In this document: piece after piece, positions 1 to 64,000 of the stretch | Layout of the letters: every line of letters starts with the position of its first letter | Position numbering within the stretch: the stretch's first letter is position 1 | Source: Octopus sinensis | Taxonomy: Eukaryota | Assembly (NCBI RefSeq): GCF_006345805.1 | Contig: NC_043000.1 | Coordinates: forward strand, 9,982,001 to 10,046,000 | Direction of reading: 5' to 3' | Length of the DNA: 64,000 nucleotides | Position numbers and translations under genes: made by a program | The notes under the pieces: model-generated | Told to the model about the DNA's origin: nothing | Seen by the model: only the letters and a program-made list of their open reading frames with translations | Databases searched by the model: none

Positions 1-56
1 GTCTGTCCTTGTTTGTCCCCTCTGTGTTTAGCCCCTTGTGGGTAGTAAAGAAATAT
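1..56 (+). mobile_element. SINE-A 3' end, cut by the window edge
   Basis: Matches the tail of the other SINE-A copies (GTCCTTGTTTGTCCCCTCTGTGTTTAGCCCCTTGTGGGTAGTAAAGAAATA). Confidence 0.85.
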
Positions 57-471
57 TTATAACATCTCTTTAAATTTGCGGTAGAAAACTGTCATCTTGC
101 CTACTTATTCTCGCCTACTTATTCTCAATCAGTACATTTCTGTCTCTCACTCTCCTTTCACAATCTCTTGAGCAATACCTGCGCACTCACCCTCTTCAAT
201 CCCTGGTTCAGATCTCTATATATATATCCCTGTAAATTAGGTATACGCCCCCTCACATATTCACGATCTCTTTGCTCTCTATCTTACCGCTCTCTCTCTC
301 TCTTCACTTTTACCCTTCTCTCTCATCTCTCCCCTCTCTCTCTTTCTCGCTCTCCCGCCACGCTCTCTCCACCTGAAGTGAATAAGAATATGCACTTGGC
401 TTACAAAATTATGTTCCCTTCAAGGTGGGGTCACAGCATGGCCGCAGTCCAGTGACTAAAACAAGTAAACG

Positions 472-696
472 CGCGGTCGCGGAATCGTTATCACGCCGGG
501 CGAAATGCTTAGCAGTATTTCGTCTGCCGCTACGTTCTGAGTTCAAATTCCGCCGAGGTCGACTTTGCCTTTCATCCTTTTCGGGGTCGATTAAATAAGT
601 ACCAGTTACGCACTGGGGTCGATGTAATCGACTTAATCTCTGTCTGTCCTTGTTTGTCCCTTCTATCTTTAGCCCCTTGTGGGCAATAAAGAAATA
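472..696 (+). mobile_element. SINE-A (tRNA-headed), inserted into the tail of an older SINE-B-like copy
   Basis: B-box-like GAGTTCAAATTCC and family body; 15-bp TSD TAAAACAAGTAAACG at 457-471 and 697-711. Confidence 0.9.
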
Positions 697-728
697 TAAA
701 ACAAGTAAACGATCAAACAAAATATATC

Positions 729-729
729 T

Positions 730-782
<53 letters not shown>

Positions 783-783
783 A
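729..783. repeat. (TATC)n microsatellite
   Basis: Direct reading. Confidence 0.95.
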
Positions 784-1310
784 ATCTCTTATATGTATGT
801 GTGTGCACAAGCGCTCCTGTATGTATGTGTGTACGCTCGCTTGTGTCTATATACACATGTACAACTGTTGAATAGATTTTTCAATCATGTAGAAAGCATG
901 ATTAAATCTAACCTTCAGATTTTCCTTTAAGCTTTTCACGTTCAAGAATCTTTTATTGTATTACGGAAATTATTCCTTTAAGAATTCTCGCAAACCTCTC
1001 TGCTTGCCTCGTTCAACACGCTTTATACTGCAGATTTATATTATATTCATGTCTTGGCTCTCCTAGTTTGAATGTATATCGGCTGTCGGCTGCTGACGTC
1101 AAAATTCTTCATAGTGAGTAAAAATATAAAACATTCTCCCTGGGGTTATTGTTGTGATACAGTATGAAACTGTTTGTATTCAGGATGTTATAAGGATATG
1201 AAATGTTTTCCCTTTGATTACTATAATATGTGGTTAGAATTTGGTGGATGATTTGGGTGGTAGTCCCAAGGTTTCTCTTGATAGAATTTTATAGATTCGT
1301 AAAATGTTCC

Positions 1311-1336
1311 GTTGTTGTTGTTGTTGTTGTTGTTGT

Positions 1337-1388
<52 letters not shown>
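1311..1388. repeat. (GTT)n(GAT)n compound microsatellite
   Basis: Direct reading. Confidence 0.95.
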
Positions 1389-1497
1389 CTTCGTTGCTAT
1401 TCATGTTGCTGTGGATTTTTCTAGTATATCATTTGGGAATATTTATGTGCAGAAAATTAAAGTTTTTTTCAAGCATCGTTGCGGAATAAAGAATTTT

Positions 1498-1498
1498 A

Positions 1499-1567
<69 letters not shown>

Positions 1568-1776
1568 GCCGTTCAAGGATTTGAACCTAGAGATCTTCAT
1601 TTCCAGCGACTTCGAGGGCCACCTCCAAGTGGTGTCGGGCGTCAACGAAGAGCACTCGACTACAAGACGACCAAAGTTTTTTTTTCCCCAATGTCTGGGG
1701 TCTCCCACCCCTAAGCCCTAGACCATCACCTAATCACACTTACTCGTCTTGTTACTTAACAACAACAACAACAACA

Positions 1777-1861
<85 letters not shown>

Positions 1862-1889
1862 GCTAGCTAGCTAGCTAGCTATCTATCTA

Positions 1890-1926
<37 letters not shown>

Positions 1927-1945
1927 ATGCATGTATGCATGTATA
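1498..1945. repeat. Two microsatellite blocks: (TATC)n at 1498-1566 and compound (CAA)/(TATC)/(TAGC)/(TCTG) at about 1757-1945
   Basis: Direct reading; unique sequence lies between the blocks. Confidence 0.9.
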
Positions 1946-2004
1946 AAGCGTTCTGTATATCCAATTTAATGCAGGTCCACTGATGTAAGTCTGGTAACTG
2001 CAGT

Positions 2005-2335
2005 GGATGGAAGCACTCCGTCGGTTACGACGACGAGGGTTCCGGTTGATCCGAATCAACGGAACAGCCTGCTCGTGAAATTAACGTGTAAGTGGCTGAG
2101 CACTCCACAGACACGTGTACCCTTAACGTAGTTCTCGGGGATATTCAGCGTGACACAGAGAGTGACAAGGCCGGCCCTTTGAAATACAGGTACAACAGAA
2201 ACAGGAAGTAAGAGTGAGAGAAAGTTGTGGTGAAAGAGTACAGCAGGTATCACCACCATCCCCTGCCGGAGCCTCGTGGAGCTTTAGGTGTTTTCGCTCA
2301 ATAAACACTCACAACGCCCAGTCTGGGAATCGAAA
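2005..2335 (-). mobile_element. SINE-C with tail X, 5'-truncated at the B box
   Basis: Reverse complement of the 19125-19509 copy; 12-bp TSD GGTAACTGCAGT at 1993-2004 and 2336-2347. Confidence 0.9.
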
Positions 2336-2376
2336 GGTAACTGCAGTACTCGTCCTGAGATAGCATTTCGTATGAA

Positions 2377-2574
2377 AATCGAACGATTCTGACGAATTTG
2401 CCACCTTTTGTACCAGAACCAATTTTTTAGCTAAATAATTCTGGCGCATTAAAAGAACGCCAGGAAGTGTTTCTCTGGTTTGGATTTGAAGAAACTAATT
2501 TTAAAATTACTTCTTCGTTTAGAACAGCGGTTAGAGAAATTGCAGTGCTGTCTGTCTAAATTCTTATCAACACA
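2377..2574 (+). repeat. Unclassified interspersed repeat, copy 1 (inverted relative to 5232-5433)
   Basis: Aligns over about 200 bp to the reverse complement of 5232-5433, with scattered mismatches. Confidence 0.75.
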
Positions 2575-2779
2575 TAGATACATGCATTATATATATATAT
2601 AATAGATGCATGTATGTATGTAAGGGTTACTGGAAAAACCACCGCCTGCGCTAGAAGTAGATGTAAATATAGAGAAGAAATTTTAGAATTGATTGTACGT
2701 ATTTGACATTTACTTCTAGCGCAGGCCCTGGTTTTTCCAGTAGTCCTGAATTATAATTATATTTTTATAATACATAATA

Positions 2780-2781
2780 TG

Positions 2782-2874
<93 letters not shown>

Positions 2875-2911
2875 ATATATGTGTGTGTGTGTAGTGCGTG
2901 TGTAAATAATA

Positions 2912-3000
<89 letters not shown>
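2780..3000. repeat. (TA)n-rich microsatellite
   Basis: Direct reading. Confidence 0.95.
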
Positions 3001-3003
<3 letters not shown>

Positions 3004-3084
3004 ATTAAGGCGGTACTCCAGCGTGGCCACATTCAAATTGACCGAAATAAGTAAAAGAGTATAAGATGAGTGATATCAATATTT

Positions 3085-3540
3085 CTGAAGCAACTTCTCT
3101 TTGGCCAATTCCAAACAGGAAGGTCAGTTGGAAGGTCACTAAAGCCCTTGAAAGACAAACTAAAAGACAACCTGAAGCGATGCAACATTTTCTTTTCTTC
3201 CTGGGAAAACAAAGCATCAGAACGCAGGACCTTGCGCCAGTCTGGCCTCTCCTCAGTTCAAAGATTTGAACAAAGTTGACTCGTACATCGGGACCAACTT
3301 CGTGCAAACATGAAGGCACGATGGCAAAATGCTGTTCCTCTAAATGAAAACCTTACCTGGCATTGTGGTTTTGTAGCACGAAGCAAAAGCAGGATTGCTG
3401 TCCACTCAAGAAAACACATAGCAAATGATCCACAAGCACTCGAGCAAACTGAGTTCACAACTTGTTTCCTTTGCCAAAAGGTAGGCAAGTTACCAGCAGG
3501 CCTCAAGAGACACATTCGTGTCCAGAGAACATGATTACCT
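3085..3540 (+). mobile_element. RTE-clade LINE ORF2 C-terminal fragment (decayed)
   Basis: Translates to QLLFGQFQTGRSVGR..LKDKLKDNLKRCNI..WENKASERR, typical of RTE C-termini, then two C2H2-like motifs (HCGFVARSKSRIAVHSRKH; CFLCQKVGKLPAGLKRHIRV). Confidence 0.75.
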
Positions 3541-3635
3541 CTTTATTTTACCGAACCCTCATTTGTCGTTCATGACGAGAGAATTCGTCACACAAACACA
3601 CAAATATACAAACGCAAACACATACACGCATACTC

Positions 3636-3687
<52 letters not shown>

Positions 3688-3696
3688 ATATATATA

Positions 3697-3933
3697 ATGG
3701 TTGTATACTGTCAATCTAACAAGAACGTGACAGTAGGGGGTACACCACCGTTATATAGCCCTAGGAGGCATCGAACGCCTCCTGACAGCTTCGACACATT
3801 TTATCCTGTGTCCTTATATACACATACGAAGGGGAGACCAACACCCCCAACCGCCGGAACTGCATCTAGGGCTATATAACGGTGGTGTACCCCCTACTGT
3901 CACGTTCTTGTTAGATTGACAGTATACAACCAT
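3697..3933. repeat. Foldback element in a (TA)n tract (about 67-bp inverted arms, about 100-bp spacer)
   Basis: ATGGTTGTATACTGTC...TATAGCCCTAG and its reverse complement at about 3866-3933. Confidence 0.85.
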
Positions 3934-3988
3934 TATATCGCTCCACCACCGTACACCTCTCTACGAGAGATTTAGAAACTCAATATTT

Positions 3989-4063
<75 letters not shown>

Positions 4064-4064
4064 C

Positions 4065-4225
4065 CGGAGTACTCAAATACCAGGGGTAGAGTAATATGCT
4101 TTATTTAAAAGCAGTAGAAATTCAACAAAACCTGTTACTCTGAGTTTCACGTTCCCGTTGTCCGACGAACGGAAACGTGAAACTCAGAGTAACAGGTTTT
4201 GTTGAATTTCTGCTGCTTTTAAATG
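4065..4225. mobile_element. PLE-like foldback fragment
   Basis: About 56-bp inverted arms (4104-4159, 4168-4223) around an 8-nt loop; (TA)n on both sides; contains an HHR motif. Confidence 0.65.
4159..4194 (+). ncRNA. Minimal type I hammerhead ribozyme motif, U4C core variant
   Basis: TGT-CCGACGA-ACG(GAAA)CGT-GAAA-CTC(A)GAG-TA-ACA. Confidence 0.6.
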
Positions 4226-4261
4226 AAGTATATATATATATATTATATATATATATATATA

Positions 4262-4510
4262 TATATCTGTAAATGTAATATGTGACAATTATTCGGTAGC
4301 CAGGATAAAACTCTGAGTTTCGGATGTCGAGGTGGAAATCCACACCACCATCTCTTCAGTTATCCGGCCATCGGAAAAACGCAATGTGGATTTCCACCTC
4401 GGCATCCGAATCTCAGAATTTTATCTTGGCTACCGAATCATTGTCACATATTACATTTACAGATATATTCCTCTATTTACATAATATCGAGGTCTCTTTC
4501 TTTCTTTTGT
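4262..4510. mobile_element. PLE-like foldback fragment
   Basis: About 80-bp inverted arms (4262-4343, 4384-4467), 40-nt spacer, (TA)n flanks, HHR motif. Confidence 0.65.
4303..4365 (-). ncRNA. Type I hammerhead ribozyme motif, canonical core
   Basis: Minus strand: GGATAA-CTGAAGA-GATG[...]CATCC-GAAA-CTC(A)GAG-TT-TTATCC; perfect 6-bp helix I. Confidence 0.75.
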
Positions 4511-5231
4511 TATCTTACCGTTTTTACCAATATATATATATATATACATATCTATATATATATATGATGAAACAATAATAACCAACGCTAAAGCTGTTAG
4601 AACCAATAATATCAGTAACTACTACCACGTAGATTTTGTAACAAAAAACATCTGAAACATCAGGAGACATTAATTTAATTTAATTCAGTTTAATTGTTTA
4701 AGTTCCTTTGTATTATCTTAAATAATTGAAACCGGTATCGTATGGAGATAATTTGTAAGTAATTTCTTCCTTGTATTCATGAGAGAGTTCTCAAAGTATT
4801 TTATCCAGTTGTCGTTAATATAAATTTACACATGCGAAACCTCTTAATCTTTTCAATACACACATACACACACACACACACAGATATACACACATACCCG
4901 CTCATAAAAATATACACATACATAATCATTTATACAAACACACGCACGTTTACACACACTTAGACAAACACACGCACATAAACACACTCACACACGCACA
5001 TATACACACACTCAAACAAACACATACACATGCACACACGAATACTCACACATACACAGATAAAAACACACATATTCACACAGTCGTATAAATACACACA
5101 CATACGCACATACAAATACACACACACACATATTTGGCTGTAATTCTAAAATATTTTCATTCACTGATTGAATCTACTTTTTTAACCAACATTTCTTTAG
5201 CTGTTCACTAGTTAATGCAGTCATGAAATTT

Positions 5232-5433
5232 TGTGTTGATAAGAATTTAGACAGACAGGACCGCAATTTCTATAACCGCTGTTCTCTATACAAAGAAGTA
5301 ATTTTAAAATTAATTTCTTCAAATCCAAACAAGAGAAACACTTCCTGGCGTTCTTTTAATACGCCAGAATTATTTAGCTAAAAACTTGATTCTGGTACAA
5401 AAGGTGGCAAATTTGTCAGAATCGTTCGGATTT
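5232..5433 (-). repeat. Unclassified interspersed repeat, copy 2
   Basis: Inverted homolog of 2377-2574. Confidence 0.75.
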
Positions 5434-5865
5434 CTGGATTGTATGCTGAGAGGTGTCTCTACCGACACCCTGCCATCTAACCATCAAGAAGATTGGGCAG
5501 AGTCATTAGATTAATGGATAGAATGTTTAGCAGTATTTGATCTGATGGTCTATGCATTGTGTTCAAATCCCATTGAGGCAGACCTTGGCTTTCACTGTTT
5601 CGGGTGTTAATAATAAAATAGAAAAAAAAAAAACCCCGAAAAAAGCAAAGGCCCTATTCCCGGACGATGGTTTGACGGTATTGATAGAATAGCAGACACA
5701 ATGTTTTTCGGCGTCTTTTCCGCATGAGTGCTTTCCGAATTCAAATCCTACCTCGTCACCGAATGACGGTCACAGAACAGTCAAAAGTTGCGACCGACAG
5801 ATATCTTCAGCAGCTTGAAAAGTTAATGGAAACACACTCTCGTTGTTTCAGTGGCATCCCCGCCC

Positions 5866-5908
5866 ATCATCGTCATCATTGTCATCATCGTCATCATCGT
5901 CATCATCG

Positions 5909-5941
<33 letters not shown>

Positions 5942-5960
5942 CCACAACCAACACCACCAC
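5866..5960. repeat. (CAT/CGT)n-(CAC)n microsatellite
   Basis: Direct reading. Confidence 0.9.
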
Positions 5961-6061
5961 CGCCGCCCCCTTTAAACATATGCAAGAAAATTTTTGTTTT
6001 ACAGTCGTTTCTATTTGTAGTTCAAATATCCATTTCAAGAAGCATTGCACATCCTAAGAGT

Positions 6062-6260
6062 AAAGCGACGAGTTGGCAGAATCGTTAGCGCATCGGACAA
6101 AATGCTCAGTGGTATTTCTTTGGGCTCTTTATTTTCTGAGTTCAAATTCCGCCGAGGTCGACTTTTGCCTTTCATCTTTTCGGGGTCAATAAAATGAAGT
6201 ATCAGTCAAGTACTGGTGTCGATGTGATCGATTTTCCTCATCCCCACAAAATTTCTGGGG
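6062..6260 (+). mobile_element. Older, diverged SINE-A-related copy
   Basis: TGGCAGAATCGTTAGC, GAGTTCAAATTCCGCCGAGGTCGAC and GCCTTTCATC motifs; different 3' part. Confidence 0.75.
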
Positions 6261-6639
6261 TTGTGCCTAAGTTGTAAAGAATTGTATAAATCGCAGTGAT
6301 GCTGCAGAATTTAAATAGTAAGATATAAACACAACCTCATTGAATCAATGTCAACTTTTAATTTGAATGGCAGTAATGATATTGAAACTGTCAGTTGAGT
6401 AGATTAAGGTATATCAACTGAGTAATTAAACACCTTCTCAACAATTGAGTATGTGAGATATTTCGTCTAATGTGGCAAGGACATTGCTGAGAAACGTGAC
6501 GTGTTTGTAGTTCTAAGGAAGTATAATTATACAGTTCAGAGTCGAATACAGCTAATGAAGAACAAAAACAAGAACCATTGAAATAGTTTTGACAGTTTCA
6601 AATAATTTAAACCTCCAAGAATTAATGATGTCATTTTAG

Positions 6640-6990
6640 GTGGTATCCTGTCAAGATAACGAGAGAGGAAATAATTATATATTACCGTTGAAAATTGGTG
6701 TTGATTCCCAACTTAGTTTCAACCAAGTTTCATCGAAAAAAAATTTTGGAAAAAGTTTAAGAAGGTGTCTTCAAACTGGGCTATGCATGCGCGTAGGAGT
6801 GCGCAAGAGAATTTGTATAGCTAGGTGTCGTTTGCAAAAACAATGGAACTTTAAGGAGGGCAAGCAGCTAAACACAGATCTTATGTTGAGAAAATGTGTG
6901 GAGAACCTGTTATTGTTCTCATCCACTTATTGTGAACAAATGTTTTGGAGTTTATAAACAAATGCAAATGTCTCAATCGAGAATGATATG
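6640..6990 (+). pseudogene. Probable hAT transposase C-terminal remnant
   Basis: LLLFSSTYCEQMFWSL resembles the hAT dimerization-domain motif F.STYLCE..FS; otherwise decayed. Confidence 0.45.
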
Positions 6991-7188
6991 CAAGTGTGCT
7001 TCACTGAAATTGTAAAATTAAATAGAATGAAATTTCCTACATAGGTGTGAGACCAGATACTTTGGCAGTCAATTATATCGACACCAGTATTTGACTGGTA
7101 CTTTATTTTACTAACTTTGGTTGACCACGGTGGAATTTGAAAACTTTAAATTAAATTCAATTAAATTATTAACAAACAGTACATTTCT

Positions 7189-7407
7189 TATTTCTTTACT
7201 GCCCACAGAGGGGACAAACAAGGACACACAAACGGATTAAGTCGATTACATCGACACCAGTGCGTAACTGGTACTTAATTTATCGATCCCGAAAGGATGA
7301 AAGGCAAAGTCGACCTCGGCGGAATTTGAACTCAGAACGTAACGACAGACGAAATACTGCTGAGTATTTCGCCCGGTGTGCTAACGTTTCTGCTAGCTCG
7401 CCGCCTT
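7189..7407 (-). mobile_element. SINE-A, full length
   Basis: 14-bp TSD AACAGTACATTTCT at 7175-7188 and 7408-7421. Confidence 0.92.
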
Positions 7408-8443
7408 AACAGTACATTTCTGTTGAGTGGCTCATGGTATACAACGATCTTTAACTATATTCTTTATACGTAGAGTAAACCTACATTGCTGGACACGAAG
7501 AAAGTTTACGAATCTCTGGGTTAAAAGAAAAGAATAGATTGTATAGACTTACAAAAAAGGCTCTATATTTAAGACATGAATTATGCTTCATACACTCCAT
7601 ATTTGGGATATTTGGCACAATTTATTGACAAATTTCAAACGTGATAATATATTATACTTTTCTAAATCCCAAAATATGTTATAGTGTATAAGCTGTGATG
7701 GAACCTGATGCGCTTGGATAACATGTAAAAAAAAAAAACGATGTTTCTTTCGCTTCAAATATAATATATTTATATGTATATATATAAATATCTAATATAG
7801 GATAAAATTTTTTCGAAAAAAAATTTTATCAATGACCAGCATATTAAAAAATTCCTTTAAAGGTTAAAATTCTAAATTTTTGCCCTTATTTATAGATATA
7901 TATATTAGATTTATTATTATTATTACTAATATTGTTGTTATACATACATACATACAAGCATATGTAATGATAATAATGGGTGGATGTAAACACATGAACA
8001 AAATTAAAACAAAAGCAACAACAACAAAAACAAAATACAAATTACATGAATGTATATAAACAGAAGATACAAATATTACAGGCATCCCCCCCCCGCACAC
8101 ACTAAATAAACATAGACGCACATAGAGATATAAGCATGCGCAAATGAAGACATACAGTAGAAATACAAAATGGCTGACGGTTAGTAAGGAGAGACACAAA
8201 CAAATAAGAAAGAAGAAAACAAAGGACCACTGATGCGGTCACAGGAGTGTGACGAAAGAACTCTGGCCGAAATAAGATTAAGATTAATGTAAAAAATAAA
8301 TATCACTGAAGCAAAATAACACCAAATATATAGTGCGTGTGTTTTTATTGGCTAAACTGGCAATATGACCATTCCGAAATATAACAATATCTGTTTCAAC
8401 ACACGACTTCACATAAAAAATCTTGCACAACAAATATTTAAAC

Positions 8444-8494
<51 letters not shown>

Positions 8495-8539
8495 CCAATA
8501 GGAGGTACGAATATTAATACTGGTAGAAAGCCAGTATTT

Positions 8540-9075
8540 TCGGAGAGCGGAAAGGGAATGGTATAAGGATTACATTGACCCAAGTACCCAACTAGTACCT
8601 ATTCTTATCGACTCCCGAATGCTTGAAGGGCAAAGTCGACCTCGGCGAAACTCGAATTCGCCACGCAAAGACGGACGAAGCTCCGCGAAGCAACTTAACC
8701 TTGTCCGGCGCGCTAATAATTCTGCCGGTTCACAGCCTTACACATATTAAAATTGAACACACACATACACACAAACTCACACATACACACACACACAAAC
8801 TCACACACACACGCACACATACACATACACACATTTCTACTGAAAGGGAATCATTATTTACTTGTGTGTTAATGGCGGCAGGCTGGCATAACCGTTAGCA
8901 TCCCGTGCCTAATATTTAGTAGCCTTTCTCCTGTCTTTCCGTTCTGAGTGCAAATTCCGCCAAGGCCGACTTTGTCTTTCATCCTTTCGCATCGATAAAA
9001 TAAATATCAGTCAAATACTGAGGTGAATGCAATCGATTTTTCTTGCCCTCAAAAACCGCTGGCCCTGTGCCAAAA
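8540..9075. mobile_element. Two old SINE-A-related copies (about 8540-8725 minus, about 8870-9075 plus)
   Basis: Degenerate GTCGACCTCGGCG and CTTTCATCCTTTCG motifs. Confidence 0.65.
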
Positions 9076-10650
9076 TTTCAAACCATTATTTACTAGCGTG
9101 TTTACAATAAATTTTTAGCGGACAAAGAATCAAAAATAAACCATCGGTTTATTCTAGACTCTAGAATATTATCCAGCCAATAAAGTGATGCATAATAAAA
9201 CTATTTACAACAAAAATGATATCACATCAGTAGAAGACGTATTTCTCTTTATTAGCTCTGTGTAGAAAAGATTATTGAGAAATAGCCATAACGGTTTGTT
9301 TTTATCCAAAGAAAAGTAATGTGTTCATGTATCGATGGTCATTGGCGATATTATTGATTAAATACTGCACAATTATCCGTCTTAGGTATTTTCAGGAAAC
9401 AATTTCTGTCATGCTGCATAGTTTTCAAATTTAACACAGAATATATTAGAAATACATTACTTTAAGCTAATTTAAATATTAATGAGCCTAAGCAGAAAAT
9501 GCTGAAGCTAAATGCAACGACCCACTTAACGGATTTAAATACGATTTAAAATTGTCATAAACGCTTTGATTAAATTGACTTTGGATTTGATTAAATTTTC
9601 AAAATTCTAGTTATTTCTCTCTGTCAATGAAATATAACCCTCATTACTGTCGTACACACACACATACACACACAAAAGCAAATTCAATGAAAGTGTGGTA
9701 AACAATTCCAAAATATTTGCCTATCGTCTGTTGGAAAGATACTCTTGAATCACAGATAATAATCAATGAAAATTTACAGTGGTGAAGAAAGCTGTACTAA
9801 AACAAACCAGTGGTAAGAAAGAAAAAATATATTGTTATAAAATCTGTAATGAATATGTTAAGAGGCTATAATGAATAAAGAAGAAGAGAGAAAACTATAA
9901 TGTTTGAGATCCAATCTGAGAACAGAGAAACAATGGCGAAGGTCTTAGTATCCTACCTATTTTCAATTGAATTTCTAATCGAACATAATAAGATTAAAAA
10001 CCGAAGACCGAAGGAAATAAGATTAATATAGTATTGCATAATGAAATTAAATGCAGAAATAAACTTAATAAAAAAAGTAAATTAGATGGGATGATAAAAG
10101 AAATTAGTCACATAAGAGAAATAAATGACGGTGAGGCATAACTAGAGAGGGAAAGGGAGAGGAAGAGAGAGAGAGAGAGGAAAAGGAAGAGAGGATGTAA
10201 AAGAGAACTGAGACAAAGAACGTTTTATAAAATCTAATAAACGAAATATCTAATAAATCTAATGAACAAGATAACCAAGAATGTATAATTAGAGAGATAA
10301 AGAGCGAGAGGATAAGATACGATTACCGAAAGATAGTGAGAAAGAAAAGAGAAACACAGAAACAGCAAATGAATTAGAAAATGATTTGACTGGTTGAAAT
10401 ATATTAGGGTGAAGAAAGCACACACGCATGTACGTCTTTATGAACACACACATATATATGCAGTTACACGTACATATACTCGAGTTAATGAATGAGCCTC
10501 TAAGTTGTTATTCAGCATGCTAGAAATAGGTACGAAATTTCCTTCAAATTTTATCCGAGATGTGTACACACATTCGTGTATATATAGAAATGTGAGGACA
10601 AAGGAATAGAAAGAAAAAGGAGAAGAAACCGAGAAGAAAAGGAGAGCGTG

Positions 10651-10705
<55 letters not shown>

Positions 10706-11709
10706 CAGAGAGACAGGGAGAAAGAGAGTCAGATAGACAGAAAGTGGAAGTTAAAAGTCAAGTGATTAAATAAATAGAAACGTATACCCACCCACGGAGA
10801 AATATACATGCATATATGTATGTATGTAATGTGTGCGTATGTGTGTGTGCGTGTAAATATATATATGTGTGTGTACATAAGCGTCTGTGTGTATATGTAT
10901 ATGTCTGCATGTATGTGTATATGTGTATATATATGTGTATGTGTATATATATGTGTATGTGTATATGTGTATATATATAAATTCCTACACGCTAGGCCAC
11001 AGGTAGTAAAAGTTTCTAAATTCTTATTACCCTGATATTATATGTATATATATATAATATATATATATATAATATATATATATATATGCTTTTTGTGTGT
11101 ATATGTATATATATGTATATCTATATATATATATACATATATATAGATATATATATGTATATACATATATATATATAAATGTATATATATATATGTACAT
11201 ATATATACGTGTATATATATATGTGTGCGTGTAGAGAGAGAGAGAGAGAAGAGAGAGAAGGAGGTGAGAGAGAAAGAGAGAGAGTGAAAATAAAAGAGAA
11301 AAAGGAAGAAAAAATATGATTCAGACAAAGCAAAACAACACTAAAAATGGCAAGTTAAACAATAAGAAACATTGCCATTGGATTGTGTCATTGAGTTCAC
11401 ATAATATTTTGTTTACATTTATTTTTATTTCCATCACCTGATTCCTATTTAAATTAGAACATTTTTGTATAACAATGACGTGTCTGTATATGTCTATAAC
11501 AGTGACTTGGTTAGTAAGACTATATCTATTACTGTATGTCATTAATAGTTAATTTTCTGTTTCTGTTTATGCTACTGATTGCGACAATATGTGTCTGTAT
11601 GTGCCTACACTAGAGATTTGTCAACTATTTAGCAATGATTTGATGGTATACGTCTATAATAGCGGTGTTTCAGCATGGCCACAATCAAACGAATGAAACA
11701 AATAAAAGA

Positions 11710-11739
<30 letters not shown>

Positions 11740-11741
<2 letters not shown>

Positions 11742-11930
11742 GGGGAGAGTTTACGAAAAAAACAAAAGACGAAGACAGGTGGTGTACAAAACAAACAGAT
11801 ATATTAGTATAACTATCAGGAATAGAAAAAGTCTTTTGCGTTTCGAGCCTACGCTCTTCTACAGCAAGGGACACAGAAAAAACAAGGCGAGATACAAGAA
11901 GAGAGAAAAAGGAGAGGAGAGAATATATAT
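11740..11930 (-). mobile_element. PLE-like fragment in (TA)n with a decayed HHR-like motif (11831-11870)
   Basis: Minus strand CTGTAGA-A-GAGC(GTAG)GCTC-GAAA-CG-CA-AAAG; two core positions deviate. Confidence 0.45.
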
Positions 11931-12013
11931 ATATGTTCTATAATCATAACCATAATTATAATTAGGGGTCAGCTAATTGCCTCACCACATACCGAATTTA
12001 GAAATTGTTGTTT

Positions 12014-12383
12014 GGAGAAGAGAAGTTGTTAAAATATATAAGAGAATTTTAATTCATGCATACGATCGTTTCGTACAGATATGTAAAAATAATGCAAATT
12101 TATTACTGAATTGAATTAAGTTAATAGTTAATACCTAACTGGACTCACATCTCATTTTCTTATAAGGATAAATATGAATCTGCTAGATTCTATTCTGCTG
12201 TTTCCCTTCTCAAGTTCTTTGTAAAAAGTTCGTTTATACTTCTTACACTGAAGAGTACATTGATACATAATTAATTAATTTAATTTAATTCTGTAACGAA
12301 TTTGCATTATTTCTATACCTCTGTACGAAACGATCGTCTGCAAGAATTAAAATTCTCATATATTTTAGCAACTTCTCTTCTCC
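12014..12383. mobile_element. Older PLE-like foldback element
   Basis: About 110-bp imperfect inverted arms (12014-12124, 12271-12383); contains an HHR motif. Confidence 0.65.
12242..12344 (+). ncRNA. Type I hammerhead ribozyme motif with a long loop 2
   Basis: CTTACA-CTGAAGA-GTACA[about 63 nt]TGTAC-GAAA-CGATCG-TC-TGCAAG; GUC cleavage triplet; palindromic helix III ACGATCGT. Confidence 0.65.
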
Positions 12384-12849
12384 TTTCGATTTTTAACTAA
12401 ATTTTTGTGTTTTATGGGATTTCTTTCCATAAATTCATAACACAACATATATAAGTAATATTTTCATATAGAGGATTCACACTTTCCAACAATGAAGACG
12501 ATCCGAACCAAAAGTAAAGATCTACGTGTGGCATTTGGTAAAATGTATAGAAAATTCACACTTTCCAACAAAGACTGTTTGGAGTAGTGATGCTACATTA
12601 AATTAAATAGCTCAACTGACCGATAAAATTGCATCTACTGAGGACTTGAGAATCCGCATATTACAGATATTATAAAACAAATCATCAACATTATTAGCTG
12701 AACCATTCGCTTATTTTATTTTATTTTTTTTACGATACTCACCTCACTTTAACTTACTGTGACATGTGAAATATTCAAGAGACTTTTATTACATCATGTA
12801 CCATAATAATTTCAAAATTCTGGCAAAAGGCCAGCAATTTCAAGAAGGG

Positions 12850-13010
12850 AGTACGTCAATTACATCGATCCCAGTGTCCAACTGGTAGTTATTTTATCGA
12901 CAACGAAAGGATGAAGAGCAAATTCGACTTCGAAATTTGGACTCAGAACGTAAAGACAAGCGAATTGCTGCTAAGCATTTTGTTCGGTGTACTAACAATT
13001 CTACCAACGT
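12850..13010 (-). mobile_element. Old SINE-A-related copy
   Basis: Degenerate family motifs (CGAAAGGATGAA, GACTCAGAACG). Confidence 0.65.
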
Positions 13011-13156
13011 ATTATGCACGATTCGAAGCTTTCCGCTTTCCTGTCACAAATAATTTCTAGTTCTTCGTATCTTCAGATATACACATGGCTGTGCGGTTAA
13101 GCAAAGACATAGCTGTAGAAATATTCCTAATTAGGAGCGCCTGTGACAGCTGACTT

Positions 13157-13340
13157 CTACCGCAGTCTTGACTTCTGAGTCAAATTTGGCAGACGAAAAC
13201 TCTGTGGAAGTCCATCGAAAGGGTTGTTCCTATTCTTGAGCAATTGATTTAATCCACCACCTATTTTAATACCACCATCTGGGCTTTTATTGGCTTTAGC
13301 ACAATACAATTTGTTGCAAGCATTGGGACAAGACTTCAAT
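13157..13340 (-). CDS. Candidate (terminal?) exon of an unidentified host gene
   Basis: Strong acceptor ttttttcccctcag| at 13341. Phase 0 gives IEVLSQCLQQIVLC* (stop ends at 13296); phase 2 gives a 60-codon frame ending RLR*. Non-repetitive sequence. Confidence 0.4.
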
Positions 13341-13502
13341 CTGAGGGGAAAAAATATCTTCCCATCTTCTCATCACTTACGAAAGTCCTGAAGAAGATTG
13401 TTAGAGCTAACCTCTCCTCTTTAAGTCCAAAAGAAAAAAAAAAGGACCGCACTTAAGTATAGCTAGTTTTATGTCGTAAAGCGATCGACATAATATGTAT
13501 AT

Positions 13503-13718
13503 ACTCTTTACTCTTTTACTTGTTTCAGTCATTTGACTGCGGCCATGTTGGAGCACCGCCTTTAGTCGCGCAAATCAACTGCAGGACTTATTCTTTGGAA
13601 GCCTGGTACTTATTCTATCGGTCTCTTGTGCCGAACCGCTAAGTTACGGGGACGTAAACATACCAGCATGGGTTGTCAAGCGATGTTGGGGGCACAAACA
13701 CAGACACACACACACACG

Positions 13719-13774
<56 letters not shown>

Positions 13775-13941
13775 TACGACGGGCTTCTTTTATATTTCCG
13801 TCTACCAAATCCACTCACAAGGCTTTGGTCGGCCCGAGGCTGTAGTAGAAGACACTTGCCCAAGGTGCCACGCAGTGGGACTGAACCCGGAACCATGTGG
13901 TTGGTAAGCAAGCTACTTACCACACAGCCGCTCCTGCGCCT
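13503..13941 (-). mobile_element. SINE-B, full length, with internal (TA)n(TG)n
   Basis: tRNA-like head, CORE-like CCTTGGGCAAGTG, internal microsatellite, tail GGCGGTGCTCCAACATGGCCGCAGTCAAATGACTGAAACAAGTAAAAGAG. Confidence 0.9.
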
Positions 13942-14019
13942 GTATCATATATATCATAGTAGTATCTTATTCAAATGTGATTAGATTGTGTCAATCCTTT
14001 CTTCTATAGATACAAGGCC

Positions 14020-14207
14020 TGAAATTTGGAGGAAGGAGATAGTCGATTACATCGACCCTAGTACACAACTGGTACTTTTTTTATCGACCCCGAAGGATGA
14101 AATTGAAAGTCGACCACGGCGGAAATTGAACTCAGAACGTGAAGTTTTTTTTTTGGGGGGGGGGTTAGTAGCCCGTGCTCTTAACCACTACGCTGTATGC
14201 CCGTAGG
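14020..14207 (-). mobile_element. Old SINE-A fragment joined to a SINE-F head fragment (14160-14207)
   Basis: The second part is the reverse complement of the 57060-57100 head. Confidence 0.6.
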
Positions 14208-14503
14208 CTAGATTGTGTCAATATTTAACAGATGAGCTTACATTATACAAGCCCATTTGTCGACACAATATTGACCAGTATAAAACTTTGTCTTCTTATG
14301 AATACACAAGCTTCAGTGCAATTACTGTCACATATGCTATATATTGCCCTCTCCAACATTGTCCAGCTGTCCATGAGTAATTTGATGGTCAGTCGATATA
14401 AACAGGAAATCAGAAAGCAAACTTTATGTAATCCGCTACCAGATTTATTATCGATTAATCAACATGTTGATTTACATATCTTCTCTGGAAATATCTTTTT
14501 TCC

Positions 14504-16470
<1,967 letters not shown>

Positions 16471-16844
16471 TGTGTGTCTGTGTGTCCTCTTACACATACA
16501 AAGGCACCATTTGAGAGTGACACACTCTTATTTGCGCATCCATTAATACATTCTTGGAAAAGAAACCAGAAATTAACAGATATACACACAGATATATATA
16601 CACACGCTGCCAAAACATAAAAATTGTTACTTTATACATAAGACATCAGAAATATAATATTAGATGTCAAATGGAAGAAACCATTACGAGACGCTGACGC
16701 ACCAGAAAGGTTTCGTGAGATGATATTTACGTCAAACATTGGGGACGTCTTCACCTTCACAACAACGTCAGATTTGCTTTCATATTTAGACGCGATCGCC
16801 TTCCTCTTCTGCCTCTGCTCATTCAGTCCTCCTCTTTCTCTCCA

Positions 16845-17410
16845 TCGTCGTCGTTGCTGTAGTTGCTGCCCTTGTTGTCACCGCCTTCATCATCATCATC
16901 GTCGTCGTCGTCGTCGTCGTCATCATCATCATCAAAATCATCATTATCATCGTCATCGTAATCGTCGTCGTCGTCGTCATCATCATCACCATCATCATCA
17001 TAAACGCCGTCATCGTAGTCGTCGCTGTTATTGTTGTCGTTGTTCTTGTCATCCTCATTGTCGTCGTCGTCGTCATCATCATCATCATCATCGTCATTAC
17101 CAACGTTATGATCATCATCGTCATTATTAATATTATCCTCATCGTCACCATTATCATCATCATTGTCATCATTATCATCACCGTTGTCGTTGTCGTTATC
17201 GTCGTCGTCGTTATCGTTGCCGTCCTTATCATTGTCATCGCCATTATCGTTATCATCCTCACGACGATGACGACGACGACGACGACCACCACCACCACCA
17301 CCACACCACCATCACCATCATCATCATCATCATCATCAAGCTTCATCATCATCATCATCATCATCATCATTATCATCACCACCACCATCATCATTAACAT
17401 CGTCAATCAT
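16845..17410. repeat. Cryptic trinucleotide low-complexity tract (CAT/CGT/CAC/TAT)
   Basis: Direct reading. Confidence 0.9.
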
Positions 17411-18126
17411 CGCCCTCGTGCTGAGCAGTCAGATGTGTTGAGTGTTGTGGCGTTTCTTATCTGCTAAACGACATTCAGCAGCAGAAATAAGGTAAGATGT
17501 GAACAAACATTCCTCTACTTTTAGAAGCTTTCACCATTATATCATTGTAGTTGTGTTTATCATCATTATCGTCATCGTCGTGGTGATGCTGGTCGTGTTT
17601 ATCAACATCATCATCATCATCATCATCATATTAATCACCGTTATATAAAATATCAAATAAAAATAAATAAAATTCAAGTGCACAAGCGATGGTTAAAATT
17701 TTCTAATGAAGCTTCTATTGCCATAAAAGTGGGAAGAATTATCGCTTTTCGAGCAAAAAATACAAAAAAACAAAACTAAACAAAAAACAAACTAAAAATA
17801 CTTTCTTTTCCTGATGGAGGTGTTTGCAGCGCAAAACATCAGAATTGTCAACTGCCTACAGCATACAAACTTAACTAAATTTACATTCATCAAAATAACT
17901 ATTTTCACTATATTCAATTCTATAAATCCAATTGGAGTGTATTGCAACACATATTAGACACAATGTTAGTCTTTTTAAATGTCGATATTCTATTTTAAAA
18001 TTCTCAAAATAAAATAATAAATAATTTTTCCCGAAAATGACAGCAGCATCAGTTTCTTCCCGTGTCTGAAACTGTATGTGAGACTATCTTTCCCACTTTT
18101 TCTAAGAGAGACAAAAACTAAATACC

Positions 18127-18502
18127 TATTTCTTTACTAGCTACAAGGGGCTAAACATAGAGTGGAGAAACAAGGACAGACAAACAGATTAGGTTGATTA
18201 CATCGACCCCAGTGCGTAACTGGTACTTAATTTATCGACCCGGAAAGGATGAAAGGCAAAGTCGAGCTCGGCGGAATTTGAACTCAGAACGTAACAGCAG
18301 ACGAAATACCTATTTCTTTACTACCCACAAGGGGCTAAACACAGAGGGGACAAACAAGGACAGACAAACGGATTAGGTTGATTACATCGACCCCCGACCC
18401 CGAAAGGATGAAAGGCAAAGTCGAGCTCGGCGGAATTTGGACTCAGAACGTAGCGGCAAACGAAATACGGCTACGCATTTCGCCCGGCGCGCTAACAATT
18501 CT
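18127..18502 (-). mobile_element. SINE-A tandem dimer
   Basis: Units start at 18127 and 18311 (184-bp period); junction GAAATACC|TATTTC. Confidence 0.88.
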
Positions 18503-18674
18503 CAGTGAATTACTGACGTTTAGTCTTCTCTATCTAATTTATGGTGAACATCAAATAAAATAATCAGAATCAGTTGTTCTCATCCTCAACATTCTTCAGC
18601 ACAAAACTACAAGGCAGAGACAATAGAAAAGCAACTCCTATTTGGTTACTAGACCCGTTAGAAATAGAGACCAA

Positions 18675-18904
18675 GGCGGCGAGCTGGCAGAAACGTTAGC
18701 ACGGCCGGCGAAATGCTCAGCAGTATTTCGTCTGCCGTTACGTTCTGATTTCAAATTCCGCCGTGGTCGACTTTGCCTTTCATCCTTTCGGGGTCGATAA
18801 ATTAAGTACCAGTTACGCACTGGGGTCGATGTAATCAACTTAATCCGTTTGTCTGTCCTTGTTAGTCCCCTCTATGTTTAGCCCCTGTGAGCAATAAAGA
18901 AATA
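18675..18904 (+). mobile_element. SINE-A, full length
   Basis: 15-bp TSD AGAAATAGAGACCAA at 18660-18674 and 18905-18919. Confidence 0.93.
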
Positions 18905-19124
18905 AGAAATAGAGACCAAATTTTCCTTCTAATCACACACTACTGTCTTCATAAAAGAAGGACACTTTGGAAAAAAAGCAATATTGTATTTACTAAACAT
19001 GAAAGAGAAATAGGATGTGGTCGGTTGGATTATGAGTATATTTAATAAGAGGCGACAGGGGCTAAGCAACAGCGAGAACAATGAAAATCCTCTACCGTAT
19101 TCTTCAACGTCCTCCAAGTTTATT

Positions 19125-19509
19125 GGAGGCGCAATGGCCCAGTGGTTAGGGCAGCGGACTCGCGGTCATAGGATCGCGTTTTCGATTCCCAGACCGGGCA
19201 TTGTGAGTGTTTATTGAGCGAAAACACCTAAAGCTCCACGAGGCTCCGGCAGGGGATGGTGGTGATCCCTGCTGTACTCTTTCACCACAACTTTCTCTCA
19301 CTCTTACTTCCTGTTCCTGTTGTACCTGTATTTCAAAGGGCCGGCCTTGTCACTCTCTGTGTCACGCTGAATATCCCCGAGAACTACGTTAAGGGTACAC
19401 GTGTCTGTGGAGTGTTCAGCCACTTGCACGTTAATTTCACGAGCAGGCTGTTCCGTTGATTCGGATCAACCGGAACCCTCGTCGTCGTAACCGACGGAGT
19501 GCTTCCACA
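19125..19509 (+). mobile_element. SINE-C with tail X, full length
   Basis: A box TGGCCCAGTGG, B box TTTCGATTCC; 10-bp TSD CCAAGTTTAT at 19114-19123 and 19510-19519. Confidence 0.92.
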
Positions 19510-19633
19510 CCAAGTTTATAATGCAGGAAAGGGGCCAGTCAATATGTAACTACGAGATATAGAAATAGCAGCCGAAATTTCCCTCAACTCACGCATTAAT
19601 AAAGGAAGGTGCACTGGAAAACGTAGCCCTCGC

Positions 19634-19797
19634 CATCATCATCATCATCGTAGTAGTATTAGTAGTAGTAGTGGTGGTGGTGGTGTGGTGGTGGTAGTAG
19701 TAGTGGTGGTGGTGGTGGTACTAGTAGTAGTGGGTGGTGGTGGTGGTAGTAGTAGTGGTGATGGTGGTGGTGGTAGTGGTGGTGGTGGTGGTGGTGA

Positions 19798-19828
<31 letters not shown>

Positions 19829-19830
19829 TA
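19634..19830. repeat. (CAT)/(AGT)/(GGT) compound microsatellite
   Basis: Direct reading. Confidence 0.9.
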
Positions 19831-20239
19831 TTGCTTATCTGAAAACAAAAAAGACGTTGGCAAGAACGCATTTGATTATAGGATGGGCTACACAGCAACG
19901 ACTACGACGACGATGGCGACCAAACCCACCTCCACCACCACGATGACGAGTGAAAGAAACAGAGTAACAGAAAAAGCAGCAGGATCAGGAAATGTTAACT
20001 TTAATGTTTAACTTTATCTTTTGAATTTATTTTCTTTTGATCTCTTTTACTCTTTCTTTCCTTTTCGTTTAGCCTTTTCGTAAATTCTTATTTTATTTCA
20101 GGTCGTGAGCGTTCATATCAAAAATAAAAACCAATAAAATTCTTCTTATTGGCTATTATACTTGATGACCCACATTATCAGGATTACCACACCCGTACTT
20201 ATACAAACTACAACATAATATCTTTACAAGAGATATCAT

Positions 20240-20368
20240 AGGCGCAGGAGTGGTTCCGGGTTCACTCCCATTGCGTGGCACCTTGGGTAAGTGTCTTCTA
20301 CTATAGCCTCGGGCCGACCAAAGCCTTGTGAGTGGATTTTGTAGACGGAAACTGAAAGACGCCCGTCG

Positions 20369-20370
<2 letters not shown>
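20240..20370 (+). mobile_element. SINE-B 5' half (head has an internal deletion)
   Basis: Matches the SINE-B head and body up to the internal (TA)n; the 3' half is at 24286-24660. Confidence 0.85.
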
Positions 20371-20395
<25 letters not shown>

Positions 20396-20409
<14 letters not shown>

Positions 20410-20720
20410 TTAGAGACAAAACCACTATTTTGCAAAACAAACAAGGAAAGACTTAATCAATACATAAAATTTTAATAAAAAGTAAAAAAACCGCTACTAC
20501 ACAATTGTTTCATGAAACAATTGTAGTGGCGGTTTTTTTTACTTTTTATTAAAATTTTATGTATTGATTAAGTCTTTCCTGTTTTGTTTTGCAAAATAGT
20601 GGTTTTGTCCTAATTAATATTATATAATATTTTACTATAAAATTGGATTTAATCCTAAATCTGATTTTTCCCTGTAATTTGGATTTATTCCCTAATATTT
20701 ATTATATATATATATATATA
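20396..20720. mobile_element. Near-perfect palindrome (about 112-bp arms, no spacer, centre 20512/20513) plus a unique extension; PLE-like
   Basis: Centre ...ACAATTGTTTCA|TGAAACAATTGT...; (TA)n on both sides. Confidence 0.65.
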
Positions 20721-20725
20721 AATAT

Positions 20726-23700
20726 AAACTTAGATAAACTTAGATAAACTTAGATATGTTTCGACCAAAGATTGGTCCAGGCCATGTCTAACTTAATAGC
20801 ACCACCTGATAGGATTATTCGAATCCTGTTTAAGTCAAGTTTTGTTCAAGTAGTGAGTTCTTGTTGGGTGAGTTGTATCCAGTTTTGTTCAAGTAGTGAG
20901 TTCTTGTTGGGTGAGTTGTATCCATTATGGGTGGCTTATCTGGTATTCTTTGAAGGAATCTATCCAGACTCTGTTTAAAGTTGATGGGATCCTTTTCCTC
21001 TTTGATCTCCCTCGGGACAATGTTAAATAGGGCAGGGCCTGTTGAGGAAAAGAAATTATGTTGCAGTGTACATGTATGTTGTGATCTTGAATTGGGCAGG
21101 GGACGTAAGCCCGTGGTCCAAGTCTTGGATGAACCTTGAAGCTAATGTTTAGGTCGTTTGGGGCAAAGTTGGCGGTATATTTTCCACATCGTACAAATGA
21201 TTGTACCGCTCACGGCGACGCGGAGGGAGTAAAGTTTCAAGGCTTTAAGGCGATCCCAATAATCGAGAGCAGCCATGCCTTCAATTGTTTAGTGAGTGCC
21301 CTCTGGGGTGACTCAATTCTGGAGATGTTTGTCTTGTGTGAGGAGACCACAGTGGGCAGCAGTATTCAAGGTGTGGCCGTACAAAGGAGGAAAAAAGAAT
21401 GTATGATGACACCTTGTTCTCTGGACCGGAAAGTTCTTAAGATCCAGGAACCTCCTACGAGCTATATCGACCTTCTTGTTGATGTGTGCACTCCACTGAG
21501 ATCGTCATCAACAATTACACCACACCCACATCTCTGATATTGTTAGAGGCTGTGAGCGGTTCCCCTGAAGGAAGAGAGTAGGTTGTTTTAGTGAGGAATT
21601 TCTTCCAAAATGCATCAGCTCAAATTTCCCTCATTCAGTTGCATTTTGTTTCTGTCTGCCCATTGACTCACAGCATATAGATCAAACTGGAGTTGAGTTC
21701 GGTCTGCTTCTTCATTGACGATTGCTGGAGCTTAGTGTCATCAGCAAATATTTTCACTTTGCAGTAATGTACGACACTGGAAAGGTCGTTTACGTAAATT
21801 ATGAAGAGTAGCGGACCCAAAACAGTTCCTGGGGAACACCGCTGGTGACTTTTGCTGGTTTGAGTGGACTCCATTAACTGTTGTGTTCTATTCGCCAGGA
21901 AATACTTAATCCAGTGTAGAACTTTTCCACGGATTCCAACATTTGCCAATTTTGAGAGTAGGATGTTATGGTCTACCCGTCGAACGCTTTACTGAAGTCA
22001 AGATATATGACGTCAGAGTTCGAACCTGTTCCCAAGGCTTTGAGTACATCTTCAATGTGTTGTAAGAGCTGTGTTAGACAGTCCTGCCACAGCGAAAGCC
22101 ATGCTGATTTGCATTTAGAGTTTTGTGGGTCTCCAGGAAGTCAGCTATCCTTGATCTTAACACTCTTTCAAACACTTTAATGATGTGGGAGGTGAGTGAG
22201 ATTGGGTGATAGTTGAGTGCGAGGGATCTGTTTCCTGTTTGAAAACCGGGATGACCGACTGGGATAGAAACTGTTTCGGTATATAACCTGAGTCTAACGA
22301 ATTTCTTCAGAGGTTGGTCAGAGGGACTGCAAGTTGGTATCTCTACATTCCTTCAGGAGACTAGCGGGAAATCTATCAGGGCCTACAGCAGAGTAATGTT
22401 TGACCTCATTTATTGCTGCTACGATGTCAGTGGCAGTGAAGGTTATGTCTGAGATTTTGTGTTGGGAGTCAACTTCGTTCGTTTTCCTTACGTCAATATC
22501 AGTGGGAACACTAAGACCAGAGCAGTATTGTTCTGCAGTTTTCTGCCATTTCTTTAGCATCGTGTTGGGAATGAATGCCGTTATCATCAATCAATGGCCC
22601 AATGGGTGAAACAGTGGTTCTATGCTTATTTGCATAAGAATAGAACACATTTGGGTTCTGTTTGATGTTTTGATTGCCCATTGTTCCCACAGCTCTTTGA
22701 TTTTCAATGGAGGTTTTCATGTTGGTCTGCAGATGAAGTTTTTCCAGCTCTAGTCTTTTCATTGTTGTTGAATGTGGATGTTGTTGTGTGGGAATATTTT
22801 AATTGTTGATTTTTTGTTGAGTCTTTTGATGCGCCTGATGAGTGTTTTTTCTTTTTAGGGAGCCGGTTTCTGTTTGTGTTAGTAGATTTCTTGGGAGCGT
22901 TTGTTTAGAGCATGTATAGGTGACATGTTTTCAAAGTGCTGCCACGCGGTCTCAATATGAGAGGAATTGAGAGTAAAAGACCAGTCGATGGAAGACAGAT
23001 CCTTTCTGATTGTTCCCCAGTCCGCTTTGTGGAAGTTTATGTTGTCAAATGGGTGCATGGAGTGGGATTGGCTGGTTTGGTTTTTATATGTCGGGAATTA
23101 AGATTGCAGAGTACCATGTCGTGGTCTGAGAGGAGAGTTTTTTCGACTGAGATACTGTGAACGTAGCTAGAGTGATTGGTCAATACCAGATCCAAGATCG
23201 TTTTATTCTGTCTCGTTGGTTCAAGCACTAGCTGAGTCAGGAAATACTCATCCATCAGATTAAAGAGCAGTTCTACTGCTGCTCTATCTGATGTAGAGCA
23301 CTTGCCTAACTTCAGAGTATTTGTGGGCCAGTTCACATGAGGGAGGTTAAAATCACCCATCACTAGTATGTTTCCGGAGTGGTACTTCCGAAGGAAGGAC
23401 GTGACTTTGGTAAGGCACTCTTCAAAGTACTTTAGGGGTGCCTGGGAGGCCTGTAAAGACCAACAATGGTTATGTCCTTGGCTTGTTGTATAGTGATACC
23501 GATTCACAGTAGCCATTGGAAAATATGTCCTTGGCATCAAGTGAAAAGGAGTCATGGATAAAGATGGCTGTCCCTCCCTTATTTCGGTCTGTGCGATCCG
23601 CACGAACAATGGTGAAATCTTTTATTTTCACCTCTGCGTCCATATGGGTGTTGTTCAGGTGAGTCTCGGTAAGGATAAAGAAAGGGAAGCAATGTGCCAT

Positions 23701-24281
23701 TTCGGCAAGCCAACTCTCTATATATGGGATCTTCCATTTTGGGGCAATAATTGATGGGTTGATGCCACGTACATTTAACAGGAATGTCGAGGTAAGGGAA
23801 GTTGTTGGTAATGGGTGAGTGGTCCTTGTGATTTGCATAGATGGTGGTGATAGCTCGCTGGATCTCCTGGCTTAGGTCGGCCTTCATATTTTCTAGGTAT
23901 GTCAGTAAAAAAGAGTTACTTGTTTGGTTTGCCACTTGGTCAGAGGATACATATTTCATGTTGGCGTTGTTTGGTTGTTTTTTCATGGTTCTGTCTACGT
24001 TGTTTGATTGTGGGAGGGGAAACGTGGTTGTATTTTGTTCTTGTTGTTGTCCTAGATTACTATTGTTCCTGTTTATATTTATTCTGTGATCGTTTTGTGC
24101 CCTTCAGATGGTGGTGGTTGCATTCTGGTTCAGGACATCCTTTGTGAGACAGAAGTTTGGCACAGTTTAGGATGGAATAAGGTGCATCCATTGCCTTTAT
24201 GCATCCTTATTTAGGATCAGAACCATGGATTCTGTATTTAGGACAGTATTTGGGGTGGAGGTGGGGGCAATTTTTCCTGTT
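20726..24281 (-). mobile_element. CR1/L2-group LINE family 1, 5'-truncated and decayed (ORF1 end, APE endonuclease, RT)
   Basis: EN motifs ILTETHL, RADR..RNKGGTAI, ILVMGDFNLP, LDLVLTN, SDHDMV; RT motifs GPDRFPASLLKEC, PGTVLGPLLFIIYVNDL, IFADDTKL; 3' tail (ATCTAAGTTT)n; 43-bp tandem duplication at 20838-20923. Confidence 0.9.
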
Positions 24282-24285
24282 ATAT

Positions 24286-24292
24286 ATATATG

Positions 24293-24340
<48 letters not shown>

Positions 24341-24660
24341 TGTATGTATGTATGTATGTATGTATGTATGTATGTATGCATGTATGTATGTATGCATGCA
24401 TGCATGCATGTATGTATGCATGCATGTATGTATGTATGTGTGTGTATATGTTTGTGTGTCTGTGTTTGTCTCCCCAACATCGCTTGACAACCGATGCTGG
24501 TGTGTTTACGTCTCTGTAACGTAGCGGTTCGGCAAAAAGAGAACGATAGAATAAGTACTAGGCTTACAAAGAATGAGTCCTGGGTCGATTTGTTCGACTA
24601 AAGGCGGTGCTCTAGCATGACCTCAGTCAAATGACTGAAACAAGTAAAATAGTAATAAAA
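24286..24660 (+). mobile_element. SINE-B 3' half
   Basis: (TA)(TATG)(TG) tract followed by the SINE-B body and tail. Confidence 0.87.
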
Positions 24661-24681
24661 AAAGCAAGAAAGGAAAGCTAA

Positions 24682-25058
24682 CAGGCATAGGCGTGGTTGT
24701 GGTTAAGAAAGTTACTTCCCAACCACGTGGTCTCAGGCTCAGTCCCACTACGTGGCACCTTGAGCAAGTGTCTTCTACTATAGCTTCGAGCCGATTTGGA
24801 AGACAGGAAGTGAAGAATCTGTGTGCGTATATGTGTGTCTGATGTTTGTGTGTGCGTGCGTGTCTGAGTTTGTGCTTCTTCCCCCACCCCACTTAATAAC
24901 CGGTGTCCCCCTAATTTTTTTGACCGGTAAAAGAGGCCAATACAATAAGTACCAGACTTAAAAAAAGTTTATTGGGGATGGGGCGGACACACTAAAACCT
25001 TTCAAGGTGGTGTCCCTACATGGCTGTAGTCCAATGACTGAAACAAGTAAAAGATGAA
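24682..25058 (+). mobile_element. Older SINE-B-related copy
   Basis: Diverged head, CCTTGAGCAAGTGTCTTC, tail ACATGGCTGTAGTCCAATGACTGAAACAAGTAAAAG. Confidence 0.75.
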
Positions 25059-25245
25059 AAAAAAAAAGGCACACCTAAATAGACGGTGTGACCATACTGG
25101 GAATGCTTTCGATCGCAGGGTTGCTCAACCAGAGCAGACCCGGGTCTGAAGTACATTAAGGGCAACACATTGGAGGATCATCACTGTAGATCCTGGAAAT
25201 CTCAAAGTTCACCAACCAAGAAATTAGATAACTTCATTCATGCAG

Positions 25246-25450
25246 TACTCTCTTTACTCTTTTACTTGTTTCAGTCATTTGACCGTGGCCATGCTGGAGC
25301 ACCGCCTTTTAGTGGAGCAAATCGACCCCAGGACTTATTCTTTGTAAGCCTAGTACTTATTCTATCGGTCTCTTTTTGCCGAACCGCTAAGCTACGGGGA
25401 CGTAAACACACCAACATTGGTTGTCAAGCGATGTTGGGGGGACAAACACA

Positions 25451-25522
<72 letters not shown>

Positions 25523-25667
25523 CGTATATACGACGGGCTTCTTTCAGTTTCCGTCTACTAAATCCACTCACAAGGCTTTGGTCGACCCAAGGCTACAGTA
25601 GAAGACACTTGCCCAAGTTGCCACGCAATAGGACTGAACCCGGAATCACGTAGCCACTCCTACGCCT
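25246..25667 (-). mobile_element. SINE-B (head has an internal deletion)
   Basis: Family body, internal microsatellite and tail. Confidence 0.88.
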
Positions 25668-26624
25668 AGAGTAACTTTTTGTCTTAATCAGGAGATTTAT
25701 TTTCGTTTCTTTTATCTATTTCACTTGTTTCAGTTTTCGGACTGCGGTGATGCAAGGGATCCGCCTTGTTGTGTTTAGTCGTACAATTCGATCACAGTAA
25801 TTAGGTTCTTTAACGATTTAGGTTCTTTAAACTTGTTCTATCGGTTTCTTTTGCCGAACCACTAATGTTACGAGTATATAAACAAACTAGCACAGATTGT
25901 CAAGCAGTGGAGAGAGGAAAAGCTCAAACACACACACACACACACACACATACACGCCCGCAAACACGCACACACACACACAAGCACGCACACACAAACA
26001 AATACACACAATATTTTCATATGCGTTTTAGATCTATGAACTCCACCAATCTACTAACTGCCAGATTTGAATTTTTATTAAATGTAAACATATGAACAAA
26101 TTTCTTTTGTTGGTCTGGAAGATATCACCGACTCCAGATTAGGCGTGCAGTCAGAAACTGACCTCTCCGTTGAATTAATTTTCACTAATTCTGATTCGAA
26201 CACCAGGTATATGAAGTCTGATTCAAATAGGCAAAAGCATTGTATTTTTAAATTTCTTTTTACTCATTCCAATTTTTGCTTTTACCTTCCTTTCGTTCCC
26301 ACGATTTTAGAAACAGCCAACCATGTTGTATATTTGAATCTGTAAGATAACTTGGAAGCACAAGATATGCTATACCTGTTAGTTAGCTTACTGTCTTTTC
26401 ATAGCATGAAACTAATAGTAGCCTGAATTTAAGTACTGTATATATTAAATCCAGCATGCACACATATCCATGCACGCACACACTCACACACACACATGCT
26501 CACACACACACACTCACACATGCATATATACACATACATGCAAATATATATAAATATATACATACATATACATATATATATATATGTACATACGCACAAA
26601 CATTATATATCTATCTATCTATAT

Positions 26625-26692
<68 letters not shown>

Positions 26693-26694
<2 letters not shown>

Positions 26695-26853
26695 CCAGAT
26701 AAGCCACCCATACCTGGATACAACTCACTACTTGAATGGACCATAAACAAAACTTGACTTAAAAAAGATTTAAATAATCCTATCAGGTGGCGCTATTAAC
26801 TTAGACATGGCCTGGACCAATCTTTGGTCGAAACATATCTAAGTTTCTAAGTT
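26693..26853 (+). mobile_element. Short 3'-terminal fragment of LINE family 1 in (TA)n
   Basis: Homologous to the reverse complement of about 20726-20945, including GGACCAATCTTTGGTCGAAACATATCTAAGTTT. Confidence 0.85.
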
Positions 26854-27063
26854 TTATATACATATACACATATCATTAATTAATAAACTTCAGGGTAACA
26901 AATAAAATTTTGAAAAATTTCTTTGCTACCAGTGATCTAGGGAGAAGAAAAAACTAGTCAATAGACTATATATTATTCATATAAAAATACAGTGTCAGAT
27001 GTCCTGTTATGGCCATCTCTTATGTGTTTAAATGTACACTGTAGTTTTACACACACACACACA

Positions 27064-27138
<75 letters not shown>

Positions 27139-27140
<2 letters not shown>

Positions 27141-27431
27141 AGGCGCAATGGCCCAGTGGTTAGGGCAGCGGACTCGCGGTCGTAGGATCGCGGTTTCGAT
27201 TCCCAGACCGGGCGTTGTGAGTGTTTATTGAGCGAAAACACCTAAAAGCTCCACGAGGCTCCGGCAGGGGGTGGTGATCCCTGCTGTACTCTTTCACCAC
27301 AACTTTCTTTCACTCTTTCTTCTGTTGGCCTGCTCGCTTAGCCAGCGGGGTGGCGTCATTCGAAGGCTAAAACAATGCGAACGCATTGTGACCAGCGATG
27401 TGTAACAACATCTGATGGTCTGGTCGGTCAC
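27139..27431 (+). mobile_element. SINE-C with tail Y
   Basis: Same head and centre as 19125; different tail ending CATCTGATGGTCTGGTCGGTCA. Confidence 0.88.
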
Positions 27432-27678
27432 TCGTTGGACGTCTTCTACAGTTTCCGTCAACGAAATCCATTTACAAAGAATTAGCCTGAGGCTATAGTG
27501 GAAGAAATTTGTGCAAAGTGCTACACAGCGGGATTGAAACTGCGAGGTTACAAAGCGAGTTTCTTCGCCACACTGTCATGCCAATTGTTATTTTTTGCTT
27601 TTGTTTGACTGTAAATGATACCCTAATCAACCTGTCACTTGAACAAGCCTCCACTACCGACACTGTCACCACCATTAC

Positions 27679-27767
27679 CATCACTTCTTCATAATAAGAT
27701 GCGTATTCTAATCCTGGCATTCTAAAACACCGTCGAATGAAATTCAATGGAAATCTAGGCAGAACAT
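27679..27767 (-). CDS. Candidate internal exon of an unidentified host gene
   Basis: Acceptor ttttaaattcccag|, donor ATG|gtaatg (alternative GAA|gtgatg); open in phase 1 to 0: (D)VLPRFPLNFIRRCFRMPGLEYASYYEEVM. Confidence 0.4.
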
Positions 27768-27982
27768 CTGGGAATTTAAAATCTGGAGAAATCCGAAAAG
27801 CTAACGTGAATTATTGGCTTTATGTCTGATCTAAGACGAGGGGATATAATTAAGTGTCACCTATGAGGAATTTAATGTTTACATAATTGTATTTTGGACT
27901 AACGAAGACACATATTGTAATATTTCGAGACAACAAACTTTGAGAAGACAACAGTTATAGGAAACTATCAAAGTTAGCTTTC

Positions 27983-28967
27983 TTATTTCTTTACTGCCCA
28001 CAAGGGGCTACACACAGATGGGAGGGGACAAACAAGGACAGACAAACGGATTAAGTCGATTACATTGACCCCAGTGCGTAACTTGTACTTATTTAATCGA
28101 CCCCCAAAGGATGAAAGGCAAAGTCGACCTCGGCGGAATTTGAACTCAGAACGTAACGGCAGACGAAATACCCATTTTTTACTACCCACAAGGAGCTAAA
28201 CACAGAGGAGACAAACAAGGACAGACAGACGGATTAAGTCGATTATATCGACCTCAGTGCGTAACTGGTACTTATTTAATCAACCTCGAAAGGATGAAAG
28301 GCAAAGTCGACCTCGGCGGAATTTGAACTTCGAACATAGCGGCAGACGAAATATTTATTTCTATTTCTTTACTACCCACAAGGAGCTAAACACAGAGAGG
28401 ACAAACAAGGACAGACAAACGGATTATGTCGATTATATCGATCCCAGTGCGTAACTGATACTTATCTAGTCGACCCCGAAAGGATGAAAGGCAAAGTCGA
28501 CCTCGGCGGAATTTGAACTCAGAACACAGCGGCAGACGAAATACCTATTTCTTTACTACCCACAAGGAACTAAGCACAGAGGAGACAAACAAGGACAGAC
28601 AGACGGATTAAGTCGATTATATCGACCTCAGTGCGTAACTGGTACTTATTTAATCGACCTCGAAAGGATGAAAAGCAAAGTCGACCTCGGCGGAATTTGA
28701 ACTTCGAACATAGCGGCAGACGAAATACCTATTTCTATTTCTTTACTACTCACAAGGGGCTAAACACAGAGGGGACAAACAAGGACAGACAAACAGATTA
28801 AGTCGATTATATCGACCACAGTGCGTAAGTGGTACTTATTTAGTCGACCCCGAATGGATGAAAGGCAAAGTCGACCTCGGCGGAATTTGAACTCAGAACG
28901 TAGCGGCAAACGAAATACCACTAAGCATTTCGCCCGGCGTGCTAACGATTCTACCAGCTCGCCGCCT
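27983..28967 (-). mobile_element. SINE-A tandem pentamer
   Basis: Units start near 27983, 28173, 28362, 28546 and 28736; only the last has a complete head; flanking direct repeat AAAGTTAGC at 27970-27978 and 28968-28976. Confidence 0.92.
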
Positions 28968-29165
28968 AAAGTTAGCAATTCTGATCACGAAATAAGTCGG
29001 AATAAGTTTTCTGGAAGAAAGTGAGCTGTTATATAAGGATTCGTGTTATGTGGTGCTTGAGAGTGCAAGATAAAATATGTGTAGAATATATATGAATTTA
29101 GGGAGTATTAAACTTATGTATGCTAATACATAAGCTGATTATCTTACATATTGTACGTAGATCGT

Positions 29166-29242
29166 AGGAAAGCAAATATACCGCGGTATTCGTCAGGAGT
29201 TAATATGCGTTACTGACGATACCGCTGTAAATTTGCTTTTCT
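29166..29242. ncRNA. Isolated pre-miRNA-like hairpin (candidate)
   Basis: About 28 paired positions with two mismatches, one bulge and a 16-nt loop, in non-repetitive sequence. Confidence 0.3.
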
Positions 29243-29934
29243 TGCAATGTATTTGCATTGAGTATGATGCACAATTGACTGTTTTAATCTAGTACTGCTT
29301 TTGTTGCGTATAACAGATTGTAATGTATACGTCTGCAAATATGAGAAGCTGTAAGAAACATTAGGGAAATGACTTGTGAGGTAGAATAATCTCATTAAAA
29401 CTAGGAATATTTATAGCTAATCACTTGTTTTAAAAACTAAGTGCACTGCAGATAGCACTTATTCTTTCGTTTAATATTATTACATGAAACAGTTCTAACA
29501 CAATATAGAGGTAGTATCACTTAGACACTTCTAAAATATCGGCCTGGTTTTACACGTGAATGGTTTTAAAAACACAATCAGGATCTTTTGGGATTTACAC
29601 ATTCACATAAAAAGCGCGCATTCCTTTTTGTGAAATTTAAATGAAATTAATAAAACAATAATCGAATTCTATTATTGATTTTTGTGATTAGAGATAAATC
29701 TAATGGCTAATAGACTTACTGATGCTATTGTGGAGTTTGTCACGGCATATTACTATTAATCCAGAAAGAATTATGCTTGAGTTTCCAGTAGCGATTGAAC
29801 TAATTTCATGTATCGAAATTTTTTTTGTTTCTTACAATTGTGTTAAATTGCATGTGTGTGTGTGAATGTGTGTGTGTGTGCGTGTGTGTGTGTGCGTGTG
29901 TATGTGTGTGTGGTTGAGTGTGTGCGTGAATTAT

Positions 29935-30302
29935 TTTATTCTTTTATGTTTTTACTTGTTTCAGTCATTTGGCTGCAGCCATGCTGGAGCACCGCCTTAA
30001 ACGGTTTTAGTAGAAGAAATCGACACCAGGACTTATTTCATAAGCCTAGTACTTATTCTATCGGTCTCTTTTGCCGAAGCGTTAAGTAAACACACCAACA
30101 TCGGTTGTCAAGTGATGGTGGGAGACAAACATGGACACATAAATTTATACATATATATCGTTGGTATTATGTTAAACTGTCGTATGTCCAAATTCGGCCA
30201 AATGCGTTCTTTTCCAATATTTAATTTTGCTAAGGCGGAAATTGTACGGAAGCCCGTTGTGTGTGTGTATGAGTGTAAGTGCGTGTGTGTGTGTGCATGT
30301 GT

Positions 30303-30334
<32 letters not shown>

Positions 30335-30540
30335 TTATGCTTGGTCACTCCATCGCTTGACAACCGCTGTTGGTTTTTTCACATCCGAGTAACATAACGG
30401 TTCGCCCTAAAATCGATACAATAAGTACCAGACTTTAAATATTTAGATATATATATATAATTACTGGTGTTGATTTGTTCTGCAAAACCTTTCAAAGCGG
30501 TGCTCCAGCATGACTGTAGTTCAATCAAAAAACGGCAAAA
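29935..30540. mobile_element. Two partial SINE-B copies (about 29935-30135 minus, about 30245-30540 plus)
   Basis: Family tail and body motifs. Confidence 0.75.
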
Positions 30541-31008
30541 AACATAGGAGACTCACTCGTCGGGATGAACCAATAATAGTGTCATCTACACACAGAATTA
30601 ATTTAGAATTTTGAAATGAAAGTTGTTTTCATAAACGTCTGGCAAGTAATGACAGGCTGTCAAATCTATAGTTAGACATTACAGTAACAAAGTGTACGAT
30701 AGATAAACAGCTCACTCAATTTAAATTTCAACAGTCGAGAATTGACATTAAATGGAGTAGTTATATTTATTTGTTTATATTATTTTCAATAAAATTATCG
30801 TAAGTTAATTACAGTGTAATTTTGTGACAACATTCACAACGAATTAAATATAATTAATGTAAATCTTGAATATAATTTATTCTGGTAATTATTAAGAACA
30901 CATAATTGTTTTCTACATCTGCCCAAACCGCCCAATCCAATTATTGCGAGATTTTCATCTTATTTTTTATTCTAGTTTAATATTTCTTTCTTCAAGACGG
31001 GAATCATC

Positions 31009-31446
31009 GGATCTTTTCGGTTTGAACGGCAGTTTTTTAAAATAATTTCCACGTAACTAAACACTTTTAAACTTCGTATACTGGTAGAATGTGTTTACAA
31101 AACATCTTTTTCTCTTGGCTTTATTGAGAAAATTCTATAATTTGTAAGATATTTGTTGTTTTTTTTCTTCAATTTCTGAAATTTCAACCAATCAATGACG
31201 TCTATTGAGGTGAAAACATTCTGTGCCGTATGAATATGTCCCTTGTTTAGGAAACAGATTGGGTTTATTTACATTTCTGAAGAAAAAAAGATACCCTTCC
31301 CCCACTCCTAACCCTAACCCTAACTAACCCTAACCCTAACCCTAAAATAGATTGAAATGCAATAGATCGATACTAGGGTCATAATTATGGGTGACAATTT
31401 CATATGACATCGCAAGAAAAAACTGCCGTTCAAACCGAAAAAATCC
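31009..31446. mobile_element. Non-autonomous DNA transposon (MITE), possibly Merlin-like
   Basis: TIR GGAT(C/T)TTTTCGGTTTGAACGGCAGTTTTT at both ends; 8-bp TSD GAATCATC at 31001-31008 and 31447-31454; internal (CCTAAC)n at about 31307-31345. Confidence 0.9.
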
Positions 31447-31503
31447 GAATCATCTTAAATGAAGACGTTTATTTTAATCCAATACAGTATCGGTAAAGTA
31501 GTC

Positions 31504-31698
31504 TGTTGCTTGGACGACCCCAGACGATGAAGTAGGCTAGCTCAATACGTAGATATAGAGGGAGAAGCCTAGACGTCAAGTAGAGTCAGAGTAGCAGTCG
31601 GAGTCGAGTTGAGTAGAAAGCATCCGAACGTGCGACATAACAGTGGCGACGAGGATTTCTTAGCACACACAGACACTGTGTAGTATTGCGACATAACA
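31504..31698 (+). mobile_element. Internally deleted Gypsy-type LTR element remnant
   Basis: TGTT...AACA LTR (31504-31642), PBS TGGCGACGAGGAT (31644-31656), last 12 nt of the LTR repeated at 31687-31698, 5-bp TSD TAGTC on both sides. Confidence 0.75.
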
Positions 31699-32984
31699 TA
31701 GTCGAACTCGTATGTTCTAACAGGAATGATACAGTTTCCGTAAGAGTATGTTGATCTATCAGAAATATCATTTTCGAGAAATTCATATAGAAAATTTCCT
31801 CTGGGTGCCTTCTACATAAAGAATATGTAGCTAAGTGAAGACCACTATGCTTAATATTCAGAAGGAACAGTCGAAAACATTGTCGTATCGACTATGTTGA
31901 AGTAGCTGATGCAACGAATTTGTCGACAGTTCAGTATGAATACTGATGATTGCTTGCTGTATAGACTACGTTGTAGCAGTGAATACAACACAGTGGACAG
32001 TACAGTATAAATACTAAAAATTACTAATGAGAGTTACACAATATTTGAAGATTTGACAATGTAGTCGGCTTACAAGATTCTCTTTATATAACTCATATTT
32101 ATTGTTAATGAAATGCACGTAAGAAAATGTAACTAAATATTTTATAAACAAAGTCTATTTCGTTTTGCTTTATACATATGTACATACATACACACATATA
32201 TGTATGTTCACCTGTGTATGCATATATATATTGTCGTAAGCGAGTGTCGCTGTATATCTGTGTTGCAATCTTTAAAGTAGCATCAATTAAAATGAAATCA
32301 ATAATAATGAGGAGTTTGTAAATAAAATGACAGTCAGAAAAATATATCTTTTTGAAATTTATAGTGACTGTTCTATGTCATTGCATCTTGTAATACAAAT
32401 CTAACTTCTTCTGGGACAACTATGCATCGTTATTTATTAGTTTCTCAAACTTTCGAATAAATAATCGAATTTTAGTTTATTTTTCGAAATAAGTTACTTC
32501 TGCTTGTTTATAAAGCATGTCTTATTTTAAACAATGCAAGCTTTGTTTGTGTGCGTGCGTGCGTGCGCGCGCGTATCTGTATGTATGTGCATATATACAC
32601 TCTATGTATATCGGAATCTCATTACATATACATTTTTTAAATGGCAGATGTGCATAAACATTTACATAAAACCACGAACATACGTTGACATATACGCAGA
32701 TGAATACACTCCTAAACATCCAAATACACAAATATTTATTTAAATACATCCATTATATGTGGTCATGTACTCGACTGTACTACGCACATATGATACACAC
32801 ATGCTTTTCATTGCGTTTTACGTCAACCTCTACAATTAAAGAAGTATATTAATGCGAAAACGTAAAAATCTAACTTGGGTGACTTGAAATGCCGAAACGA
32901 AAAAAAAAAATGAATGCTTCAAAACTGCCAAATTTAAATCAGATGCATTTTAATATAGAAGTATATAATTCATTTATTCATTTA

Positions 32985-33388
32985 TTTACTTGTTTCAGTC
33001 ATTTGACTGTAGCCATGCTGGAGCACCGCCTTTAGTCGAGGAAATCGACCCCGGGACTTATTCTTTGTAAGCCTAGTACTTATTCTATCGTTCTCTTTTT
33101 GCCGAACCGCTACGTTACTGAGACGTAAACACATCAGCATCGGTTGTCAAGCGATGTTGGGGGAGGGGGCAAACACAACACACAAACATACACACATATA
33201 TATATATATATATATACATATATAGGACAGGCTTCTTTCAGTTTCCGTCTACCAAATCCACTCACAAGTCTTTGGTCGGCCCGAGGCTATAGCAGAAGAC
33301 ACTTACCCAAGGTGCCACGCAGTGGGACTGAAGCCGGAACCATGTGGTTCGTAAGCAAGCTACTTACCACACAGCCACTCCCGCGCCT
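32985..33388 (-). mobile_element. SINE-B, full length
   Basis: Family head, microsatellite and tail. Confidence 0.9.
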
Positions 33389-33643
33389 ATGATTGATGAA
33401 AATACTAAATAAATACTAAATAAATTCAGAGTATACTTCATGAATTCGATAATGAAGGGAATAGTATGAAACCCAAACTCTGTAAATCATAGGGAATGAT
33501 ATTTTCTTCAGATGAAGCGTTCCTGTTTGTTTTTTCCCTAGAATTTTATACCAAAGAAAGCTTGAGGCTGTTGTAGTGTAAGGAACTGGAAAGTAGGAAA
33601 ACATGCGATACTCTCTAACACTCTTATAATGTATATTCTTAAA

Positions 33644-33964
33644 GACTCCGCCGGTTACGACGACGAGGGTCCCAGCTGATACGATCAACGGAACAGCTTG
33701 CTCGTGAAATTAACGTGCAAATGGCTGAGCATTCCACAGACACGTGTACCCTTAACGTAGTTCTCGGGGAAAATCAGCGTGACACAGAGAGTGACAAGGC
33801 TGACCCTTTGAAATACAAGTACAACTCATTTTTGCCAGCTGAGTGGACTGGAGCAACGTGAAATAAAGTGTCTTGCTCAGGGACACAACGCGTCGCTGGG
33901 AATCGAACTCACAACCTTACGATCATGAGCCGAATGCCCTAACCACTAAGCCACGCGCCCTCAC
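33644..33964 (-). mobile_element. SINE-D (CORE-like centre) with tail X
   Basis: Head GGCGCGTGGCTTAGTGG..GAGTTCGATTCC, centre CCCTGAGCAAGACACTTTATTTC, tail shared with 19125-19509. Confidence 0.85.
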
Positions 33965-34439
33965 CATAATGTATATACTCTTTCACTCTCTTATGATTTT
34001 TATAGCAATACAGGATACTGTCAGGCGTTATATATGCAGTCAGTTGAACGAAAACGGAGTAAAATCAAACATTAAATTTTGAAAAACGTTTCTACACAGT
34101 CGGAATCTCCGCTGTTCAGAAAATGGTAAACCGACGATCGTTTTGAAAAAATATAATGAAAAAATAATGAAGTTATATGCTAAGTGCATGATTTATGGTT
34201 TTTCAAGTGTTCAGTTATTCGTTTCAGTAATTCTGCGTGCAAGCCATTTTTTTTTTTTTTTGGCTTTTTCCGTTATTGCTCTCTTTTCCTCACTGGTAAA
34301 TATACCTCGTTCTTCTACTCTTGCCTGGCAGAAATACGTTAAAACAGTTGTACACAACGCGCACACACATATACACACACACACGCACACACAATGCATA
34401 TATGTACATATATATGTATTTGAGTGTGTTATATTCATA

Positions 34440-34489
<50 letters not shown>

Positions 34490-34689
34490 AGTATATATAT
34501 ACATTGTGTATATATATATATATATATATATATGTTTGTATATATATTTGTATAGATATATATATATATATATGTATGTATATATATATATATATATTGT
34601 ATATATATTTGTAATATATATATATTTGTATATATATATTTGTATATATATATATATATATATATTTGTATATATATATTTGTATATAT

Positions 34690-37613
34690 AAATCCTTAAA
34701 ATCCTTAAAAATGTTTTAGCCCGAAGGCCGCGGCCATGCTGGGGCACCACCGCTGAATGAGCTACACTAGTTTGTGAATCCACCTCTGATACGTGGCACT
34801 TGATCAACAAGGAGTTCGATGCTGCTGCCCGCATCCGTGTCTCCTGTCGTGAGGTAGGTTCATCTGGGACTCCCAACAAGAAGAGATCCAGTTTAATTTT
34901 AAAGAACCCCACATCCACACCATGTAAGTCTCTCAGGCATTAGGGAGGATGTTAAGAGCTGTGGTCCTCTGAAACCCAAGCTGTTGCAGTATCTGGACCT
35001 GTATTTTGATGGTGATGTTGGAATCCTTGGCACCACGCAGCGGCGCCCCGTTCTGCGGTTGGAGTAACTTTGAATGCCAAAGTTTGGGACAAGACCCTCC
35101 AGGATTTTCCAGATGTATATCACTGCATATCTCTCCCGCCTCCGCTCCAGGGAGAAGAGGTTTAATACCTTCAGTCTTTCCCAGTAGCTGACATTTTGCA
35201 TTGAGACGATTTTCTTTGTGTAGCTTCTCTGAGTTGCTTCGAGTTCTGCTGTTTGTTTTATATTGTGTGTGACCAAAGTTGGGAGCAGTAGTCCAAGCGG
35301 CTGAGGACAATGTTTTCCATAGGACCATCAGTGTCTCCTTCTCTCTTGTTCTGAAAGTTCGGAGAATCCATCCAGCTAGCCGTCTGCATTTTATCACCAG
35401 ATTAGCAATATGCATTTGGAAAGATGCATCATTGCTCATGTCAATGCCCAGGTCACGCACTGATTTTGACTCAGGGATTGCATTCATTCTTCCTGGGCCA
35501 GTGTATCCAGTCTTCACGTCATTTACCTTTGTGTGCCAGTAGCGCAGGGCCTGGAACTTACCTGCATTAAACTGCATGTTGTTGTCCTCAGCCCACCTGT
35601 ATATTGTGTCCAGCTCATGTTGCAGATGCACAATATTTTCAGGGTTTTGTATTGCGTGGGAGACTTTTGTGTCATCTGCATAGCTAGCAATGGTGGTCAT
35701 CGTAGCAACTGAAGGCATGTCTGAAAGGCCACTATGAACATCAGTGGCCCCAAGACAGTGCCCTGTGGGACACCGCTTGTTATTTGCGTTTCCCTGGAGG
35801 TGGCTCCATTGCTCACAACTGCCTGTTTTCTGTCTTTTAGGAAGTGTGCAGCCACTCTCCAAGTTTCCCGCCTATGCCGAGACCACGCAGTTTGTGACAG
35901 ATCATACCATGGTCGACTTTATCAAAGGCTTTTGCAAAGTCAGATATATTACATCCACATTTGAGCCATTTAGTAGCTGTTTCAACACCCAGTCATAGTG
36001 TTGCAGGAGCTGTGTTAGGCAGCCTCTACCTGGTCGAAATCCATGCTGGGTGTCAGACAGTAAGTCATTTTCTTCAAGGAACATGATTAGTTTCTTACGG
36101 ACTATTCGTTCCATGACTTTGCTGATGTGTGAGGTCAGAGAGATAGGCCTATAATTTTTAGCATCTGCTCTGCTACCTCCCTTATGGATAGGGCATATTA
36201 CCCCCTCTTTCAGTTTGACTGGGAGCTTACCACTTGCAAGAAAGCTCTGAAAAAGAAGCTGTAGCGGTTTTGCAAGGGCTCGTTTGCACGATTTGAGAAG
36301 GATCGCTGGGAATCCATCAGGTCCAGCAGCTGAGTTTGTGTCAATCTCATCAATGGCTAGTGTGATATCATCTTCTTCGATGTTGATGTACTCAATTTTT
36401 GTCTCTTTGGTCGCTGGTAAAGTGGCAAAGAATTCTTCTGGGTTGTTTACTTGCCTGTGTCCTAGAGGTGTAGTGAACACACTTTGGAACTGTTCATTCA
36501 GTATTTCACTTATCCTCGTGGGATTTCCTGTGAGAGAGCCATCTTTTTGGAAGAGAGGTCCTATTCTCTGGTGCACTGTGGCTGTCTCTTTGGCAACTTA
36601 AAGAAAGCTTTAGGGTTTGATTTTATATTTTCTATTACCCAAGCTTCTTTATCTGCTCTCTCCTTTTCATGGGACTGATGTAGACTTTTCTCAGTTTCCA
36701 TTAGCATTCTTTCGAGCCGAGACTTCTCACCACTTTTGGTGTGCTTGCTCAGGCGGTTTGCAATCCTTGTCCGTCGTCTCATAAGAATCCTCCTTTCTCT
36801 AGGATCCTGTTTTTGTTCTTGTGTGTGCTGGCCCTGCACATTGGGACATATTTGTCACATATGGCTTGTATTATGGACATGAAGTGTTTGTGTTTCATGT
36901 TTATGTCCGGTGTGGAGAGACATTCAGGCCAATCCTGTTTGAGGATCTCTTTCTCAATCGACTTCCAGTTGGCTTTATGAAAGTTTAAGTTGGAGAGATG
37001 GTGGGTGCTTCGTATAGGCTGTGTGTCTGCGGGGGCTTTTGTTCCATACATAGACAGCTCTATTATGTTGTGATCCGAGATCATTGTCGGCATCACATAA
37101 CATTATGGATAATATCCATATTGTTTGTAAAGCAGAGATCCAGTATATTATCTGCCCTTGTTGGTTGCAGAACTATTTGCTCCATGAAAGAGGTATTTGT
37201 GAGATGGAGCAGGGACTCCACCTGTGCCTGCTGATGGTGTGTCATCCCTGGGAGCATCTGCCCCCCAGGCCATTCCACATTGGGGAGGTTAAAGTCACCC
37301 ATGAAGAATACACTGTTGTGCTTTCAAGGTTGGTGAGGACTTCTCCTATTTTTGTTAGGCAGTCTTCAAACATGCCTGAGTGTTTTGGGGCGTCTGGTGG
37401 GCGATATGTAGTGCATATGACGATATTCATTTTGTCTTATGTGTACAATTTGAGTTTCACATACTGAGTTGAATATGACAGCAGGACCTTGGGGCGTGAG
37501 GTCATCTCGGATGTACATTGCAACTCCACCATGGCTCCTCCCTTTTCTATCTGTGCGTATGACTGCATATTGCGGCATGTGTATTTCTGCATCACCTATA
37601 TCGGGTTCAAGAT
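34690..37613 (-). mobile_element. CR1/L2-group LINE family 2, 5'-truncated at the EN start, decayed
   Basis: EN motifs IRTDRKGRSHGGVAMYI, YRPP, MGDFNLP, ILDLCFTN, SDHNII; RT motifs GPDGFPAILLK, NYRPISLTS, QHGFRPGR, IASYADDTKV; (TA)n at both ends; tail (TTTTAAGGA)n. Confidence 0.92.
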
Positions 37614-37708
37614 GTATATATATATATATATATTATATATATATATATATATATATGTACTGGTACACCGGCGATTATAATTAATTTTATTGTATCGCAT
37701 TTATCTTT

Positions 37709-37780
<72 letters not shown>

Positions 37781-37798
37781 TATATATATGTATGTATG

Positions 37799-37836
<38 letters not shown>

Positions 37837-38336
37837 TTGTATGTATATATATATATATACATATTTCTTGTTTGGATTAACTTTATATATATATATACAT
37901 ATGCATATATATATATATATGCGAGAGAAACAGTATTAGTACCAAAAGATAAAATTTATCAATATTTAAATGTGGATGTTAAGCTAGAATATACAATACT
38001 GTGATATTTACCATGAGAGAAACTCATACGGTTCTGTGGTGCATATGAGCACTCGTATTTACATCGTTAGCGAGAGACAATCACCACCATCCGCACTGCC
38101 GAGACTACCAGGTCTCGTGATTTCGGCCTTCCATAGCCTTGTCAATGTTAGATACTTGGCTGATAGAAACAGCTGTAACCTTACCGCTAGCGATAAACAT
38201 AGTATTGCAGAGTCGAATCAGGCAATGGTGTCGCTAAAGACCAGTGGAAAAGTAATTAAAGCGAAAGAAGCTGTAGTAATACCAAAAAGTAAAATTCATC
38301 ATCCCTTAAAAGTGCATATTCCGTTAGAACCTACAC

Positions 38337-38378
<42 letters not shown>

Positions 38379-38689
38379 GCACGCGCACACACACACACAC
38401 ACAGACATACACACACATACACACACATATATATATATATACACACTCACAATAATAAATAAAAAATAAGGCCAAAGAATACCCTTTAATGTGGTTAGGC
38501 GATTTAGCGTCTATTTCAACATATAGGCAAAGTAAATTTTTCTTTGCCCTTATATATAATTGTGCTTATAATTTCACCTTCAAAAGTATTTTTACAGATG
38601 CTGGCCACTGAACAGTTTTTCACAATGTTATCCTTATATTATAAGTGTATATATATATATATATATATATATGCCATTGACATACGGTT

Positions 38690-38920
38690 GGCAGCAATTT
38701 GGGGTCTTCTATTTTATCTTCTATTCAATTAAAGTAGCCTTTTGTCTTTCTTTTTGAAGGAAGCATAGCACTCCTTAAATCTGCCATCTATCATGCCTAT
38801 ATGACTTCTGGTGCCAGCTTTTCCATTCTTGTTGGTGGACCTCACTTCAGCTTCATGTATCACTGGCTCAGTGTTACTCGGGCACGCCTCTTTTGGCTTT
38901 ACATGTGTATGAATCAAATA
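38690..38920 (-). mobile_element. Possible old RTE-like LINE RT fragment
   Basis: PVIHEAEVRSTNKNGKAG resembles the EV..AI...KNGKA.G.D motif. Confidence 0.35.
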
Positions 38921-39131
38921 CGGGTATATTTAGTCATTATGATCCTCATCTTTGGGGTGGTGCGCTTAAGATTGAAGATGCATCGATAATAGTTATGAGT
39001 GTTCATTTATTAATGTTGAAACATTTTAAGTCTAAAGAGGCAAAGGGCCCAAATCATATCGCATTTCGGGGCCTCTTAGATAGGAGGCCCTGAATCATAT
39101 ACATACATACATACATACATACATACATACA

Positions 39132-39167
<36 letters not shown>

Positions 39168-39543
39168 CATATATATAAGCTTCAAATAGGGTTAAAATGT
39201 CACAAGACCGCACATAAAACGTTTTTGGACCCGAAAGTTTTGTCATATTTTCGAAGCACACTTCAAAATACTTTCTAGCCCAATGAAGTGTTGTAAAACC
39301 AAAACCGTACATACACCTACATAGATGCACATGCAGAGAAGTAATAGTATACTACAGAAGCTCAACCACACTCACACAACCATTTACTTTTATACCCATA
39401 TATATATATATAATATGCATATAGACTACACGGAGACACATATTCGGGGACACACACATGCGCGCGGACATATATACATAAGTAAAAATACATACACACA
39501 GTATAAATACACTTACATACAATTGAATGTACACAACACACGG

Positions 39544-39607
<64 letters not shown>

Positions 39608-41023
39608 ATGTGTGTGTGTGTGTGTATGTATATATACATATATATATGTACGTATGTACACACACACACACAGACATATATATGTATAATTGATCGAAAC
39701 TACTCGTAATTGATGAGAGTATTTAGCTCTTTACTCTTTTACCCCAGTTCAAGTCCTGCCAGTTAATTTCCTATCTCAGTAGACTATAAAAGACGTGTTG
39801 CTCTTTATTGAAGCTATTTCAATTTATTCCATTGCTTCCACAGAATTGGCTTCGTGACTCTTGGCGTCTACTGGTACTGAATCCTTGGTAGTAATTATTG
39901 TAATTTCTAAGCAATAATTTCTAAGAATTCCAGCAGCAACCGACGTATAAACAGGGTCAAAAATACTAATTAGATTTCTTGCAAATTAATTAGTATGTCA
40001 ATTATTTATGAACTTCTCAGCTTTTTCCTGTTTTTTTCTGATGCCTCAGTGCAAGGTCTATTAAAAAATGGCAATATTCTTTATCGATTTTTTTCTAAAA
40101 TAACGTGTACACACAAACGCACACTAAAAGAAGTCATACGTATTCACACACACAACAGCAAGAAGTTTGTGTCCACGTGGTTATTTCATCAGCCCAATGT
40201 AACCCCCGAAAGCCTCAAAGCACAAACCATATCTTTAAAACAGCATACGATGAATAAAACCTGAGATGAAAATACAAGATATACAGACAAGATGGTGAAG
40301 GTTGAAACACTTGATCACACGCCTGCACTAAACAACAATAACAACAAAGCAACAATAACAATTAAAAAGCAGCAAGTTACAGTCACTATTAATCTATTAC
40401 TCGCAGTTTATATGTTTAGCAAACAGTAAAAAAAAAAAAGCAAATTTAAACAGTCAATAGATAAATAGAGTCTAAGATCAATTTTCCTAGGTTGAAAACA
40501 ATGTTTATATATAATCTCCTGATATCTTAAATGTAAATGTTTGTAGTAATACTGTCTAAATATCTAACACCAATCTTGTTGCACCTGCAGAAATATAAAA
40601 CTAATTTAAAAACCGAAATCCCGATATTTGTTAACATCTCCTGTCGCATAACTTGTTTACCGAGTTGGTGAGATAAAACCTATTTAACAATATATTTAAC
40701 AATGGCAAAGATATTTTTGGTAATTATTTTCCGGCCAAAGGAAATATAACTCTGCTCTAGATATTTTGTATTGTCATTATGGTACAGAAATAATATACGC
40801 CATACGTCTATGTTGAAAGGTAGAGAAAGGTGAATGTAAATAAAGCAACGATTCAAAATTGTTTGAAACTTTGAGATGAAGTTTCTCCAGCCGTGTTTTA
40901 ATATATTGACGTAATATATTGACATAATATCAACACTTAGTGATTAAATAGTTCAGACCCTTCTTCCGCTTTCTCTCTCACTCTGTCTCCCTCTCCTTCT
41001 TCCTTTCATTCTCTTTGTCTCTA

Positions 41024-41118
<95 letters not shown>

Positions 41119-41233
41119 ATGTGTGCATGTGTGTGAGTGTGTGTATTAATAAAAATTTGGCACTGGAGAACGGCAAGAAAACATGCAGAAAAACAAAAAG
41201 TTCTGTCTATCTATCTATCTATCTATCTATCTA

Positions 41234-41267
<34 letters not shown>

Positions 41268-41272
41268 AAATA

Positions 41273-41364
<92 letters not shown>

Positions 41365-41412
41365 CCTACCTGTCTACCTGTCTACTTGTCAATATATATG
41401 TATGTATGTATA

Positions 41413-42397
41413 TAGCTATCTATCTGTTTAACTCTATATGTATACATGTATGTTGTTGTGCCTGGGGAAAGTCGTTCTATTTTAATGCCATATTAATTAA
41501 CACACTAACCGATTCGATTTACATTCATTTACGTTTCTCTTTCTGAAATTTTCGTTGCTTCTTGCACCCTCGAGTTACTAACTATTGAAGAGGTTATTAG
41601 AAGTAGAGAAAATTTAAAAAGAAAAAGAAAAGAAAAAAGTAAATGAATGGAAATCTAACCAGTGAGTGTGTTAATTAATAAAGCATTAAAACAGAAGGAC
41701 TCTCCCCAGACACAACAAAATTTGCTTCAACACACGAATTCACATAAAGAATTTTGCAAACCAAATACATAAACGAAGTATATATATATAGATATATGTA
41801 TTATATATGCGTGTATATATGTGTATATATATATATATTTATATTTTAAAAAAACATACAAATTTCCACACGAAAGCACGTAACTTCAAACGTGTCTTCT
41901 CTGATGGGAATTTTCTACCCAGGTATCGGTTAATCGAATTATCCATAACAAGATAATTCATTCAACTACTCAAATATATATATATACATATATACACACA
42001 TATATACACACATATATCCATACATATATACTTCGTTTATGTATTTGGTTTGCAAAATTCTTTATGTGAATTCGTGTGTTGAAGCAAATTTTGTTGTGTC
42101 TGGGGAGAGTCCTTCTGTTTTAATGCTTTATTAATTAACACACTCACCGGTTCGATTTCCATTCATTTACTTTTTTCTTTTCTTTTTCTTTTTAAATTTT
42201 CTCTACTTCTAATAACCTCTTCAATAGTTAGTAACTCGAGGGTGCAAGAAGCAACGAAAATTTCAGAAAGAGAAACGTAAATGAGTTGTAAATCGAATCG
42301 GTTAGTGTGTAAATTAATATGGCATTAAAATAGAACGACTTTCCCCAGGCACAACAACATACATATATACATATAGAGTTAAACAGATAGATAGCTA
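41413..42397. repeat. Long inverted duplication (arms about 41413-41837 and 41966-42397); each arm holds a TIR-type element
   Basis: Arms differ by a few substitutions; the internal element has diverged termini TGTTGTG(C/T)CTGGGGA(A/G)AGTC. Confidence 0.88.
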
Positions 42398-42399
42398 CA

Positions 42400-42404
42400 T
42401 ACAT

Positions 42405-42441
<37 letters not shown>

Positions 42442-42464
42442 AACATATATATATGTATGTATAT

Positions 42465-42520
<56 letters not shown>

Positions 42521-42537
42521 GTATATATATATATATG

Positions 42538-42585
<48 letters not shown>

Positions 42586-42595
42586 GTATATATAT

Positions 42596-42657
<62 letters not shown>

Positions 42658-42672
42658 ATATATATATATAAT

Positions 42673-42714
<42 letters not shown>

Positions 42715-42799
42715 GTATATATTGTATATATATATATATAATGTATATATACATATATATATATATAATATATTTATATATATATATATATATATATAT

Positions 42800-42848
<49 letters not shown>

Positions 42849-42921
42849 TATACATATATATATACATATATATATATATAAATATACATATATATATACA
42901 TATATATATATATCTAAACAT

Positions 42922-42955
<34 letters not shown>

Positions 42956-43070
42956 CACACACACACATATATATATATATAATATATATATACATACATA
43001 TACATACATATACATATATATATATTTATATACTCACATATTTATTCACACATATGCATACACATACATA
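42400..43070. repeat. Long degenerate (TA)n/(CA)n tract
   Basis: Direct reading. Confidence 0.95.
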
Positions 43071-43714
43071 TATATTGTCAGGAACAAGTCTAGAACAGGA
43101 GGGAGAAGGAGAACATATACATGTGTGTATAAGCTTTAGTTTCAATAGACTGGAGACCCAGCTGTTCGAGTAAAGGAGTATATCTGGTTTGGATACTTGT
43201 TACTTTCCAATGTTGGAATTCAGATATTTCTTTACACAATCAGATTACAAATTTGACAGAGCTTTTACATTTACATAAATGGCTGAACAATGTATTTTAT
43301 TTCTTTGTTCATTCTAAAGCAATGTTCGATATGTTTGCTCCTTAAATCATAGATGATACCTCTGGCATCTCTTCAATTCAATTGAATTCAACTAGTTTTC
43401 TGTGTCTAAAGACAGATGTAACTAATGGAAGTGGAGTCTATTTCTATTGTTTTCAATGAAATGGACCCAGTTTTGACCGAGATTACATAAATATTCACAG
43501 CTTACGACATAGATTCAATATATTGACACACTTATTCCACACTTATTACACCAAAACACTTTCACAACACACACACGCACACATACACATTTTTATATAA
43601 GCATATGCAGTGTTTTGTACGAATAGGTTTCTGTGTTCATTTGCCTGCTCTTATATTCAAATGTATTTAATGTGTCTATATTTGTAAATATCGCTTTCGC
43701 CAACCCTGAAGGTG

Positions 43715-43925
43715 AGCTGGGGCAATTGCTTCGTAGATGAATTCTCCTGCTTGACGACGGAGGGCATTACCCAGCCAACGCCGCTGGAATAAGGAGTGGT
43801 TGGAGATCACGCGGTCTTTAGCCTCAAATCGCCAGGCCTGGTTAGCGTTTGTGAGAGATGCAGCATTGAGGATGAATGAAGCCAGCTCAACCCACCCCGG
43901 GTGAATGCTGTCTCAAGCAAGCAAA
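43715..43925 (+). mobile_element. RTE-like LINE 3' end fragment
   Basis: EITRSLASNRQAWLAFVRDA resembles the RTE A.DR..WR motif; followed by a stop and a short (CAAG) tail. Confidence 0.55.
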
Positions 43926-44371
43926 TTTGTAAATATATATATATGAAAGTGTCCACTTTTCTGCACGGATACATTGACCTTTCTACATAGCTGTTACCGT
44001 TATTTGAATTCAGTTTAATGCGAACACCATCCAACAGCTTCATAATCGACTACTGCACTGAAGGTTGTTTGGATAGTGTCCTCAGCTACACTCTCTCGAA
44101 GTTTCAATCAGAAACAATCATCAGCAAATATTCCGGCTGGATTCCCAAGGGAGATCAACCTAAAGTATGGACATTACCCTAGTATTTTGCTCGTTGTGTA
44201 TCGCTAAGTTTCCTATATCTTGCTCGTGGTGTATCGCTAGGTTTCCAACGTATTGGCCTTATTCATAAAATCTCGCCCGCAATTATTTCCTCAGACATTT
44301 TAACCACATGCCCGTAGTACCGGAGGTGAAATATCACAACAATGGGAAGTAATGGGTGGTACACCTGTCTT

Positions 44372-44608
44372 GAAGGTGACGAGCTGGCAGAAACGTTAGC
44401 ACGCCGGGTGAAATGCTTAGCGGTATTTCGCCCGCCGCTACGTTCTGCGTTCAAATTCCGCCGAGGTCGACTTTGCCTTTCATCCTTTCGAGGTCGATTG
44501 AATAAGTACCAGTTACGCACTGGGGTCGATATAATCGACTTAATCCGTTTGTTTGTCCTTGTTTGTCCTCTCTGTGTTTAGCTCCTTGTGGGTAGTAAAG
44601 AAATAGGT
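44372..44608 (+). mobile_element. SINE-A, full length
   Basis: 12-bp TSD TACACCTGTCTT at 44360-44371 and 44609-44620. Confidence 0.92.
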
Positions 44609-45453
44609 TACACCTGTCTTCAAAATACGTACGTATCGAATAACCTTACTCCAGCGACTCTTCGGAGGAACCCCATTTTGGCCACTGTTATTTATAATTG
44701 CACATTATTTCGGTCACTAACCATATTTGTCAAATAGTATTTATTGGACACTAGTAGAACATGTCAGATGCAAAACAATCAACGAAATTATATTTTACAT
44801 TTATCTTCTCTCTGTCTATCGATACAAAAAAGGAAAGAAACAGCGTGCAAATAAAGCAGTTTGTCTTCTCCTTTGGGATTTTTACACTGCTAATGACATA
44901 TTAAGATGTCTAGGCAAACGATTTTATCATTAGTTGAAATAGATTAATTATAGATTAGCAGCCACTATCTCATGCAATGACAGAAGGTCAATGTAGACCA
45001 CTTATTGTTATTGTGTTATATTTCAGACAACACACTGCAAAGCTTTTTTTTTTATCTATTCACTAATTAAAGCTGTTCATAAATATAAAACTGGCCAAAC
45101 ACTTGATTTTCTAGTATTTCACCGCCAATGAGAAGGCGGTGAATGTGGGCAAATTCGATTATAGATTATCTGATCCTTGCCCATAGTATCTTCGTTTATT
45201 CTTGCAGTAATATTTTTACTGCAGTTAGAATTATAATGTTATTGATTGATTAACCCAATGTAGTTTTGAGCAGGCCATCGGCTTAACAATAAAATATGAA
45301 TCTTGAACAGATGTTTTGTTGGCCATTAGATAAAAGTTAAGTGTTTACACGAACTTTGTACTTCACAATATAAATCATTATTTTCTTAACGACAGTCTGT
45401 TTCTGCTACTAAGTGACCCAACCACTACTGGTGTCTTACAGAGGTCTGTACGT

Positions 45454-45524
<71 letters not shown>

Positions 45525-45674
45525 ACACACACACACACACAGACAAACACATACGCACATACACACATACGCATGCCATTTAGATTTCATTCTTTTGTTA
45601 TTATTTAGGCAAGATTCATTTTTTTATTAATACTCCTCTTGTTAGTCTTCACAAAAAGATATATATATATATAT

Positions 45675-45973
45675 CACCTTGACCGACCAGGCTATCAGAT
45701 GTTGCTACACATCGCTGGTCACAATGCGCTTCGCATTGTTTTAGCCTTCAAATGACGCCACCCCGCTGGCTAAGCGAGCAGACCAACAGAAGAAAGAATG
45801 AGAGAAAGTTGTGGCGAAGGAGTACAGCAGGGATCGCCACCACCCCCTGCCGGAGCCTCGTGGAACTTTTAGGTGTTTTCGCACAATAAACGCTCACAAC
45901 GCCCTGTCTGGGAATCGAAACCGCGATCCTCCGACCGCGAGTCTGCTGCCCTAACCACTGGGCCATTGTACCT

Positions 45974-45975
<2 letters not shown>
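45675..45975 (-). mobile_element. SINE-C with tail Y
   Basis: Inverted homolog of 27139-27431. Confidence 0.88.
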
Positions 45976-46062
<87 letters not shown>

Positions 46063-47165
46063 GAGAGTGAGAGAGAGAGAGATAGTGAGACAGAGAGAGA
46101 TGGACTGAAAGTAAAAGAGACAAAAGGTTTACAAGAGAGAAAGAAATTAAGGGAAAGAAAAGGACTGTGAGAAAAGGGGGGGAGAATATTTATCAAGAGA
46201 ATAACAAAACTATGAATGCATCCGATAATGTTGTAAGTTTGAGAAAAAGGCACAAATAGGTTTCTTCAAAATAAAGGAGAGATGATATATGTCGTGGATC
46301 TGTGGCTTCCTGTCAGATTGCAAAATGGCAGCGCACTCTGTTGGAGCTACTTATGACCTATTAGCATTTATGTTCCCCAAGGTTCAGTGATTTTGAATCC
46401 GAACTTTCTTTGAGATTACTGTTCATTCTTCCTTTCCTTGGTCCCATTCAAGCGTCATCAACGTTCGACCGAGAAATTTCACGCCAATCTCCACCTTGAT
46501 CTATATGCGCAGAAACCTTTTCACCGCCTAAATGTCATGATGATCTTTGCGTCTTCAACAGATAACCCATCTCCTTTTTATACCTCTTCTATCTCTACCA
46601 CGAATGGCAAACGTAGAAAAAAAAACTGAGTATAACAACGTATGTCTTACTTAAATGAATCTACCGTGATGAAATTACTATATTTTATTAAGTAAATTTT
46701 GACCATCAAATATTTTAAAGCATCCATCAGAACATATGGAAAGTGGCTTTTCATAAACACATCTTTAAAAACACATATGTTCATCATATGGTTTGTATAT
46801 ATGTATGTTTGTATGTGAGCGCGTGTGCGTACACATAATCTATGTACTAAACTATTGTTTAGTTAATCTTTGTCAATCAGCTAGACACCAGCTTCTTTAT
46901 GTATTGTCAAAAGGCTATGCGTAAAAGCAACATAATTGCATACCCCACGATGTTCATATTACATATCTTACTTGAGCTTTTGTAGAAAGCCAGCAACTAA
47001 CATGAATTGATTTGAAATAGAAATCTAGTCTTCACGAAACGGATACTTTACAATTTTGTATATATATGGAGTTGCGAACTGGAGGATTTTAATAGAATAT
47101 TATTCGTGCATACATTTGACGTCGTGAGAAACCGTTTCCCTCGTCTTCATACTCTACTATATTCT

Positions 47166-47401
47166 GTTTCTTTATTACCCACAAGGGGCTAAACATAGAG
47201 GGGACAAACAAGGACAGACAAACGGATTAAGTCGATTACATCGACCCCAGCGCGTAACTGGTATTTAATTTATCGACCCCGAAAAGATGAAAGGCAAAGT
47301 GGACCTCGGCGGAATTTGAACTCAGAACGTAACGGCAGACGAAATACGGCTACGCATTTCGCCCGGCGTGCTCATGGTTCTGCCAGACACAGCCTCAGAT
47401 G
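47166..47401 (-). mobile_element. SINE-A
   Basis: 16-bp TSD TACTCTACTATATTCT at 47150-47165 and 47402-47417. Confidence 0.92.
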
Positions 47402-47910
47402 TACTCTACTATATTCTTATATACCAAAAGGAATATATCTTCAATGATTCTTTATACGAAGCAATGCACGTTTGATATGAGGTAAGTATGCTACGTGTAC
47501 ATGACTGATATTACTTTAATGTTAAAGAAAGGTGACGAGTGGTGTAATTTGCATATAGTTGCTTCAAGATATAAGTAGATCATTAATGTATAGAAGCAAG
47601 TGTTTGGCGTATATAACCCAGCGATCAGATTAGTCCTGCATTGATAAAATGTGGATCGGAAACATGCCCGGTAACATATTTTTATCAGAGCTGTCTGGCA
47701 GTAGACTAAAGACTCAAAGATACGAGAGATAACAGGAAGCCACTGTTGTGTACGTGTCACTTATATCATAAATACAGCTATTATAGAGCTTTTAACCGGA
47801 TATACGCAAACAAATATATGTATTTACATTTACCACATCCATACTCCCCCGGCAAAGATATATAAACATATACGTAAAGTAAATGTGTACATGTATATAT
47901 ATGTATGGAA

Positions 47911-47961
<51 letters not shown>

Positions 47962-47964
47962 ATA

Positions 47965-48327
47965 TATTTCAACAATTGAGGGTAAAATTAATTAATTAAT
48001 CAATTTCACCAAGTGTTCAGTATGCAAAGGGACCATTTAAGGCAATTCAAATTATTACATTATATAAAAGGGCTTAGTAAAATAAATTACTTTGCCGCAT
48101 ACTGAACTCATTAGAAATAGCATGCGTTAATAGCTCCCAAGAGTGAGGTCATGATTATAAGACTGGTGACCGATTAACAATACCCTCCAAAAACAGGATT
48201 GATCCTTCAAACAGACGCCCACACAAACACCATCAACCATCAACCAAATTTAGCTGCTATTTCTAATGAGTTCAGTATGCGGCAAAGTAATTTATTTTAC
48301 TAAGCCCTTTTATATAATGTAATAATT

Positions 48328-48330
<3 letters not shown>
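47965..48330. mobile_element. Foldback fragment in (TA)n with a 119-bp captured copy in its loop
   Basis: Arms about 48049-48122 and 48254-48328; 48133-48251 is identical to 49728-49846. Confidence 0.8.
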
Positions 48331-48361
<31 letters not shown>

Positions 48362-49116
48362 ATATGCATATATAGGTGTGTGTTGTGTGTGTGTGTATAA
48401 ATAGACAGTTACATACAGTCATATGTCATATATATATATATATATATATAACCACACATATCCATACACAACACATGATATTGACATTTGCGCTGTAATT
48501 ATATATAAATAACGAAAACATCTACTTTGATACGAATATCTGCCATATATCATTTTAAACAAATACTAAAACATAAATGAAAGAATATCGCTGCCAATAA
48601 TTTGATATCCAATACACGTGTGTGTGTGTGTGGGATGGTGGATATGTGTGTGTGCTTGTGTGTCTGAATGTGTGCGTGAATGAATGTGAGTATAGTGTAA
48701 TGTCTTGGCTTAACGCATTCAGTATAAGTATATTAAGTACATCCAAATCAGTTTACTGCTACCAGACTTGATAGCATTCTGTTATTCCTTTAACTACGAA
48801 GCGTGTTATTTGAATTTGTTATCTTCCAAGTAATTGCCACTGTATCATTTTTTAAATAGTATATTTCCTGTTAATGATATTTTTCCACGATATTCACGAT
48901 GTTTATGTTACGTCAGATCAGCGGATTGACAGAATCATTGGGATGTCTAATAAAATACCTTCGAGATTTTTACGTTCTTAGTTCGAATCCTGTAGGATTC
49001 AATATTGCTTTTGAAACTACTGAGACATAAAATAAATTACTAGTCAAGAGTCGTGGCTCGATTTACTCGACTTAACTATTTCCTCTAAATTCCTTCCTGG
49101 CCTGAAGTCTAATATA

Positions 49117-49377
49117 AAAAATAGATAAATGCACCCTTTTAAAGCCTAGCCAGGTTCATGGGCCCGGTTTCCCAGTTTCTGTGGCGTATGTGTTCCCCAG
49201 CTGGACGGGACGACAGTCCATCGCAGCGTCACTCATCTTTGCCAGCAGAGTGGACTGGAGCAACGTGAAATGAAGTGTTTTGCTCAAGAATGCAGCGCGT
49301 CGCCCGGTCCACGAATCGAAACCACAGTCTTACGATCATGATGCTGACACCCTAACCACTAAGCCACACGCCTCCAC
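49117..49377 (-). mobile_element. SINE-D with tail Z
   Basis: 13-bp TSD GAAGTCTAATATA at 49104-49116 and 49378-49390. Confidence 0.88.
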
Positions 49378-51104
49378 GAAGTCTAATATAGAAAGAATTT
49401 TTAGATGGTACTGGATTGACAGATTCGTTAGAGCGGCGGACAAACTGTCTTGAGGTATTCCCTTAAGTTCTGACTTCAAGTTCAATCGAAATGAATTTTG
49501 CTGTCATCCTTTCGGAGTCGATAATAAAACAACCTATTATTGACTAACCCTTTTCCTGTTCTAAAAGATATATTTGGCCTTGAATCTAAATAAGAAATTA
49601 TTATATGGGATTTCGTCAGAGAATGATTGTCAACGTTTACACTTTCGAATGCCACCAAGACTGGCTGAAGAAAGGAAGAATGTATCACCAGGCCCGATTG
49701 CAGGCAATGGAGTAGACCCAGCTAAAGGCTCCCAAGAGTGAGGTCATGATTATAAGACTGGTGACCGATTAACAATACCCTCCAAAAACAGGATTGATCC
49801 TTCAAACAGACGCCCACACAAACACCATCAACCATCAACCAAATTTCATTTATAAGACTTTGATAGACCCAGTACTTTCGTAGAATACACTTGTCGAAAT
49901 TGTCGCTCACAAGGTACGAACCCAAACACATTGGGCGATTTGGCACTGTCATAGAATACTATTTATCCAAAATGTCGCGCGGGTGTATCGAACTGAAGAC
50001 CACGTTGTTGAGAACTGAAGTTCTTAACTACACTGTCTCTTATTTGCACTTACAATATGGCTACCATATCTCCCTACGATAAAACAATACTGGATTTATC
50101 ACTGATTTTTATAGACGACAGATAAATCCAAGATTTTATATCTCGCTTTAAAAGGCAGACATCTAAACATCTTTGTTCAATGCAGAAAATAATCAATATT
50201 CTTTAGCAGAAGGCAGAATAAAAAGGTAAAAAAAGAAAAGTTTAATTTAATGGTTGTTATTCTCTTTACTCTGCTACCTGCAAAAATACTTGCCGTCAGT
50301 AATTCGTATGAACTTATCTTAACGTGACGGTATTCAGATTGTTTAGCATATTTGAGAACGGTAACACTTTTCAATTGTAAGCTGTCTAACCAGCAACATT
50401 GATTAAGCTACTATTTTCGATTTATCTCCGGCAAAATAAACCGACTATTAAATGCTTCTAGAACAGTATCGATCAAGAAATGAAGAATTAATAAAACTAA
50501 TGCAAAACTTGATTTTCTTAATACTATAATGGGTATTATGTTGTGTAACTTGGATTTCTATTAGAATTAACAGAAATATATATATGAAGTAGATTGTAGA
50601 CGATAAGCAAATCTTTGCATTAAAGCGGAATTACTATTAAACCTGTTTATTGCCCTGTACTGTAAACAATATACACGCGCGCTTGTATGTGCATGTGTGT
50701 GTGTGTGTGTGTGTGTTCTCTCCAAGAACAAATGGAAATAACTGAAGCATAGTTAGTAGTTCACCATTTAAGTATTATTTATTTTCACACGATTAGCAGT
50801 ATTTCTCAAATGTAACAAACCGCTGGAAGAATTGGTAAAGCAATTCAATGACTAAAACCAGCCAGTGGACCACGGCTAGGAAGGTAGGCCACCGGCAAGG
50901 GATTAATCGAACATATAGATCCCAGTACTTACTTTAAAGGTTACTAGTTATTCTTCTCGGTCTCTATTTAGCCAGGAGCTACGTTACAGGATACAGACAA
51001 CGATTTCTGTAAATTTTCCATTACCAAATTTCACCCTCAAGAATATATATCATTCTTATAAAAGAACTTGAGTAAAAACAATAAACATAAAAACAAAAAA
51101 AATA

Positions 51105-51680
51105 AAGTAACTTGGGCAAGGATAAACCTACAAATACCTAGGAATAAATGAAGGCTCTGGCAATCGGCATGCAAGCATGAAAGCGATCAGGAAGGAATGT
51201 TACAGAAGAGTTCGAGCAGTCCTGAAATTTGAGCTATATGCACATAAAGTGTTAGTTATAAATTTCCAAGCAGTTCCAGCTGTTATTTATAGCTTCAATA
51301 TATTGAAGTGGAATATCAGCGAAATATAGAAAATTGACAAGAAAATTCATAAGCTGTTGACTTGCAATAAGATGCACCGCCTAAAGTCCGACGTAGATCA
51401 TCTTTACCTTCCCAGAACTCAAGGAGGCCGATGTTTGAACCAATTTGAAATCTCTTACAAATCCACCACAATTAGACTGGCCTAGTACCTTGAATTCTAA
51501 CTGGGTCCCACCTGCAAGGTCAGGCGCTGTCTATGTTGATATCAGGTCACCATGTCGCGCACAGAGGGTTGTGATGTATATGTCTGATGTACCCTTATCA
51601 GACAGGTAGTCATAATGGCTATATTAGGCTTCGTGCCCCGTGTTACTTAGCTAACACGTGCTGCTCTCCCACTCAGTAAT
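51105..51680 (+). mobile_element. Dong/R4-like LINE fragment: RT C-terminal part joined to the 3' terminal module and (TAA)n
   Basis: TYKYLGINEG, CYRRVRAVLK, MHRLKSDVDHLYLPRTQGG; then AATTCTAACTGGGTCCCACCTGCAAGG, homologous to the 56390-56635 end. Confidence 0.7.
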
Positions 51681-53658
51681 AATAATAATATTATTATTTT
51701 TTTAATGCAGACACAAGGCCAAAAGTTTTGAGGAAAATGTTTATTTGATTACTTCTATACCAGTATTTGACTTGTACTTTATTTGATCGGCTCTGTTAAG
51801 GCGGCAAGCTGGTAGAATCGTCAGCGAGTCGGACAAAATACTTTGCGGCATTTTTTCGGGGTCTTTACCTTCTGGACTCATATTCCGAGTTTGGTACTTA
51901 TTTTATGAAATGTGTCGATGAAATAAGGACCACTTGAACACTGAGTCAATGTGATCGATCTATCTTCTCCCTTAAAATTGCTAGACTCGTGCCAAAATTT
52001 GTTACTTTTATTTTATCGGATCTGAAAAGATAACCGGCAAAGTTGGCCTGAGCGAGGTTTGAACTCGAAGAGTGAAAGAAATATAGCAGAGTATTTTGGC
52101 TTACGACCTACCAGCTCTGCCCCTGCACCACCTTCGTTCGCACAGTAAGAATAAGCAATTTATATCAGAAACAGTAAAGCCAAGCCATCAATACAGAACT
52201 ATCGATGATCTTTAAATCTTATAAAAACAAGTAAATAAATATATGAAGTTAAAAAGTAAAAAGAAAATAAGCAGTGGTCGACATTATATTGGAAATAATC
52301 TCGTTTTATATCTCTGACATTCGAAAGATATATATCCAATGTGGGTGTTAGTATATTTGGTTTTTTTATTCACTAAAACATGTGCAGACGTCGAGATATG
52401 AATATTTCAGTTGTTAGGTATTAGGAACATTACATAAACAATTCAAATCATCGCACATTTTGTGAGAAATGGTTTGCTTCCCATTGGAAATTTCTAATTC
52501 CTTACTTCACACATTTCTTCCTTGTCTACAGATTTCCCTAGTGCATACATACACATATGCACTCTGTTATATGTTATATATATTTATGAAACCATTGGAC
52601 GCTGTTGAATAGTGAAACGGCTGATGAATACAACACCAACATCTACAGTCTTGTATCTATGGTGAAATTTGTGCTGTTGCTATTATGGTGAGGATCGACA
52701 AGGAGATATAGTTAGTGTGAGGACTGGAAAACAAAGGATAGTAATGCACTATACATCTAGTTTGTTTAAAAAGATTTATAGTCTGCTGAAGTAGCGATTG
52801 AATAGGTAGAGAGTACAAAGAGCATGTCTATGGGCCTGTGTTTGGATTGAGTTGGTGATTTAATATTTGCCAACAAATCGGTTGTGCTTTGTACTGCATG
52901 TACAAACATCTTAACCCCAGAACGTTTATACACAGTATTAATTCAGGCATATCAAATGTAATTAGTGCACTGTTGTGCGATGAATCAATATTTCAAAGTA
53001 ATTACCAAAACTCTTAGTAATTAATTGAGGCTGAGAGAATCTTTGCCTTCGGTGATTCAGTTTTGGTAATGTTATATTGGTGGTATTGAGGTCGCTGTGA
53101 AAGATTCTCATAGATGGTTAGAATCTGCATTTGTAGCGACTTCGAATATTGTAGTTGTGGGTTGATCATAATTTTATATGTGCAGTGATGTAGTCTTTGT
53201 CACCTCGTCTATTTGTTGACATAATGAAACACCAAGAATCTCTCAATTACCATGTATAGCTAGCTATCCATTTGTACTATACGGTACACGTCGAAATGCT
53301 GACCCGCTATTAATAGTCTACTCATAATTTTGTTATAAATTTTTCTTCAGATTTAAATAAAGCAATCAATACTTTATAAAATATATATGGAGCGGGAACG
53401 TGCGTATCTGCGTGTATATAAAGAACTATTAAAATACTGATACCATCATAATTAAGACAAAGTACTCATTAACAGAGAGTGGAAGTATTTGTTTATTCTA
53501 ACGAATATAAATAACTATCTTCGCTCTATATTTTGTTTTTCAACACTGCCTGTAGTTCCACCAGTATTTTAAACGGAATCTACGTATACATAGATTTATG
53601 CACGTACGCACGTACACACACACACCCACGCATGCATGTATATATGTATGCATATACG

Positions 53659-53706
<48 letters not shown>

Positions 53707-54408
53707 ATAAGCGACAACTTTCATTAGTTTAGCAGTGTAAAGCTCTATTAACCGTTCAGTAGTATCAATAAACACCATATATAGAGCTGGGTTGGGTGTC
53801 TTTAGATTGTTGTATAATATTAATTGATGATATAGAATTCGTTTTTATTAGAAAGCAAGTGACTTAATATCAAATTGGTTAAAAGGGTTTTAGTGCTATT
53901 TTAATACTGTATTCATTCGTGAAGAATAGCCGCATTGGATCTATATACATTGGCATTTACTAAAAACAAATAGTGAATGAGTAGTGATTTCTAAGGTATG
54001 AAATTAAGTAATGGAGCAGTATGACAAACGTTGATTACGGCTAATTATCTAAGAGTGCTATTAGCAATGATCAAGACCTGTAGTCTATCAGGTACAGACT
54101 TGATAAATGATTTGTTAATCGTATGGAAAGTAATCAATACTTTATTAAATATATATTATCTATTAGGAAATGCTCTTCTCACAACCGAGACTTGTTGCTG
54201 CTTCTACACATGAGCATTGTAGATCTCGTTGAAAAGAAAGCTCTCTGACTGACTGAATGAATGGCTCACTCATCAACATATTACAACTTCTAACCAGAGC
54301 ATTTGTTCGTTTCTACTTCTGCTACGGCAAACCCAGACCTTGCTAGCTACATACCATCTCCATTGAAGACTATGTGGTCATCCATTTATGTATCTTCTCC
54401 AGACTCAC

Positions 54409-54529
54409 CACTAGCCACTTGCCCCGCATTTCCCCAGGAATGCTTGTCGTCTGCACGTTTAAAATCAAATACATTATTCACATCAGATTTGGTGAGCCTG
54501 CATATATCTTTGGCACAACATCCTCCAAC
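54409..54529 (-). CDS. Candidate internal exon of an unidentified host gene
   Basis: Acceptor catttcatttaatcag|, consensus donor AGTG|gtgagt; 121 nt, open in phase 0 to 1: VGGCCAKDICRLTKSDVNNVFDFKRADDKHSWGNAGQVAS. Confidence 0.5.
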
Positions 54530-54660
54530 CTGATTAAATGAAATGCAATAAGAAATATTTTAGCCAGCATAATACACTAATAGTCATTTTCGGTCAGCTT
54601 ATTTGAGCCCAAGTATTCAATTTTACATTCATCTAAGTAAAGACTGTTTTGTAAATGTTT

Positions 54661-54951
54661 GTTTGTTCCTTCTCGAGCTACGCCTGGCTCATAAGGGCCG
54701 GTTTCCCGGTTTCATTGGCGTACAGGTTCCCACCTGGGCGGGACGCCGGTTCGTCGCAGGTGAGCTGCAAGATGCAGGAGGAAAGAGAGAGAGAAAGTTG
54801 TGGTGAAAGAGTCAGCAGAAGTTCGCCATTACCTTCTGTCGGAGCCGCGTGGAGCTTAGCTGTTCCGCTCGTAAACACACACATCGCCCCGTCTGAGATT
54901 CGAACCCGCGATCTCTCGACTGCGAGTCCGCTGCTATAACCACTACGCCAT
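54661..54951 (-). mobile_element. SINE-C variant with tail Z
   Basis: SINE-C-like head and centre; tail GGCGTCCCGCCCAGGTGGG..GAAACCGGGAAACCGGCCC shared with 49117-49377. Confidence 0.82.
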
Positions 54952-55604
54952 GTAATTTTGATTTAAATTTAATTTCCTCCCCCGTATTCTAGAGCTTTAT
55001 CCACATTGACTTTACAAAGGCCAGACTGTCAAATTAGCATCAAAGTCGCGTAGTTTGGCATCAAACTAATGTGGGATTTGACTTGTGAATGTAACATTAT
55101 AGGATTTTCGTTGTATAAAAATTCATAATTTGTTTCAATAATTTATTAAACTCCCATAATATTAAATTTCTTCGAGATTATATTATACACAGACAGTGTA
55201 TCAAGTTTCATAAAGAGAGTCTACAATTAGAAGAGAATTTTACTTGTGTTCATCATTTATCATTAGCGTCACAATAAATTTAGGTTCATCATTGATGTAC
55301 ATTTGTATTTACATGAATATTATTGGCTAGTATTTTATATAATATATAATATATTTATTAGATTCTGGAATGTTTTTCGCATTGTTTTTATATATCATCT
55401 CAAAGGAAAGTATTATATTTTAGTATAAAAATATAATGAAAAATAAAATTTCTTGTCAACTAAAATATAACTTTCAATTTCTATCTGACGTTATGCATTA
55501 AAATGGTTTCTAAAATTTATAATGCTTTTTTTAATTACCATTTTGATTTCTCGAAAATATTGTCAGAATATATTTATGGTAAAAATTATTACAATAATAC
55601 TTAC

Positions 55605-55651
55605 TTATGTCTGCAAGATTCAATATGGTAAACAACATCATTGTATTTATT
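55605..55651 (-). CDS. Weak candidate exon
   Basis: Acceptor ttttatatatcag|, donor AA|gtaagt; 47 nt; frame not directly compatible with the 54529 exon. Confidence 0.25.
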
Positions 55652-56181
55652 CTGATATATAAAATGCGTACAGCTATAAATTTTGAGTATGTATGTGTGT
55701 ATATACGCACATAATTGTGTGTGTGTGTGTACATACGTGTGTGTTTATATACATGTTTGTGTATAAATGTCTACATGTAACACTTAATCTATGTTTATCT
55801 TACTGTTTGTGTGAGTGTATGTATGCGTGTCTGCTGAGTGAGAGAGAGAGAGAGAGAGAGAGAGACAAACAGACAGGTATAAACTTATTTCAGTTTAAAC
55901 GAGAATTCATTTCAATGCTGATTTAGACATCACATGCATTCGTTAAGACATAAAAGTAAGGGAAGTACAACTCATTTGTTAAAATATAGCTGACAGCTAA
56001 ATGACTAAGGAAATAAACTCACTACTCAAACGAACTATATCTGCAAAAGCCTGAAAATGTATTACACTACAACAAAAGTAACGCGTTATACTCAAACACT
56101 AAAAGAAGTATTCCTGCCTAGCCGTATGCTAAGCAAGAGAAAAGAAATCTTTGCTTCTTGTTTACCAACTAAAAAGTTCAA

Positions 56182-56358
56182 TACAGTTCTATATTTAAGA
56201 GATGAGGAATTATGTACATTATTTACATTCGACGGATATTTGTCCTCGTCTTGTTTGTTGCTAACACAACGTTTCGGCTGATATACCCTCCAGCCTTCTT
56301 CGGGTGTCTTGAGGAAATTTCGAACCTGGGTTCTCATTCCTAAGGTATTTTTCGATGC

Positions 56359-56389
<31 letters not shown>
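56182..56389 (-). mobile_element. SINE-F 3' part with HHR motif (56263-56308, U4C) and (TAA)n
   Basis: Inverted homolog of 57150-57321. Confidence 0.85.
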
Positions 56390-56996
56390 GAGTGCGAGAG
56401 TAGTGCATGCCATCAAAATGACACTGGGGTAAAATATACGAAACCCAGTATACCCATCATGACTACCCGTCTGATAAGGGTACACTAAGCACATGCATCA
56501 CAACCATATGTGCGCGACATGGTGATCTCATACCAAGATAAGCAGCACATGACCTTGCAGGTGGGGCCCAGTTGGTGATCTCATATCAAGATAAACAGCA
56601 CATGACCTTGCAGGTGGGGCCCAGTTAGAATTTTCTTCTGGTCGAGTAGCCCATCCTGCTTAAATGGTCCCTGAATAAGGGCTGTTTAAGGATGTTGAAC
56701 GAAACACCCATGTTTCCAGAGGTGAATTATTCAATCCCCAAAGAATCCCTCTCAACACACGGCTATGATGCTCCCCCACTACTTCTGCTCGTGATCAGAG
56801 ATGCACATATCGTCGGCCACTAAGGGACATGCTCAACTGGTTAAGGTCAAACAACCGACAAGCAAATCTGTGGTATTGAGCAGAATATTTGCTGTAGCCC
56901 ATCTTTTATACCAAGACAAAACAATGTACATGATAACACTTCCAATCACTTAAGATCAGAAACCATGAGACCACTGCCTGGTACTGCATCAGGCAT
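56390..56996 (-). mobile_element. Non-coding Dong-type 3' module in (TAA)n
   Basis: (TAA)n on both sides; 3' end homologous to 51490-51680; 53-bp tandem duplication at 56521-56626. Confidence 0.7.
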
Positions 56997-57017
56997 TTAT
57001 TATTATTATTATTATTA

Positions 57018-57059
<42 letters not shown>

Positions 57060-57060
<1 letters not shown>

Positions 57061-57321
57061 GCCCGTGGGCATATGGTGTAGTAGTTAAGAGCGCGGGCTA
57101 CTAACCCCAAGATTCTGAGTTCGATTCCAAGCAGTGACCTGAACACTAATAATAATAATAATAATAATAACATCGAAAAATACCTTAAGAATGAGAACCC
57201 AGGTTCGAAATTTCCCCAAGACACCTGAAGAAGGCTGGAGGGTATATCAGCCGAAACGTTGTGTTAACAACAAACAAGATGAGGACAAATATCCGTCGAA
57301 TGTAAATAATGTAAATAATGT
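57060..57321 (+). mobile_element. SINE-F: tRNA-like head, (TAA)n, hammerhead-bearing tail
   Basis: A box TGGTGTAGTAG, B box GAGTTCGATTCC, HHR at 57220-57265. Confidence 0.85.
57220..57265 (+). ncRNA. Minimal type I hammerhead ribozyme motif, canonical core
   Basis: GACAC-CTGAAGA-A-GGCTG(GAGGGTATAT)CAGCC-GAAA-CG-TT-GTGTT; palindromic helix III AACGTT. Confidence 0.75.
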
Positions 57322-57887
57322 AAAAAGTTCAAGTTAGAAACTTATGTAAATTTCTGTTGGGGATGTAATCCAAAACCAAATCAGCTAAATACCTCTGCCC
57401 TCTGACCTCGAAATAGACTTCAGAATTCTCCACATCCATGTCATAGCATGGCTCAATATTCACATTACACCATCTACCTGTGCCCCTCAAACTTCCTTAT
57501 TCTTTTCTATATTTTACCCAACTCCCTATTGTTTTTCTCCCTTGTTTCTGTTCCCCCTCTGCTTCTACATCCTTCCTTTTATGTCATCACTTTTTATTCT
57601 TTCTTTCTTTCTTTCTTTCTTTGTTTTTCCATTCATTACACACACACCTATTATTCAAAACGTTAGCTTTCGGTCTACAAACCTAATTGCATACTAAAGA
57701 CAGCTTTTATCACTGAAGCTTTGGCTTGTACTTTTATTCTTTGTTTTTTTCCTTTTTTGTCGTTGTATCTTGTGTTATCCAGATTACAGGAGGGACGTTG
57801 TGCTCTATGCTACGGAAGCTACAAGCGGTCTGTAAATGTGAGAGAAATTGTGAGCATGACGCCCACAAACCATTTTAGGTAATTCCT

Positions 57888-58856
57888 TATTTCTTTATTG
57901 CCCGCAAGGGGCTAAACATAGAGGGGACAAACAAAGACAGACAAATGAATCAAGTCGATTATATCGACCCCAGTGCGTAACTGGTACTTATTTAATCGAC
58001 CCCGAAAGGATGAAAGGCAAAGTCGACCTCGGCGGAATTTGAACTCAGAACGTAGCAACAGACGAAATACCTATTTCTTTACTACCCACAAGGGGCTAAA
58101 CACAGAGAGGACAAACAAAGACAGACAAACGGATTAAGTCGATTACATCGACCCCAGTGCGTAACTGATACTTATTTAATCGACTCGGAAAGGATGAAAG
58201 GCAAAGTCGACCTCGGCGGAATTTGAACTCAGAACGTAGCAACAGACGAAATACCTATTTCTTTACTACCCACAAGGGGCTAAACACAGAGAGGACAAAC
58301 AAGGACAGACAAACGGATTAAGTCGATTACATCGACCACAGTGCGTAACTGGTACTTATTTAGTCGACCCCGAAAGGATGAATGGCAAAGTCGACCTCGG
58401 CGGAATTTGAACTCAGAACGTAGCAGCAGACGAAATACCTATTTCTTTACTACCCACAAGGGGCTAAACACAGAGAGGACAAACAAAGACAGACAAACGG
58501 ATTAAGTCGATTACATCGACCCCAGTGCGTAACTGATACTTATTTAATCGACTCCGAAAGGATGAAAGGCAAAGTCGACCTCGGCGGAATTTGAACTCAG
58601 AACGTAGCAACAGACGAAATACCTATTTCTTTACTACCCACAAGGGGCTAAACACAGAGAGGACAAACAAGGACAGACAAACGGATTAAGTCGATTACAT
58701 CGACCACAGTGCGTAACTGGTACTTATTTAGTCGACCCCGAAAGGATGAATGGCAAAGTCGACCTCGGCGGAATTTGAACTCAGAACGTAGCGGCAGACG
58801 AAATACCGCTAAGCATTTCGCCCGGCGTTCGAACGTTTCTGCCAGTTCGCCGCCTT
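57888..58856 (-). mobile_element. SINE-A tandem pentamer
   Basis: Units start at about 57888, 58072, 58256, 58440 and 58624 (184-bp period); possible diverged TSD TAGGTA(A/G)TT(C/T)CT. Confidence 0.93.
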
Positions 58857-59421
58857 ATTATAGGTAGTTTCTATCACGCAAAATATGATGAAATTAGCCC
58901 TAATTCATGAGCCAGGAATGAATTTTGTGAATTTTGAGTGTAGAATAACTCTACTTCACGTGTGAACTACTACTTCATTGCTTCTGTTATTTTCTTGCAT
59001 TGTGTATTAGTTTTTGATGCAAAATTTTAGTGGGAATATTTTGCTCCTTTCTACATTTTCGGATGTAGTTTATATTCCTGGAGCCCTCAAGAGCAATTTC
59101 CCTGGTTTAATCGTTTTCATGTCAATAACACGTATAAAAAATGCGAAATAAAAACGAGTTTTCTAATGCCTTGCCTTAATTTTTATTACATTAATTTTTA
59201 TTACATCATTGCACTAATGTTTATTTCGAATTATATTCCAACAAGAACTGTTTAAATTGCGAAGTTAAAGTAAATTGCAAGTAACGGTCAGCGATGGTGA
59301 TTGCCAACAAAAACTATGTATGTGTATGCATACCTGCCTACCTACCTACCTACCTACCTACATACATACATACATACCTACATACATACATACATACATA
59401 CATACATACACACATACAACT

Positions 59422-59784
59422 TGATGGGGCTGCCTGCTGGAGCCTAGCGGCAGGTATTTAAAGGGAAAATTTGACAAGTCAGTCAGTCACCGGCTGACAC
59501 TCGCTGACAATACATCGAAGAGGCCAGGGAACAGAAGAAAGAAGACATGCACCCAACACCAGAGCTGAAGACACCTCCAAAAGCGGGGCCCCGCCACGTC
59601 AAAACGGTAGAGGAGTTGGGGCCGAAACTGGACGTGGTTCCTCCTGATGATGTCTTGAGCTAACTGGATCCTATAAAGGAGCTGTTGTGTTAGCAGACCA
59701 CGGAACACGGTTGTAATTCCCCCCCCCCCGTGCATACCCGATTTTCATTCAAGCGTTAGTATTGTCGGGAGTGTCGTTGTGACA
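59422..59784. other. Unclassified GC-richer element, possibly a solo LTR
   Basis: TG...CA ends and TATA-like motifs, but no TSD found. Confidence 0.25.
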
Positions 59785-59812
59785 TATGTCGACTTAAACA
59801 TCTGAAGCTTGG

Positions 59813-59814
<2 letters not shown>

Positions 59815-59848
<34 letters not shown>

Positions 59849-59877
59849 TAATAATAATAATGATAATAATAATAATG

Positions 59878-59913
<36 letters not shown>

Positions 59914-59928
59914 TTAATAATAATAATG

Positions 59929-59993
<65 letters not shown>
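59815..59993. repeat. (TAA)n tract (Dong target)
   Basis: Direct reading. Confidence 0.95.
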
Positions 59994-59996
<3 letters not shown>

Positions 59997-62435
59997 GGGG
60001 AACGTTTAAGATGTAAGAACGATAAAACAGAGCTCCGAAATCTATCCACAAACATCGAAAACAAGGACATCGTAAGGAGCCAAAGATTTACTAACAAAGG
60101 ATTGGACTGTATCCGAGTAAGTAATACTCATTGAAATTTATTACTATTTTCGAAACGAAATGATATATTTTGACTCGATATCATCTCCACCTCTAACACA
60201 ACACATGTAAACATGCGTGATACATTACGATCCACCAACACCAGATCATCCCCGACCCCAAACACCATGTACAAATAAACTACGAAGAAATTAAATACCA
60301 CCGATATTATTCAACCCAAGAATAACAATCGGGAAGTACGTACTTTAAACTTACAACACAAAATGAACGAAAAACTACACGTGGAAAACAATGTGACAAC
60401 AGAAATGAACGGACCGGTACCCTACGAAAATGACGACCGTCAAAATAATGGGTCGGACGTTGTTCCTCATGTCCCGCAAATAAAACCCAAAAGACATAAA
60501 TGGACACGTGAGGAATACATTTCTATCCTACATGCATACTTCACAGCAATGCTCTACCCAAAAAATGAAAACACAACAACACATACATATAAAATATGGA
60601 AGGAAAATAACATAAATATAGACTTGGATACAGCAATGAACCCTAATAAACTAGCTAACGTACGAAGATACATTCCCAACGCAAAAAAAAATATCAGAAA
60701 TAGAAATAGAACATCTAAACGAAAAAATACACCAGGAAAATGTAGATAGAAGCCACACAACAATGCCCAATAATATAAACACTGAAACAGTAACACACGA
60801 AGACAAACGTAACATTCCCAACAAACACGATGTAAATAAAAAACAATAAACCCAGACCGTAAGGATGCATAATAATACACGTTTAACAGCAAGCCAAAAC
60901 ACGGCAAACATACATATAAATAAGAAAGAAAGCGACACAAATCTAAAACCTGGAAACAACGAAGGGGAGCCTAATGATTATGATAATATAAAAAGTAAAA
61001 TAATCAAAGAACTGAAAACCACAGAGCTCAAAATAGACCACCGACCATACCTCCCAAAAATCAAAATAGACGAAACAACAACACCAATTATAAACAGCAT
61101 AAACCTAGCCGTCACGGAACTAATAGCCACTGAAACAGAAAGCGATATCACTGAGCTAAATGACTTAGTATACGCAGCAGCCACTGCAGCCACAAAAGAA
61201 GCTGGATACTCACTCAAACCCATCCAAACAGGAGTACCACCACCCAAACAAACCCTGTGGATAAATAACATCCAAAACAAAATACAAAAAAATTAGAAAA
61301 GATCTTTCGATTCTTAATGAAATCAGTAGACAATCAACGCTACTGAGCAACAAAAAGAAAACAAAAATACTCCGCAAATATAACATCACAGAAAAAGATT
61401 TACCTGAGATAAAAGAAAAGCTGAAGCAAGATATCCTTGCCAAAGCACAAAGGATCCGCCGGCACGAGAAACGCCAGCGCTTCTTTGAACAAAACAAAAA
61501 GTTCAACTCCAACCCCAAAAAGTTCTACCAAGAACTTGGCAAAAATAAAATAGAAATCACTGCAGCACCAACGTCAGAAGGGGAAGAATTCTGGAGAGAA
61601 ATATGGTCGGCGAACGAACAACCAAAATAAAGGATGAATTAAAACAACAAACTCAGCATCAGAGCAACTTTGGACCCCCATAACAACTGAAGAGGTTACC
61701 CAGGCACTGCAAAGACTAAGCAACTGGAAGGCACCTGGGCATGACAAGATCCCCAACTTCTGGTTGAAATATCTAACAGGAATGCACAAAAAGCTGGCTG
61801 AAAACTTTAACAACATACTAGCAGAGCCAGAGACAATGCCTGAATGGCTCACGAAGGGGAAAACCATCTTAATTCCCAAATCAAATGAGACTGCAAAACC
61901 AGAAAACTACAGACCAATAACCTGTCTCCCTACAATGTACAAGGCATTTACTGCAGTGATATCGCAAAAGTTGAACAATCACCTGGACGAAAACAACCTG
62001 TTTCCAGAAGAGCAGAAAGGATGCCGCAAAGGCTCATATGGCTGTAAAGATCAACTAATGATTAATAAAGCCATAACTGAAGACAGCCACAGAAAGAAGA
62101 AAGGCCTCAGTATGGCTTGGATCGACTACAAAAAGGCGTTTGATAGCATCCCCCACACATGGATCCTTCGAACACAAGCCATTAACAAAGTAGCACCAAC
62201 AATTATAAAATTCATAGGGCACTCTATGAATAAATGGCAAACAGTGCTACAGCTTCAAACAAAAGAGGGACTCATGAAAACCAAAGCCATCCCCATTAGA
62301 AGAGGAATATTCCAGGGAGACACACTATCTCCACTCCTTTTCTGCTTGGCACTGTCACCTCTATCTGATATGCTAAATAGAACTGGATGCGGATATAAAT
62401 GTTACGGCAAAACGATCAGCCACCTTTTATATATG

Positions 62436-62670
62436 TATTTCTATATTGCCCACAAGGGGCTAAACATAGAGAGGACAAACAAGGACAGACAAACGGATTA
62501 AGTCGATTACATTGACCCCAGTGCGAAACTGGTACTTTTATTTATCGACCCCGAAAGGATGAAAGGCAAAGTCGACCTCGGCGGAATTTGAACTCAGAAC
62601 GTAACGACAGACGAAATAACGCTAAGCATTCCGCCCGGCGCGCTAACGTGTCTGCCAGCTCACCGCCTTA
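62436..62670 (-). mobile_element. SINE-A inserted in the YMDD codons of the Dong RT
   Basis: 11-bp TSD TTTTATATATG at 62425-62435 and 62698-62708. Confidence 0.92.
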
Positions 62671-63387
62671 GATATGGATGACCTAAAACTATATATATTT
62701 TATATATGGATGACCTAAAACTATACGCTGCAAATGACAAACAGCTGGAAACACTATTAAAGACAGTTCATGGATTTACCAAAGAAATAGATATGAAATT
62801 TGGATTAGAAAAATGCGCCAAAGAGGAAAACTAGTTAAGAGTAACAACATCACACTAGATAAAACCAATGAAATAAAAGAATTAGACCAAAGCCAAACTT
62901 ACAAATACTTAGGAATCCATGAACTAGATAAGACACAACACACACAAATGAAAGAGAAAATAAAAAAAGAATATTATAGACGAGTTAGATCAATACTAAA
63001 ACAGAGCTCAATGCTAAAAACAAGATAATAGGTATTAACACTTTAGCTGTCCCAGTTATAAGTTACAGCTACAATATCCTTAACTGGACACTAAATGAAC
63101 TGACCAAAATAGATAGGAAAACAAGAAAAATAATGACAGGATCTAGGATGCATCACCCAAAATCTGACATAGAAAGACTATATATACAACGTATAGAAGG
63201 TGGTGGAGGCCTTATACAGCTGGAAAACTACTATAGAATAACCACCATAGGACTGCAAAAATATCTACTTCAGAAGGAAGGAAAACTGATACAAATAGCG
63301 GCAAAACACGAGCAAAACAAAGAACTGTTCTCAGTATTTAAGGAAGCTGACAAATACAAACAAGAAATCATACCACCTAATAAATAT

Positions 63388-63474
63388 GAAGAAGAAGAAG
63401 AAGAAGAAGAAGAAGAAGAAGAAGAAGAAGAAGAAGAAGAAGAAGAAGAAGAAGAAGAAGAAGAAGAAGAAGAA
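63388..63474 (+). repeat. (GAA)29 in frame within the Dong ORF
   Basis: Direct count. Confidence 0.93.
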
Positions 63475-64000
63475 ACAACAAAAGCTATAAAACAAATGAA
63501 ATCCAAACTAAAAATAGAACAGCAACGAACCATGATAAAACGATGGCAAGAAAAGCCCCTGGACTAAACTAAACGCAAAAGAAATAGACAAAGAAAAATC
63601 CCAGCAATGGTTGAGAAGCTCAGGACTCAAAGCAGAGACAGAGGGATTTTTAATTGCAGCACAAGACCAAAGCCTCCGCACCAGAAATTACCAAAAACAT
63701 GTAATGAAAAGAAATATAACAAGTAACTGCAGAATATGTGATGGACAAGAAACAATAAATCATATTATCTCTGGCTGCCCAGTCCTGGCTAAGAAGGAAT
63801 ATATTCACAGACATGACAGAGTTGGAACCTACATATACTGGAAGCTATGCCAACATTATGGAATAACAACAGAAAAAAGATGGTATAGGCACACACAAGA
63901 AAAGGTCACAGAAAACGAGAAAGCAACCATACTCTGGGATATGCCGATACACACAGATAGAGAAATTAAGGCCAACAGACCAGATATAGTTGTCAGAGAC

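What the first reader, a model, noticed from the sequence alone, without database searches (positions are those of the whole stretch)
56171..57332. One 11-bp TSD brackets an inverted SINE-F composite
Seen: AAAAAGTTCAA at 56171-56181 and 57322-57332 flanks an inverted SINE-F tail, (TAA)n, a Dong-type module, (TAA)n and a full SINE-F. Inference: the two opposed copies arrived in one integration event with an inverted terminal segment, the architecture known for PLE insertions, and the Dong module entered the (TAA)n later. This independently supports PLE-type mobilisation. If transcribed, the arms form about 170 bp of dsRNA.
Basis: partly seen in the sequence, partly recalled or inferred. Interest (0 to 1): 0.72.

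Follow-up and report, generated by a model that had tools for sequence, protein, structure and literature searches.

The report
Inverted ribozyme-bearing SINE pair, one insertion
Two opposed copies of a short octopus-type retroposon that carries a hammerhead-ribozyme motif sit inside one 12-bp target duplication; this is the known insertion signature of Penelope-like retroelements, here left by a small tRNA-headed element that cannot move on its own.

Summary
The duplication is 12 bp (TAAAAAGTTCAA, 56170-56181 and 57321-57332). It brackets a 178-nt, 95% inverted repeat (56209-56386 / 57142-57319).

- **Ribozyme motif.** The repeated arm holds a minimal type-I hammerhead (57220-57265) with the published PLE-specific traits. 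It is the only descriptor hit in 64 kb, with none in 300 shuffles.
- **Tail.** The 27 bp at 56182-56208 are family sequence, a 3' "tail" present on the inverted arm only. Related copies end either before or after it.
- **Recurrence.** Related loci repeat the architecture. L006 has a 10-bp duplication and L001 a 12-bp one, each around an inverted plus direct composite with the tail at one end. L002 and L011 are further head-to-head pairs.

The layout head-(TAA)n-body-tail is a real family (L004). The 607-bp (TAA)n-tailed module is non-coding. It probably inserted later, but neither that nor its Dong identity is shown. The empty site and the autonomous partner could not be reached.

Verdict: a new member of a known kind. 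The element family is more interesting than this single locus.

The parts
56170..56181 (.). Left copy of the 12-bp target-site duplication TAAAAAGTTCAA
   Evidence: Exact direct repeat with 57321-57332; about 0.07 copies of the 11-mer expected by chance in the window.
56182..56208 (-). 27-nt 3' 'tail' of the family (element orientation tcctcatctcttaaatatagaactgta), present on the inverted arm only
   Evidence: It translates to ...NSSSLKYRT, which is also in the Octopus bimaculoides ORF P0001. It aligns with the 3' ends of L004, L008, L009 and both arms of L002. It is absent from the right copy.
56209..56358 (-). Inverted copy of the body; its hammerhead motif (56263-56308) has U4 changed to C
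   Evidence: 96% identical to 57171-57320. The core reads CCGAAGA instead of CTGAAGA.
56359..56389 (-). (TAA)n of the inverted copy and/or the tail of the module; reads (ATT)n on the + strand
   Evidence: Tandem Repeats Finder: 10.3 units, 100% matches.
56390..56996 (-). 607-bp non-coding fragment of a (TAA)n-tailed retroposon ('Dong-type module'), with an internal 53-bp tandem duplication at 56520-56625
   Evidence: (ATT)n lies on both sides. The only relative is the 5'-truncated copy at 51493-51634, which also ends in (TAA)n-like sequence. No stop-free frame exceeds 57 codons.
56997..57058 (-). (ATT)n, 20 units; the rest of the microsatellite that the module interrupts
57059..57146 (+). tRNA-related head with A-box-like (TGGTGTAGTAG) and B-box-like (GAGTTCGATTCC) sequences
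   Evidence: It shares its first ~75 nt with the head of an unrelated tRNA-type SINE at 14020-14205. Homologous heads precede the body in L004, L006, L010 and L011. ARAGORN and Rfam do not call it a tRNA.
57147..57170 (+). Internal (TAA)8 linker between head and body
   Evidence: A (TAA)n or A/T-rich linker holds the same place in L004, L005, L006, L009 and L010.
57171..57320 (+). Direct copy of the body, short form, ending ...gtaaataatg
   Evidence: The same 3' end occurs in L005 and L010, and a nearly identical one in L011 and L006.
57220..57265 (+). Candidate minimal type-I hammerhead ribozyme: gacac CUGAAGA a GGCUGG-loop8-UCAGCC GAA ACGU U|GUGUU, with predicted cleavage between 57260 and 57261
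   Evidence: It is the only descriptor hit on either strand of the window, with 0 hits in 300 dinucleotide shuffles. The minimum-free-energy fold of the 56-nt segment is exactly helix I plus helix II with an open core. Rfam models do not detect it.
57321..57332 (.). Right copy of the 12-bp target-site duplication

Best explanation
The segment 56182-57320 is the product of one retrotransposition event of a short non-autonomous element, carried out by the reverse transcriptase/endonuclease of a Penelope-like element (PLE).

**The element.** It consists of a tRNA-related head, a (TAA)n linker, a ~150-nt body with a minimal hammerhead motif, and an optional 27-29-nt tail.

**The proposed event:**
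1. The target was nicked on both strands 12 bp apart, at CAA^GTTAG on top and TTA^GTTGG on the bottom.
2. Both 3'-OH ends primed reverse transcription on element RNA.
3. The bottom-strand primer started at the inner initiation site. This gave the direct, head-containing short-form copy, which ends at 57320.
4. The top-strand primer started 27 nt further downstream. This gave the inverted copy, which keeps the tail (56182-56208) and stops within the (TAA)n linker.
5. Joining the two cDNAs head to head and filling the stagger produced an inverted repeat inside one 12-bp duplication.
6. Later, a 5'-truncated (TAA)n-tailed retroposon fragment, probably Dong/R4-dependent, inserted into the (TAA)n of the inverted copy.

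**Shown:** the anatomy, the family nature of the tail, the two alternative 3' ends, the hammerhead motif, and the recurrence of the architecture in relatives.

**Inferred:** the priming on both strands, the identity of the enzyme, and the order of events.
For: 1. **Duplication and arms.** A 12-bp exact duplication brackets the composite. The arms are 95-96% identical.
2. **Both arms diverged from one source.** Each arm has private changes relative to the O. bimaculoides copy P0001.
3. **The tail is family sequence and sits on one arm only**. Across family copies there are two discrete 3' ends 27-29 nt apart. Short ends: winR, L005, L006R, L010, L011. Long ends: winL, L002 (both arms), L004, L006L, L008, L009.
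4. **This matches the published PLE signature.** PLE insertions have an optional 30-40-bp tail at one end (PMC8557442, PMC3846280). In vitro, a PLE protein nicks and extends both strands and starts reverse transcription at two adjacent internal sites that delimit the tail (PMC11167929).
5. **Hammerhead motif.** It carries the traits listed for metazoan PLE ribozymes (PMC4209133):
   - the G10.1-C11.1 pair
   - palindromic positions 15.2-16.2 with no loop 3
   - a 5-bp helix I

   It is unique in the window and absent from 300 shuffles.
6. **Independent relatives show the same build with different inner breakpoints:**
   - L006/L007: 10-bp duplication, with the tail on the inverted arm.
   - L001: 12-bp duplication, an inverted short-form arm, 2.8 tandem 129-bp units and a tail.
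   - L002 and L011: head-to-head pairs.
   - 11 of the ~150 representative ORFs over this repeat superfamily read through a sense/antisense junction by motif scan. P0011 (locus L002) is a twelfth, read by eye.
7. **Opportunity.** Penelope families and Dong-R4 LINEs are both reported as recently active in Octopus vulgaris (PMC13282606).
Against: - No PLE reverse-transcriptase or GIY-YIG ORF lies in the window, and no autonomous element sharing the body or tail was found. None of the 156 protein hits is a long RT protein.
- Rfam hammerhead models do not score the motif even at E <= 10. Covariation over 10 copies is not above controls. A protein-level proxy for one helix II pair is not significant (p = 0.35). 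Ribozyme activity is untested, and the descriptor was written after I had seen the sequence.
- The tail is 27 nt, just under the published 30-40.
- The empty site was not seen.
- Four bases (TAAA) at the right junction could belong to either the element's 9-bp repeat or the target, so microhomology priming of the LINE kind is not excluded at that end.
Confidence: 0.8

Rival explanations
1. Twin priming by a LINE enzyme (L1-Tx1, CR1, RTE or Dong/R4) acting on the SINE RNA. The second nick primes on a second RNA molecule and gives an inverted 5' segment inside one duplication, with no PLE involved.
For: - LINEs with APE endonuclease and RT, and an R2-type LINE, lie in the same window.
- The right junction has up to 4 nt of possible microhomology (TAAA) between target and element.
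- Inversions within one duplication are known for L1 (established knowledge: Ostertag and Kazazian 2001).
Against: - Twin priming inverts a different, adjacent part of one RNA. Here 173 nt are present in both orientations.
- The two discrete 3' ends, the one-sided tail, the PLE-type hammerhead and the partial tandem plus inverted build of L001 are PLE features. [quoted passage not shown]
Confidence: 0.1
2. Two independent insertions of the family in opposite orientation at nearly the same place, with the flanking 12-mer match being coincidental or belonging to only one of them.
For: SINEs make up ~11.6% of an octopus genome (PMC13282606), so nested and adjacent copies are common. The (TAA)n linker is itself a target for other elements.
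Against: - Each 12-mer abuts the 3' end of a different copy.
- Neither copy has a duplication of its own: the inner ends are microsatellite and head.
- About 0.07 copies of the 11-mer are expected by chance in 64 kb.
- L006 and L001 repeat the one-duplication pattern.
Confidence: 0.04
3. DNA-level rearrangement after a single insertion (fold-back or template-switch inverted duplication of the 3' part), or a MITE/foldback DNA transposon with 178-bp terminal inverted repeats, or an assembly chimera.
For: Long inverted repeats with a central spacer are what such processes give.
Against: - The inverted arm carries 27 nt of family sequence that the direct copy lacks, so it was not copied from it.
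- The ends are asymmetric, and a 12-bp duplication is unusual for DNA transposons.
- The arms differ at 9 of 178 positions, and the same type of locus appears in contigs from several sequencing runs (L006/L007, L011/L014, L002/L003). This argues against a chimera.
Confidence: 0.03

Closest known systems
Insertion architecture of endonuclease-positive Penelope-like elements (Penelope/Poseidon, Neptune, Naiad; Arkhipova 2006; PMC3846280; PMC8557442; PMC11167929)
   Same: - An inverted 5'-truncated copy abuts the 5' end of the direct copy, and the whole unit lies in one short duplication (8-10 bp in Adineta vaga; 12 bp here).
- An optional ~30-bp tail sits at the 3' end of only one of the inverted repeats.
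- A hammerhead motif lies in the repeated unit.
- The target is AT-rich.
- Unrelated sequence can be carried between the repeats.
   Different: - There is no RT/GIY-YIG ORF and no tandem pseudo-LTR in this locus.
- The repeated unit is headed by a tRNA-like Pol III-type sequence and a (TAA)n linker.
- The tail is 27 nt rather than 30-40.
Minimal hammerhead ribozymes of metazoan PLEs (Cervera and de la Pena 2014, PMC4209133; Lunse et al. 2017)
   Same: - Type I topology with a short helix I (5 bp).
- An unpaired nucleotide between A9 and G10.1, and the G10.1-C11.1 pair.
- No loop 3, and a palindromic ACGU that would allow helix III only in a dimer.
- Pairs of motifs on opposite strands a few hundred bp apart.
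   Different: - Helix II is 6 bp here, against 7-8 bp in the schistosome families.
- Activity was not tested, and Rfam does not score the motif.
- Most related copies have core mutations.
SMalpha, the SINE-like retroposon family of Schistosoma with an active type-I hammerhead (Ferbeyre et al. 1998, as cited in PMC8490949)
   Same: A short, dispersed, non-coding, high-copy element that combines SINE-like features with a hammerhead ribozyme, in an invertebrate genome that also holds PLEs.
   Different: - No sequence relation was shown.
- SMalpha has a canonical hammerhead, whereas this one is the minimal PLE type.
- The tail, the two 3' ends and the inverted-pair build are documented here but not, to my knowledge, for SMalpha.
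Animal non-LTR retrozymes (PMC7229834; bioRxiv 10.64898/2026.07.22.740005)
   Same: Non-autonomous hammerhead-bearing repeats proposed to be PLE derivatives. Distant relatives of the body form 129-bp tandem arrays (L001; P0002-P0006).
   Different: - The window copy is not tandem.
- Retrozymes carry canonical type-I ribozymes in ~170-400-bp units and spread as circular RNAs.
- No tRNA-like head has been described for them.

Membership tests
PLE-type insertion (made by an EN+ Penelope-like element) | An inverted 5'-truncated copy directly at the 5' side of the direct copy, with the whole unit inside one target-site duplication | tested here: met
   A 12-bp duplication brackets arms 56209-56386 and 57142-57319. 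The same holds in L006 (10 bp) and L001 (12 bp).
PLE-type insertion (made by an EN+ Penelope-like element) | An optional ~30-40-bp tail, family-encoded, at only one end; two alternative 3' ends in the family | tested here: met
   The 27-nt tail is on the left arm only. It is family sequence. Five copies have short ends and seven have long ends.
PLE-type insertion (made by an EN+ Penelope-like element) | A hammerhead ribozyme motif in the repeated unit | tested here: met
   Motif at 57220-57265 with the PLE-specific traits; 1 hit in the window against 0 in 300 shuffles; fold. Catalysis was not tested, and covariation is inconclusive.
PLE-type insertion (made by an EN+ Penelope-like element) | Partial tandem copies forming pseudo-LTRs | tested here: not met
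   There is no tandem copy in the window locus. A distant relative, L001, has 2.8 tandem units. The literature describes this feature as frequent, not obligatory.
Penelope-like element proper (autonomous) | An ORF with a PLE/telomerase-like reverse transcriptase and a GIY-YIG endonuclease | tested here: not met
   The composite has no ORF longer than 81 aa. The ten longer stop-free ORFs scanned against Pfam gave only LINE-type domains (RVT_1, Exo_endo_phos, zf-RVT). The element is therefore at most a dependent of a PLE, not a PLE.
tRNA-derived SINE | A 5' head derived from a tRNA, with Pol III A and B boxes | tested here: inconclusive
   The head shares ~75 nt with another tRNA-type SINE head in the window and has A-box-like and B-box-like sequences read by eye. 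ARAGORN and Rfam call no tRNA. Transcription was not tested.
tRNA-derived SINE | Head and body recur together as one family unit | tested here: met
   Head-linker-body order in L004, L006, L010 and L011.
tRNA-derived SINE | A 3' end shared with a partner LINE | not testable with these tools
   No octopus LINE or PLE consensus library was available. The 3' part shows PLE-type features instead.
Animal non-LTR retrozyme | Tandem repeats of ~170-400 bp, each with a canonical type-I hammerhead; circular RNA intermediates | tested here: not met
   The window holds single direct and inverted copies with a minimal hammerhead. Circular RNA is not testable here.
Dong/R4-clade element (for the 607-bp module) | Insertion into, and a tail of, (TAA)n | tested here: met
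   (ATT)n lies on both sides. The relative at 51493-51690 ends in (TAA)n-like sequence.
Dong/R4-clade element (for the 607-bp module) | Sequence homology to the 3' end of a Dong/R4 LINE, or RT/REL-endonuclease coding capacity | not testable with these tools
   The module is non-coding. The R2-type LINE at 60.0-64.0 kb runs off the window before its 3' end.
L1-type twin priming | The inverted and direct segments are adjacent, essentially non-overlapping parts of one RNA | tested here: not met
   173 nt are present in both orientations, and the inverted arm has 27 nt that the direct copy lacks.

The most novel reading that the evidence does not exclude
'SINE-F' may be a true SINE-PLE partnership. 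In this reading, a Pol III-driven tRNA-headed element has as its 3' recognition module a PLE pseudo-LTR fragment (minimal hammerhead plus the stretch between the two reverse-transcription start sites). It would belong to an old, widely spread superfamily of such modules: 156 ORF representatives, some in 129-bp tandem arrays. Because the PLE enzyme primes on both strands, many new copies would be born as ready-made inverted repeats, giving a steady supply of ~150-200-bp hairpin RNAs in cephalopod genomes.
Probability: 0.45. Interest if true: 0.65.

Novelty: new member of a known kind. Interest (0 to 1): 0.5.

Why it matters
**For PLE biology.** PLE insertion chemistry has only recently been reconstituted in vitro, in one lizard element. 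That work showed nicking and extension of both strands and two internal start sites that delimit the tail. A small, abundant, easily aligned dependent element could serve as a natural record of that mechanism in a mollusc. It shows two discrete 3' ends, a one-sided tail, and inverted partners inside one duplication. It could be mined genome-wide for nick spacing, target preference and breakpoint spectra.

**For repeat annotation.** Part of the large 'unclassified SINE' fraction of octopus genomes may be PLE-dependent and would be best recognised by the hammerhead-plus-tail module.

**Speculative point.** Every such insertion creates a potential long RNA hairpin. In a lineage known for heavy A-to-I editing, this may be worth testing. 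Nothing here shows it.

Tried and rejected
**Searches that found nothing**
- Rfam found no family at gathering thresholds over the whole window, and only chance-level matches at E <= 10 over 56100-57400. No hammerhead or tRNA model scored. ARAGORN found no tRNA.
- An exact scan of JGI metagenome contigs for 25 nt of the ribozyme region gave 0 matches.
- Exact-ORF look-ups failed for the flank ORF 57329-57490, the left-arm ORF and P0001. So neither the empty site nor the O. bimaculoides copy could be read as DNA.
- The word-indexed protein search returned only P0001. The full HMMER search opened the family.
- The module has no relatives in the fetched loci and no coding capacity. Its Dong identity stays a label.

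**Tests that were inconclusive**
- Covariation of the hammerhead helices over 10 copies is not above shuffles. The register does beat slid registers (74.5% against 23-51% paired), but the structure was derived from one of the sequences.
- The protein-level W/Q against R/R proxy for one helix II pair gave p = 0.35.

**Ideas rejected**
- The 48-81-aa ORF over the body is not the N-terminus of a PLE protein. None of the top 150 hits is an RT-length protein, and the peptide motif TPEEGWRVYQPKRC is simply the translated ribozyme.
- The 11-mer is not family consensus (element ends). The left flank of L002 (ttaaaagttcg) resembles it. This is a single case, either coincidence or target preference.
- Independent insertions, DNA-level inverted duplication, a MITE and an assembly chimera are all rejected (see the rival explanations).
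Full report
**1. What is in the sequence**

The window looks like cephalopod DNA. It carries octopus-type SINEs, and the only word-indexed protein match to the element is an Octopus bimaculoides entry.

The exact direct repeat is 12 bp, TAAAAAGTTCAA, at 56170-56181 and 57321-57332. About 0.07 copies of the 11-mer are expected by chance in the window. A third copy at 61496 lies in the A-rich ORF of an unrelated LINE.

Between the two repeats lie, in order:
- 27 bp (56182-56208)
- an inverted copy of a 150-nt body (56209-56358)
- (ATT)10 (56359-56389)
- a 607-bp module (56390-56996)
- (ATT)20 (56997-57058)
- a tRNA-related head (57059-57146)
- (TAA)8 (57147-57170)
- the direct body (57171-57320)

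The arms, including the microsatellite, are 178 nt and 95% complementary. They have 9 mismatches, and the longest perfect run is 40 bp. As one RNA they fold into a long hairpin. The body occurs nowhere else in the window, and both flanks are unique in it.

**2. The 27 bp are a family-encoded tail on one arm only**

The left-arm ORF reads ...NVNNVHNSSSLKYRTV. The O. bimaculoides ORF P0001 reads ...NVNNVHNSSSLKYRTI. So the 27 bp, which read tcctcatctcttaaatatagaactgta in element orientation, belong to the family.

The right copy stops 27 nt earlier, at ...gtaaataatg. The arms differ at 7 of 151 unique positions, 6 of them transitions. Each arm has private changes relative to P0001. So both diverged from a common source, and the left arm cannot be a DNA copy of the right one.

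**3. A PLE-type minimal hammerhead**

The body contains gacac-CUGAAGA-a-GGCUGG-(8 nt)-UCAGCC-GAA-ACGU-U|GUGUU at 57220-57265.

I wrote a descriptor from the traits that Cervera and de la Pena list for metazoan PLE ribozymes:
- a short helix I
- the G10.1-C11.1 pair
- palindromic positions 15.2-16.2
- no loop 3

It hits once on either strand of the 64 kb and never in 300 dinucleotide shuffles. The minimum-free-energy fold of the segment is exactly helix I plus helix II with an open core. The left-arm copy has U4 changed to C.

Caveats:
- Rfam does not score the motif.
- I wrote the descriptor after seeing the sequence.
- Covariation across 10 copies is not above controls.
- Activity is untested.

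**4. Relatives from outside**

A full HMMER search with the 52-aa left-arm ORF found 156 representative 'proteins'. They are spurious ORFs over a widespread repeat. The conserved peptide TPEEGWRVYQPKRC is just the translated ribozyme.

Some are ~43-aa tandem repeats. About half carry the tail motif: 71 with and 64 without. A motif scan flagged 11 that read through a sense/antisense junction. P0011, read by eye, is a twelfth.

The DNA of the contigs that encode them shows the following:
- **L004:** head, degenerate (TAA)n, body with an intact core, and tail. So head-linker-body-tail is a real family unit.
- **L005 and L010:** short forms ending ...aataatg, like the window's right copy.
- **L008 and L009:** long forms.
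- **L006/L007:** a 10-bp duplication ATAAATAGTA around [inverted tail plus the last ~50 nt of body] - head remnant - A-rich linker - direct short-form body. This is the window's build with a different inner breakpoint.
- **L002/L003 and L011/L014:** further head-to-head pairs. In L011 the inverted copy includes most of the head.
- **L001** (another taxon): a 12-bp duplication TTACATTTTTTT around an inverted short-form arm, 2.8 tandem 129-bp units and a tail at the right end.

Among cephalopod loci with visible 5' context, 4 of 5 have an inverted partner. Among loci retrieved through an ORF that does not itself cross a junction, the count is 2 of 3. The 11-mer is in none of the nine loci held when the scan ran, and the element ends visible in L010 and L011 also lack it.

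**5. Mechanism**

The literature describes EN+ PLE insertions as follows:
- 5'-truncated copies, often in partial tandem
- often an inverted 5'-truncated copy at the 5' end
- the whole unit inside one duplication
- a 30-40-bp tail at only one end

In vitro, a purified PLE protein nicks and extends both strands. It starts reverse transcription at two adjacent internal sites that delimit the tail.

The window locus fits point by point. The bottom-strand primer started at the inner site, giving the direct short copy. The top-strand primer started 27 nt downstream, giving the inverted copy with the tail. The 12-bp stagger gave the duplication.

The inferred nick sites, CAA^GTTAGAAAC and TTA^GTTGGTAAAC, resemble each other, and the target is AT-rich. 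This is a single case and only suggestive. The different inner breakpoints in the window, L006, L002, L011 and L001 show that the inverted build is made anew at each integration rather than inherited from a composite master.

**6. The module**

The segment 56390-56996 is non-coding. It is minus-oriented, has (ATT)n on both sides, and carries an internal 53-bp duplication. Its only relative in the window (51493-51634) is a shorter, 5'-truncated copy that also ends in (TAA)n-like sequence. This is what a (TAA)n-targeting, (TAA)n-tailed retroposon would leave.

Two pieces of context fit:
- Dong-R4 LINEs are reported as the most active LINEs in O. vulgaris.
- An R2-superclade LINE sits behind ~180 bp of (TAA)n at 59816-64000.

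L006, the parallel composite, has no such module. Later insertion is therefore likely. It is not proven, and capture by template switching at the time of integration is not excluded.

**7. Rivals**

- **LINE twin priming.** It is disfavoured by the 173-nt overlap of the two orientations, the one-sided tail and the hammerhead.
- **Independent insertions.** They are excluded by the absence of separate duplications.
- **DNA-level duplication.** It is excluded by the tail.
- **MITE.** It is disfavoured by the asymmetric ends.
- **Assembly chimera.** It is disfavoured by the arm divergence and by the recurrence of such loci in several sequencing runs.

**8. Comparison and novelty**

The architecture is the known PLE one. 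The ribozyme is of the known PLE minimal type. Hammerhead-bearing dependents of PLEs are known (retrozymes), and so are SINE-like elements with a hammerhead (SMalpha).

What may be new is the combination of a tRNA-related head with a PLE-type 3' module as a dispersed family in cephalopods. I could not check Repbase or Dfam, so I file this as a new member of a known kind.

Not reached: the empty site, the autonomous partner, transcription and catalysis.

Noticed in passing
window 14020-14222 (- strand): A different tRNA-type SINE whose first ~75 nt match the head of the composite. It then continues with the core '...tcatccttcggggtcgataaaaaaagtaccag'. It is flanked by a direct repeat, ATTGACACAATCT.
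   Followed up: partly
window 59816-64000 (+): A LINE whose reverse transcriptase is closest to solved R2 proteins (E 3e-23, against 1e-15 for L1 ORF2). It lies directly behind ~180 bp of (TAA)n, which is consistent with a Dong/R4-type element in its preferred target. It runs off the window end.
   Followed up: partly
window 51493-51690 (- strand): A shorter, 5'-truncated relative (83-88% identity) of the 607-bp module, ending in (TAA)n-like sequence. It has one copy of the 53-mer that is duplicated at 56520-56625.
   Followed up: partly
window 20800-24100 (-) and 34900-37100 (-): Two further decayed LINE fragments: RVT_1 plus Exo_endo_phos domains in the first, RVT_1 in the second. Neither has a GIY-YIG or PLE-type ORF.
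   Followed up: partly
L001 3068-3523 and proteins P0002-P0150: A widespread superfamily of hammerhead-plus-tail repeats, seen as spurious ORFs such as MANGIRTGDPRGFNKGRSSKFREGSRVRQTPEEGRRTYRPKRCGNNNKDEDNSPKTLNDKNHQASSQKFRQ. Some form 129-bp tandem arrays, and many have inverted junctions. The source organisms of the ENA and Logan contigs were not identified.
   Followed up: partly
window 56160-56181 / 57333-57345; L002 690-715: The sequences 3' of the two inferred nicks are alike (GTTAGAAAC and GTTGGTAAAC), which gives the target imperfect dyad symmetry. The left flank of the L002 composite (ttaaaagttcg) resembles the window's duplicated 12-mer. This may reflect a target preference or may be coincidence.
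   Followed up: no
window 57314-57320; L005 173-179; L010 202-208: Three of the five short-form copies end in AATAATG, where long forms read AATAATT before the tail. The final G could be an untemplated or start-site-specific base.
   Followed up: no
window 57299-57324: The 3' end of the body is a 9-bp tandem repeat (AATGTAAAT, 2.9 copies) that runs 4 nt into the right duplication. This leaves TAAA ambiguous between element and target.
   Followed up: partly
window 61496-61506: A third exact copy of AAAAAGTTCAA lies inside the LINE ORF region. It is unrelated to the composite.
   Followed up: yes
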